Under the pieces are notes generated by a model, which was given only the letters and a program-made list of their open reading frames with translations, had not been told where the DNA came from and ran no database searches. A stretch of 64,000 nucleotides of DNA, from positions 124,001-188,000 of the forward strand of contig DF237001.1 of NCBI GenBank assembly GCA_000708835.1. Direction: 5' to 3'. The DNA is from Klebsormidium nitens (taxonomy: Eukaryota > Plantae > Klebsormidiophyceae). Numbering within the stretch: position 1 is the first letter of the stretch; each line of letters starts with the position of its first letter. Shown one piece after another: positions 1 through 64,000 of this stretch. A program made the position numbers and the translations under genes.

Positions 1-183
1 TGATGTTGCTCCAGACACACGCTTAAACCGTGCTTTGAGATCTTTTACGAGAAAGCTTCTTGCACAACATTAAGTTTGCTTCATCCGAATGGAGCTTCTA
101 GGCACTCTAGCGGATGATGCAACCTGGAAGCTGGTTCAAGTTAACTTAACTTAACCTATGAGAAGGCGGATTTTGCAGCGTAC

Positions 184-1877
184 CAGAGGGGCCGATCAGA
201 ACCGCTCCTGTGCAGACCGTGGTCGTGTATATGGTCGTCTCGTCGGCCTTTTGCAGCCAGTTTATGAACCTCTGCGCAAAGAGTGTGAACAAAGGGTCCT
301 AAGCTGGCGCAAACCTTCATAGCCCGGCGTAGAAGTGTTGATAAGCTCTCTACTGAAAAGAAGGAACCACGCACAAGATGGTGCTGAAATGGAGCAGGAC
401 ACTGTAGGAAGGTTTGCACGTTGCTGAGCTTGCAGGTCGACAATCGATTGGGGCAAAATTGTGGGCACTGATCTGCACTGTGGTTGAAAAAAGGGATTGC
501 AACAAATTGCTTGTGGCAACAGAGAGCAAGCTGTCCTGCAGCCGACCTTGCTGATTATCCGACCTAATCCTCTAATCACGTTCTGCGCTCAGTATTCGGT
601 GTTTTTAAGCAAAGCTCCAGAGATTACTAATGAGATTGAGAGTGCATGTACTTAGCCCTTGCCATCCAAATATGAGAAGACTGTCAGAAGAGCTGTTCTT
701 CAGAGGTCGCTCACATGCACTTCTGGCAATCTTGCTCTCAGTATCACCCTCCAAATCCTTGTCCCTTCGGCTTTGGGATCCTACTTGCCCCGGAGTATGG
801 GACACATAGCGTCAAAGAAGCACGCACGCTTTCTTGCCTTGTCGTAGCCGTACGTGTTGTTCGACCCCCCCGGAACCAGAAGCACGTCAGGCCTTGGCAC
901 GTCGTCAAAGCTGTAGTCTGCCACCAGACCCAAAGTTCCCTGAGTGTCTCGGATGACCGTGCCGGCCTTATCCCTGCAAGAGACGGGTGGTGATGTTAAG
1001 CTCCTGGAATCAAGTATAGCATGATTTTGACATCAAAGATTTTGGCTGTAGACTACCATGCCTAAACCTCTGTATAGACGAGTGCCACTCATACTTTGCT
1101 TGAAAGAAAACAAGACCTCAGCAGCTAACATGTTGAGAACCTTGCTGCTGGGAGACAATTAGACTTTACGAACGGAAATTCAAGGCCTCTCGGGGTTGAC
1201 TCTAGGAAGTAGTAAGCACAAGTCTCTGGCTGAATGCACCGACCATTGGCTTAGGGTGTTGAAAAACGAAGTGTTGGTTGATACCATTTGACTACCGATG
1301 TTAGGCAACCTAAACTGCTTCAAAGACAACGTCCGCCCACCAATCGCGAGCCTGTGACGCAACTTCCAAAACAGCCCTCTAGCTACCCAACTAGCATCAA
1401 CCAGAGAGAATTGCAGTGTGCGCGTGAGAGGGGCCTTCAGACCTTGAATTGACCCATGGTGACATGCTGACTGCAGGATTACCATCGTTGAGGGTGAACG
1501 CTGCCAGCAGCAACTAGGGTCCTCCAAGTCCTCTGGTCATATACGGTGAGCTTTCTTTCACATTTGTGTCAGGCTTAAGAACAGGGGCTTAAATGTTGAA
1601 ACGTTGGAAATGCATAATGCATTGATCGAATGAGGGCAGGACAGGGAACTCATTCCCTGAAGTAGCAGAGAGCGATCGTACTTCTTGAAGCAAAGAGTGG
1701 CCCAAACTCCTGAACCACGTGCCTAGCTGAGGCTGGCCAGCTAGGAGCTCACCCCACAAACTTCACCACGACGTTGGGCAGCCGGTGGAGAACCTCATAC
1801 GGCCCGACCACGTCCAGCATCGTCATGTTGTGGTACAGAACCATCGCGACCACCAGGGGCGCAAAGCCAGCTGCCAT
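184..1877 (-). CDS. DJ-1/PfpI superfamily protein, isocyanide (isonitrile) hydratase InhA-like clade; 3' end lies beyond the left edge of the window
   Basis: Phase-consistent exons 1877-1753 (MAAGFAPLVVAMVLYHNMTMLDVVGPYEVLHRLPNVVVKFVG), 973-838 (DKAGTVIRDTQGTLGLVADYSFDDVPRPDVLLVPGGSNNTYGYDK) and 271-184 (RFINWLQKADETTIYTTTVCTGAVLIGPS). Motifs LDxxGPxEV, DVLLVPGG and the nucleophile elbow VCTG are diagnostic. Intron 2 has a GC donor. Confidence 0.88.
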
Positions 1878-4292
1878 GTGCACGCGCTTACAAGCCACCG
1901 CCAATCGACCGACTGGTCCACTGCCGCTGTGAATGTTGACCTGCTTATGGGCGGACGAGGAACATCATTTCAATCGAGCTGGGATTGTGGCAGAGGGGAA
2001 TGTGGCATAATTGGAGCAAGGCTGCATTGCCTGGCGTTGTCTGGAGCTGAGGAGCTACTCTACCTGACCGGCTACCACTGTGAGCTGTGCATGTTCAGTC
2101 AGGGACTTTGGAGGTGGCGCTCCTTGCGCGCCACTATAAATCAGAGCCCGGTTTAAGATCACATTTTAAGGCCAAGGCGTACTTAAATGCAAAGGGTTTA
2201 AAGACCGTTTTAGTATAGAGCCCTGGTTTTAGACCGTTTCGACCTCAAACGGGTAACATCTTTCAGAGGTGGCGCTCCTTACGCATGCGTTGCTAACCCG
2301 AGCAAGCTGAGTACTGTCAGACAGGAGGAACCTGTAAACCACAATCAGGGAAACCCGCTGTCCAGGGCTCAATCAGCTTTGAGCTAGTAGAAGTATAGGG
2401 GAACAGATGAATGATGCGCAGCAGTTTTCATCTGCATCATGCACTGCGATCCGCGCGCGTGCGCGCTGCATTGATTTCATTTACTGCCGTATTACTGCCC
2501 AGGCTGGTGAACCGTGACTCGTGAGTCGTGACTCGTGAGATTACCTAGTACCCGCACATAATGCACCATTAACTTTGTCGCCATTGGGCCCACGTGCTGA
2601 ACAGGCCACCTTTTCTCTGATCGTGGCCAAGTCACGTTGCTCAGTGTATGATGCAGCAAGGAAGAAGCGTAATGCAGTCAAGATTTGACTTTCTGGAGGC
2701 CTGCGCAGCTGCTGCAGCACTGTTTCAGTCGGAGTGACTCGGACACATTTACTGCGGGCTCTGGCCTGCCACGTCGTCTCTATAATGCACTGAACGCTTG
2801 AGCGGCAGCTTTTGCAATGTACGTAATCAGAGACCTACCTGCCTTTTTCTGTCGCAGTCAAACAAGGCACTAGAGTAGGACCGTTCCGTTGCCTTCGTGT
2901 CCGCATATAAAGTGCGGCTATTTCGAATCATTTCGATCAGTTCCTGTTTTCCAAAACCCCGCTTTGTTCCGCGGTTGCAAGAAGCACCAGGCTTTTGCGT
3001 GGCAAATTCTTGTGCGGGCAGAAAGCTTCTGTGAGGTCTCACATTTTGGCTGTTCCGAGTCCCTTCAACACCAGAGTCTGAATCGCTGCTTCTGAGCTAC
3101 ACTGCGCATCATTGCAACTACGATGGCGACCAGGGGACGTGCATCTCAAACAGCTCCTCACCAGGCGGCAAATGCAGGTAAGGATTTGAAGGTGATACAG
3201 ATAGTACGTACAACCTCTGGTTGTTTGATTGTTGCATCATTCTTCTCCTTTGGGGAGGCCTCTGGGAGAAGGACAACTGGCTTCCTTGGAAAGGAATCAG
3301 ACTCTGTGTGTCCTTGACAATCAGGTCTACCGGCTATTGGCATTGAAGCTCAACGCAAGACTGTGTGTACACGTCGGCAGGCCTACTCACAGCTTGCCAT
3401 TGAATCTCAAAAGCAGCTCTCATCTGATCACTTTGTGGCAATCAAAGCGAGTCTGGCTCATGGTGATTTGGCCACCTAGCAAAAGGGGCAGCTCATGAAT
3501 TTAAAAGCTCTCACCAGCTGTAAGCATCTGAAGCTGAAAAGTGGTCCTTCTAAAGGTACTACCTTTGTCATGAAAGTAGGGATGAGCTGAAGATAGAATC
3601 AGCGCAAGTGCCTCCAAGCTGGGAGGTTATCAGTTGCGTAGCTTTTTCAGAGGGTCAAGTTTGATAACTAGGTCATCACCTGACCACCAATTCACTCTAG
3701 GCACATCTGTTGACCGTCTCTGACCATATCAATGGCTCTGATCTCTTTGGGTGTTTATTCTATGCAAGATTTATCAGGGATTCGAAATCTCGCAGGCAGC
3801 TTTGGGCTGTGCAGCCAGGGTGACAGCCAATTTGGCGCACTCGCCATGTCCGCCCTGCTGGCCACTGCTGCAATCGAGGTGCACTGATGTTGGGTGCCAG
3901 CGTTCATTGAGTACTTCTTACCCAAAGAAAAATTCCAATTTGCAGGGGCAGCTTCAAGCGTCCCTCAGCCCCTGCGGGTTCGCGTGGAGATCAACGCCTT
4001 CGCGAGCATGCCCAAATACGCGCACCAAAAAGACCTCTTCATCCACGCGTATGCCGCCGTGCAGGCCAAACCTGTCGACGACATCAAGTCGTTCTACCAG
4101 ATTGCTGGCATCCACGGGTTGCCTTACCAGAGCTACGACAACGTGGAAGGTGTGTCTATTAATCTGTGGAACCAATTAGAGTACACAAAGTTGCTCAGAC
4201 TCTCAGACCTCCAAGACAATCCAAGTCCAGACGAGCATGAAGGAAAAGGTTGACGAGCTCGTTAAGTGCAGTCTCAGAAAGGTCTTTCAGCT

Positions 4293-4329
4293 GCTGCTAT
4301 GATATTCTGCTGCTATGATATTCTGCTGC
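4293..4329. repeat. 16-bp tandem repeat in tyrosinase intron 2
   Basis: ctgctgctatgatatt twice plus a partial ctgctgc. Confidence 0.7.
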
Positions 4330-5220
4330 ATCGGCAAAAAGAGGGCACGTCCAGAACCCTTGGAAAAGATTTGCATCTGTAGGTAGGAGAGAAGTCTTGG
4401 GGCTTTGGCCTTGAATCGACCGGCCCAAGCATCCTGAGTCTGCTTCTATCTTTAGAGAGACACATTTTTGTCGTCTAATCAATCTCCACTTCCTTCTCTT
4501 GTCTCAAGCAACACCCTCGTCTTAAGCAGAGGAAAGTTCTTGCAGTCACATGCTTTTGGAACAGGTCTCAACTTCCCCGTGAGCGCAGCCGAAGTTTACA
4601 AGCCCTACTGGCAAGAAGCTGCTCATTACCCAGCTTCCGTCATGTGGAGACCACTCCGGCCCTTTTTTGGTTGCACCACGTTCATTCAAACTTAAAGTTC
4701 ATATCGTCCAAAAGGTGCCTTCTTGACTGCATTCTGCAGGTCAGGGCAGCGGCAAGTGGCCGGATCCAAAGAAGCCGGACCGATGGGGAGGCTACTGCCA
4801 GCATGGCTCTCAGCTGTTCCCTACCTGGCACCGCCCCTACGTCCTCCTACTGGAAAACGTGAGGCCTTGCTACCCTGGTGGGAAATCTGATGCTGGTCAG
4901 CAGGTTTGCTTGATCAGATCACCATGCCGTCGAGCTGTTAATTATGCCGTCAAATGTCCTTATCTGCTCTTCACAAACCTAGAAAACCTGGAAAAGGGAC
5001 ATAATCTTATCAAAACCTGGACATGCAGTTCCTTTTTGGCCTTTACTGGAAGGTAACACAATGGCCGTTGAGACGCGTAATTTGACCTCCGTAGCCGCTT
5101 CCACGTACTGATGGCAGGACTTTCTCCGCTTCGTGACACAAATTACCATCATAAATTCTACATAAATGTTGGCGTGATGCGGGGGTGCGCGGCTGCAGAT
5201 GTCTCTTCAATCTAGATAAA

Positions 5221-5375
5221 GTAAGCCCTAGGTATACAAGCTGCTACCCTAACACTAAAACCTAAACCCTCCGCAATCACCCGCTCCGCACCCGTCCCAC
5301 CCTAAACCCCCAAACTAATCCCGCCCGTCCCAGGCTGCTTGGCTTACTCTACCTAAAGCTAACTTTACCTAAATC
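5221..5375 (+). repeat. Dispersed C/A-rich repeat, copy 1 (tyrosinase intron 3)
   Basis: Core aatcacccgctccgcacccg..cccaccctaaacccccaaactaa and flanks align with 10027-10165 in the same orientation. Confidence 0.75.
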
Positions 5376-8300
5376 AAAGTCGTTTCGGCTGCAGGCGATC
5401 CGCGAGGAGGCCGCGAGGATCGCGCAGGCGTACCCGGACACTCCCGCGGACAAGGACAAACCCACGCCGACGGTCCGCGACCTCTACGTCGAAGCCGCGA
5501 GGGATCTCTCGCTTCCGTACTGGGACTGGGCCAGCGCGCAGACTGCGGACTTTGGGCTGCCCACCATCATGACCTCGCCCACTTATCCGGTCAGCTGCAC
5601 CGCACAACCTTTGCGCCACAGGAAGATTATGTGGTCCTTTGAAGATGCTAGCAACTAGGTCTGTAGTGTAGTAGCCTCGTTTCTTGCAGCGGGGACCATC
5701 CACTAACCAGGTTTGTTTAACAATGAGACATCCCCGTGTTAGTCCTGCAGGCTGCATTGAGCGTGTCTCAAACCATCCGTTTTGTCAGACACAGGGAAAA
5801 CGAGTTGGGGATCACTCTTGTCCCCGTCCTAAAACCCCCCCTGTTTTGGATGGCAGATGATGGCGCGACGGCCGCCCTGTCACCAGATTCATGTCTGAGC
5901 TCGGCAGACAAACGGGCCCTGTTTGCTTTTAGGCTAGGGCGTATCGAAGTAGCCAGTGCATACAATTAGCGGTCAAATATTTGATCAGACCTCTTTCAGT
6001 CGACGGCTCGAAAGTAGGGAGCTCCAGAAGTTGTCCGCTCACCACGTGCCTCACGTGCACACTGCAGGTTCGTATGGCTGACAGTTACGTCGACAGCTTT
6101 CACCCCAAGAAGACGCTACCCAAATCCTCTCCGCGCATACACGCTGCCGGAGGACCTGGGCTCCTTGAAGCAAACAGGCGACTGCTTCAACCCCCCAGCG
6201 AAGCCCAACTACAAGGTGCCCCTCAACAACGAACATCCGTTTACGCCCAAGGGCTACCCGACCGTAAGGCACCCCGATGCCAACTACCAGACGCAGGTAA
6301 GGGTTTTGGACTCTTCAGTGCTGTGACCAAAAGCCTTGGACGGCCTGCTCGTCCAAGTGGTTATATGCAGCTTTGTGGCACACAAGTGACGCGCGTTGGA
6401 CGTTTCTGTGTGGCGCAATGTCCTTTGGTCGTGCAGGGCGGAGGACTGCGCTTCGAGCCCCTCATGACGCTTCACCGATTGGATGAACCGGGCCCTTTTG
6501 AATGTGTGCGTCCTTCAACTTGAATCTCGAAGAAAAGAAGACCCAGTGCGCCAACCCTCGTACACTGGAACTGGGCCCCTAAAAGTCCAAACCTTGAAAC
6601 CCTAACGCCTTTCAAAACCCTGAAGCGCAGGTGGACGCGGTGAACCGGTCGGTGCAGATGTACGCCAACGTGATGTGGCGCCCCAACTTGTACGCGCTTC
6701 TGGACGTGGACAAGTGGTTCCCGTTCAGCAACCACACCGCGTTCGGAGAAAAGGAGGAGCACGGTACGGACTACGGCTGGTACACGTCGATTGAGGTGCG
6801 GGCCCGCCAAACCACTCGTTCCGTTTGCTTTCACAGGAAGGTTTGGCTGCTAACCAGGTTTGATAACCAAAAAATGTCTGGTTCTTTGACCAATAACCGC
6901 GTTAAAGCCACGTTGAAAACCTGGTTACTGCTCAAGTCTGGTCATTGACAGTTAATCATCTTCGAACCAGCCCGTAACCGCTTATGGTTGACCGGCAAAA
7001 ACCCTGTGTTTTCAAGGTCTCCGGCTCGGCAGACGCCATACGCCGGCTAACCAGTGTCCTTTGTCAAGGGGCCGCGCTTTCGAAGGACCAGCTACCAAAG
7101 CGGTCCTCTGTATGCTTGCTGCGTTTCAGAGAGCTAGGCGCGGCTGATTCCTCGCTTTATAGTGAAACCGACCAGCATTGCTGGGATGAGAACGCGAGGC
7201 TGACAACCGGAAGGCAGATCAGCAAGGAAGATCGACGGCGCCTGCTCCTCACAAGTAGTCCACCTTCGAATAACCGGATGTGAAAACGAGGGTGTCAAGG
7301 GGGTTTGCTTGTCAGAATTTGAGACAGCTTCACTTGCCTGTGTCCCGGAAGGATTCCACACTGACCCGAATGTAAACCAGAAAACAAAACAGCTAAGAAG
7401 ATAACGATCGTAGATGCGTTCTGTTGCGCTGCAGGTAATTCACGACGGGGTGCATGATGCTCTTGGAGGCTCGGGGGGCCAAATCTCCTACCCCGATATC
7501 GCAGGGTTTGACCCCGGTGAGTATCAAAATTGCGGAATTGTTTCTTCTAAAGAGACATTGAATAACTTGTCAGGAACACTTTGCACAGTTTTGCGACGTA
7601 TCCATGTGGGCTTCCAAGGACCTTCTCTGTGGGCCAACTTTTGCGCATTGTTAACGAACGGACACACGGAATGTAACCCACATAAGCGTGTCGAACTGCA
7701 CTAGGTTTCACTTTCGGGTCAGGCAAACCCTCTCTGATACCCCCTTGGCATCAATGGCTGACTCTTCAAGCCTGCCAGTGGTTTGCGTTCCCACCGCCAT
7801 GAGGAGAAACACTGAATGCATCGTTTGCAGTGCCTCCGTTTGAATTTTCTTACGCACCATGCCGTGGTTCAGCTCTTAACCCGCACCAACAAAAAGAGGT
7901 TCTGCCGCAACCTGCAGTTTTCTTCCTGCATCATGCGAACGTGGATCGCGTCATCGCCCTTTGGCAGGCGTGCCACCCCCACGCGTGGATGGAAGAATCT
8001 GCCCCGACCGAGAGAGGAACGTTCACAGAGCCAGAAGGTATCACGGTAAGGTCCAGCAAACCACAAAGAGCTAGTGCGTTCAGCCGACGTTGGAATCCAG
8101 TTGGATAACGGACTGAATTCAGGTCTGTACTCAAATCCGACCTCCGAAATGAGCAGTGGAGCTGTCAGAGCGCCAGAGCGATTCCAGGTCTCAGAGCTGT
8201 CAGAGCGTCGAATAGGCTCCTTTTGCGAAAATGATGGGGTATCATTTGTGTCTACACAGGTCCTAGCATGATCCGGGAAAAGATGCAAATCATGTCTTGA

Positions 8301-10026
8301 AAGGATCCTTGACGCTTCCGCTTTTTCTGAACTTGCTGTTTCATTCCCCCCCCAAATCCCGTTTCCTTTTCTGATCCGCCGCAACTTGACGCCGAAGGGT
8401 TCAACTCCGCCTGCGCAACTTGGCAGGATTAGGTAGTCCTTTACGGCCACGTGGCAACGCCGGCCATACTCCTCGCTGACGCGTTCGCTTCTTCTTCGCC
8501 GCAGCTTAACTCAAAAACGGAGCTGACTCCATTCCGCAAGGTGCTGGGGGACCCCGCATCAAAGTGTTACACGTCGGACGACGAGCGCCACGTGGCCGAT
8601 CTGGGTTACACGTACCCGGAACTGCAAAAGTACCTGAAGCCGGACGAGCTCAAGGCTCATGTAAGCCCCATTACGTGGCTCGTCATGTGCACTTCGATTC
8701 CAAAACTTGAAGCCTTTAAAACGAAGTCACCACTGCATTCAGACAAGGCGTACGTCTGGGCCCCTTTTCTTTTCAAGGTCGTCTTTTTCGAGAGGGAGAG
8801 GGAGGATTGTGAAAGGGGTTTGAATATCTGTTGCGCGGATAAGGGGGGCGCAGCAAAAATTCAAGGCGACTTGGAAAAGCATCTTTGTGGCTCCTATTTT
8901 TCTTGAGATGAACGCAGTCTGCAAAGCGAGCTGGCCGACGTGGCTCGGCGAACAGGAATGGGGAACTTCCTGTGTTTCTTTTGCCACCTCTTTTGACAGA
9001 GCCCCTCTCCGCCACAGGAAGATTTCGCGCCTGATCAAAGCTGGTTAAGAGGTTTAACCAACCCTCGTTCAACCTAGTCTGGTGGAAGGGCATCCAACCT
9101 ATGCCTAACCAGGCTTGGTTGAGTCTGATTTTCACTGTGTGGGCTTTTTCAGCTGAAGGCGAAGTACAAACCCGACGCGTACGAGGGCCTGCGCTGGTAG
9201 GTGGTGCTGAAGCGCATCCCCAAGCGCCTCTTCAACGGCTCTTATACCATCCACGTGTTCCTCGGCCTGCCCAAAGACGTCGAGCCCACCCCGGGCCACC
9301 CGCCCTTCTCCGACCCCCACTACGTCGGCCCGGTAAACGCTCCGCCGCTCCGCCGCTTTGGGCGGAACGGAACTCTTGGGTTTGCTTAGATTGGCCTTAT
9401 GAGACCATAGTTTTGCCGACGCTTTTGCTCCTTTGATGCGCGCCGCAACGACTGGTTGGTCCTGGTTGTCTCGCCCGAAATCTGAGAAAGAGGATCGGGA
9501 ACGCATCCCCTCATTTGCTATCTTCGGCCGATCTCTCACCTTTATGATATCTTCGCACCTGGCCAAACCCAACCTAGAAAGCCTATCGGCGACCACCTTT
9601 TGGATCAAAGCAGTTCGCATGTCGGGCTCGCTCTCTTCAAAGGAATATATGCCATTCTAGCTTGTGCATCCAGGCACGTCTTCGGCTTACCGGAACAGGA
9701 AATCAAAATGAGATGAAAGAGCCTTTTTCTTCGATCGGAGCCAGACACAATCGAATGAACACGCTCTTGCCTGATGGCTCAAAGTATGGGCAGCTAGTGC
9801 CCTTACCAGGCCAAGCAAAAAGCTTACTAGCGAGAGCTCCTCGTTGACTCTCACGTGGTGTCCCGCAGATCTCGATCTTCGCGCGCGGCAATGAAACGCG
9901 CTGCGCGAGCTGCCGCATGAACGATGACGTCAGAGTCCGCGGCCGCCTTGACATCACCAACACCATGCTCAAAGTGGGCCTGGACGTCGAGTGAGTGCAC
10001 GCTATGTCTCTTCAATTTTCGTAAAG

Positions 10027-10165
10027 TAAGCTCTGGGTATAGTAAGCATCTTCCTAACACCAGAAACCCAACCCATCAAATCACCCGCTCCGCACCCGAA
10101 CCCACCCTAAACCCCCAAACTAACCCCACCCATTCCAAGCAGGTTAGCTTACTATACCAAAGCTT
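10027..10165 (+). repeat. Dispersed C/A-rich repeat, copy 2 (tyrosinase intron 11)
   Basis: Aligns with 5221-5375 (gtaagc...aatcacccgctccgcacccg...cccaccctaaacccccaaactaa...gcttact). Confidence 0.75.
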
Positions 10166-12208
10166 ATTTTACTTTAATTGAAGTCTCTTGTGCACGCTCC
10201 GCCCAGCAACTAGGGTTAGTGAAATCTGGTCCAGATAACGACAGCCAGATGCGTGACCATCCAGCGGGGAGTTGCTGAAGTCAGAAGCTTTCCGCGAGGC
10301 CGTCCGTCACGTAAACTGAACGTTAACCCGCACTGCTCACGTTAATCATCGGCTGACCAAGAATTGATTCACTTGCTCAAAACAATTGGTCCCGTTAGTC
10401 AGTGCTGAACAATTGGAAGAGCAAACGGAAAGCGTGTCTCGGTCCGGGAACTGCGTCTCTTAGCAAGCGTCCCTTTTTGCCGTGGTGGACTTGGTGTCCG
10501 ATCGGCGGCCTTGGAGTGCGCTTTGCCTCTTGCTGACGTAGCGATGACGTCTTGTGCAGCCAAGAGCCGTCGGATGACGTCGGTGGGCAGGGGGCTGCAG
10601 ATCCTGCCATTGAGAAAAACCTGAAGGACGCAATCAGCTTCATGGTTATCGGTGAGTGACCTGGTGCGGACAGTTGCACGTGCTTGCGCTCCTTGTCCCG
10701 TGGTTAACAAACCGTTCTGTGCCAGGGTAGCTCGGTAAGTAGTACTTACCGACTGATGGACAACAATCGAAGCCGAATGATAGCCAGAGATGCGAAGTAG
10801 CTGGCAATGCGGTGGTGTTGCAAATGTTGAGGCGGCCGCCCTCGCGCGAAGCAGCTTTTGCAATCGCGGATCAGGAGTCCGCTCGCAACAGGCCCGTAGT
10901 CGCCGGCCAACTTTGGTCGACAAAGAGCAGTGTCCCTTTTAGTTTTGGGTGGCCTCTTGTTTCCATCCGCGTCGAACGCCCCTTCCTCGTTCTTTGTCAT
11001 GTGACAAGGGGTTAACACACGCTCCGCCAGCAGTGCGAGTCGCATGGTCTCAGTTTTCCCCCCACCTTTCTATTTTGCTTGTGAAGAAATTTGCTTTTCT
11101 CCTTCTAAGTGCGAGCTTGAAATGAAATTCATCGAACTTGGTTGACTGTGCTAAAGATCGTGCTTAGGCAGCTTCTCGAGGTATGGTTAAGCGGCTGGGT
11201 TACATGTAAGCGGCTGGCTGGCTGGCTGACCGGACCCAATTGAACAGAGATAGTTCTATCTTTTGTCAAATCAGAAATCGAGAAATGACGGAAGAAGGAC
11301 AAGCATGAGGCTTCAGAGTAACCGGCACCTTTCCAAATCCTAACCGCAGTTTTCTCCTAATAGGGCAACAGGATCCTCGGAATCTACGTGAATGTCTGTG
11401 CGCCGTCGGATCTGAGAGACAAGCGTTGCATCTGACGCGTGCAGTCGTGTTTTTGCTGCAGACAAGTCCGGCCAGCAGAAACCTTGGAAGCGCGATCATT
11501 GCGCTTACGCGATCCACAAGCAGCGAGAGGACACCACCGACCTCGTGCCGACGGTTCCCTCTTCCAAAAGGAAGCGCGCGAGCAGGGAGGGTGGCGCATC
11601 GGGCCCTGCTGACAAGGCCGTCCCAAAGTGATTTCGCGTAGTGGTGCCGCCACAATGAAAAACTGCTGAGAAACGTGAGGAGTGAGGGCCTGCGGTGAGG
11701 AAGGTGCAAACGGAGTCGTGACGATGGTGCCACGTGGACTACTGGCGGCGTAGTGGGCACTTGAAGTAACGGGGTAGCGCTACGGTGCCGCGAGAAACTC
11801 GCAGAGGGCGTGACCTGACCGAGGGTTTTGGTATCGGTTCTCTAGCAATTGTAAATGCAGAAAGTACGAAGCGTGAGTATAATCTTTAGTGCTTGACCAG
11901 TTCTGGTTGTGCGACATGTGGAGTAGCTGAAAGTATGCTAGTTATAAGGTACGTTTGACTTAAGTAAGCAGATCGAGGTGGACGTCAGACATGGAGGTGT
12001 GTAGTGAGTTCGCGCCGATTGGACCGTCTGGCACCCTGTAGTGAGGCCGGTAAACTTGGAATGTACACGTTGAGAAACAGCTCGTTCCTGAGTGCGTCAG
12101 ACCCATCATATATTCAAGAGCCCTTTCTCCTCAACACTTCTTTCCGGCAGTTTTTTCAGTTTGCTTCCCATTTCTCTGTTTGCTCGGCCAAATTCCTTGA
12201 TGACCTAC

Positions 12209-13052
12209 CGGTTGGAGGGGCAAGTTTGCGCATGTTGGCCGTCAAATCGGCGCTGCCCGGTGCTTTGCTCTTCTTCCGCTTTTCCTTGCCGGAGACGGGG
12301 CCTCCCGTCGGCACGGGTTCGACGTAACCCGCTTCGATCAACTCGTCGCGAACCTGCGGGGAACCTGCCACAAGCAAGGGTTACGCACCAGTTAGCGACA
12401 GAACGGCGTCCACAGCTGATGACAAACCACAGTATTGGCTCTTTTCGGAGTCAGGAAAGTGCAATTACCAGAACTACGCACTGGCTTAACGAACCACCAT
12501 TTGTGAGAGGGAGTCAGAAGGGAACCCGTTTCGGTCAATGCAGAATTACCTGCAAGACCTAGACCGGAGGGAAAGGTACTGCGGATCGAAGGAACGCTCA
12601 CTTTGCGCCGGACTTCCGAGCGCAGGGCAGCTTGGGCGAGCCGCGTGTAATCAAGTAGCAGCCACAACGCCTGGCTTAAACGCACTTTCTTGAACGCAAA
12701 TTCTTTCTTTATTTCCCATCTCCAACGGATGCTTTGAACAGCTTATTGACCCCCAGACAACCCATGCTAGGGCCTTAGGGATTCACCCAATTTTGAGTTG
12801 AATCGATCAGCAGAGGATCAGCAGCTTTACCCCACCTCCATTTATACATCTTCTGCGCAACGGCTGGCGCCGGGTTTGCCCGGGTCAAGCGCGATAACGA
12901 CCGGACCACTGATTCCCTTGTTTCAAAGTCGTTGAGAGTCACTTCCGAAGCGCGTGGCGGGCACTCGTGCAGTGCAGATACGCCATAAGCAGGTCCGCAT
13001 TTCGTACCACGTCAGCAGCCCCGTCAGCAGCGGCTAATTCTTGTTCCTGGTA
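12209..13052 (-). pseudogene. Degraded inverted partial duplicate of the NFACT/RqcH gene (copies of exons 8 and 10; exon 9 absent)
   Basis: 12353-12209 encodes [48 protein letters not shown], matching RqcH exon 10 (26755-26899) with the same 145-nt length and splice sites. 13052-12836 matches exon 8 (about 25240-25442) but has indels, including a TGCAC duplication. Confidence 0.85.
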
Positions 13053-13856
13053 AAACTCATGCAAGTTTTGAGCCAACTTTTCAAGAAGCTCATACGTAGA
13101 TATGGCCGGAACCCGATGGATTGGGCTCGCGCGACCAGCTAATATAGGTACCTCAGGCGTGCAGCTGTACTAGCTGCATTCGGCGCTTGTGCATGGACAC
13201 CGAGGGTAATCTTATCTTTCGGAATGAGGAAGATCAGCAAAGATTGCAATGTGCGACGGTTACATGCATATCCATGCATATAAGCACGCTTTGATTCCAA
13301 ATTTAGATGGTGCATGTGATTGTATACGTGACGATTCACGAAGTGTTGACAACTGGGCGCCACGGTAGGACTACGCTGTGCGCCACTGAGTCCAAGAGAG
13401 GCCGGCCCGCCGTAAGATTCCGCGTGAGCTTTAGTCTTCAAGCACGTGCATGTGACGGTACGTATAATACAACACGACCGTCGATGATAGTCACTGTCGA
13501 TCATTGTCCAATTACAACCGCACTGACTATGCCGCTGCCATCCAGTACACGTGTATTTAAGGAATCACATGACCAGGCATGGATTCTTTGGCCCCTTGCA
13601 TTTGCAAGCGCGACGAAGTGGTCATAGATACAACTTGCCCAAACTGGCCCGACTGAAGCATTGATCGAATCAATGAGAGTCGTGTTATGACCTGTGACGT
13701 GCGCTGTTTGCTCATCCTGTGGCATCCATAATGTGTTGTGTCGTCGAAGTTTTCCGCATACGGCCACAAATTCGTACTAAGTTGAATACAATAACGAAGG
13801 GACATATATCATTTACCAAACCAAGTGACATCTCTTGTCGCAGTATCTTAGACTCC

Positions 13857-16800
13857 TTATTGCGACAAAGACTTCATGAACCTGGAAAACGAATTGATTA
13901 CGCCTGCCGCTTTGTCGACGGTTGTGGGCTCTTCTCTCCCGCTATCTCTAGCTGACTCGCCCATGGCCAGTCGCTGCATACCAGCTCATTCGGTCAGCTT
14001 TGTGGTAAGTATGAACCACCTACCTTGGCTGGACTGTTTGAGAAAGCAAGCAGATTTTCAAAACGTACGAATGCACGAGTCGCTCACCCATCACCGATAA
14101 GGCAGCTTTTCGCAGAAAGTGTGAAAGCGCCGCCCCACCGCAAGTTACACTCGCTAGCTTGAAGGACCAAAGGTTTATGGACTCGCACGAAAACCATCGG
14201 CATATTTTTGCCGGTTTCCGGCTGACTCGCGCCGGAGAAATAAAGCAAGAAAAGGCGCAGTATGCGCTTTGTCACGGCGACCATGTAGGCTAGGGTCATA
14301 AACGAAGGGTCGCCCTCGGAAAGCTGACAAACATGCGAGCGCTTACCTCGATCTGATCAGGCCCCGGCCGCTCATCCGACACCCCCGCCAGGTTGTACCG
14401 CCCCGGGAGCTTCGAATCCGCGAAGAAAACTTTCCAAGGGCTGTGGGTCAGAACAAACTCAGGTGGTCAATGCAAATATTCGAGTAGATGAAAATGGTTG
14501 AACTTACAACTGGTTGCCTGTCCAATCACGAGGTCAACTGGTAGATTCCGGCTGTCAGAATGGAAGTAGGGAGAACATGGACTCCTGAGCCAATTTGGAG
14601 ACCCCTCCTTCTTATTACCCCCTAGGATCGACGGTCTGTCTTGATTGATTCCACTAAATTTAACCGTCAATCAAATGGGTTATAGTGAAAGGGGGTCCCG
14701 ACGGGAGTCCCTGTTCTCCGCCCATCCGTTCCGTCAGCATCATCAAAGGTTCACTTCTACACACTGCGATGCTTGATTGATTGGCGAGAGACGCGCTGGT
14801 CTGAGGAACTGGTAGGGCAATAAGTGAGTGCAATCCTTAGGCGGATTTGTGGGCACCCTTTCTTTGAACAGAAACTCGAATGAATACACGTTGCAGGTCG
14901 ATGGCTCTCTACGGCAGATTTCGCGATTGTGGATCGAGTGCGCCACCTAAAAGTTGACTTCAGTGCCCTCATGGTCCAAAAGACTTTCCCGTCTCTTCAA
15001 ACTCCCAAGGTGAACATCCTTGCGAAGACCCTAACGGCCTCCCCACAGACGTTTTAATTCAATGCTCTTCTTGCCGTCCAAGGAAGAAGCCAGATCACCA
15101 GACTGCTTTCTACTAACTTGGACCAGGATCGAGCGAGAGGAACAAAGGACGGCTCACTCTGGGTAGCTTCTATAGACGCTGCCGTTGGGAAGCGATTTCA
15201 GAGAGTATGCAACGGTGAAGGTCCTGCAAACGCGAAACGATTCCGCCGTCAATTGCCATGAGAGCTTCATCATCTAGACCAATCCCGAACAAACGATATT
15301 GCTTTGCACAGGCAGAAAGGCCATTGATACAAAATTGCACATACACCAGGTGTCTGGACAAAATCCGACGCGCCGGTAGGCGACGGCAACAATCGAGATT
15401 TTGAATCTTGCTCAGCATTATGCTGTGGCTCTAAGGCATGCCCGCGGGCCTGGCCACCAAAGATCGGAATCGTCAATTGATGGGGACAGCCCCCAGTATC
15501 AGCCCTCCACATCGTACGGTGGGATTCGCATTAAATGCTTTCTGACAAACGCCCATGCGGACCCTAGATTCGGCGACGACCTCTCCCGATACTTAAGAGT
15601 AAAGGTGTCGCCAATCTTCTAAACAGTTTCTTGACACAAATCCTCCCAGTTGGTAGACGAAAAGATGGATGTGTCAAATCGCCAGAAAGTGTGTATTCAA
15701 TAAAGGGGCTCAAGACTCACCCTAGCATCCCTTGCCGCAAGTTTCGGACGTTGAGACCCACGCCGACATCCCCACTGATCAGTCGAGGGTTCCAGAGTAC
15801 AAGCGGGCGGACCTAAAGACAGGCGAATGCAGCAATTAGTTGCAATTACTTGCAGCAGCAATCTGAAAACATTGCAGAGGTAGATCCTGACCATGAAGAA
15901 AGCAATGCACGACCGGACTGCATACCCACGTAACCGATGAAGAATCAACCGAGACAGACTGGAGCAGTTTGTAAAGTCTATGAAAAGTCTTGGATCTTGC
16001 TTTCGCTTTTAACACCCAGATGCAGGAGATAGTTAGGAGACAGTTAAGCGGCTTCAACACGTGCTGAGCGCCGTTAGGCATTTTAGTAGGATTGTAACCG
16101 AGCATTGAGGCAGAGTTCTCAATGTGAAGAGCACCTAGCGGAACTTCGCCGAGAAACAATACAACCTCAGCCGTCATCTGTCAACGCAAAGAATTTCGGT
16201 GCTTACAAGCGCGTTCAAAGAGATCAACTTCAGCCACCTTGTGAATAAGTTGCAGCGGAAAGCCATGACCGGCAAGTGCTTTCAATACCGTTTGCATCCA
16301 TGTGAAGCTTTGCACTGGTCCAAGACACCATTGGAAACATCGAACCGATGCGACCTTAGGCGCTGACACTCACAAACTCGTGCTCGTCAAATGCTTTGAC
16401 AACTTTCTCGACCGCGCGCAGGGCCGTGTGGTCGGGTGACACCAGAATAGCCGCCTCGTCGTCGTCTTGTACCGGTTTCCGGTCGTTCAAACTGCACGCA
16501 CGCGAGCATGACGTCAACGTGCCAGGATCGAAATACCACCGACCATCAACAAGAATTTCGCGTCTTCCAACCAATGGGAGTACCGTCGCTTGTTCGTCAA
16601 CCTGCTGTAGACGCACTGACAGAGCACGACACATATGTATGCAGCTCTTTCCGGCTTCAGTATGCTCGTGAGTGACCAATCGGCACGATGTCAATCAGGG
16701 AGTTCCCCTGTTATCAAAGCAGCTTCACTTAGCCTTGCCTTTTGCAGGCACTCTGCGAATTTTTCAAGGCAGTAGGTTGAGAGGCCGCATTCATCTCAGA

Positions 16801-19158
16801 AGCCTTTTGTTCTTGCAGAAAGGGTGAGACGTACTGGAAGCGATCTGCAGTCAAAAGTGTACCTTGAAATCGTGAACGGCGCATCAGCCCACTTGTGTGC
16901 CAGCATGGCCGCAGCCCCCATGTCCGCAAAAACCACCCGCAGTTTCTGCACAGAGACAGGACACAACGAACTAGTCTATTTTCAGCAGTGGACGGAGAGA
17001 CCGTGGAAAACGCAAGCGAGAGCCTTCCGGGACTTATCGCAGAAATGCTCGCTTCTTTCTAACCTTCCTGATCCTGATTCTTGCAAGCCGGACTTATCAA
17101 GAGCACTGCCTGACGCACTGCCTGAGCTTCCTACAGAAACAATCATGAAGGAGAAAGTCGCGGGCCAGAAAGCCGCCTTCGAAAATTGCCGGCAGAACTG
17201 AAGAATGTGGTTGGTCGGGTGACAAAACATTTGATCCCCATCAGTCTCAGAAAGATCGGGGCTGACATGTCATTTCACACATTGATACATATTCGGGATG
17301 ACCAGCTGTCGTGACTTCCCTGAAGAACATAAGCTCAGAAAGAGTCAACCGCAAGACAGAGCGCTCGCCGCACCTCAATCCCCGATTTCTCCTGGAACGC
17401 CAGCACGAACTCTTTGCAGAGGTCCCACAGCCGCTGCTGGTCGCCTTCGTTGGCCATGCTCTCGAGCTCAGGGAAAAGCAACTCCACCTGCAGAAAGTTG
17501 GGTTACCGGGGTCTTAACAACATTTTGCAACGGGTGCTTAAGGTTCTTGTTGGGGTTTCGTTTCTGATGTTGTTGAGGCTGGTGAAGCTGTTTCAAAAAC
17601 AGGCCGCTGATAAGGGACTGACGCTTTAACATACATATCTGTTCACCAATCCTTCAAGTAAACTTGCTACAATCCACAGGCGTTGGCCTTACAATACCTC
17701 TCCTCATTGCTAGTACGAGCGCTCTGACCCGAAATATTGCACAATTTCTTGCAGCCCCTCACTTCGTTTGTTACTGCTGACTAGATTGAAATTGGTAAGG
17801 CAGCCAGGCTAAGAAAGATGTTGGGGCCATTCTACCCCTGCCATCAAGACTAGGACGGCCGGGGGCTGGTTTTAAAGCCCCTGCTGATCTGCGTGGCAGT
17901 TCCCCTTGTTGCCTGCCAGGGCTTAAGGCAGGCTACTCGGCCAGGGACCACGCGCGGTGGAAAAACTGCATACCTGGTAACAAGTTTGGGCTTCAAGAAT
18001 CTACACCAGGAGATTTTTTAACAGACAACTTCCCTGGTGGTTTAGGTTGCTGTGTAAGTGATTGACGTTGTTGATCGACCCTGGCAAAGAGACCATCATG
18101 ATGTAAGGGGTTGTGCAGATCCAAACGAAACTTCGTAACAACCCCAGCAAAAATAGAGTAAGCAATAGGAAGCACGACGACGACCTTGATTGATCTTGGA
18201 CGACGTTTCTCCTTTCCTAAACTTACTTCAGGAAAGCTTGTCTGCAAAACTAGTAAATCTTTAGGGCCTTTGCCAACTTACCAAAGCCCGATCCCCACCA
18301 CTGTCAAACAAGCGAGCGGCCGCTTCTGCAGACTGATACACAGCGCCATGGAGACTGTCTGGGAGGACACTGCACATAATGAAAAACGTGGTGAGAAGGG
18401 AAACTGGCATATGTTCCAAAGAATAAATCGGATTCAGAAGTTGATGGGGCTGTAGATCAGGTGGTTGCTCTAGAGATGAGGAATGGGGAACAGTGCACGA
18501 ATTGTCCGACATGGCAATTCTGGTTGCCCTCGGGAGGTGTATGTGCAAGAGATGTCCTTGTCACTTCCCATTTTGCCAACAACGTATGTAAAAAAGTATC
18601 CTCAGTGCTACAGAACATGCACCACTCAACAGCAATCTTCAAAATGGAGTCCACTCCCTGCTTGTCATTCAGTTGCTCTCCACAATTAGCAAACATACAG
18701 CTGTTGAAAGGGTGGGAAGTCTTTCCGAAAGAAACCCAAGCCATAGCAAAGAGAGCTGAAAAGAATATAATAGGATTGCCTGAAGTTGCTACGGAACGGT
18801 GGTGTTGCACATCAGTGACAGTTTGGCGCCACCCACATGCATTCAGGGTAGCAGACACTTACTCATCTTCCCGCACGTCCTCAGCAACACCACTGCTGGG
18901 GGCTGCTTGCGCTCTTACGCCGCACCTGTGACTCTGCGCAGCCTCCCTGAACATTCTTTGCAGTGGCCGAATTTGACACAACCGCTTGCTTCCAAGAGTG
19001 GCACGGACATTATTCGACCCAGGCAGTGTCAAAGCCGCCTTGCAGAAGGAGGGAGCCACAATCTGTGTGCTCGATTCAGCATTGCTGGAATTCAAAAGGC
19101 TTTTGGAGCTCAGTCTGCAGGCGCCACATTTTGGTGCCAACAACGCAGTTGACGCCAT
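13857..19158 (-). CDS. Plastid-targeted DUF1995 family protein (LPA3-related family; from memory closest to Arabidopsis At5g27560 type)
   Basis: 9 phase-consistent exons: 19158-18863 (transit-peptide-like), 18369-18282 (LPDSLHGAVYQSAEAA), 17487-17374 (VELLFPELE), 16945-16863 (VVFADMGAAAML), 16491-16374 (LNDRKPV), 15812-15721 (RPLVLWNPRLISGDVGVGLNVRNLR), 15223-15158, 14440-14347 (PWKVFF), 13973-13857 (FSRFMKSLSQ*). Confidence 0.88.
14598..14737. mobile_element. Quasi-palindromic MITE-like element, family A (partial copy in a DUF1995 intron)
   Basis: Shares gagacccctcc...ctaggatcga.ggtc and aaagggggtcc...gggagtccctgt with 21543-21726; internal words such as ttattaccccct and gggttata are in reverse orientation relative to that copy. 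Confidence 0.65.
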
Positions 19159-19774
19159 TGTTTTAGACTACGTCCCCCAGATGTGACAAGTTGAACTGCA
19201 CGCTCTTGATAAGTTCGTTAAAGCGAGTAGACTTTTATGGTCAAGGAGCTAAGCTTAGCCGAGCCCGAAGATAGAAGACATTTGTGTTGCTTTGCTCCTT
19301 GACAGTGGGCCTCAGAACTTAGAACTGGGAGAACAAGCGCCTTCCTTCCTAGACTTCAGCCTCAGGCAAAGTTGGAATATGGTACACAGCTCACAATAAG
19401 ATGACTACGTAGTTCTGACGTTACGACGAAACCTTTGGTTAGCAGCTGAGCGTTGGTTCCTAACCGGGAGTTCTCCATGGGCAGCAGATGACGAGAGACA
19501 TGCAGTTAGGTTACTTATGTATGCATGTAACGCTGCGGCAGGTTTACATATTTAGAATCAAGGTTAAACTTGCATCAAGAATCAAGATCCTTCATGCTCG
19601 ATCAGACTATCCTTCAAGTTCCACGTTTGATTTAGGTGTACCACTTTCTTGTTGATGGTGGCAGGCCCTCAAATTTTGGTACTCTGCTGACTTCCCTACC
19701 TAGCAGCTTTGGGATTACTACTACCAGCATTCGTGGATTGGTGGTGTTTTTAGCGAGCACGCCCCAAGGATTCC

Positions 19775-22700
19775 ATGATGCGCATCGTCAAGAGGATGCA
19801 GGTGCAGAGAGCACACCACCTTGTCAGCAAACACGTTTTAGCTTCAGAATCCTTGCCGGCAGCCAAGCGCTTCTATCAGCAATGGTTCATTCGGACCCGC
19901 AGTCAATCAACTCTCCAAGGCAGTGCACATCTGACCAATGCGTGTCGGCAAGCGCACTCATCAGCAAGTCTGAGAAGTGAGCGGTGTATGAAACATGGGT
20001 TGAAGCATCTACGCTCAGTATCATCCATCTGCAATGGACTCCAGCCCTTGCGAGCAACAGGTCACCAGCATTTTCAAAGGGACTTGCACTCCAGCACTTT
20101 ACGAAACGGGGGAGATGACGGATCTCACAAGGGGGTTATCCGAGGCAGTTCATTGCAGCCGGTTGACTATACGACGCTAGCGGCATCGTGTTTTGAGCTG
20201 GAGACGGAGTGGCTGCCATCGAAAGTGGAGCGAATCACGCAGACGGACAAGCACACGGTGGCGATTGGGCTGAGGACTCTGGAGCAGAACGGTGAGGAGT
20301 TTTGAAGTTGAGGGGGAAGTGCTATGTTGCGTTGGGAGAAGGGCGCCAGGGGCAGAGAAAGTGATGGGAACTGGAGCATTGAATGAGCTCAGAATGGTGG
20401 CGCTAAGTAGGAGTGCCACTTTATGTTGAGTGAAGGGTGCCAGGGGCAGAAAGTACGGGGAGCTGGACTGTTGGACGAGTCAGAGTCTTCACATTCAGGG
20501 GACTTCAGGGAAATCTGTTGTGTGTGTTGGTACACGACTGGCATAGGTTCGTGTAAATTTTTTGAGTTGGCCTGTGAAAATGGCAGGGAAGTGGTTTTGA
20601 AAGGGGCAGAAGAAACTAACCTGGACACAGCAAAGAGACTTGCAAGTGTTTTGGGAGTTGCAATCTTGTACACCACCCCTGCATCGCATGGTTCTCAACC
20701 TGGACTGCAACCGGCTTTTGGTGCCCTTACTGCTCCATCTGCGACTTGCGCATCAGTGCATGGATTAAACTCTTATTCTCTGCTGTCTTAGGTCAGGCAA
20801 TTCATTGCACCAAGGAGTGTATATTCCTCGTCCTTGATCGAAAACGAGTTGCGGTGTCAATCGCCTCTAGCAAGCTCGCACATAGGTCGCAAAGGTGATT
20901 GACTGGCCCCAAGCTTCGAAATCACAATTGCTAATCACCATCCTTCATCCGTTTTTGAGGAACAGATATCATCATCTCAACCGAAATCATGTCTGACCCA
21001 GGGTGGCTCTACCTGTGCTGGCACCCCGTGGCCGCTCGCCTTTGCACTGGCGGCGCGCCACCTGTTTCTCCATCAGCAGACGGCTTTTCCTTCGGGGAGC
21101 AGTTAAGACAAACCCTGCGGGGGTTAGCGCTCCTGGAAGTGGGTTTGCCTGAGAAATGGGAGCGGGTGGCACGCCTCAGGTTTGGGGTGCGTCCGGGGGA
21201 TCCCCCTGTGAAGGACCTGTATGTGGAGGTTATGGGGCGATGTAAGTAGTCTCTCGTTGGTATTTTCTCGAATCAAGATCCGTCGCGTTGAGTTGGAGGA
21301 GTTATGTCAGGGTGAAGGACCTTTATGTAGGTCATGCAGGAGAAGTCAATGGTCTCTCCTTGATTAGGGGGTTCAAAGATGGGTTTAGGGGCCGGTTGAG
21401 GACCTGTGTGCGGAGTCCTGAACTGACGCAAGGAGTCTCACTGTGAGGGTCTGTCCTTAATTCATCGTGTGGTTAGACCAGAACCAAGGACCCTCACGCA
21501 AAGTAGAAGGCTTCATTTCATGCAAGGAGTCAGGCTGACTATACGGAAGGGCGGAGAACGTGGACATCCGACTTTACATAAGAGACCCCTCCTAGGTATA
21601 ACCCACTAGGATCGATGGTCTGGGTTGACCGGAAGCACTGCTTCTGACCGTCGATTGGAGGGGGTAATAAGGGAAAGGGGGTCCCTACGGAGTCCGCCGG
21701 GAGTCCCTGTCTGCCCTTTTTCCGTCTTGACAGAACCCGTGGAAGGAGAACGTGGACTACAGTTTCCATTTTGGACCCCCACACCGCTGAGTACTCTGTG
21801 CGCGCGCAACTCTGAGGATTAGTTACATTCTCTGTTACCGGTCGAATCTGTCGGCTACCGGCGACACGGTAGTACGCATGCTGACTACGCGACCCCTTGG
21901 TGTACATTTGACTGGCCGGTCGACCCACATCAGGTGTACAAGGTTACGTTAATCGGTACGGTTACGCTTGAATCTACACGACCTGAGGCTGCTCGCGCGC
22001 AGGGTACCAAGCGGTATGGGGGTCTAAAATGGAAACTGCAGTCCACGTTCTCCTTCCACGGGTTCTGACAGCTCATCTCAATATGGTTCCGGCAGTCAAA
22101 CTAGGTTCATTCCAGAAGAGGAGACCAGCGGTTGTCCCAAACATATGGAATGCTGCATGTATCAATCGTGAAAGTGCGGGGAAAACTCGAGAGGGCTTTT
22201 TTGAATACTGGAACCAAAGTGCGAAACCCCTTTTGCAGACAGTAACGTCGTGCTCACATCCCCCCAGGGAGAGGTCATTGCCTGCGCTTATCAGGTATGC
22301 TTCGTCGCCCCACTTAGCATGTTTTCTTGACGTCTTCGTGTCATCTCACCTTGTGGCGCAAACTTGAGTCGCTCATCACCCATATGCAACGCAAATCTGC
22401 TTAGCCGGCGATCTGGTGCCGCTGTGGTTTTCCTCGGGGCCCGTTGCAGAGCATAACAAGCTTTTCTTCAATCCGAGAAAGTCGGCTTCGATAATCGATC
22501 ATTTGCTTGTAGACATGCAACCAAAGTGAGCATTACATTGACAGTCACACGTCCGCACCAGAGTCGTGAGGGACACAGTTCCCCGCATGACCCTCTCCCA
22601 ATTTGAACCATCTCAAGCGACCAACTCAACCTTGTCGGAACTCTCCCGTGTTTCTACGAGTAACCCCTCGACGCCCCTCGTTAACCTGCCTCAAACCAAC

Positions 22701-25700
22701 CACCAACCAGCGTCGTTTCCCCACAGGTTGGTTCCAAGATGTCCAGTCTTCGCACCCTCCAGACTGGCAGCCAGTACGTGCTCCCACCCCCAGCGTCAGG
22801 GTTAAGTCCAACCGACGTCCAAACCCTGGACGATTGGGCGGACGTTCTGGTTCGCGTGGACCAACCAACCGCCAGTAAAAGCCTCGTGAGCTTTCAGATG
22901 GTCTCCGATTTCATTTGTGGACTAGGGCTCTTTGGTAAAAAGGCTGCTCTCAACTAAGTGCATATCGAGTGTCGACTTCTTAGATCCTGATCAAGGTTTG
23001 GCCCTACCTAAGGACCAGCACGTTTTGCGATGGCGGAGTCTGACACCTGGGTCGAAAGCTCTGAGTTAACGCGGGATCATGCGTGTCAGGGAAACAATGC
23101 TTTTTGTTGGTGATTACTTGGATCAGTGGGAGGAAAACCTAGCTTCGTCAGCAACTCGACTCCTTCCAGGAAAGCCAGCGGCATGTCCAAGTTCAATGTT
23201 AAACGCAACAGGGCCATGTTTCTTACTCCGTTTTGTGTCGCTGACACGAGACAGGGGGATCGCACCAGGAAAGGTCGGTTCTTTCAACCCCGGTTTTACA
23301 CGAGTCGCGCACATGCGGTGGAAATAGGCGCCGAGAACGAAACGCTTCCGTTAATCCGCAGGTGCGCGCTTTTCGAGGCGTGAGTCCTACGCTGGCCGCG
23401 GAGCTTGTGAGCAAAGCCGGCGTCGATCCAAATAAGGTGGGCACCGGATTCCGGGCGCATCGATTCCTCTTTTCCCTGAATTTCGACGCGCCGCTCTAAC
23501 TTCAATCCCAAGTTTTGGACGACTCTTTTTAACTTATCGAGCATAAGACACGTGTCTTGTTGCCTCGCATTTGTCTAGCACAGCGTTTCTGCCATCTCGG
23601 GACAAAAAGGGCACTCCGACGAGCCCGCCGGCGCCTCATATTCTGACGACGTGTGTGAAGCAACCATCCGAATGAGAGCTCTTGACTCAGAGTTTCTGCG
23701 CACGTCCATTGGCTGTTGCTTCGGCTCTTAGTTCTACTGAGTCCCAGAGCTCAGGCGCTCGATTCTCACAAGGAGGACATTATTGTGCAAATCTGCTCTG
23801 CTACGCTCAGGTTAATCCCGGTCCACAGCCTTGGTACAAACGCTGGTCATCTCCTTATGCTGCAGCCTTTCTGTGACCTGACCTCGGAAGATCGGTCGCG
23901 CTTTTTCGACGCGTGGAAGGATTGGTTGGAGCGACTCGAGGGCCGGCGGTTTCGGCCTGGCATCGACAGGTAAGCGTCCGACAAAGCACCGGAAGGAAGT
24001 TTTCGCCAGTGAGCGAGAGCTTTGTCACAGAAACAAGTGTGGTATAGCTCCGTCCTCTTATAGATGCTCCTCTAGCATCGGTCCATTGAAGAGATTCCTC
24101 CCGTCGTTACGGTTCCGGCTGCGGTCTACTTTACGGGAACAGCATCGCGGTGAAGAACTTGTGTGTCTTTCTTGGTTTTTAAGTTCTCTGTCACCTGCTT
24201 AGAGATTTGGACTTGCAATCCATTGTCTACAACTGCGCAAGGGAGTTTTTTGTCATGTCTCACATTCCGGTCCTGCTTGACTCTCTTTCAATCCAAATTT
24301 GTTCATCTACTTTGTGCGGCTTGAGATCTTGTTTCCAGGTCTACCCATCCAAGATCAACCCAAGTCCCATTTCCAGATGTTATTATCGAGGCCCGTTGTC
24401 CTGGCTCCCGACCATAAAATCATCAAGATCTTGAACGTCACGGTTCGTCTCTGTTTTTGCAGTGCCACCGGAAAGTACACGGTTCTAGCAGACGACCCCG
24501 CTCCAGAGCCGGTGCAGAACGGCACTCACCACGGTCAGGCTGTGAATGCGCCCTCGGGGGAAGGTATTCACACCATGCTGGACGAATACTACAGCACTCT
24601 GTACAGCGGAGACGCATTCGGGGCGCTCAAGCAGCAGCTGACGTCAAAGGTTGGGCAAGCGCAGGTCGTCGAGAGTTGTATGTCCATAAAATCTCGGGAC
24701 TTCAATTTTGAAGGGTATTTTGGAGTACCGTATTAAACGAACGCTTTGGGAACATCTGAACACAGGAGTATGGGTCTGACGCGAGGCGATACAGGGGTCG
24801 GAAGAGCAACCTTTTACGATTCAGGAACTTTGGGACGTCGGATTTCGGGGCCTTCTTAAGTACTTTACAAGGGACGCTCAACCGGCAGACGTCGACGGCG
24901 AGGGTTGAGGTGTCCCGGAGCAATATGCCCACCGCAATCAGGCTCGCCTTGTCGCAATCTAGCTGCGCATCATTCTGGAGTCTACGCGGACGGTTTAAGA
25001 TCTTTGGAATTCGCAAACTGGACGACATCGGAATGCTTGTGCATCTCAAATACTCAATGATTCTTCGCGCAGTCATGCAGACTCGATGATTATGTGATGC
25101 TTGCTCAGCGCCTTCGAAACCCGGCTTTAGTCTAGGACGTCATCTCACCACTTTTTCGTGCCGCCAGGATCCTCTCCGTGACGTCAGCACTCTCCCGCAG
25201 GTTCGCGCGGCGCTGAAGCGCCTGCAAGGCAAAGCGAAGGTGTACCAGGACCAACTAGCCTCTGCTGACGGGGCTGCTGACGTGGTCCGAAAAGCGGATC
25301 TGCTTATGGCGTATCTGCACGAGTGCCCGCCGCGCGCGTCGGAAGTGACACTGAACGACTTCGAAACAGGGGAACCGGTGGTTATCGCGCTTGACCCGGA
25401 CAAACCGGCGTTGGCCGTGGCGCAGAAGATGTATAAACGGAGGTGGGTTGGATCCGCTAATCGTCCTGATCGAAAAACTCCTCGTTAGCAGCAGCACGTA
25501 CAATAGGAGCGAGCAGTCATGGTTGTCCTTCCTTTGAAGTGTCCGTCTTTCTTCCGAGGATTGCGGCTAGCGAAAACCGTACGACAGTAATGTGTCGCTC
25601 GTAAAATGCACTTGTCGAGGTTGCTTCTGCGATCCTTTGAGCTTCCCAGATTGAATAGAGATCCTTTAAGAGACGGGAGATTTTGTTTTGCGGAGGTTTC

Positions 25701-27903
25701 AAACAACATGATACGTTTCCAAGGTGGTTTGAAGACTGTTCCACCGGCCTTCTCCTTCTTTTGAGACCTCTGTTCGGAGCAATCCGATTCGCTTCCGCTT
25801 CTCTACCCCCCTTAGCTTTGAGATGGACAGAAAATTCAGAGAATACCGGAACGGGTTTTATTCCGGCCTTTTGGTAGAGCGACCCACACTTTGGAAAACC
25901 CAAACCCCAAGACTTTAAAAAAGATTTTGCATGTTTTCCAGTTCGAAGCTGCGCCGGTACCGAGCCAAGATGGAGTCGCCCATGGAGGAGCTGAAAACTG
26001 CTGTTGAGGCCAACTCCTGTAACCTGAGATGTCCAACTCTCGGATATGAAATCACATATCTGTACCTTCCAGTTCGAAGCTGCGCCGGTCCCGTGCTGCG
26101 GTAGAGCCCCTTTTAGAGGAAGCGCTGGAAGAGTTGCGGTACCTTCAGGAGGTGGACTTGTCCTTGCAAGAGCTGGAGAGCTTTCAAAGGGAAGACGACT
26201 TGCGGGTGCTTGAAGAGGTGAGGTTGTGCGGTTTGGACTTTCCGGATGATGATTTTGTAAACTTGCGAGATTTGGATTCTAGGTTCTTGAGGTCCTTTTT
26301 TGTAATTTTCAGGTTGACTTTTCAGCTCTTTGAAAAACGGCGCTAGAGATGGTCACCTGCGCGGATTTTTGGAGCGGATTAGGCCTATGTGTCCAATATT
26401 TCATTGCACGCAGCTTGCCAAAGCTACTCAGAAAATAGACGGAGACTGAGCGTTCGACGATCTGCAGCTCATCCTGCCGATTCACTTCTCTCACAGCTTG
26501 ACCATGCACTGACCAGAACGGGTTTCAGCTCTGACTTCCGTTGCGAAGTGTCGTTTACTCGGCCAGCGCGGGATTCTGGTTAATCGCAGCTCTAAGAGTG
26601 GGAACCGAAGCCGGTACTCTGGCTTGCCTTCGAAGTCGTAAGCTGTTCTGTCGCTAACCCGGTGCGAAACCCACAAGGTTCGCGACGACTTGATCGAAGC
26701 AGGTTACGTCAAACACGTGTCCCTAACGGGGTGCGTTACCATTGTTCGTGGCAGGTTCGCGACGAGTTGATCGAAGCGGGTTACGTCAAACCTGTGCCGA
26801 CGGGAGGCCCTGTCTCCGGCAAGGGGAAGCGGAAGAAGAGCAGAGCACCAGGCAGTGCCGATTTGACGGCCAACATGCGCAAACTTAGCTCTCCAAGCGG
26901 TAGGTCTTTGTCACTCCGGTCGGAGACAAGGGCGAAATGGCATACTAATGCAAATGAGCTTTCCTTTTGAGCCACCGGACGGCCTCGTCAACCTCGTATG
27001 GCGCTGCCATCGGTGAATCTTCTTTGAAGTGGGTTTTTCCGGGCTTGTAATCAGGAACGCAATGAGTAATAAATCTTGTTTCAGTCACCGATCCGTTCCG
27101 TTTCCGTTTCCGCAGGGTTCGTCGTGCTAGTCGGCCGGAACAGCCGGCAGAACGACACGCTGACGCACCGAGTGGCCACGCAGTACGACCTGTGGTTCCA
27201 CGCCCAGGGGGTCCCCGGCAGTCACGTATCCTCCCCCCTGCTGCGAAAGAGCTGCATAACTCTCTGCAATGCGTCTTCGGCATCCTTCTCTTGTTTGCTT
27301 CTATCAATTGCTTCTGTGTGAGACACCTGGTTATCTGCACATCTGCTAATCCGATGTTTGACCGTCGTTTAGTTGGGTTTATTTGGCCAGTATCCTTTCT
27401 TGGATGCATTTCTTGACTCGCGCCCAGGTCTTGCTCCGAGTGCCCCCGGGGCAGTCCGCCGGGCAAGATGACATCGGCTTCGCAGCCGGCGTGGCCGCGT
27501 ACTATTCCAAGGCGAGCAAGCCTGACTTTAAACCCACAACTTTCAGACGCATTTCAACGTACTCAACAACCCAATCGCCTTTTTGTTGCTGCATTGGACA
27601 GGCCATCCGGAAAGTCTGCTCGCATCATTCGAAGAATCCTTGAATCTGCTCATATCGATGTATGTCTGAACGTTTGTCACACTTTGATTTTTGATTGAGG
27701 CGCGTGGACCGTAACATGATGATCCTTGCCTCGCCAAGCAGATGAAGGGCAACCACCGGGCTCCAGTGATCTATGTAGCACCCAAACACATTGGGCGCCC
27801 TCGGGGAGCGCGGCCCGGTTTAGTAACGGTCGAGAATGAGACTGTCGTTACTGGTGATGGTTCCACAGAGCCGCAAGGCGTGGAGCAGCCCGTTCCTGTT
27901 TGA
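19775..27903 (+). CDS. rqcH: Bacterial (cyanobacterial)-type NFACT protein RqcH/Rqc2/FbpA homolog with about 127-aa N-terminal extension (probable organellar targeting)
   Basis: 13 phase-consistent exons: 19775-20291, 21002-21241, 22239-22294, 22727-22885, 23362-23436, 23866-23969, 24463-24649, 25201-25442, 26073-26217, 26755-26899, 27116-27225, 27428-27511, 27742-27903. QPVDYTTL start of the conserved region, WHPVAAR, YVEVMGRYSNV, and NFACT-R motif VGRNSRQND...[14 protein letters not shown]...AAYYSK. Last intron is GC-AG. Confidence 0.92.
21543..21726. mobile_element. Quasi-palindromic MITE-like element, family A (RqcH intron 2)
   Basis: Imperfect inverted arms (acggaagggcggagaacg.ggac versus gtccctgtctgccctttttccgt; gacccctcc...gatcgatggtc versus gaccgtcgatt...agggggtcc); second copy at 14598-14737. 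Confidence 0.65.
21730..22068. mobile_element. MITE with long (about 85 bp) terminal inverted repeats, abutting the family A element
   Basis: cagaacccgtggaaggagaacgtggactacagtttccattttggacccccacaccgct...gagg (21730-21818) is the near-perfect reverse complement of cctgagg...agcggtatgggggtctaaaatggaaactgcagtccacgttctccttccacgggttctg (about 21982-22064). No coding capacity inside. TSD ambiguous. Confidence 0.8.
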
Positions 27904-29433
27904 CACTAGCATCGAGTTCTGGCGCGCAACGAGGTGGTATGACGTATCTTGCGACAATTGCTAGCCTGAACGCGGTAATGACTGCCAGGTATTGTATCAT
28001 GTGCTGTGGGACAAGTCGATGTTCACACTGCGCATTGCGGTTTTCCGAGTAAAGTCATTGCCGTCCAAGTTGCATCTCCGGCTTGCAGATGGCATGCCTG
28101 CACCAATCGAAGTCGGATATACGCTTCTAGCTAGCAGGAATCTGTTATGTGAATCGCTGGCAGATGATATTACGATGCTGTTTATCCGATCCTATAAGCT
28201 CGATTTAAGCTTGGCGCCCAGAAGAGACGCCCGACGCTTGAATATGACCCGACAACCGGCCTTACGTCTTGGTGAGCATGCATGTGCGCCGGGTGGAACT
28301 TGGGAACATGCCCGGTCGCGGTCGTGCCAACATCATTCGCAGGGATGCCCTGAGCAAGCGCTTATACAAGTAGCCTTGAAGCCCGGCCTCGTCATCAAAT
28401 TACAACTTTCAAAAAAGAGGGCGGCCTCAGGCGACTGTCTTAGCTAGCCAGCACTGGCCAGGCAGTCGGACAAATTCGAGGAAACGGTCCGTGGATCCTC
28501 AACCAAATACTATGTGTAATACAATCTTAAGGAAACAATCAGATGATTGGCATCTAGGCGCCAGCTCGAGGAACATGACATGATGCATACGTATAGTACC
28601 CTACCTCCTTGTGGCGGGGCTCAGCCAATAATGCAGGCCACTGAGAACCAGGATTTCGAGGCTCAGGCCGCTGCATCAATGCCAGCATATCAAGTCTCTC
28701 ATTCATGGCCCGCACTGAAGAAAGACTCCGGGGCTGATTTTGCATGGGTGTCTAGCTGTTTACTGGATCGAGTCGAGCGTATTATCAATCAGGCACGCTG
28801 ATCCACTCGTAACCTCGTATATTCTGTGTTGCACATGTAGGACGGAGCTTGGGCTAACTTGACACATTGCAAAAGCTGCCCATCATCATATCCTACTCTA
28901 TCAGGCGCGGCCGAGCATAGATTCGTATGTGAATTCGGAATGCAGGGTGCTACGGCTCATTTGATAGACGTTGTATACGTACACTTTCGAGAAGCGTCGG
29001 TCTATTCAAATCCAATCCTCGATAACACTTTAAATTCGAACTCAGTTTGCGCGTGCATATCAATCAGAGTCTGAATAGACTCGCTCTCTGCGATGAGGTC
29101 ACTAGCTTTCTAGAGGTACAACTCGTCTGTATCTTGCGCGGCGCGGTAAAGAAGAGAATACCTTAAAGGCGTACAAACCCAAACCGTCACTAATCCGTTG
29201 TTAACGCAGCACTTTTTGTGGTGCTTTTTCCTGGCCCGCTGAGTCCATACGGACTGCTCTGCTAAAAGCAGACTGACGTCTCCCTCAAACCCCTGACGTC
29301 AGCCATGTAACCCGCAAACAAAACTGGCTGTATAGCCTTTCACTCTTGGAACCAAAACTGACGTTATTCCAACCCTCCATATGCACGAGACTGGCCTCAG
29401 AACTTGTTAACTCAGAAGACGACTGCTGCTCTC

Positions 29434-31383
29434 TTACAAGCAGGGGCTAGCCGGGCAGAGCCCTCCGCAGCTGACGTAATAGTCGGCGAGCCAGCCGACA
29501 GTGCCGTCAGCAGCCTTGCCGTACAGCCAGCGGGCGTCTCCGTTGATGCTCTGACCGTTGGAGTAGCAGTAGATGTTGAAGTTGGTGCCCCTGGGGAGGG
29601 TCTTGATGACGGGGCAGCAGCAGTTGTTGGCGCAGTAAGTGCTGGGTCTGCAGAAGTCTGCAGAAAAAGGAACTAAGAGGTAAGTATGAGGAGGGGACGG
29701 CAGGAGGGGACGGGGGAGAATGCTTCCACTTTTTCTTAGAACAAGGACCGTAGAGCAATTTTGGGTGAGTGAGTGAGCGAGCGAGCTGCGAAGTGGTCAG
29801 ATACGAAAGAATGAGAGATCATGTGACAAGAACAGCTGATATCATTGCGGATACGAAGATGAAGCAACCTGTCAATGTAGCAAATTGGTAAACGTGAAGG
29901 GAAGGATGAACAGTGCAAAAAAGCGATGGGACATTCAGCACTTCACCGGAATCAAGAAAGTTTTCATTGCGCAGGCGCTACCAGTCACTCATCTAAATCG
30001 CAAGATTCCAGGCTATGGGAACACACTTGCAGCCTTCAGAACAAGAGCATAGTCTGGCGAACTTTGAACAAACCATTCGACCCGAACGCTGGAGAGACTG
30101 TGCAGAACGCTTCCCAATTCCAGAGACCCATTTCTTGCTTAAGTTGCTTACATGCAGTCACATGTTTGTACTTTGGAATTTCAAGTCAATCAGAAAGCTG
30201 CCTCCTTCTGTCTTAGAGTTCAGAAGCCACAGAGTCTAACGTGATCGCAAAACTGATTGGGCAATCTGATCAAACTTCTCCACTTGTGCCTTGATAATCT
30301 AAGAGTGCCAGCGTGTCTTTGCAAAAGAAAGATAACTACAAACGAACAACAAAAGCGAACAACTTCATGAGTGACCAAGCTTTGAATTGCTAGGAAAAGT
30401 ACCACAGACATTATGTCCAGGAAGTCGTGAAGGACAAGATAATCTGTTTCTTTCAAGCTGGAGAATAACAACGCCTTAAGCCAGAAGGCCGGTCAAGTCT
30501 GACAGGAGGCATGACGAGATGGCCTCATTCTTAACAATCAGCTGTAGTGAGCCTGTCCTACACTTCACAATTAGGACTTGTGAAACAGATTCATGAAGCT
30601 GGCTTACTGTCAGAGTCGCCGCATCTGCGGATGTTAGTGTTGTCATTGAGAGTGTAGGCCTCCGCAGCCACCAAAAAGCAAGCCAAAATGACCAGTGCCA
30701 CCAGGGACGCCAGCCTGCATAAAGCATCGGACACACATCAGTTCAGCTTGTCAAGAAACAAGAAAATAAGGCCGTCACAGACCAAAGAAGGGACTTCTTT
30801 CCACAAGGGGTTGAAAGGGCTTTTGCTCGTGAGAGAAGAGGAGGAAAAGAGTCGACAGCAATGAGAGATTGCTTTACTTAGTGTAGTTGCTTGATGTCCA
30901 CTAATACAGCTGAAGTGCAAAGGAAGAGCTGGCGCACTGAGGCAGCGTATGCAAGTGTTGTCAGGAGAAGCTTGTACGTGTAAGTCACTGAGGCTTCTGT
31001 CGGTGAGAAGCAGATTCAGACCTGGTGATGTAATACCTATGCACACCACTTTCTATCCTTAGAGAACTGAGTCAGATGAAGTATACCATAATTGAGAAGG
31101 CTTTTCCCAAACTTTTGCTGGTCAAGAAAGAAGTTTCGTGGAAGTTAGACTGCATGAACCATCAGTAACAACGCAGGAACGGAGCTGACAGCAGCTGGCA
31201 GTACTTCAAAGTTCTCATTTATGATCCAGCAATCATATGTGCATTTTTCCATTTTAAAAGGCTGTGGCTGCGCAGATGAACGTGCTGGGAGAAATGAGCA
31301 AATGGACAGCAGCTTGACAATCGATTAGTGCAATGCCGCTGTCATCAATTGAGTGCTTACTTGGAGGAAGAAGAGCGAGCCAT
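29434..31383 (-). CDS. 117-aa secreted cysteine-rich protein consisting of one SH3b-like (bacterial/fungal SH3) domain
   Basis: Exons 31383-31361 (accaccATGG context, GTAAGC donor), 30714-30608 and 29657-29434 join in phase: MARSSSSKLASLVALVILACFLVAAEA/YTLNDNTNIRRCGDSDNFCRPSTYCANNCCCPVIKTLPRGTNFNIYCYSNGQSINGDARWLYGKAADGTVGWLADYYVSCGGLCPASPCL. Hydrophobic signal peptide ending AEA; C/G-ending codon bias. The SH3b call is from recalled motifs. Confidence 0.82.
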
Positions 31384-33095
31384 GGTGGTTGTGTTGCTTC
31401 AAGTACCTCGGCGCCTGTGGAGCGGAGTGAGTAGAAGTGGGTAACTTGCTCTGCTTGAAGGAGGCAACCTTGAACCGATACTGAAAGGACAGGCTTGCTT
31501 CGACTTTGCTTGTGGGGATTGCAATAAGAACGCGCTTCCACTTCGAACAAAGGCACCTGTGTATCACTGTATGAGCTAGCCTTTAGGTCCTAGTCAAGAC
31601 CTGAGCATGGAAAGGCTCGAGTTCGGAGAAGTCGGCATCTCTACGGTTCTCAGTTGACAATCCGCAAGCAGTGAGCAGTGAGCACCGTGACCGAGCACAT
31701 GAGCCTTGAGCTACCAATCATTGATTGGATGCCGGCATAAAAGGAGGAATATTCGAGCTGCCGCAAGTTGCGGACTCCCTTAGTCTCCAGTGCCACTTTT
31801 GCACATCATTTGGCACCATCTGAGGAGGACATGTGGCAAAAATCATCGGGATGATGCGGCTTACTAAAAAGATTCTGTAAGATTTAATAATTGCCAAGGA
31901 TAAGGGTCATGATTGATGTGGTCACCTGGCGATCTGCAAATTGGCTTTTAATAGGTTTGTTCAAGCTTCAAGCTAACCAGGCTAGTCAAGAGGTGGCATA
32001 GGTATTATATATAACACTTGTAACCCGGCTGGTCATCCTGGGGTACCTAACCTCGTCCACTTTAACTAAAGAACCTAACCCAGGATCTCATACGCTCCGC
32101 ACTCCTCCTGATAACTAGAGACACATAGAGACACAAGAGACAAGCTGAGCCGAGTCGACGAGTTCCCCGAGATTAATAGACAAGGGGCTCATTGGCCAAC
32201 GCATCGCTTTGTATTGATATCGTTACTGTTATTGATATTATAGGGACCTGTCGCACAGACTCGTCGCCAAGAAGGTCACTTTTCATATGCACGCTCCATG
32301 CTCTCTCTGCTGTGACAGTTGCGTATAACATGTCCCTACCTGACCCATCATAACGCCGCTGCAACCAAGCAGGTTTTATGTAGGATTAACTGCATTATGC
32401 TGAATGCATTCAAACAAGATCATGATTGTAGTACTGTACTTTCATGGATGAAGTCACATGGTATTCTATATAGCATCGACCGAACTTCGCTGCAAATATG
32501 GATTAATTATCGCGGATGCGCGAAGCTATATATCCTTCCGATAAGATGCATGTGCATCGGATCCAACTTATCCATACGATCAGACTGACGTGGTTTGCAG
32601 AGCATAGTGGTCTCCAAAATCAACTTCATGCACCCACAAGCCAGAGTTGAAATTGTTAAAGTGCTTGAAATGCATTGTGCAATCGCAAATTCAATGCATT
32701 CAGGACTCCGCTTCGTACTTCCTTAGCTTCACAAGCATTCGACCAAAGTGGAAGTGGCTGGAGGAGAACGAATTGGCGGGCGCCAAATATATGATAACTG
32801 CATTAGACATCTGCTCATCATGCAACACTTCAGGACAAGCAATCAGGAAGTGGTAGATGCAATTCCGCCTAAATGGAGGGGTCTGAAAAGTTGTTGAAAA
32901 GCAAAAACCTGGAACAGATGCTGCTAATCTCAATTGCGGAATTTTGACTAGAACGAGGAGCAAAATATTTTACACTCATGCGGAACTATTGCTCAATATC
33001 ACAATCTGCTACTGATTGTCACGACTGCTCGTCGCCAAAGCTGGCGGGGATTGACGGACAAAAAGCTTTCATTTGTGCAGGAAAGGCCTGAATGC

Positions 33096-36000
33096 TCATT
33101 GCAACCATCCAATTTTGAAGAGCGCCTCTCCGGTAAGTGCCTCGATGATAATGAGAGAAACAAACCCTAGCATAGCGAAGCGACCGTTTACTCGTTCCGC
33201 AAAAGAATTGAAGGGACCGAACGGCTTGCTAGGCCGTGTGAGCCCGTCGTCCTCCATCTCGTTTGCTCCTGGTGCATACGAGCTCAGCATGATGACCACG
33301 ATGGTCAGCGGTATGAGCATAACTTGAAGACCTGCAAGCAGAGAGAGCATTGAGGAGACCGTTGGAGGAGACGCCTAAAGAGAAATCGGAACCTAAGAGG
33401 AATTTGGGGTGACGTCAAGAGCCTGGCTTCCAAGCTCTGAGCACGAAAACCGAGGACTAACGGTTCAGATATACGACTACGGTTTTGAACACCCTCAAGC
33501 TCCTGGTTGAGGGACCCCTTCAGAAAACGTTTAGATGCAAGCTTGGACGAGCACACTTGTGTTGAAGAGGATCAGCGCGACGAAGAACCATTCTCCTATC
33601 AAGCTTGCGCAGTTAAGGGGGTTCCTTCACAACAGCTCAATCCTCGTCCACGTAGGCCCGAACGCGCTCACAAATCAAGTAGCGGGAGATGCAAGTGACT
33701 TGCAAAGAGAGCCTCCGTTACAAAAGAAGACTTCGTACGTGCAGAGCCGTGCGAGCGTACAGAAACACTACCCAGTTTAGAACGGGTGGCCCACACAATT
33801 GCTCATTGCCGTCAATCGACACCTACGGAAGTGGTCCTTTGGATCGCAGTTGAGGAGCGCTTAGTGGATGGTTACGAGCTTTCAACGTGCCGGTTCTGGA
33901 AGCCAGCTCAGAGGTTGTCTCGTAGCAGATTCCTGAATGTTCCCTAATGTTCCCTCACGGCATTCCTAACCACCCTGACTATGTTCTCACAGACATGTTC
34001 CGAAGACCATAAAGAGCGACAGCAACGACCGGAACAGACTCTCGGAACATACTCTTGATCAACTCTAAGATGCCGTCGGCCTGCAACTCGGTCAAGGGCA
34101 CTCCTAACGTTTTTTCCGGGCGGTCTCACCTCCCTGGTAGGTGAGCTGCTCCCACACGCTTCGCCCGGTAGTTAGCTCGTTGAACAGGGCCGCCACAAAG
34201 CCCACCATTGCACAGCGGCCGTTGATCATCTCGGGATTTAGACCGCTCTGCGAAGAAAAAGTCCCTTCCTCGTCAGACCACCCATACCTAAGCGCATGAA
34301 GGCAAACCTGCCCTCGCAAAACACATATTGCCTTGAATATCACGGGATTGAACAAGTCCAAAGACAAGGATGAGGAAAAGGCGAGAGAGCCAAATATCGA
34401 GAACACCAATTCTGGCAGCAAAAGATACGGCGGCAAACAGTGTGCGACATGTCAGCACCCTCACCGTGATGAACGAAAACCCCTCTCCCACCTCGCCATA
34501 GTATGCGGCGCGCCTCTGCCGCTTAATCTGCAACAAGAAGAACGGGAGGAATGAATTATGGATTGCAACGAGTTATTTGCTGTAAGTTTGGGTACGGAGT
34601 GAAGTCGAAGGAGCCTTGGTTTAGGTCGATTCGTCGAACTGCTGTACGGATTAATGCGGAGCTCAGCCGCTCACCTTGCGCTGCAACAAAACCGGCCAGG
34701 GTGACTCCCCAGGTGAACGAGAGGGCCAATGGGGAATGAGCCCGACAGAATGATCTGATGGAAAAGGCAGCTTTCTTCTGAGGCAGGCTGACCTTGATGC
34801 AGTGAATGCAACAGATGCGACACAGCACAATTGTAAATCAGTGTTTCTCGCGTTCAAAAATGCTACATGGAGGAAACTGAACGGTTGCTTGTCTGATATA
34901 CCTTCAAGCCCGTCAAAGTGCACGTCTCTACAGACGTCAAATAGGATCGCTGATCGCCTTCACAGACCTAAAGCTAAAGTTCTCAGATTCGACGATCTAA
35001 AATAACTTCAGTACCTGTCCTACAGGAGTCTTGCAGCGACTCAGACTGATTTTTCTGACGTGATGATGTATTTCTGCCGCACACTCAAGTAGCAAAATCA
35101 AGACGACCAAGTCAGCCTAGGGTGAAGCCTGCATCTACCTATGTGTAGATCGCTCAAGCAAATGTTGGCATCAACTTAGGGCGACTTTCAAAACCCAAGT
35201 CTTCCACACTCGTATGACAGGTGATCGGGCAGTGGTAAGTGCAAAGAGTTGAGACGATATCGCACCTGCCTAATCCTCGCCCTGATTCTTCTAGACTGCT
35301 CCAGCAGCTCCTCTCGCGTCACCTCCCGCTGCGGGCCCCGCCTGGCCCTCCAGTCTCTCCCGCTTGAGTACCCGTCTTCTTCAAATGGCTGATCCGGTGG
35401 GGGGGGAGCATTCGGTGGTGGCCCCCAATTTTCAGGATTTTGGCGTGGCCTATTTGGAGGGGGGGTAGAATAGGGAGAATCCTGTTGTGCGTCTGTGTTT
35501 GGGGGTGGGGGGGCTTGACGGGGGTCAGGCTGAGGGGGTATCCGGATGCGAGGGTCTTGGCGCCGTTGCCGGTTTCTGCCCTGGAAAAGGAGGAGGGGCA
35601 CTCGATTGGCTTGTTGTAACGTGCACCAGTAAAATAGATGGTATACAGATATTGTGTGAGGTTCGGCGGCATTGGTTGTCGATTGCTCAACCGGAGGCAG
35701 ATGCGTCAATTCAGCAAAGCCGCTGGCCTGGCAGAGCTACTGCCACTCACAGCGAAATTGTAGAACTCTATACGGACCATTTCTGTCGGAAGCAATTGGG
35801 CAGAAACAGCAACCTGCAGTCACCTAAGAAGTTGCGACAACTTTCTGTATGGCTGCTTTTGAAGTATTGTTACTGCAATCTAACACGAGTTTCAAGAACC
35901 ACCTGGGGGCTTGTTACTTGTATCGCATCAAGATATGAAGAAAGGGCTTTAATCTTAGACCTGAACTGCTGGTTATGCAGGGAAGGCGTGCAGTGTAAGC

Positions 36001-36629
36001 CCCCGGCAAATCCTTGCCTGCTCTTCGTAGCTCAACTTCAAGTCGAGCTATACTTGAAAAGTCAAGCAAAAACCAGGGACGTTTCTGCGCAAGAATGGCG
36101 CACTTACATAAACAGTGCCACTTTGCTGCAGTTTCTTTCAAAGACAGAGCCTCATCTGGTTCTGAGACAGGGACGTTTTTGGCCCAGCAGTATTTTCACA
36201 GAAGTTGGCCTAATCTCCAAGCTGAAAGCAATTGCTCAACACCATCCATCATTTGCAATCTTATTCAAGTTTGTACAAGATAGAAGTTGTGCAACTGTTT
36301 GGACAGCGTGATCCTTGAGCAACGATTCCGTTCAATAAGAGCACACAGAACGTCTAAACCAAGTCGTAAACAGATTTTGACATGCTTACCCAGAGGGCTT
36401 CACAAAGCAATGTCTGTCCCTTTCTCCTGCTTGGGACGCCTTTCAATTGTTCGTTAATGAGTGGTGCGAAGCGCGGAGCAATCAAAGACTGTAAAGCGCT
36501 TTGAAAATCTCGGACAAGAATTGGTGCTCGAATCCTGTGAGATTGCAGGTTTGCAATTTGATTTGATATATGTACCGAGCGGCATTGCGTGCCAAACTTC
36601 AAATCACCGATGTGCGCCACCGCTTCCAT
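33096..36629 (-). CDS. ELIP: ELIP-type three-helix LHC-family protein with long Pro/Arg-rich N-terminal extension; one internal junction uncertain
   Basis: Exons 36629-36390 (transit-peptide-like), 35580-35266 (Pro-rich), 34527-34465 or 34492, about 34308/34287-34130 (LNPEMINGRCAMVGFVAALFNELTTG) and 33331-33096 (AERVNGRFAMLGFVSLIIIEALTGEALF). Two E-x-x-N-G-R-x-A-M LHC motifs. Confidence 0.75.
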
Positions 36630-37573
36630 CGTTGTCTTGATGGTGAGCTTTTTGGATGTCGATGCAATGCCAATCAAATCAACCTTGTTGTAGCATGAGC
36701 ATGGGGACCAGGCACTCCAAAAGCACTACCAAGGACACTTGTGGCGCTCCACTGCCACTGAATTCCACCTGGATTCCTGCTCCACAGCCTGGACAACAAA
36801 AGTCACGTACACCAGCTTGCCTGCATGCTGCTGCAGAGTCCCGCGGACCCATGGGAAAACGATATCTAGGGCCGGGAGTCTTCCCACCCAAGTTCGCGAG
36901 GTGACCATAAAACCATTTTCGGCCTTACCATTACCGTATCGCCTGAGTGACTTGTCGCTTTCCCCTTTTCCAGAAAACGCAGACAAGGGGTCTCGGCTCA
37001 GATTCTTCCACGTCGCCTATTCCTCGCGCTACGTGTCGGGCATCGAGAGCTCTTTTCTAAAAACCGTCGATCGTATCTCATCGACGATGCTAAAGTGGTA
37101 CTGCATCTGCCACATGGCTCTTTCCCAAGATTCCGAAGAAGATATCCGAGCTCTGCTTTTCAATCTCCTCGCTCAGAATGGGCCACGACAGTTGGCGACA
37201 TGGCGGAAGCGCGACGTTGCGATGCTCGCAGCCAACAAGTGAGCAGCCAGATGGCGTTTCACCTCCGCTCTGTGGCCTAGAGGCTAGGACGAGTATGGCT
37301 ATGGCCATCAGTGCTCAACCGTCTCTTGCCGCATTCTGTTCTGCACGTTCCACTGGGCCAGCTTGCCGAATCTGCTCATCAGTATTCTCTGCAATCAGGA
37401 TACAAATACCAATCCTCGAAGCTCCATTCCCTTAGATCACATCAAAGCTCACACATCAGGATCAATCAAAACTTGACCACCACCTCCATCAAACCCAGAG
37501 ACGCTTCCAATTGCAACTCCCACGAACTATCGTCAATCACTGTCAGTTCCCGTCAAAGCTCAAAGAAAGTAAA

Positions 37574-39603
37574 ATGGCCTCCGCAATGATGATCAACAAG
37601 TCCCTCGCCACCAGCGGGGTGGCTCAGCTCAGGAGCAGCAGCCACTTGTCTGCCTCCACATCCCAGCTCATGGTGACCCCTCCTGCATTCTACTCGCGCA
37701 GGGCGACCAGGAGATATGCTGCCAGAGCTGAGCAGGTCACGGTAAGTACTCGCACAGCCAGTGTCGCGGGCTTGCCGAAGCTGCTGAACGGTTTCAGGCA
37801 CGCTGATTTGCTGCGCACAGGTTCACAATAGCTTTTTGATCCATCCCTGAAGGATGCAGCTTCTTAAAGAGTGATCAGAGAAGTGGTAATCAGCTGACAT
37901 GGTGCACTGGAGACTGATCTATTGTGAACCTTGAATCATTTCATGCTGCTGTACCAGTCTTGAAGTTCTGATCTTGTGGATAGATTTCTAAGAACAGTCC
38001 CAGAGTGGTTCCAAACAGTTTGGTCTTCTGCAATCAGTGGAGTGGAAGTCAGTTTGATTTAGATCCATCATCTGCCATAGAAGCTGCCTTGCTTGATGCC
38101 TGAATGCGAGGGTGTGACCAGCTTTCCTTTCCTGGGCAGTCAGATGAAGAGATTCCAAATTTTACCCACACATTGCATCCTGTCTTGCATTCGCACTGCA
38201 GAAAGATCCATGTTCTAATTACTTGATTGCCATCAGGATAACCCTGGCAAGTACAAGTCAACAAACTTTGTTTTGCACAATCATTACAGGACTCCCCCAA
38301 CACCACCAAGGTTGAGAGCCCTGAGGCTGCACCGGCTGATGCCGATGGCTTCAAGAGCACTGTGATCAAGGCCCCCACTGGAGGATTTGAGACACTGCCA
38401 GGAGTGAAGGCCAGGGGCGAGGAGTTCAAGTACGGTGATGGCCAGGATGCGAACGTCTTCAAGGGGGGCAGGGCACAGGTAAGAGCTAGAACAAGAACAA
38501 GTGTGAGGATGAACTGTGGTAAATGTGGTGGCAATGAGCTGAGAAACTTGAGGACGAAGTCTGACTTTGCCTCGTCGGAATGCTGCTGATGTTGAAGCCC
38601 AAGCCGAGCTGAGGTAGAGATGGAAAGAGACTAGACCTTTGCTGAATATGTGACTAGACATCACCACAATGATGATGAACATATATGGATAAAACAGTAA
38701 GCACTGAGGAATCGTGAAAGCTTTCGTAGACACTGTGTGCAGATCACTCATCTATACGTAGCAACCTTCGAATGAGCTACAATGCAATCAGTCAGTCATA
38801 AAGATGGGACGAACCTTCAATCAGGGAACTTGTCTAGCACAGATGTAGTATATCACCTCTACATACCTGATGCTGACATTCACGCTTCTGCATCACGCCC
38901 TATTGCATTCATCTGATGCAAGTCCTTACTTTCTTACAGGAGGTTCTCAACTCCCGGACTGCCATGCTTGGCTTCCTCTCTGCCTTCGTGGTTGAGTTGA
39001 GCACCCACGAGTCGGTTGTTCAGCAGATTACAACCAGGGGCGGGGCCTTCAACGTCATGGCATTGGCCTTCACCGTGTCCACAGGTGGGAATCACACCTA
39101 CTATTATTCAGGTTTTGCTGAAGATTGAGGATGTGAAGCCGCTTTCTCGTCCTCTTGTCCGCGATTTCAATTCGGAAGCATTGTACATGTATATTTCCAG
39201 GCATACAGTTCCTTTTATAATAAGTGCGAATAGATTTGTTTCTCATGGAACGTACGCTCATCGCCATTAATCGGGTTCGCCAGTTCGCAAGCTTGCTCTC
39301 CTCTTATCTTGATGTTCTCTGCTTATATAAATCCTGCAAACTCTTAGCTTGTAAGTATTTGGTTTTGCTCAACATCTGCCGGTAGCAACAACTAATGCAG
39401 TCTTCCCTCTATCTTCTGCAGTTCTCTTCTCGAGCTTCGCTCCCAGGGTGCAAGGCCTGAAGGAGAATGGTTTGGACGTTGAGGCCAAGCCCTCGTGGGG
39501 CGTTTTCACCCAGAACGCTGAGCTCATCAACGGTCGTTTTGCCATGATCGGGTTCATTGCCCTCATCATCACCGAGCAGCTCAAGGGATCTGCTCTGTTC
39601 TGA
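37574..39603 (+). CDS. ELIP: Early light-induced protein (ELIP)
   Basis: Exons 37574-37741 (Ser/Ala/Arg-rich transit peptide), 38290-38478, 38940-39084 ([23 protein letters not shown]) and 39422-39603 ([24 protein letters not shown]...ALF*), all in phase. Confidence 0.92.
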
Positions 39604-40027
39604 GCTCGCTAAGCTAGCTGACTGAGCAACTTAGGTATAGAGGTATAACAGCACATGGTGATAATTTTCAATAGAGTATAACTGAGGGTTGATGCTTTTG
39701 AATAAGGCAGACTGTAGACAACTGTCAAATTTGCCACATTGGCAAGCGCATCCGACCCGAAAGACAAAGGTCCTAATCTGGTGTATGTAAATAGACAATC
39801 AACGTTGCAAGACCGCGGAAAAACGTCCTTCATGCAAAAATTATATGCTGCATTGATCACTACAATTTCTCCACTCCGATCTGGCATCTGACTTCAAGCC
39901 AAAAGTTTCCCAGGCTGTTATTCCATGAAAGGGTGTAACTTCAACCGACTCTATAATTCCTTGTACATGTTAACATTCAAGTTAAATGGACAATGTCATT
40001 TCGCAAATTGTGCTCATGTGAAGCACA

Positions 40028-40051
40028 CCCTAAAACCCTAAAACCCTAAAA
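40028..40051. repeat. Interstitial telomere-like repeat (CCCTAAAA)3
   Basis: Three perfect tandem CCCTAAAA units, the complement of TTTTAGGG. Confidence 0.75.
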
Positions 40052-40504
40052 AGTGCAAGTTTGGAAGGGTCGGATCTTAAATCCTTGCAAAACTAGTTGC
40101 TTCATTCCAGCAAGCTTGTGAGAATAATGCTAAGCTTGATGGGGCAACCGTTATGCGCAACCGAACAATATCATCTATGCAACGGTATAACTTCGTGAGT
40201 ACATAGAGCGAGTGGCAAACTGTGGTTAATCTAAACCGCCTCAATACATATGACCTGTGCACGTACCCAGCTTAATTGGTTCTAAGATATAGTACAAACG
40301 TATAACAACTCGCGTCCGTCATGCATGTACAATCGGCACTGATATGAAACATGAGCAATGCAACACCGGCAACATGTTAGTGACGGTCATGGGCGCATTG
40401 TAACATATCATCTATATAGTGAACTTGATGAATGACATTTAAAAGATGTCTGGCCGTGTATACCGTCCCTGTTAGATGGATGTATTGCTTACAGGTGAGT
40501 TTTT

Positions 40505-40566
40505 CGAAACAGTCTGTTTTTGCATGAATCGTTTACGAAACAATCTGTTTTTGCATGAATCGTTTA
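40505..40566. repeat. 31-bp tandem duplication
   Basis: cgaaaca(g/a)tctgtttttgcatgaatcgttta twice, one mismatch. Confidence 0.85.
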
Positions 40567-41199
40567 TGTAGGCGAGCGCGTATAGAGTGTGGAATCATTG
40601 CTATACCGTACATGTGCGATATTTTTGGTGTCGCGTCGCAATAAATGTTAGCCCAATCAGCCATCGTCATGTTTTCAGAAAAAATGCATGTGCTTCACGC
40701 TTATAGACGGTCTGATGGTAGCATGCTGACACATGGAAAAAGTGTGTAACATAGTGCGACTTTAGTGCGAGTCGCATGCGTACATGGCAAGTGTTTGTCA
40801 CGCTCTGCACCTCTGACCAGACATTCAACCTGAGACGTTCTCTGCATGCCAATTGAGGGCCAATTGACCGACTGTGCAGGGCAACTCACCTGTCAATTCC
40901 GAAGAAACCACAAGAACATGAACTTCAAAATGCGCGTTCAGGTGAACTTAAGAAGGCTGGCAGTATGTACATAGATGAAGGCCTCACTACCACTTGTCCA
41001 GACTTAAAACTACCGACTTTGTACAGGCAACATTTTCAACTCAAAAGAGTCACTGAGAAGCAACTTTCTTCCACAGCCCTTGCCCCTACAGGACAACTCA
41101 AATACAGCTCGTTAAGAAAGCCCGCATGAGTTGTCATTATGAGCAAATGAAATGCGCTCCGGAGCGGGCCAGAGATTTTGTATACGCAACTCATCGAAG

Positions 41200-43783
41200 T
41201 CAGTCGGACTCGTTATAGGCAAGTCGAGACGTCTCTGCGAACTCCCCGCCCATGAGCTCGAGGATCTCCTGCCTGCACACAAACATGACAAAGAACGCTA
41301 GTCGAACAACCACCCACTCACAAAGTTGTTGGATCTTACTCACAGCCGCGCCCTCGATCCGCTTTCTTACGTTCGAATCCCGTCAAAAGACGTCTTAGAT
41401 TTTTCTCGGAAACCATCCAAATACAAACGAAGACTTAGGGCCCATTGCAATGGTAAAAGAAGGCCTCCTGGCGTCCTTTCTTTGAATCTTGAGCACAACT
41501 CCACAGAGGGTCACAATCTTGTAGTAAGTTGCTCACCAGAGAGGTTTCGGCAGTTGGATGCACTGCTTGAGAACCAGGCTTTTGCTGCAGGCAGCCGTGT
41601 ACCAACTCTCGGCCGTGCATTCCTGCTTCAGGCCGCCAGGCAGCCATTCAACGCGTCTGCATGCAAGGCCAGGAACGTTCGGAGTCGTCCCTTTCAATTC
41701 CAAAATGATCCTTTCAAAGAACGTTGCATTGAAGCGCAGGCGTGCCAACATTCCGAAGGTGGGTGAAAAACGGAACCATATGAGGAGAAGTGCGGGGTCT
41801 GATTTTGTCAGTAAAATAATCCGGAAGAAGAAATGAACATGTACGACTCCTAATCTGGAAGGTCTCATGCTTTGTTTTTACATGCTCACAGTGTAGTAAC
41901 TTGCCGACCAACAGATTTCTCCAAAACCTTTAAACATTCTTTCACCACACGCCCCCCCTGCTGACTTGGCCAGCCAGTACGTTTCCTCTGCACTCGTGCT
42001 CACTCACCCGACAAAGAATCTAAAGTCCGTGGGTGGAAACTTCCCCTCCAGAACGCCAGTCGCCGCTACGTCTAGCCCCCCCAGAAAAACGCCCGGCGCG
42101 ATTTCCTCAGCCCCCGGCAAAGAGTGCCCGTGCAACACGTACAAACTCCGGCCGTCTGATTTGAAACCCCCAACATAGATGGGGCACACTGAGAAGACCG
42201 TCAGGAGCCGAGACCCGTGCGTCTGATTCATGCGCGGTAAGGCCTGTCCGATGGTGTAACCGGACGGCCGGTTAAGGAGTAACCCCCACGATCCGCGGGG
42301 GCCGTGCTCGATCAGGAAGACGACAGCCTGCCAGAATCGCTGCTGGTCGAGCGGGGAGTTCTGCAAGAGGTTCAGGAGAAGGAAAATTATCATGTTCAGT
42401 CCAGAGAGAGGTGGAACTGGACAAGCAGAAGTTGAGGAATCAATTCACTATGCAAATGACAGGCGTTGTGGAACACTAAGGTGAAAATCCGGAAGAGAAG
42501 AACAGCCAGGTCTGACGACAATCTTACAAAAGCAAGTTCGAAATTTTGTCTGCAGATAAGTAAGCTCTATCTGACCATATCCTGAGGCATGGATGTCAAA
42601 CAGAGCTGCTCTAGACTCTTCAGCCCAAGTGATAGCTCCTGCTCAGCAAGGTGGGCTGCATTTTGGCTGGATATCCACAAAGGTTGGTACAGTGAATTCG
42701 ATGTTCTGCAAGTTTTTGCCAAGTTTTTGCACTTCCCTTTCCGCCTCTTTTCGAACACGCGGTGTTCAGCTCGTGACTGAAGAATCAACAACAGTGCTAG
42801 ATGCCCCACTCCTTCAGAAGGTTCAACACCATTCAATGACTGGACTTGAACTATCATTCTCAGATGTCCTCTTAGTAGGTGGGAACTATGATTGCAGAAC
42901 TTACATGAGCTGCCAGGACCAGCCCCCCGACTTCTGGACCCCCGGTTGGGTGCGCCCATGGCAACTCTTTCGCAAGGACTGGATTCTGTTTCTCGAGCAG
43001 CTCCTGGTTCTCCTTAGAGACTCTCGCGCGCCAAATGTCATCTGCCTCGGCCACATTTTCATCTGCAGATGCCTGCTGCGCCACCAGCCGCGCTCGAAAG
43101 TCCCGCCAGTCTAGTTGCTCTGAGGCAAAGTCACCTGTGCTTTCTGAATCGGGGTCACTTGACGCAGAAGCCTGCAAGTTCATGTTTGTTGAGATGAGGG
43201 GATTGAGCCTACAGCAGAACACTTTATGCCTTACTTGAGCGGAGAACCTCATTTAAAAGTATCCCTGTCTTTGAGTTTCCACTTTGTGCATTGACCAGTC
43301 AATCGCAACTAGACTGAAATGGCTTCGATTCCGCCCATGCGAGGCACACAGCTTGTAAAGAGAAGAGCAGAAGGCCTTTTCTTGCAATGCTGTATGCACA
43401 CTTTAACTCCTCACAGAGTGAATCATACCAATGAATGCAGAATTCATCTGCAGCTCCGCTCCAGGGGAACTGCCATCAGGAGCTACCTGATTGAATGCTT
43501 GACAAAACAGCCAAATTTAGGTCAGACTCACCAGGTTGCGCCACCGTCTCAAACCACAGTCTCCAGTTCCTCTTCCGCAACCTTTAGGCAAAACCCCAGT
43601 TTTCGTCCTCCACTGCTGCCCATATTCACTTCCGAAACATCCCGTCGGACACGACTCAGCCGGCCATCTTCTGAGTATTACATTCCTGGTGTGATGATCC
43701 AGCGAGCACGAGGTGCTGGGCAACTGTCCCGACGGAGACAGCACAGGGTCTTTCCAAAGAGCTCTGACGTGGCTGGTTGCCAT
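41200..43783 (-). CDS. DUF179 (YqgE/AlgH family) protein, probably plastid-targeted
   Basis: Exons 43783-43532 (N-terminal exon less certain), 43171-42905 (LDWRDFRARLV...WAHP..GPEVGGLVLA), 42360-42008 (QAVVFLIEHG..GSWGLLLNRP...YVGG...DFRFFVG), 41656-41537 (W...L..E....SWYTAACS...LW) and 41272-41200 (QEILELMGGEF...*), all in phase. Confidence 0.88.
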
Positions 43784-43893
43784 ATCCCTTGGCCGCAGAA
43801 CAGCTCAATACAACAAGTTGCAAGAAGACGAGTTGGAATTCTCGTGAGCTGCTGCAATTTTGAGCTTTTTCCTGGGCTTTCCAGATTCAAAGG

Positions 43894-43915
43894 TTTAGGG
43901 TTTCGGAAACCCTAA
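43894..43915. promoter_or_regulatory. Palindromic pair of telo-box (AAACCCTA) elements upstream of the DUF179 gene
   Basis: tttagggtttc-g-gaaaccctaaa inverted repeat about 110 nt upstream of the predicted ATG, in the divergent intergenic region. Confidence 0.45.
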
Positions 43916-44999
43916 AACCTGAAGGCCTGAGGCTGGGGGTCCTGTTCACTTTCGCACTAAAATCTTGGAAGCCATTATGCACGTCAAGGGGAGGCATCCA
44001 AGGACCATCATCCAGATTGCACGTCCTTCACAGGCAGGCTCCAGCCTCCAGATCCTCGGGGTGATGGCGGAAAAAAGCGGAAGAGCTTGCAAGCAGCAGC
44101 ATTAAGCCCCGTCGCGTCAACATTCGGCGCCTGTCCTGACACTTGCCAGCGCGTTTGCTCACACCTTGACCTAGCTGAAGATAGATGTGAACAGGCCAGT
44201 TGAGCAGGTTTCTACCAGCTTGTAGCGTCTTACTCATCGGACTGCTGCCACAGCATTTGCAGCTTCCTGCAGGGGCACTGAGCAACGGCAATTGTTGTAA
44301 GGTGAGCCCTGGGCATGTACAGCTTTCCTGGTCATTGCATAGGGCAAATTGCACAAAGCAGAAGGCACATTATGCATGTACTTTGCAATACAATGTGGTC
44401 CATAGATCTCATGGTTCTTTCAGAGTCATTGTCAGAGTGCCTCATCATGAGATCTGCACACGGTTTCTCACAAGGTAAAATGGTTTAAATCGCATGGCAC
44501 TGCGCATTGAAAGTTTGCAGAAACAAACATTGGCAAAGAAGGGGGAACTAGAAACCCATATCTATTACCTGATCTTAGGCTTGTTGGGGCTTATTAGACA
44601 TCAATGCATATTGACAAGTGATAAAAGCTGCTAGAAATGACGAACACCATGCTTCAGTGTCAAGCTTGGGGATCATTGAAGACTTCCTTCGACATTGTCA
44701 GCATTGTACAGCAAGACAGAACGAGGCGTTTGTTAGTGCAACATCTGCAGGCTGGCTGTGCTTTCAGTCTTTCAGGAATTGTTATATCAGACTGTCGCAT
44801 CAGTGTCACCAGAATGGAAAGAAACTAAAACATACGCCTTGCACCTGAAAGCCTTGGCGGCAGACTCTGGAGAACGCAGCCTAGGTGGCACTGTCTGCGA
44901 TGATTCAAAAGATGTTCACTTGTTCAAGAAAAGATGGTGTAACAAGATTCTTTTCTGCCCTAAAACAATGTTCCTTTCTCCTGCAGATCTTCATTCAAA

Positions 45000-47900
45000 A
45001 TGTGGCGCTCTCCGGCAGCGGTGGCTATCCTTGTCATTCTGGCGAGCGGCTTTTTCCGCTCAGGGGCAGCTTGGGGCACAACAGCATTGGTTGATGCTCC
45101 AAGAACAGAAAAAACGGTGGATAGAGAAAGCCCTTTCCAGGAGCAGTCTGGGGAAAAGCTTGAGCAGGCGGTAACAGGTGTCTTAGGCAGGAAAGGAGGG
45201 GCTGCTGAGGAGTCGAGTTACACCACAAAGGGCAACGTGGTACAGGAACCGCGGAAGAAAGAGATTGGCTGGTTTGGTTTCCTCAGCCCAAGCAAAACAA
45301 CAGAATCAAATGAGGCCACAGAAGGAGGTGACAGAGCTTCTGAGGAGCTTATTCTTGAAGAAGTTGGGGAGTCTGAGCTTGGAGGGGAGAAGGCTTCTTT
45401 AGAAGAGACTGAAGATTTTTCAACGCAACAAGAGGGGAACTCTTATGTTGAGACAGGCACGGAGAGTGAGGCAAAGTCAAGCGAGCGCCTAGGCAAAGAG
45501 AATCTGCTTTTGGAAGGTGGGGATGCAACATTGGACACCCCAGTGGAAACCCTCGAGACTGATGACAGCAATCCTGACATTGAAACGTCAGAATCCAAAG
45601 ACGAAGAGTCAGAAGCCGAAAGTGAAAATGCTGAAGAAGAGGAAGAGGGGAAGGGCTGGCCAACTTGGAAATGGTTTGCAAAACCCAAGAGTGTCAATTC
45701 AACAAAGGTCATGGCTAAGGCCCCTGTGCTCGAAGCAGTCACTGGTCGCGCCAACAGTACTGAAGCAGACAGTCTGGTGGCGGAGATCGCCGATAAGGAG
45801 TCTGATGGGGGGGAGGAGGAGGAAGGTTCAGAGGGAGCGGCGGCGGATCTTGATGTCGAAGATAGCCAGGAGACGGATGATGTGGAAGGGGAGCGCTTGG
45901 CAGATCTGAGGGCGGTCATCCTGGGGTCAGTGGCGCGGGCGATCAAGGGGGGAGATGCGGACGAAGCCGAGAAACTGCTGAATGATTTGTTTAGCCAGAA
46001 GAGGGAAGCAGCTAATGCATCATCTGTTGCAGTGCTTCCTGTGAACAGCACTTCGTTCACAGGGGCGCAGCGTCCATCCTCTGCGGCGGCCCTTCCGGAG
46101 AGTGGCACAGAAGAGGCGGATGAAAGTACGGAGTCTGAAACAACGTCGCCCGACATACGGACGAGTGTTTGGAACCGCTTGGTGGGAGGACAGGAGGAGG
46201 GCAGCGGCGGCAAAACAGAGGGTGCTCCGAGGGCTGCGAACAACCCTGATTCGGAAGTGGTTTCGACCACGAGGTCGACTGGGTTCTGGGGTCGGTTGGT
46301 TGGGGGAGGGGACAAAGGGAACAGCAACGAGGCGCGAGAGGAGCTTCTTGCGGAGCCAGAAGGAGAGTTGATGGGGGCAGCCGGGGGAAGTGAGAAGGAG
46401 GAGCGTGAGGAATCGGAAGAAGGGCTCCTGAGGGAGACTGATAGGGAACGGGTTGGAGAAGTTCAAGTAAGGGAGGGAGAGGAAGGCAAGGGGTCCAGGA
46501 AAGGGGCAGGTGGGGGGTTTCTAGACAGTGTCGGGAATGTCGACAGATCCAAAAGTGAAGCTTTTAGAGAAGACGGCAAGGGGAATCTTGATAGCGGGGA
46601 GGTCGAGCAGTTGGAAGGCAAGAGCTTCGGAGACACAGACGAGCAGAGAGAGGAACTGGATAAGGAGCCGGCGCTCATGAAGGTTAAGCGGGTGGGGCTG
46701 GGCAGTTTGAACCGTGCGGGGGACTCTGAGTTGCAGGCCAAAGGGGGGGATGGCCAAACCCTTGACTGGGAGGAGGGGGAGGTGGAAGCGGTCGCGGGTG
46801 TGGATGCACCGTCAGCGCTGAAGGTGACAACGGAAGTTGCCAGGCTGGTTCCCGAATCAGGTAAACACTGGTTCTGGCGTCCCTTGCCTTGTTCAAATCC
46901 TGACATCCTTCCTCAGGGATGTACAAGGAAATTGTGTTGGAAACATGAGCATTTGCATGAAGTAGTATTTGGTCAAGAAGGTGGTCGGCAGGCGGGAGCG
47001 AAGAAGTCTCTACTCCCAAAAAGCTGTGAATAAGCCCCGTTGCATCTTTCTGAATCCGCCACTTGGTTGATTGGTCAAGGACGAAGCTTGCGCATCAACA
47101 TTTCCGACGAGTAATCTCTGCGTCATCCAAGCGTCTAGATAATGCTGATCTTGCTTTCATTGAGCCGGCAGCTGGGAGGATCTGTCACGGACTTCAGGGA
47201 ATATCCAAGAACTTGATGAGCGTAAACTTTCTCTTTCATGGAATCTGTGACACAAGTTGCGGTGTTCAGCCTTGAGGCCACCTTCAATCAACCGAATTCA
47301 CAGAATGGATTGCGACAGAGCCTTCAGTGTCTCTTCAATCGTAACCAACTGTTTCTCCACTCCCAATACTCAGGCCCATTCTGAAACACCGCTCATCTCC
47401 GCTTGCAGACATTGCTACCTTAAACGCGACCCGGAACGCAACGTCCTTCTGGAACGCTTCTGGGGCCGCGGCACACCTAGTTGCCACAGTTCAGGCGCAG
47501 ACCGCCAGCTTGATGAAAAACATCACGCGCCTCACCCCCCATGCGGGGTGGGGGATCCCCGTCGAAGACCCCGCTGAAGAAGCGACGGACGGTATCCTTC
47601 CGGTGGGCTTCAATGCGTCGGGTGTTGACACCCAAAGCGTTTCGGGTCAAGGGCAAACCCAGGTTGACGAAGAAGGTTTGGAAACCGGGTTAGCCCGTGA
47701 CCCGGATCTGGACGAGGGCTTGGCGAGCAAGGGGGGAGACAGCTGGTCTCCGTTTGACGAGGACGACACCCCCTTTTCGGACAGCGTGTTCAATCTGGAA
47801 GCTGTGCAGAAGCAGGCCCAGGAGCACCTCGTGCCTCACGTCCAGGCGCTCTCCCAGGTGCAAAGCGGAGATTCTGCCATCTCTAGTTTGTTATGCCCTC

Positions 47901-50582
47901 TCGCTTCCCTTTTCGACCGCGCTTTTGGTGAAAGGTCCAGGCGCCCTCCCACCCCGCCACTAGTTTCTCCTGCCCTTTCGCCTCTTCGTATGCAGTATTG
48001 GCTTCTCCTAAAGGTCCAGGAAAGCTATTTTAGGCTGTCTTCTGCGTGCGAGAATCCCGCTGCTGATTCCTTCTGTTCCTTCGCAGTTCAGTGCTTTACT
48101 TGACCCTTGCGAAAACTTCACAAGCTTCCTCTGGTCGAAAACGTTCGCTCTCGTTTTCCTGCATATGCTAGATAACATCTCTTTCATATTGTTTTTGTCA
48201 ACGGTCAACGCGCTTCACCGAGTACGAGATGCTTCCGCTTTCTGACAATCACGGGCACTTGCTTCCCCGCTCTTGCATTCTTCTCGTAAAGGCAGCCGCA
48301 CACAGGTTAAAAGTGTGGAGTTTGACTATCAAAAAAGAAGTGGACTCCCTAACAAACACAAAAGATTCTGATTCGTGCCAGCCTCTAGGCATGCAACACC
48401 AATGCGCACTTCATGTTTAGTGAAGCAGGGATTGCTCGTACCGAACGTCAAGGATTTACGGGGAAGCGCGGCCACGCGAGTGCATCCGCTGACGGGGCAC
48501 TAAGAACGGGTGACTTCGAAGCCGGCGAACATGCTTCCCCGTCGCCAGCGCTTTTCTGAGAGTTCGCATGCCCCCTCCTCAACTAAGCCATCTGATCTTC
48601 TTTGCAGGCGACGTCCAATGCGTACGGCAGCACCCACGCTCAGATCCGGACCACATTGGACGGCGTCGTTGGTCCGAAAGCGTCCGGAGCTACTGCCACG
48701 TTCATCGTGATGCTGCTCCTACTGGTGCCGGGCGTGGCCGTCGTCGTTCTCTGCCAGAAGCTCAAGACCGTCTTTAGTTTGCAGGTGGGTTAGCAGCTAA
48801 ACCCGTGCATACACAGACTGCCTGCGTGAGTCAACGGGGACGAGCGAACTTGATTGATGGTACTTTGGAAAGAGGTCATTAGGGAAGCGGAAACCAGCGG
48901 ATGAGCTTTGCGTACTCTGTTCTAGAGCAGCTCCGCATATGTCTAGCAGCTGGACTCTTTTCCGTGTCTCCGTTTGCATCCCCGCAGGAATTGCAATAAC
49001 ATCGCTGATCCTCAAGTGTCCATGTTGCTAATCCTGATCTGCTGTGCCTCACGCACTCAGGTGATATCTCTGGTTTGAAATATCTTCTGCTTGTATCAGA
49101 CTACTTACTCGTTTGGCATAAGACCGCCGCTTGGTTTCACAAGTTGGACCGTGAAACGAACCTCAGAAGACCTGTCTCCTCCCTGTCCCCACAATGCTTA
49201 GCTTTTTGAGCCACGCACACCCATTAACCCACTTTCCTAACCCTCCCCCTGACCCTTCCTGCGCAGATGGTCCGCTTCGTGTGCTGCGCCCACCATTAAC
49301 CCAATCCCTAACCCTCACCCTAACCTTTCCTGCGAGATAGTCATCGTCTTGTACTGCGCCCGACAGTAACCCACTCCCCTTGCCCCCCGCCTAAGTCCTT
49401 TCCTGCGCAGATGGTCTTCTTCGTCTGCCGCGCCCACGAATTACCCGGTCCCCTCTTTTTCCCCGCCCAGGTGGTCATCTTCGTGCCCCATGTCCTGTGC
49501 AGATAGTTACCTGTGTGCTGTGTGCCCACCATTGACCCATTCCTCTAATCCTCCGCCTAACCCCTTTTCCGTGCAGATGGTCATCTTCGTGTGCTGCGCC
49601 TACCTCGCGCTCCACTCCGCCGTCCTCACCCTCATCGCCCTCGTCTACAAAGACCCCCTCGCGCTCTTCCAGCGCTACTCCCCCGGCGCTTACGTCATGC
49701 TCCAGTTCGTCTCGCTCCTCGCTTACGTCATATTCTTGGCGCTCTGCACCGTGTCCTGTGCGACGGCGCTCCGTACGGGGGAACTGCTACAGCGGGTTCT
49801 GGGAGCCGGACAATTACTGCCCGCGTTTGGGGTCGGTGTGCACTACTTCGGGGCGGTGTGGCAGCCGGCCATGGTGGTGCGTGACTCGAAATCTTGACAC
49901 CAATTTTGATCATTTTAGAGTCAATATGCTAAGTATGTTTCGAGGGTGCGCCTGCATATGGGTATCGGCAACTCTGCGTCGTTAACTTGATGCTTCGCTA
50001 CTAGAACCCGCCCAAACCTGATACCGGGCTGCTCAATAGATCACTTTCGAGCACAGTAGCCGCATGGTGTCCCCCAAGCTTAGAGATGGCATCATTTTAT
50101 ACCATTCAGGGTTGCTTAGAGATGGTATGTGAATGATACCCGGGTAGCACAGCCTGCCAGCTTCTGTTTTAAGACCTGGTGTCACTTTCGATTTCTTTCT
50201 TTGAGCATGCCCGGTCTTCTGATTCTGCTCAGACTCAACAACATAGCCGCACTTTGAGGACTATCCGTCAATGTGGCATAGAAGTCTGCGGGCCGGAGAT
50301 TCACTTGCCTTCAGCGGAAAAGTGTATGGTAAGAACGGAAGGAGAACCTAAAATATAGACACCAAGAAAAGCCAGGTCCCTTTATCACCAATCTCAATGA
50401 CCACCCTAGCCTACAGTGTCAACCGTGATGTTTCTTTGGTGCAGGACAAACCGCCTCACGTGAGTTGGACGGGATACGGGGTATACACCCTTGCGTTTAT
50501 GTGCATCTGCGGCGTCACGTGGTTCCGCAGATCTCGGCATGAGGTCTTGGCCTCTGGCGGCTCCGCCTACAAGCAGATGTAA
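45000..50582 (+). CDS. Signal peptide, about 700-aa acidic low-complexity ectodomain and C-terminal multi-pass membrane domain (from memory resembles the land-plant At4g39840-type family)
   Basis: Exons 45000-46860, 47490-47857, 48608-48784, 49577-49876 and 50445-50582 are in phase. N-terminus MWRSPAAVAILVILASG. The C-terminal ~250 aa has several hydrophobic helices (KTVFSLQMVIFVCCAYL..., GVGVHYFGAVWQP..., PPHVSWTGYGVYTLAF). Confidence 0.82.
49220..49600 (+). repeat. Six-copy tandem array of a branch point, 3' splice site and exon start unit
   Basis: Variants of cag|ATGGTCATCTTCGTGTGCTGCGCC begin at 49267, 49337, 49411, 49471, 49503 and 49577 (the real exon), separated by ccctaaccc-rich pyrimidine tracts. 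Confidence 0.85.
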
Positions 50583-51837
50583 CGGATGTAACTTCTTGAA
50601 ATGTAGTGCATGTAATGTAACATGCACTGTAGATGCGATCCACTCTTCGAAGCGTTTTTGAGTTGATCGACAGACGCTCATAGGTATAAGTATGTATTTA
50701 CGTCGACTGTGACCTTCGTGTAGGGGTTCGGACTGTGGATAACCTGGAGCATTGGTTGCATAAGTTCGTCAACCAAGTCCGCAATCGTCCTAATACTATT
50801 ATAGGATTGGTACGTGCAGTCAAAATTTGGAACTCACTGCTGGCACGAACTTGAAGGGCGTACTTTATCCAGGCTTGCAAGAAGGCTCGGACCAACACTT
50901 GATACTTCACCTCTTGATTGTACGGTCCGCTTTGAGGTCACTAAGCTGATCTGCTCGATCTAGTCATGCAATCTGCATGTCGAAAAAGCAATTTGCATCA
51001 TATGCGTCAATAATTGAACGAGAAGTTAATTAGACTGGTGACATGCTGCCGCCTTGAAATCACCTTGCAACCCTGTTGTTTCGCCTCCAAGGATCGGAAA
51101 CCGAACTGACGTCATTGGCCGCCAACTTTCCGTGAAAAATGCCACAACGCCGGATCGAACCCGATTGAAATGATTGGTCAGCATTAGTGTATACAAACAT
51201 CCGCCGCCTTGCACAAGGTGGGCTTAATCTAAATCACCAAGATAGACTGTTGGTCTATCGTCCAAGTTTTCGAATAGGTAAGTCCAATTCAAGTTTCGCT
51301 GTTCGCCGCGCCGGATTCAAATGTGTGGCGATGATCGATGTGCATAAGGTTAATCTAAGAACCTGATTAAGTCAGACACTTGGAGTTGCAGAAGAGCGCA
51401 CTCAGCAGACATGCAGTCATGCTTTCCGGCCTGGCAAGCTGTTCAGATTGAGTTCAGATTGAACAATGATGCATCAGCCAATCTGTTCGCCACCATCCGA
51501 TGACCAAACGTGCCGATCGACGCCACATATCATTGGAGGCCTGAGCAGTCGTAAGCCTTCAGATGCTTCATCGGACGTGCATCGGACGGCTTTGTCAAGC
51601 TTTGATCTGATTGGCTGAATCACCCGCCAAAACTTCGACTTTGCGCTGCAGCAGCCCCGAGCCGGCCCTCTGCTGATGGCTGCTCAGTGACTTCCAAGAC
51701 TCTAAATTCCCTCCACCTGGCCTCTGCGCATCTGCAAATGTATTTGGGTCCGAGTTCAACTGAATAACGGCTCCAGGACGCCTTGTTCTAGGGCAGGGCG
51801 GCAATTGCTCGTTATAGGTTGACAGACTGCGTCCAAC

Positions 51838-54800
51838 ATGTTTCCATTTCCCTCAAACTACAACATTCCAAGCGGGCGAGCCCTCCAACACCTTTTTGAG
51901 GCTCGACACGGTGCCGCTGTTCAAGAGGAACACTCAGATGCAGACCGTTCTATTGATCGGAAGGCCCTTCTGATACACCTCAAGAGCTGCAAACTTGTCA
52001 GAGACGGGCAGTTAGACCTTGGCAGAGGGGAGGACTTCCAGTATGTGCTCTCAGGCCACGACGCGTTCCAAAACTTTCAGCGCAGTAATTGGGAGTTTCC
52101 TCATGCACACAGGGATCCATATGACACAGATACATTTGGGTTGCTAGCAGACGACAAGAAGCGGGAGCTCAGGGCACAAGCACGTGCTTCCAAGGCCAAG
52201 TACAGAAAGAATTTATTAGAGGAGTACAAAACCGTGTTTGACATCCAGGGTCTGCCGCATGGATGGATGCAGTCAATCGGCAATGCGTTCAGTGAAATTA
52301 GAGACAGCTCCCACAACCAGTGTGGCAAGCCACTCGAGAGAGATCCGAAGCCAACGCCCGAAGGCGGCATTTGGAACCAGCTGAAAAATCTACAGCTGCT
52401 CGCGTGCCTGAAACTAAAGCTTGTCCTGGATGAGCTATTCGAGATCGTCTGCTGCGGGCCGAAGGTGGCGGAGGCGTTTGACGAAGATGATAGTCGGGGT
52501 TCAGTTTGCAAGCACGCCTCCAGGGCCCTCACGCCGTTCCTGCCGCTGTGCTCAAACGTGCAGCTGCGCGAATTGCTGCTCCTATTGGGGGCATGGGATG
52601 AAGGTGAGGACATGAAAGCCTGATCTGATGGCTGCTTTACCAAGATGTTGCAGCTCTCTAGGTCTCTGCCCATGACTTCCAGCGCACCGGTGGTGCAGAA
52701 GCTCTATTAGCTTCTGGGGTTACAAAATTGTTCCAAGTCACACAATGCTGTCTGTCTTCCTGTCAACAGACTAATTAGACTGTGAGAAAATCTCAGTGGC
52801 AAGTGGTCCATTCCAGACTGGTTCGTTCTCTGTCCTCCCTGCGCTTGGTTTCTCAGTTTGTATCATTCACCCCCTCAACATTGAGTTACGGCAAGTTAAA
52901 CCTTGGTGTTCCTTACTCTCACAGAGAAAGCCCCGCCCTTGACTCCCAAGCTCCCCTTTTGAATCTGTCTTGGAAGGCTTTCTGTTGTGCTGCGAGGCCA
53001 ATGCAAAGTAGAAGAAAGTAGAAAAATGTGCAATGTTGAATAGCTCATATATGCAACCTGCCATGCGCAGCTTCTCAGAAAGAGTTGTGAAGGCTCTCTC
53101 CAAGCTCTCCGTGACGTCAATCTCCTTACCCTCTTTCCCCAGGTGAATATGTACGAAACTATGCAAAGGACATGTTTGGTGCTTGGGACATCCCCTCTGA
53201 GTGCCCCTGGTTGTGGGATGTCATTTTAGAAACCACTGCCAATATCAGAGACAAACGTACCGAAGACTATGTTGACGGCCTGACGCCTATCCTCTCACAA
53301 AGCGAGCCTTGGGGGGGCCCAATGCATCAAGAGCATGCATTGGCTTGCGCGGCGTTGCTTTGTCGAGACGACTTTGGCATAGAAATGATTCGAGCTGAGG
53401 AGGGAGAAGAAGGTTACAGGGGGAGAATTGGCTCCAGGTGCTCGAGGAACGCTGCTTTTGTCAGCGAACTGAAAAGGGTGGGGTTGGAAGATGCAGACAA
53501 CTTAGTGATGAAGGTGAGGACAAACTTGCTTTCTGCGCTCAACTTCCTCTTGCTTTTTCATGGTTCAGCAAAGATACAACATATGCAACGGCGAACAAAG
53601 TTTTATGCTGGCACTACGGCTTATAAAGTCTGAAAGCAAATAATTGTGTTACGTCATCAAACAGGTTTGCCTATGTCATGCTTATTCGATGTCCCTCAGT
53701 CCTCCCGGTCCAGTTTGCTTTGCATGCCCTTCATTCGATAACTCCAAGAAATTTTGATTTACTGACAGTCGTTACAAGACCGGACACCTAGGTCCCAGAT
53801 ACTTCAAGTGGCCACGGGCAGTACTTGAACTCTGGTGCTGCCGAAATGAACCATGGCAGCCTTTCTTGCAGGATTTCAAGTAAAACGATCTTGCATTCTG
53901 TTTTACAGGCGGCCAACATGGACGCGTATGCCTTCCAGATGGACGGCAACTACCTGAGTTGGATCGGGGGGTCTTCCCGCTTCCAATGATGCCCGCATCG
54001 CCGCTGCAAAAGCCTCGATCAAGAAAACCTGGGCGAGAGAGGAAGCCCGCCGGCGGTGCATTGCGGAGAATGCGGATCAGGTTCAACGATGGCTTGACGA
54101 AACAGGTGCGAGACTTGAGAACGGGGTATCTAAAGTTTGGGGAGTTTTGAAAGCCTAGTTGTGATGTCAGATGTCATAGCAGCGCTTCCATGGTGCGTTG
54201 AAGAGGTTATGCAGAACCGCAGTAGCAGTTGGACGAGAGAAGGCCTGGAACAATTCGTAGAATCTGCAGTACTCGGGGACTACCTTATCCGTTTGCTTGG
54301 CTTGCAATTAAGAGGACTCAAATCCCCGTTACAGGAGCTGGAGGCAATTCAATCTTTTCTCAGACAATCCAGAGGGCTGCTATTTCTAGTTTCAGCACCT
54401 TTTGGATTCAGACAGTGAAGTCTGGAAAATCTTGAAGGCATTCTCTCCTTGCTGTTCCGAGTCTGCTTCCGGACATCATCTAGCCTGTCCGTTCTCAAAA
54501 GGTCGTGCCTCTCGGTTACTAATCATAAGGATCGCCCCCATTGTCGCATGCTCTCAGGGGGCCTATTTCTTGATTCTGTTGATTTGAGGTCACCGTTGAA
54601 AGGTACATCTACTCTATTGATTCCAGGGGCCTGCCTCAACCACGTCCCTCAATCTAGTCTCGTCGTTCTCGTCAAGACGGATGTGGTCAAATTCTTTTTC
54701 CCGTGTCTTTCCAGGAGGGCATCGTCAAGTCACACCACAGGCCCGCTCAAAAGAAGCCCTCGCGGCCGCTCGAAGGCGCGCCTTCGAAGAAGCTGTAAAC

Positions 54801-56392
54801 CGCCTGCTTACGAAGGAAACGCCAACGGTTGCTGACGTCAGGCGGGAGCTCGCTGCTTACGAGAGCGCGTGCAATGCCCTTGAGGGTAAGTTGTAACTGC
54901 TCAGACCGAGAACCCTTTTCAGGCGGCTGTGTCGCGGCGCCAGAGACGCCCCTAGACGCTCAAAGGTGCAGTTTCAAGCCTAGGGTGGGTTCATTACGTC
55001 GTGGGGTAACGTTTTGTTGGGGGGTGCTTTCGATCTCCTTTGACGGTAGCTCAAGCGCTTGGGTTGTCGCATGTACAGTTTCAGACTCGATTCCGGCTGG
55101 AACCGGTCAAGCTCAGAAACGAAAGCTTGGAACTGGTCTCCGCTGTACTTTCGGCAAGTACGTCTTAGGGATTGTATAAGCCTGAAGTCGTGGTTCGCAC
55201 TCTGCAAATCTGCCCGAACCTTTCTTCTACTCTGTCGGTGCAGCCAGACTTTGCGCACGTCAGGCGCTCTTCGGCAATCGCTTTCCTGCAGACACCGGGT
55301 TTACCACACATCACTTTACGACACCGATTCTAACGTCCCGTTCGGAAGGTTCTTTTGCAATCGCCCGTACCCGCGGTCATGATTGCAAAGCTGACCCTGC
55401 TTCAGGAAGGTGTTGATACACGTTGCTAGTGAGGCGGGTGACATGACCTCGGTATAAAAGCATGGTTCATAACATTCCAATGGTTCTCGTTTGCAGCCAG
55501 CTCTAGCGGAGGGTCCGACCAAGCCGCATCATCGGGCGTGGAGGCGCCGGAAGCGGCCCCACGTGATGTACGGACGCCCAAGGTGTGCGATCACTGTGGG
55601 GAGAGGGCGTCAGACGGGAAAAAGCTCCTGCGCTGTAGCGACTGCCGGAAGGTGGGCCGTTTGGTTCTGCGACGAGAAGGGCGTCAAATACCGAGTACTT
55701 TGTTTTGATATGGCGGCGCGAGTTTGGAGTCTAGAGTTTTGCGGCGACATGTCGAGCTGCGTGCGCGCTTCCTGTTCGGTCAAAGGCGAGGCATCTGGCG
55801 CCGCCCTCTTTTCGAGTTGCCCGATCGCGACCATTATTGTGCTTCGCAGTCCTGCATCAGTCTAAAAAGCGGAGCAACTCTCAGCTGCATTATCGAGCAT
55901 TCCCTCTGTTCAGAAAGTAACGTCCGGACGTCGTCCCTATCAGGCGGCTTGCTTTGATCCCCGTCCCGAGCGTTCCGGGTTAGCCGCTCGGCTTGTTGGC
56001 CGCTCTCGGAATCATCGGATCCGATGAGCCGCGCAGCAGTGTTGCTTTCGTTTCGTCGGCAGTAGGAGTTGGCCTCGAAAGCCCTTTAAATTGAAGGCCC
56101 GTACGACTATTATCGGGGAGCCTTCTTACACTGGTTAATAGTCGGCCAACGAGCAGGCCGGCCAACGAGCAGGAAACGGTCTTATCTCTGACGTCGCACT
56201 CTGACGTCAGCGTTTCACGATCCTGGAGGAGGTCGTCTAAACACGAGAGCTTCTTCCACGATCCGCGCTCATGTCGCATTTTTTGTTTGGAAATTGCAGG
56301 CAAGATACTGCGGGAAGGAATGTCAGGCAGCCGCCTGGCGCTCTGGGGGCCACAGAGAAGCGTGTAAGCGGCAAGCGTCTTCAGCCACTTGA
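51838..56392 (+). CDS. Large helical protein with C-terminal MYND-type zinc finger; apparent +1 frameshift in exon 3
   Basis: Exons 51838-52603, 53143-53513, 53909-54105, 54715-54885, 55497-55651 and 56300-56392. Finger split by the last intron: CDHCGERASDGKKLLRCSDCRK|ARYCGKECQAAAWRSGGHREAC. Exon 3 is 1 nt too long for its flanking phases (G6 run at about 53966-53971). Confidence 0.78.
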
Positions 56393-58181
56393 CTAAACGT
56401 TCGGGTAGGATAATAGTTGGGATCTACGTGCTTCAGTGACAGCAAGCTTGATACTCACCATGTTGCTCAAATTTGGGAATTAGATGTACATAAGGCTTAA
56501 TGATGAGAGACGAGGGTGGGGTATAACACGTCATTGCTAAGAGCTCCATATGGTCCTTTTGTCATATCGATCAAGCTCGACACAATTATAAACCGGCCAT
56601 GCACACTCGCCATGCGTTCGATGTTCCAATGTATGGCTTCATTGAGACTTCGGCCAAGCCTTCTCGCAACCGTTGGGCAATGACTCTCGATGAAATTGGA
56701 ATGCAACTTTTACTATGGCTGCGCTGGTCTTCAATTCTCATGTACGATATAGCGCGGCTTGCAGTACGTTGCATAGTAGAATATGATATGTTCGAGTGAT
56801 GGTCTCGTCTTTATCGAAATCTGTTAATGATGCAGCCTGTCCCTATGCATGGCAAATTTACGCCCAAGTGTACTACACGCTGGCATGGAAACTAAAAGGC
56901 CATCACGATCCCATATAACTTTACGAGAAACAATTATCAGGTGTCCATACCGTTCTCTGTAGAGGCTCTCCTTACCCGCGTCCTCTCTGAACCAACAGAT
57001 GAAATATTCAGGTTTGTCTTACACAACCGCACAGCCTGCTTTCATGTTGCTGCACTCTTCTGCAGCGGTTGAAATAAGTTAACAGCCAAAGAAGCCACGG
57101 TCGCGCACGTGTGCGCGTCAGGTTGGATATTTCGTTCGACGCAACACGAGTAGGACCTTGGAAGTGCTATTGCTACCGACAGCCGCTCCAAGTATTGCTG
57201 CCTTCACGGCAGACTGATTGAACCACTGAACTTTTCAAAGCAACACTTGTGTCCCAACGCCGTGAATTTGGACACGCGGCACGATCCTATGCGCTCTTGG
57301 TGCCGTGTACCTCGTCCAGCATCTCGTGCAGCTTCTTGTAGGCAAGATTCTCGAGGCCGTTCACAGGCGGAACGCACAATTCTGAGATGGCCGAAACGCT
57401 GTCACAGCCGTCCGATCGTCACCTAATGAAGCCAGTCTGAGAGTGCACTTGGGCGTTAGCTGCTATCGACCAGGACCGGACTCTTAAGCTTGGGCCTCCT
57501 CTCTTGCGCTGGAAAGGGCGAATCGTAGCCGTCAAGTTGTTGACGTTGACAAGATGGACGATGATGACAGCCTGGTCGCTTGTCCCCCAGACATTTCGAG
57601 ATTGTGCGTTCCGCCTGTTCAGCTGCCGAGGCGTCTGCAAATCAACGGTCAAGACGACGTTAAGATTTCTCCACAAGTATGCTGCGAAGATGAAATCCAA
57701 TTCCGAGAATGCGTAGGTTGGAAGCCTGGTGCGTTTTTAGTTCAGTGATCTGAAAAGGGTGGCCACAGCACCGCTTGCTCATTTCAAACGACTCCGCTTA
57801 AGCAAGAAGGAACTTGCGCGCACGCAAGCTTTCCGAAGTCGTAGCTTCATTTGGTATGGTCAGGCCGGTTTGGAGCAGATTCTCAGAGTAACTTGACTGC
57901 TTCACCATTCGAAGGTATTCTGGGAGAACAACAACAAGAGGATTTGCGAAAAAGTAGTTCACTTGCGAGAATCGCCAGCTCCTTCAGCTTATCTTCGAGT
58001 CGAAAATCCAGACCTTTTTAGGCTGGTCCTCGTTTCTGTTCGGTAACGTTGCTGCTCGGTAACAATCAAAATCAGTGCGACAAAATGATCAACTCAAGAG
58101 GGAGCCAGCGAAGGCGGAGAATCCAAGAAACTAGGTGTGCGAGATTACCAGGTCCTTGAGTCTGTCTTCGTTGATGTCCAG

Positions 58182-59682
58182 CGCCTGCGGCTGCTCATTG
58201 GACGGCCTGCGGGGCCACAGTGTGCTTCAACGGGGGGCTGTGCCAGGCCCTCAAGTGTGTTTGCCCCTTCGGGTTTAATGGTTCGGATTGCTCGCAGCCA
58301 GGTGGGTCGACGAAGCACAGACATAATCGCCACAATCTTTCACGCTTGAATCCTTGAAAAATCTGTAGCTGAGCTGAGGGCTTTTTGTCATGTCCGGATG
58401 GAGAGCGTTGCTATGATGAGCATAACATTCAGGCTCTATCTGAGAACCATTGGATGGTTGACTCGAGTGACTCTGGAGCACAAAAGGAGCTTTTCAGTCA
58501 GCTCGTGCGAGTGCATATGCCTTCGACTAGGCTCTATACTAGCTATCCCAACGTTGAAGTCCCTCTAATTCCCCCGCTGCTTTATACATCATTTCTCTCT
58601 TTCCCGCAGATACATCCACGAGTACGTATACAGACCATCCAGCCAGGCTTTGAAAGGACTGCCCAAATCAGATACGAAGCAATTTCGTTTGGTTCCTTTT
58701 CTTTGCAGTGAGCAGCGCGGCGGCAGCTGCTGCCACAAGCGGGACGTCAGTCATCAGCCCAGGGCCGACCCTCCTTGCGGGTGATACGGGTGGCGGTGGC
58801 ACAAAGGTTAGGCAGGAACCGCATGATTTCTGTTGTTTGATCAACTCTGCCAGCTTTTGCATTTTGCTCGAAACGTCTTTGAACCTTGTAATCCCGGACC
58901 GAGGTTTGGATAGCGCCTCTGTACTGTTCGAACCTTCTTCCGATCCTTATCGTCCATGTGAGAACGCCAATATCTTGCTGGTTGTGCTTCGAACAGCTGC
59001 CTGGCTTTCCCGAGCGGTTCCCGTCCCCAACGAGACCCTACGCTCAGGCAGATTGCATCACGTCAGCAGCACGATTCAGACCTCGGACAACGCTGCTGCT
59101 GACGCTGTTCAATGCTGACGCAGTGGTACGTCATACTGTTCGTGGTGGCGGGCGGGATAGCGCTCGTTGCCCTCGGTCTTGGCGTTGTGGTTGTACTTCG
59201 GCGGCGGAGGCAGGACAAGCAGACAATGCGCCAATTCCAGGAGCTTGTGAAGCAGAACTCAGTCTCCGAAGGGCAGGTATGTGGGTTGGTAAGAGAAACC
59301 TCGTCTCGACACATTACGTCGAGTTTTGGCCCGTCCTTTCGACCCGCACTGCCAGTTTAGTTGGGACCCGTTTCCGGTTACATTTGCTGCTCGAATCTTG
59401 TGCAGCGTTGCATTGGTTTGTTGGTTGGACCCAAAGATCAAGGGCGTTTGGGTGTCGGGCTTTGTGTTGACGTGTGGGGATGCCAAGTCTGACATTCCAA
59501 AATTGTTCGGGGCGTTGTTAGACAAGCGTGCATGATGCTTCTGCTGAGATTAACGGCTTAGGTGTGGTGATCAAATGTTGTGGATGTGGCTCAAAAGGGT
59601 TCGCAAGGCTTTCAATCAGCAGAGTGCGAGTCTGACAATCAATCTGGTATTCCAGGGGCATGACGAGGAAGCAAACCCGTGA
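58182..59682 (+). CDS. Single-pass membrane protein with one EGF-like domain, Ser/Ala/Gly stalk, TM helix and short tail; N-terminal exon(s) unresolved, last exon tentative
   Basis: In-phase exons 58182-58301 (CGATVCFNGGLCQALKCVCPFGFNGSDC, canonical 6-Cys EGF spacing), 58709-58806 (stalk), 59124-59276 (WYVILFVVAGGIALVALGLGVVVVL followed by RRRR) and tentative 59656-59682. Confidence 0.72.
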
Positions 59683-60913
59683 CGGAAGAACCGTGATTGC
59701 GCCACTGCATAAGTGGCAGACTGCTGGTTTAGCAAGCGGCAGCGAAATTGGGTCAAAAGCAAACTTGAAGTGCGTTGTAAAGCCTTCAGCTCCTCAAGCT
59801 GAAGACGCACATTTAATCAAATGTCAACTTGAACTTAGTACGTACAAACGACAAATCAAGAGAATTCTAATTGCACTACGAATAAAAACATTTATATTAC
59901 TTGTCTATATAATAGCGACACATGTTGCGAAGTCCTTATTTTTGAGATTGATAGCAGGCCAGGGTTCTTCAAGAGTCACCGAAGTTGAGTTCATGGACCA
60001 TTGGCACCTATCATGGGTTGATAACCTGGGATGTGACTCGGAGACTGTGGGCAGTACTTTTCCAGAATAGCAGTCTGGTGTGCATGATGAGCGGCTCGGA
60101 TGTGAATGCAGGTAGCTGACTCTCCTACAGTAATTTACCAGCCTTCATTGGCACACCTATCTGCCAAATCAAGCAAGAGAGCTAGGCCCTGCAAGCGCCC
60201 GCGAATTGTCGTTTGCAAGGAGGCCGCACGCGGCCGCGATTGCCAAACATGAAAGTCGGAATCCGGACTCATGCAATCCTGCCGCCTTGGCCGACAAAAC
60301 ATGGCATGACGGTGACTGTACGAGCCGGGCCGCACAGCATGAGAAAGCACCACAGTGCATAACTGCAGCAGCCATTTTAATGATGCACCTTCCGTAATAT
60401 ATCATCATGTCAAGAACACAAGCCGATGGGACGCAAGTTCGGGCTCTCTGTCCTGAGTCTGGAGTGCACATGATTCTTAATGTCGGCGCGTCCGCGGTAT
60501 CCATGTAGAGTACTTAGCATTGATATCATATGCAGCCTAAATAAGTTTTCGAGCTTGTGTATCTGAAAGTAAAACCAAACGAGTGACCTACAAAGTAACG
60601 GACCATTCAGAGGAGAGTCATTACAGCCCCTTGACAGGCCCACAACAGGCTTGCCAACTGCAGGATCATGCATGCTGACGAGCACGGGAGCGAATCGAGT
60701 CCGCACCCGTCGATCATGTACCACAGGGAACCCAAGCCTGACTGTTGAGCGGTTCAGATCCTTGATACAGTTCGATGCATGTCCGAACAATTTCAAGTCG
60801 GTAAATGCAATTTTCGACCTTCAAAATGCTTTGGAAAGACTCATAATAACTTCGTGCCACTGTTTCACCACGGCCGATTCGACGCCGCGAAGCTCTCGCA
60901 CTTCGGTCCTACT

Positions 60914-63900
60914 TCATTGAGTTCGTTTCTTACTCCACTGGTAGTTCAAGAGCTCAGCGTTCTCGTCTGACTGCGCTTGCGAATCTTCCAGCTCCGTGAT
61001 CTTGGCGCTGCCTGTGTATGGTCTCATGAACTTACTATCATCGTAATCGAAGAGCGGTTTCATTTGGGGCCTGTTTTTCCTTACACCAAACCGCGTGAAC
61101 GTTGGCAATGGATCTTCACCGCACTCTCCTGTCGCCGGTGCTTCGTAAGCTTGGCTGACCTTGGACGACTGCTGCAAAAAAAGTGTATGTATCGAGCCTG
61201 AGAAAACTCTTGATACATACCGGGCAACAATTCTTTGACAAAGGAGTGATCAGCATTTGGCCTAATGAGCCAGGCGCAGCCGATTTGCACTTTAAGCGCC
61301 AAAGCGCGAACCCTTTGTCGCTAACACGCTAGTAAAGGAGACTCTGCTCCTTTCCCCAAACTTGCCAAGCACGCAAAAAGTTTGAAACAGGAGCTTGACT
61401 TCTTTCGTAAGCATTTACGTAAGCAGCACACGTACGTGTTGTTCATCCGTCTCCCGCTCGTGACTGCGCCTGAGGGGCAAGCCACCCCTCCCGAACGCGG
61501 CAGCGGCTCGCGGCATGCGTTCCGCAGGCGAAGGCTTGGCCGGGGGGCTCGCGAGAGGCAGCGCGCTTTTCCTGTATGGGCCTTTCGGAGTCCAGTGATG
61601 TGTCCGGATGTCCATTCGCTGGCGGCCTGGGAGAAGCGCCGCAGGGTGGGGCGGTGCGGTTCCCCGGTCACTCTGCTGGGAACGGAGGTGATTTGAGGTT
61701 CTGGTTAAGTGGTGGCCTTAACCAGGAGAGGCAACGGGGGAGAGCTATGGAAAAGCAGGCAACTCAAGGGAGCAGGAGGAATCTCTTGTGAGAGCAACGT
61801 TTATACTTAGAACCGCTTTCTTGAAACTACACAGCCACGACCTCGCTCGCAACTTGTGGAGCGACTCGCGGATGTATTGTAGGGACACTTACCTGAGGAA
61901 GTTCTCGTCCCGGACGAGAGTAGTCGTCGGCTTCTTCGTTCAAGCTCGCCTCAAAGCATGCCGAGATCTGAGTGATCCTGCAGAAGAAAATCGGGTCGCG
62001 TCTGGTCCTGACAGCGCTTTTCTGCAAGATTCCATTCTCCAAGAACCCGACCAGTATCAGGTAAGCGTCTCCACCAGATCGAGGGAGAAAAGTTGTTTTG
62101 AGATTGCCAACGACATTCCAACCACCATGCTAGGCAATGCAGCACCCACTCGTGGACTTTGGCGCGCTGCTCCAACCGATTGCACTGGGCCCGCTTCTGC
62201 TTGATTCTGTTGTCCAACATCCAGTTCTCGTCTGCAACCAAAGCCAACATGCTTAATGAATCTCAAAATAATCCCTGCAAGATTTCATGCCATTACTGCT
62301 ACGGCCAGCGGTCTTGCTTGGATCGAGACCTTGCAACAATTCAGCATATTTAAAAGGACGTGAAATCAAGTGAGATACAACCCTGGAAGGCTCACTCGTT
62401 ATCTTTGGTAGCTGCGCTTCGAGGCCCGCAGTGCAATCGCTGAGGGTCGCTATCTCGTCCTCTACCGCATCAAGTTCAGCCACCAACCTGTGAAATAAGC
62501 AGAACAATCTGAAGTTTTGCTGGAGCGCCTTGACCAGGACAACACGCTTCAGCAGTGCACCGCAGGGCGTTCACGTCATCCTTCGGTTTGCAGGTCATAG
62601 GCAAACTTACTAAACACAGCACAATGCTTCGAAAATCTTCCGAGTACACCATTGCAGTTGTTTCAGGTGTTACCTTCTGAGAGTCTGGTCACGCTCATGT
62701 GCTACGGTTTCTTTGGCAATGCGCTCGGCCCTGACTTTGGCTGCAGCTAATGTCCGTTCGGCAGTCTTCACGTTAAGGTTCAGACCTGAAGAGACACGAT
62801 GCGTCTGCAATTGACCTTCTTCATGCTGTTCTTCTAGTTGAGTTCTGTGAACTACAAGAATCCATCCGTGACATGAACTTGTCACTCGAATTTGTCATTG
62901 ATCGGATAGGACCTGCAGAACCTGGTGTGGAAATTAAGGACAGTTGCCAAAGATCTTACCTTCTCTTTTGTCCCGCAAACGAGTTACAGCCGATTTCTTC
63001 GTCCTCACTCGATTTGCATCTTGCTCTTTTTGGAGCTCAGTCTCTGCGGAAACCTTGTCGATGCTTTTCTGCAACTGGTTGCAGGCTTGCTCGAAGCCCT
63101 TCCGCTCTTTAGCTAGATCAACCTTTAGCTGGGCTTTATGAAAAGACTTGCAAAAGTCAATGAATTCCTGCCTGCACAGGACGGATGACAAAAAATGAAC
63201 ACAACTTTTCACGGACTTCTGTCGCTACATATCCAATCAATCTCCTTGCAGGTCTGCTTCGACGACAATCAAAACATAAGAAACTGATGTGCTTTGCTGA
63301 TAGGAGTCTGTTTGCATGCGGCGTCAACTTACTCACCTCTGTTTTTCTAAAAGCTCTTGCTTCTCGTCTTTGATACGCTTTGCCAGCAGAATCTCTTCGT
63401 CTAGTCTGTTTTTCTCCTTCTTTAGAGCTTCTGCAACAAAAATATTCCACGCCATTCCAAAATTACCATCAAAGAATAACCTGTTTGCTGCTCATCTGGT
63501 TCTTGTCGAGGAAACAACCGAAACATTGTCAGAGAATCAGCTTCGTCTCACATCCTCAGAAAATTCAAGAGAGTGAATCTGATCGAAAATGCACATCATT
63601 CTGGTTTCCCTGAATATTGATCGCAGGTTGGGTGTCCGAAGCTCAGAAAGTGTGATTGCTGAGTGTTCCTTACGTTTCAGGTTCTCAAAGTCTTCTGCTT
63701 GTGTTGCAAAGGTGCAATGCTCTCTGAGCAAACTTTGCTCCTCATCTTCCCAGCTTCGCACTTCGTCCTCACAGAGGACGATTGAGGACTCGATCTCTCG
63801 AGTCTTTCCAATTTCGTACGTTATACTTGCGTCCACCTGCAATGGAGAAAAGAATGAGCATAACATTCAGAAGAAGCCCAACGCACTGTCTGATTGAGAC

Positions 63901-64000
63901 TGAATTTCAAGCATTGCTTCTCAGCGTTCCTTGCTGAGATTCCTCTTTCAAACAAGGTGCAGCTGATTGCCCCAAATCAAACCATCTGATGCATGTTGCT
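60914..64000 (-). CDS. Coiled-coil protein of unknown function; 5' end beyond the right edge, 3' end tentative
   Basis: Nine consecutive phase-consistent exons: about 63962-63887, 63836-63674, 63430-63337, 63171-62960, 62851-62674, 62487-62396, 62231-62150, 61977-61893, 61171-60914. E/K/Q-rich heptad-like sequence such as ALKKEKNRLDEEILLAKRIKDEKQELLEKQ. Confidence 0.72.

What the first reader, a model, noticed from the sequence alone, without database searches (positions are those of the whole stretch)
29434..31383. Stand-alone secreted SH3b-like miniprotein with a six-cysteine loop insertion
Seen: a clean three-exon gene that the ORF track misses, encoding a signal peptide and a 90-aa mature peptide with 10 Cys. 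Known: NxR...V+..L..G....I.C...G..+NG...W......G++ADYYV is the pattern I recall for actinobacterial and fungal SH3b domains, which usually target bacterial peptidoglycan and are fused to NlpC/P60 or amidase domains. Here there is no catalytic partner, and the short SGPGTxY-type loop after NIR is replaced by RCGDSDNFCRPSTYCANNCCC, which includes a CCC triplet. Inference: a disulfide-knotted or metal-binding module grafted on a cell-wall-binding fold, possibly an undescribed algal antibacterial, lectin-like or microbiome-sensing peptide of horizontal origin.
Basis: partly seen in the sequence, partly recalled or inferred. Interest (0 to 1): 0.75.

Follow-up and report, generated by a model that had tools for sequence, protein, structure and literature searches.

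The report
Secreted stand-alone SH3b protein, cysteine-stapled loop
The alga Klebsormidium nitens has a real three-exon gene for a small secreted protein with a bacterial-type cell-wall-binding SH3 fold and no enzyme attached; its ligand-facing loop is enlarged and locked by extra cysteines, and it belongs to an unstudied family shared with liverworts and mosses whose closest relatives are small actinobacterial proteins.

Summary
A minus-strand gene (31383..29434) has three exons and two GT..AG introns. It encodes 117 aa: a 27-aa signal peptide and a 90-aa mature protein with 10 Cys. It is identical to the annotated but uncharacterised KFL_000520240 of Klebsormidium nitens.

The SH3b reading is supported:
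- Pfam SH3_3 is below threshold (13.6 bits; cut-off 27).
- phmmer against PDB hits fungal muramidase SH3-like cell-wall-binding domains (E 1.6e-5; family profile E 7e-11).
- The AlphaFold model superposes on them at Z 11.6, rmsd 1.6 A, over 72 of 74 residues.

The protein is stand-alone.

The six-Cys segment (C-x6-C-x5-C-x3-CCC) lies in the RT loop. It is not a foreign graft. It elaborates a long, disulfide-closed RT loop already present in relatives. It is also the best-conserved part: 70% identity to Marchantia, against 36-40% for the rest.

Orthologues exist in Marchantia, Physcomitrium and Ceratodon, with a shared phase-2 intron. The nearest non-plant relatives are stand-alone secreted proteins of Actinomycetota. 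Transfer from bacteria is likely, but the donor is not proven.

Function is untested. The most likely role is a non-catalytic extracellular binder of bacterial peptidoglycan. I class it as a new variant of a known kind, of moderate interest.

The parts
31361..31383 (-). Exon 1: start codon plus the first 7 and 2/3 codons (n-region of the signal peptide). It ends in phase 2 before GTAAGC.
   Evidence: The N-terminus of P0001 is identical. A phase-2 intron at the equivalent place occurs in Marchantia and Physcomitrium.
30715..31360 (-). Intron 1 (646 nt, GTAAGC...TTTATGCAG, GC 0.45)
30608..30714 (-). Exon 2 (107 nt): the rest of the signal peptide (to 30657), the mature N-terminus from Tyr28 (30656), the N-I-R strand, and the start of the Cys loop (C39 at 30623..30621)
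29658..30607 (-). Intron 2 (950 nt, GTAAGC...TTCTGCAG, phase 1). It lies inside the loop, between D43 and N44, and is absent from the Marchantia and Physcomitrium genes.
29434..29657 (-). Exon 3 (224 nt including the TAA stop at 29436..29434): the rest of the Cys loop and the whole SH3 barrel with the C-terminal C-G-G-x-C-P-x3-C tail
   Evidence: The exon alone recovers P0001 at 100% identity. dN/dS is 0.19 against the L001 relative.
29614..29657 (-). Exon-3 part of the RT-loop elaboration (N44 to C58, including the CCC triplet at C56-C58). Together with 30608..30623 it encodes C39-C58, with spacing C-x6-C-x5-C-x3-CCC.
   Evidence: Alignment A1. Loop identity is 90% to P0002 and 70% to Marchantia, against 66% and 36-40% for the rest of the domain.
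29437..29613 (-). SH3b beta-barrel core (residues 59-117). AlphaFold pLDDT is 85-92.
   Evidence: Z 11.6, rmsd 1.6 A, 72 residues aligned to 8b2f_A

Best explanation
The locus is a spliced nuclear gene of Klebsormidium nitens. It encodes a small protein that enters the secretory pathway through a cleavable signal peptide. The protein folds as a single bacterial-type SH3 (SH3b) beta-barrel stabilised by about five disulfides.

Inferred: one disulfide (C74-C116) corresponds to Cys33-Cys72 of the fungal crystal structures. C39-C58 closes the enlarged RT loop, as in moss and actinobacterial relatives. C107-C111 staples the C-terminal tail. The four extra loop cysteines (C46, C52, C56, C57) cross-link the loop into a rigid knob.

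The RT loop flanks the peptide-binding groove in SH3b domains, and here it is the most conserved segment. I therefore take the protein to be a non-catalytic extracellular binding module whose specificity lies in the stapled loop. The most likely ligand is the peptide moiety of bacterial peptidoglycan, with the protein acting as an agglutinin, a sensor cofactor or a blocker of wall remodelling at the algal surface.

The gene most likely descends from a stand-alone secreted SH3b protein of Actinomycetota, acquired before the Klebsormidiophyceae-land plant split.
For: Gene model.

SH3b homology:
- phmmer against PDB gives 8b2h_A at E 1.6e-5.
- The family profile gives 8b2f_A at E 7.2e-11, with C74 and C116 aligned to the fungal Cys33 and Cys72.
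- Foldseek's top three hits are the fungal cell-wall-binding domains, with target TM 0.78-0.81 for the two isolated domain chains (8b2g_A, 8b2f_A).
- VIA-align gives Z 11.6, rmsd 1.6 A over 72 of 74 residues. The next hits are SH3b domains of NlpC/P60 enzymes, an endolysin and LytB at Z 7-8.
- The ESM Atlas structure neighbours are fungal GH24, CHAP and NlpC/P60 proteins and small actinobacterial SH3b proteins.

Ligand precedent: the fungal domain binds triglycine near the conserved Arg next to the RT loop (PMC10394673). An Arg is kept in the N-x-R motif of all streptophyte members with the loop.

Stand-alone status: an intron-less 1.1-kb contig of a 68-71% identical relative (L001, read) carries the same open reading frame with untranslated flanks and no other domain; a second contig, L002, carries the same 101-aa product.

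Selection: dN/dS is 0.19 over exon 3, and the loop is better conserved than the barrel.

Family: Marchantia polymorpha and M. paleacea have the identical Cys spacing. Physcomitrium has three paralogues and Ceratodon has members. A phase-2 intron just before the hydrophobic core of the signal peptide occurs in all three genomes examined. The Physcomitrium orthologue occurs as a spliced form in SRA assemblies (90 contigs on record; one, L006, was read).

Bacterial kin: 13 of 13 genome loci found with the actinobacterial profile are Actinomycetota. In the tree the streptophyte group (94/91) is sister to that clade (99/98), joined at 86/76.
Against: - No binding or localisation data exist for any family member.
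- Pfam SH3_3 is below its gathering score (13.6-14.9 bits against 27).
- The loop itself is modelled with low confidence (pLDDT about 50-60).
- The RT loop is so rebuilt that specificity may have moved away from peptidoglycan.
- The actinobacterial relatives sit next to STAND NTPases rather than wall hydrolases, which does not point to wall metabolism.
- The AU test does not reject a single clade of streptophyte plus fungal-type domains (p 0.18), so the actinobacterial donor is only the best guess.
- I found no direct K. nitens RNA evidence.
Confidence: 0.45

Rival explanations
1. The fold is the same but the ligand differs. The stapled RT loop has retargeted the SH3b scaffold to a non-peptidoglycan partner, such as a component of the plant or algal cell wall or matrix, a fungal wall polymer, or a receptor. 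The protein would then be a structural matrix protein or a secreted cysteine-rich signalling peptide.
For: The specificity loop is the part that is most changed from bacterial and fungal SH3b domains, and it is the part most conserved within the Klebsormidium/Marchantia lineage. Loops differ strongly between lineages: mosses carry an acidic D-x-D-x-D-G-like loop, and some members have short plain loops, as expected for diversifying ligands. The actinobacterial relatives neighbour nSTAND1-WD40 and NB-ARC-TPR proteins, not wall enzymes.
Against: Every characterised close relative is a peptidoglycan-targeting module (PMC10394673; the PDB neighbours). The conserved Arg of the N-x-R motif is retained. 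No candidate partner is known.
Confidence: 0.3
2. It is a direct antimicrobial peptide. The disulfide-rich 90-aa protein would kill or inhibit microbes itself, in the manner of a defensin or snakin, with the SH3b barrel serving only as a stable scaffold.
For: It is small, secreted and has 10 Cys, like plant antimicrobial cysteine-rich peptides. An earlier scan note, untested here, says the genome also holds other secreted bacterial-type wall-targeting proteins (s1-267522).
Against: The mature protein is not notably cationic or amphipathic by eye. There is no similarity to any known antimicrobial peptide family: Pfam and PDB hits are SH3 domains, apart from a few weak antibody-chain rows in the profile search. 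Non-catalytic SH3b domains alone are not known to be lytic.
Confidence: 0.1
3. It is a metal-binding module. The CCC triplet and neighbouring cysteines would coordinate Zn, Cu or Cd as thiolates rather than forming disulfides.
For: The Cys density, including a CCC triplet, recalls metallothionein-like clusters. Zinc was seen in the fungal domain crystals and affected stability (PMC10394673).
Against: The protein carries a secretory signal peptide, so it folds in an oxidising compartment. The Cys count is even (10) in Klebsormidium, in its close relative and in Marchantia. Moss orthologues lack the four extra Cys but keep the long loop. The zinc in the fungal crystals was coordinated by the ligand peptide, not by Cys.
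Confidence: 0.05
4. It is an artefact: bacterial contamination, a pseudogene or a chance ORF arrangement.
For: No K. nitens transcript was seen directly with the tools available.
Against: The gene has two canonical spliceosomal introns and exon/intron GC contrast. A chlorophyll a/b-binding-type exon lies 2.7 kb away on the same strand. Orthologues sit in three bryophyte genomes with a shared intron position. dN/dS is 0.19. The reading frame is intact.
Confidence: 0.02

Closest known systems
[quoted passage not shown] 2023, PMC10394673)
   Same: It is the best sequence and structure match: E 1.6e-5 with the single sequence, 7.2e-11 with the profile, and Z 11.6 with rmsd 1.6 A over the whole 73-aa domain. 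Both are eukaryotic and secreted. The I-x-C to C-terminal-Cys disulfide positions, the A-D-Y-Y-V strand and the N-x-R Arg are shared.
   Different: The fungal domain is always fused to a peptidoglycan hydrolase (GH24, GH184, amidase, C40, M23 or GH73), whereas this protein is stand-alone. The fungal Cys9-Cys53 bridge has no counterpart here, because the D-G-C cysteine is absent. The fungal RT loop is the short S-x-P-S-T-S type. In the tree the fungal-type domains fall in a different group, although one joint clade is not rejected.
Stand-alone secreted SH3b proteins of Actinomycetota with the R-D-C-Y-H-P motif (uncharacterised; e.g. Amycolatopsis, Streptomyces, Micromonospora, Pseudonocardiaceae; P0026, P0038, P0059-P0083)
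   Same: The architecture is the same: a signal peptide plus one SH3b domain, 113-185 aa in total. Both have a long RT loop bracketed by two cysteines at the same alignment columns as C39 and C58, and both have the I-C-Q and C-terminal cysteines. This clade is the nearest clade in the tree.
   Different: These proteins have only 4 Cys. They lack the C-G-G-x-x-C-P tail, the inner loop cysteines and the acidic D-S-D-N motif. Their Y-H-P motif is absent from the plant proteins. They are bacterial and have no introns. Their function is also unknown.
Canonical bacterial and phage SH3b targeting domains (Pfam SH3_3 PF08239; lysostaphin/ALE-1 SH3b; endolysin Psm 4krt; LytB; Trichomonas NlpC 6biq)
   Same: The beta-barrel fold is the same (Z 7-8.2), and there is weak SH3_3 profile similarity. 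Stand-alone SH3 proteins also exist in phage lysis modules (PMC13164509, seen; title only, not read).
   Different: These domains have no disulfides, have short RT loops and are usually fused to a catalytic domain. Pfam's gathering score is not reached by the Klebsormidium protein.

Membership tests
Bacterial SH3 / SH3b superfamily (Pfam SH3_3 PF08239, SH3 clan) | Score at or above the Pfam gathering threshold (27 bits) | tested here: not met
   P0001 scores 13.6 bits (E 0.08) and exon 3 alone scores 14.9 bits (E 0.031). The close relative P0002 scores 25.6 bits. Several actinobacterial relatives carry precomputed PF08239 hits.
Bacterial SH3 / SH3b superfamily (Pfam SH3_3 PF08239, SH3 clan) | Five- to seven-stranded SH3-type beta-barrel | tested here: met
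   The AlphaFold2 model has pLDDT 85-92 over residues 60-117. VIA-align gives Z 11.6 to 8b2f_A and Z 5-8 to many SH3b and SH3 chains. The Foldseek top list is almost all SH3 or SH3b domains.
Bacterial SH3 / SH3b superfamily (Pfam SH3_3 PF08239, SH3 clan) | Significant sequence homology to a solved SH3b domain | tested here: met
   phmmer gives E 1.6e-5 to 8b2h_A. The family profile gives E 7.2e-11 to 8b2f_A.
Fungal muramidase-type SH3-like CWBD (Moroz et al. 2023) | Two conserved disulfides, Cys9-Cys53 and Cys33-Cys72 | tested here: not met
   The Cys33 and Cys72 equivalents are present (C74 and C116 align). The Cys53 position (D-G-C) is Thr/Val in the streptophyte proteins, and the first Cys lies after rather than before the conserved Arg. 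Only one of the two bridges can be homologous.
Fungal muramidase-type SH3-like CWBD (Moroz et al. 2023) | Appended to a peptidoglycan-degrading catalytic domain | tested here: not met
   The 117-aa protein has a signal peptide at residue 1 and a stop after the last conserved Cys. The same holds for all small orthologues, and the transcript-like contig L001 read shows untranslated flanks and no other domain.
Fungal muramidase-type SH3-like CWBD (Moroz et al. 2023) | Binds a peptide (triglycine) mimic of a peptidoglycan cross-bridge near the RT loop | not testable with these tools
   This needs binding assays or a co-crystal. Only the retention of the Arg in the N-x-R motif could be seen.
Actinobacterial stand-alone R-D-C-Y-H-P SH3b proteins | Signal peptide plus a single SH3b domain, an RT loop bracketed by two Cys, plus the I-C-Q and C-terminal Cys | tested here: met
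   In alignments A1 and doms.afa, C39, C58, C74 and C116 occupy the four invariant Cys columns of the actinobacterial clade. The two groups are sister clades with 86/76 support.
Actinobacterial stand-alone R-D-C-Y-H-P SH3b proteins | The invariant Y-H-P after the first Cys and the N-T-G tail motif | tested here: not met
   These are invariant in A2. They are replaced by G-D-S-D and C-G-G in the Klebsormidium protein.
   Loop pLDDT is about 50-60 and no coordinates were returned. No Pfam or PDB hit covers the loop. Connectivity needs disulfide mapping or an experimental structure.

The most novel reading that the evidence does not exclude
The family is an ancient streptophyte peptidoglycan-recognition or antibacterial module that is not LysM-based. 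On this reading it was captured from Actinomycetota before the Klebsormidiophyceae-embryophyte split. It was kept in liverworts and mosses, and no vascular-plant member has turned up so far. Its disulfide-stapled, acidic RT loop would be a new solution for reading bacterial wall peptides at the plant surface. It would then be an early component of plant-microbe interaction during terrestrialisation. A still bolder variant, at about 3%, is that it acts on the plastid peptidoglycan layer that these same lineages retain.
Probability: 0.25. Interest if true: 0.75.

Novelty: new variant of a known kind. Interest (0 to 1): 0.55.

Why it matters
SH3b domains are the classic aiming devices of bacterial, phage and fungal wall-lytic enzymes. 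Here one exists on its own in the secretome of a streptophyte alga and of bryophytes. It carries introns and is under purifying selection, and its specificity loop is rebuilt and locked by cysteines whose spacing is unchanged between an alga and a liverwort.

If it binds peptidoglycan, it adds a second, non-LysM route by which early land-plant lineages could sense, agglutinate or disarm bacteria. It would also be another bacterial gene recruited around terrestrialisation.

The stapled loop on a 60-residue barrel is also an attractive minimal scaffold for engineering binders. No paper in the searchable library mentions any of the gene identifiers, so genetics in Marchantia and Physcomitrium could test the function directly.

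Tried and rejected
- Pfam and NCBIfam on the exons gave only sub-threshold SH3_3, SH3_16 and GsmA hits, so they are not decisive alone.
- tblastn of P0001 and P0002 on the window found no paralogue in the 64 kb.
- Foldseek E-values were weak (1.4e-3), as expected for a small domain with a signal peptide. VIA-align resolved this.
- Literature searches for the gene identifiers, and for SH3b with Marchantia, Physcomitrium, Klebsormidium or horizontal transfer, found nothing relevant. One of these searches was badly posed and uninformative.
- AU tests could not reject streptophyte monophyly (p 0.26) or a joint streptophyte plus fungal-type clade (p 0.18). A third test did not finish. I therefore reject any firm statement about the donor.
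- ORFs of 90 aa or more within about 10 kb were scanned for a catalytic partner. None was found; only a chlorophyll a/b-binding-type exon turned up.
- L013 (P0039) looks like a genomic read-through of a related gene in another organism and was not pursued.
- The joined spliced model was never typed or assembled by me. The exons were searched by reference, and the full-length analyses used the database record P0001 that the exon-3 search returned.
- Contamination and pseudogene readings were rejected; see the rival explanations.
Full report
**The gene**

The finding lies on the minus strand. Reading 29200-31700 and translating the three pieces by reference gives:
- an ATG at 31383 and a 23-nt first exon ending AA|GTAAGC;
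- a 646-nt intron ending in CAG;
- a 107-nt second exon (30714..30608) followed by GTAAGC;
- a 950-nt intron ending in CAG;
- a 224-nt last exon (29657..29434) ending in TAA.

The phases fit (23 + 107 + 224 = 354 nt). Exons are GC-richer than introns (0.56-0.61 against 0.45), and GC3 of exon 3 is 0.86.

A word search with exon 3 alone returned a 117-aa database protein, P0001: "hypothetical protein KFL_000520240 [Klebsormidium nitens]", auto-named "SH3 domain-containing protein" in UniRef. It is 100% identical to exon 3. Its sequence matches what the three exons encode piece by piece, and tblastn of P0001 back on the window finds exons 2 and 3. All full-length analyses used that record.

The product has a typical signal peptide: a basic n-region, a 16-residue hydrophobic core and A-E-A before Tyr28. 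I judged this by eye. The mature part is 90 aa with ten cysteines.

A chlorophyll a/b-binding-type exon lies 2.7 kb away on the same strand. This is consistent with a nuclear region of a photosynthetic eukaryote.

**The fold**

Pfam SH3_3 is hit only below threshold (13.6-14.9 bits, cut-off 27). The only NCBIfam hit is a weak match to the SH3 part of GsmA. Stronger tests settle it:
- A profile of 14 family members raises this to E 7.2e-11. It aligns C74 and C116 with the fungal Cys33 and Cys72.
- An AlphaFold2 model built on that alignment has pLDDT 85-92 across residues 60-117, but only about 50-60 in the Cys loop.
- Foldseek ranks the three fungal domains first.
- VIA-align gives Z 11.6, rmsd 1.6 A over 72 of 74 residues. 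This is well above the next tier (Z 7-8.2), which consists of SH3b domains of NlpC/P60 enzymes, a clostridial phage endolysin and LytB.
- The ESM Atlas agrees.

According to Moroz et al. 2023 (PMC10394673), the fungal domain is a 73-aa SH3-like module with two disulfides. It binds triglycine next to a conserved Arg and always accompanies a peptidoglycan hydrolase.

**The loop**

Against canonical SH3b domains (short loop of the R-S-G-P-S-T-S type), the Klebsormidium protein keeps the Arg and the P-S-T core. It adds a Cys-flanked extension on each side, giving C-x6-C-x5-C-x3-CCC (C39 to C58). This is the RT loop, which borders the peptide-binding groove in SH3b domains.

Alignment A1 shows that the first Cys and the last Cys of the triplet occupy columns that are also Cys in moss and actinobacterial relatives. 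The loop was therefore already long and, presumably, disulfide-closed. Only four cysteines are new. It is an elaboration, not a graft.

The loop is the most conserved part of the protein. Identity is 90% to the closest relative and 70% to Marchantia, against 66% and 36-40% for the rest of the domain. The Cys spacing is identical in Klebsormidium and Marchantia.

Over exon 3, dN/dS against the closest relative is 0.19.

Disulfide pairing could not be read from the model because no coordinates were returned. C74-C116 is inferred by homology; the others are inferred by elimination.

**The family**

An exhaustive HMMER search of 1.8 billion cluster representatives found 45 relatives at E <= 1e-3. 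Two profile word-searches added more.

Small secreted members with the eukaryote-type C-G-G-x-x-C-P-x3-C tail that carry an organism name all come from Klebsormidium nitens or from bryophytes:
- Marchantia polymorpha (Mp5g08700 / MARPO_0086s0074) and M. paleacea. M. paleacea also has a second, divergent paralogue.
- Physcomitrium patens, with three paralogues.
- Ceratodon purpureus.

Further unnamed members come from SRA and JGI assemblies.

P0002 is 68-71% identical to the Klebsormidium protein. It is encoded without interruption on two 1.1-kb JGI contigs; the one I read (L001) has long untranslated flanks. These look like transcripts of a related alga and run straight across both Klebsormidium splice junctions.

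The Marchantia and Physcomitrium genes each have a single phase-2 intron just before the hydrophobic core of the signal peptide, at codons 6 and 8. Klebsormidium intron 1 is in the same phase and place (codon 8). This argues for vertical descent from a common streptophyte ancestor.

The Physcomitrium genomic copy has the intron. An SRA assembly contig read here (L006), one of 90 contigs on record for this protein, carries the spliced form, so that orthologue is expressed.

Moss loops lack the four extra cysteines and carry an acidic D-x-D-x-D-G-like motif. A few members have short plain loops.

No vascular-plant member was seen. The searches are not exhaustive for eukaryotes, so absence is not established.

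**Bacterial relatives and origin**

The nearest non-plant relatives form a large, uniform set of 113-185-aa secreted proteins. Each has one SH3b domain, an invariant R-D-C-Y-H-P motif and four cysteines. All 13 genome loci found with their profile are Actinomycetota.

A maximum-likelihood tree was built from 64 domain sequences over 92 columns. Eleven duplicates and fragments were left out. The rows had been chosen by searches seeded with the plant and actinobacterial proteins. The tree places the streptophyte group (94/91, including one long-branch Streptomyces protein) as sister to this actinobacterial clade (99/98). The join has 86/76 support. The fungal-type domains fall elsewhere, with multi-domain actinobacterial proteins.

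The data are too short to be decisive. AU tests reject neither streptophyte monophyly (p 0.26) nor a single clade of streptophyte plus fungal-type domains (p 0.18).

Bacterial-to-streptophyte transfer of an already stand-alone gene is the most economical reading, because the wider family is overwhelmingly bacterial. The donor is not proven.

**Function**

Nothing is known experimentally for any member. No paper in the searchable library mentions the gene identifiers or an SH3b protein in these plants.

By analogy with all characterised neighbours, the protein is most likely a non-catalytic extracellular binder of the peptide part of bacterial peptidoglycan, with specificity residing in the stapled loop. 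I give this about 45%.

The main rival, at about 30%, is that the rebuilt loop has retargeted the scaffold to another ligand. Two points favour this: the loops diverge between lineages, and the actinobacterial relatives lie beside STAND NTPases rather than wall enzymes.

The remaining readings are less likely:
- Direct antimicrobial action, about 10%.
- Metal binding, about 5%. The secretory route, the even Cys count and the moss sequences argue against it.
- Artefact, about 2%.

That would fit a broader set of acquired wall-targeting proteins.

**Verdict**

It is a new variant of a known kind: an SH3b cell-wall-binding-type domain that is stand-alone, disulfide-rich, and conserved from a streptophyte alga to bryophytes. 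The gene is already in databases as a hypothetical protein but is uncharacterised.

One tool, the look-up of encoding contigs, was closed from then on.

Noticed in passing
L015:1011-4835 (+), L016:743-4723 (+), L018:554-4525 (+); homologous ORFs at L014:2275-4719 (-) and L022:801-4556 (-): In 5 of 13 actinobacterial loci, a 1270-1330-aa nSTAND1 (PF20703) plus WD40 protein lies immediately upstream of the small stand-alone SH3b gene. This holds across Pseudonocardiaceae and Micromonosporaceae. NB-ARC/TPR or BTAD-NB-ARC-TPR proteins are nearby in at least two other loci (L014:5670-7934, L023:2039-4810; ORFs that cluster with them in L017 and L025 were not scanned). This suggests a possible functional link between a STAND NTPase and a secreted SH3b protein.
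   Followed up: partly
Proteins P0006, P0058, P0009, P0084, P0085 (moss-type members); compare window 30608-30623 (-): The moss RT loops carry an acidic D-x-D-x-D/N-G motif right after the first loop Cys, which resembles calcium-binding loops. Klebsormidium and Marchantia keep a related G-D-S-D-N/S stretch at the same place. This may point to Ca2+ or a basic ligand.
   Followed up: no
window 34107-34436 (-): An ORF with a chlorophyll a/b-binding (ELIP/OHP-like) helix motif (Pfam PF00504, E 7e-5) is probably an exon of a neighbouring light-harvesting-like gene. It lies 2.7 kb upstream of the SH3b gene on the same strand.
   Followed up: partly
L013:3001-3276 (+) (SRA run SRR22405823, GC 0.60): The gene call P0039 looks like a genomic read-through of an intron in a related gene of another organism. 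It keeps a CCC triplet and an identical V-S-C-G-G-L-C-P tail, but the intron appears to sit in a different position.
   Followed up: partly
P0046 (Marchantia paleacea Mapa_005232, 206 aa): This is a second, divergent paralogue type in Marchantia. It has a different three-Cys loop and an extra Cys pair in the distal region, which shows lineage-specific reshaping of the loops. The long N-terminal extension may be a mis-annotation.
   Followed up: no
P0008, P0031, P0034 (unnamed metagenomic proteins): These proteins are tandem arrays of two or three domains carrying the fungal-type D-G-C plus C-terminal Cys signature, with no recognisable catalytic domain in the parts aligned. If they are fungal, they would be CWBD-only repeat proteins.
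   Followed up: no
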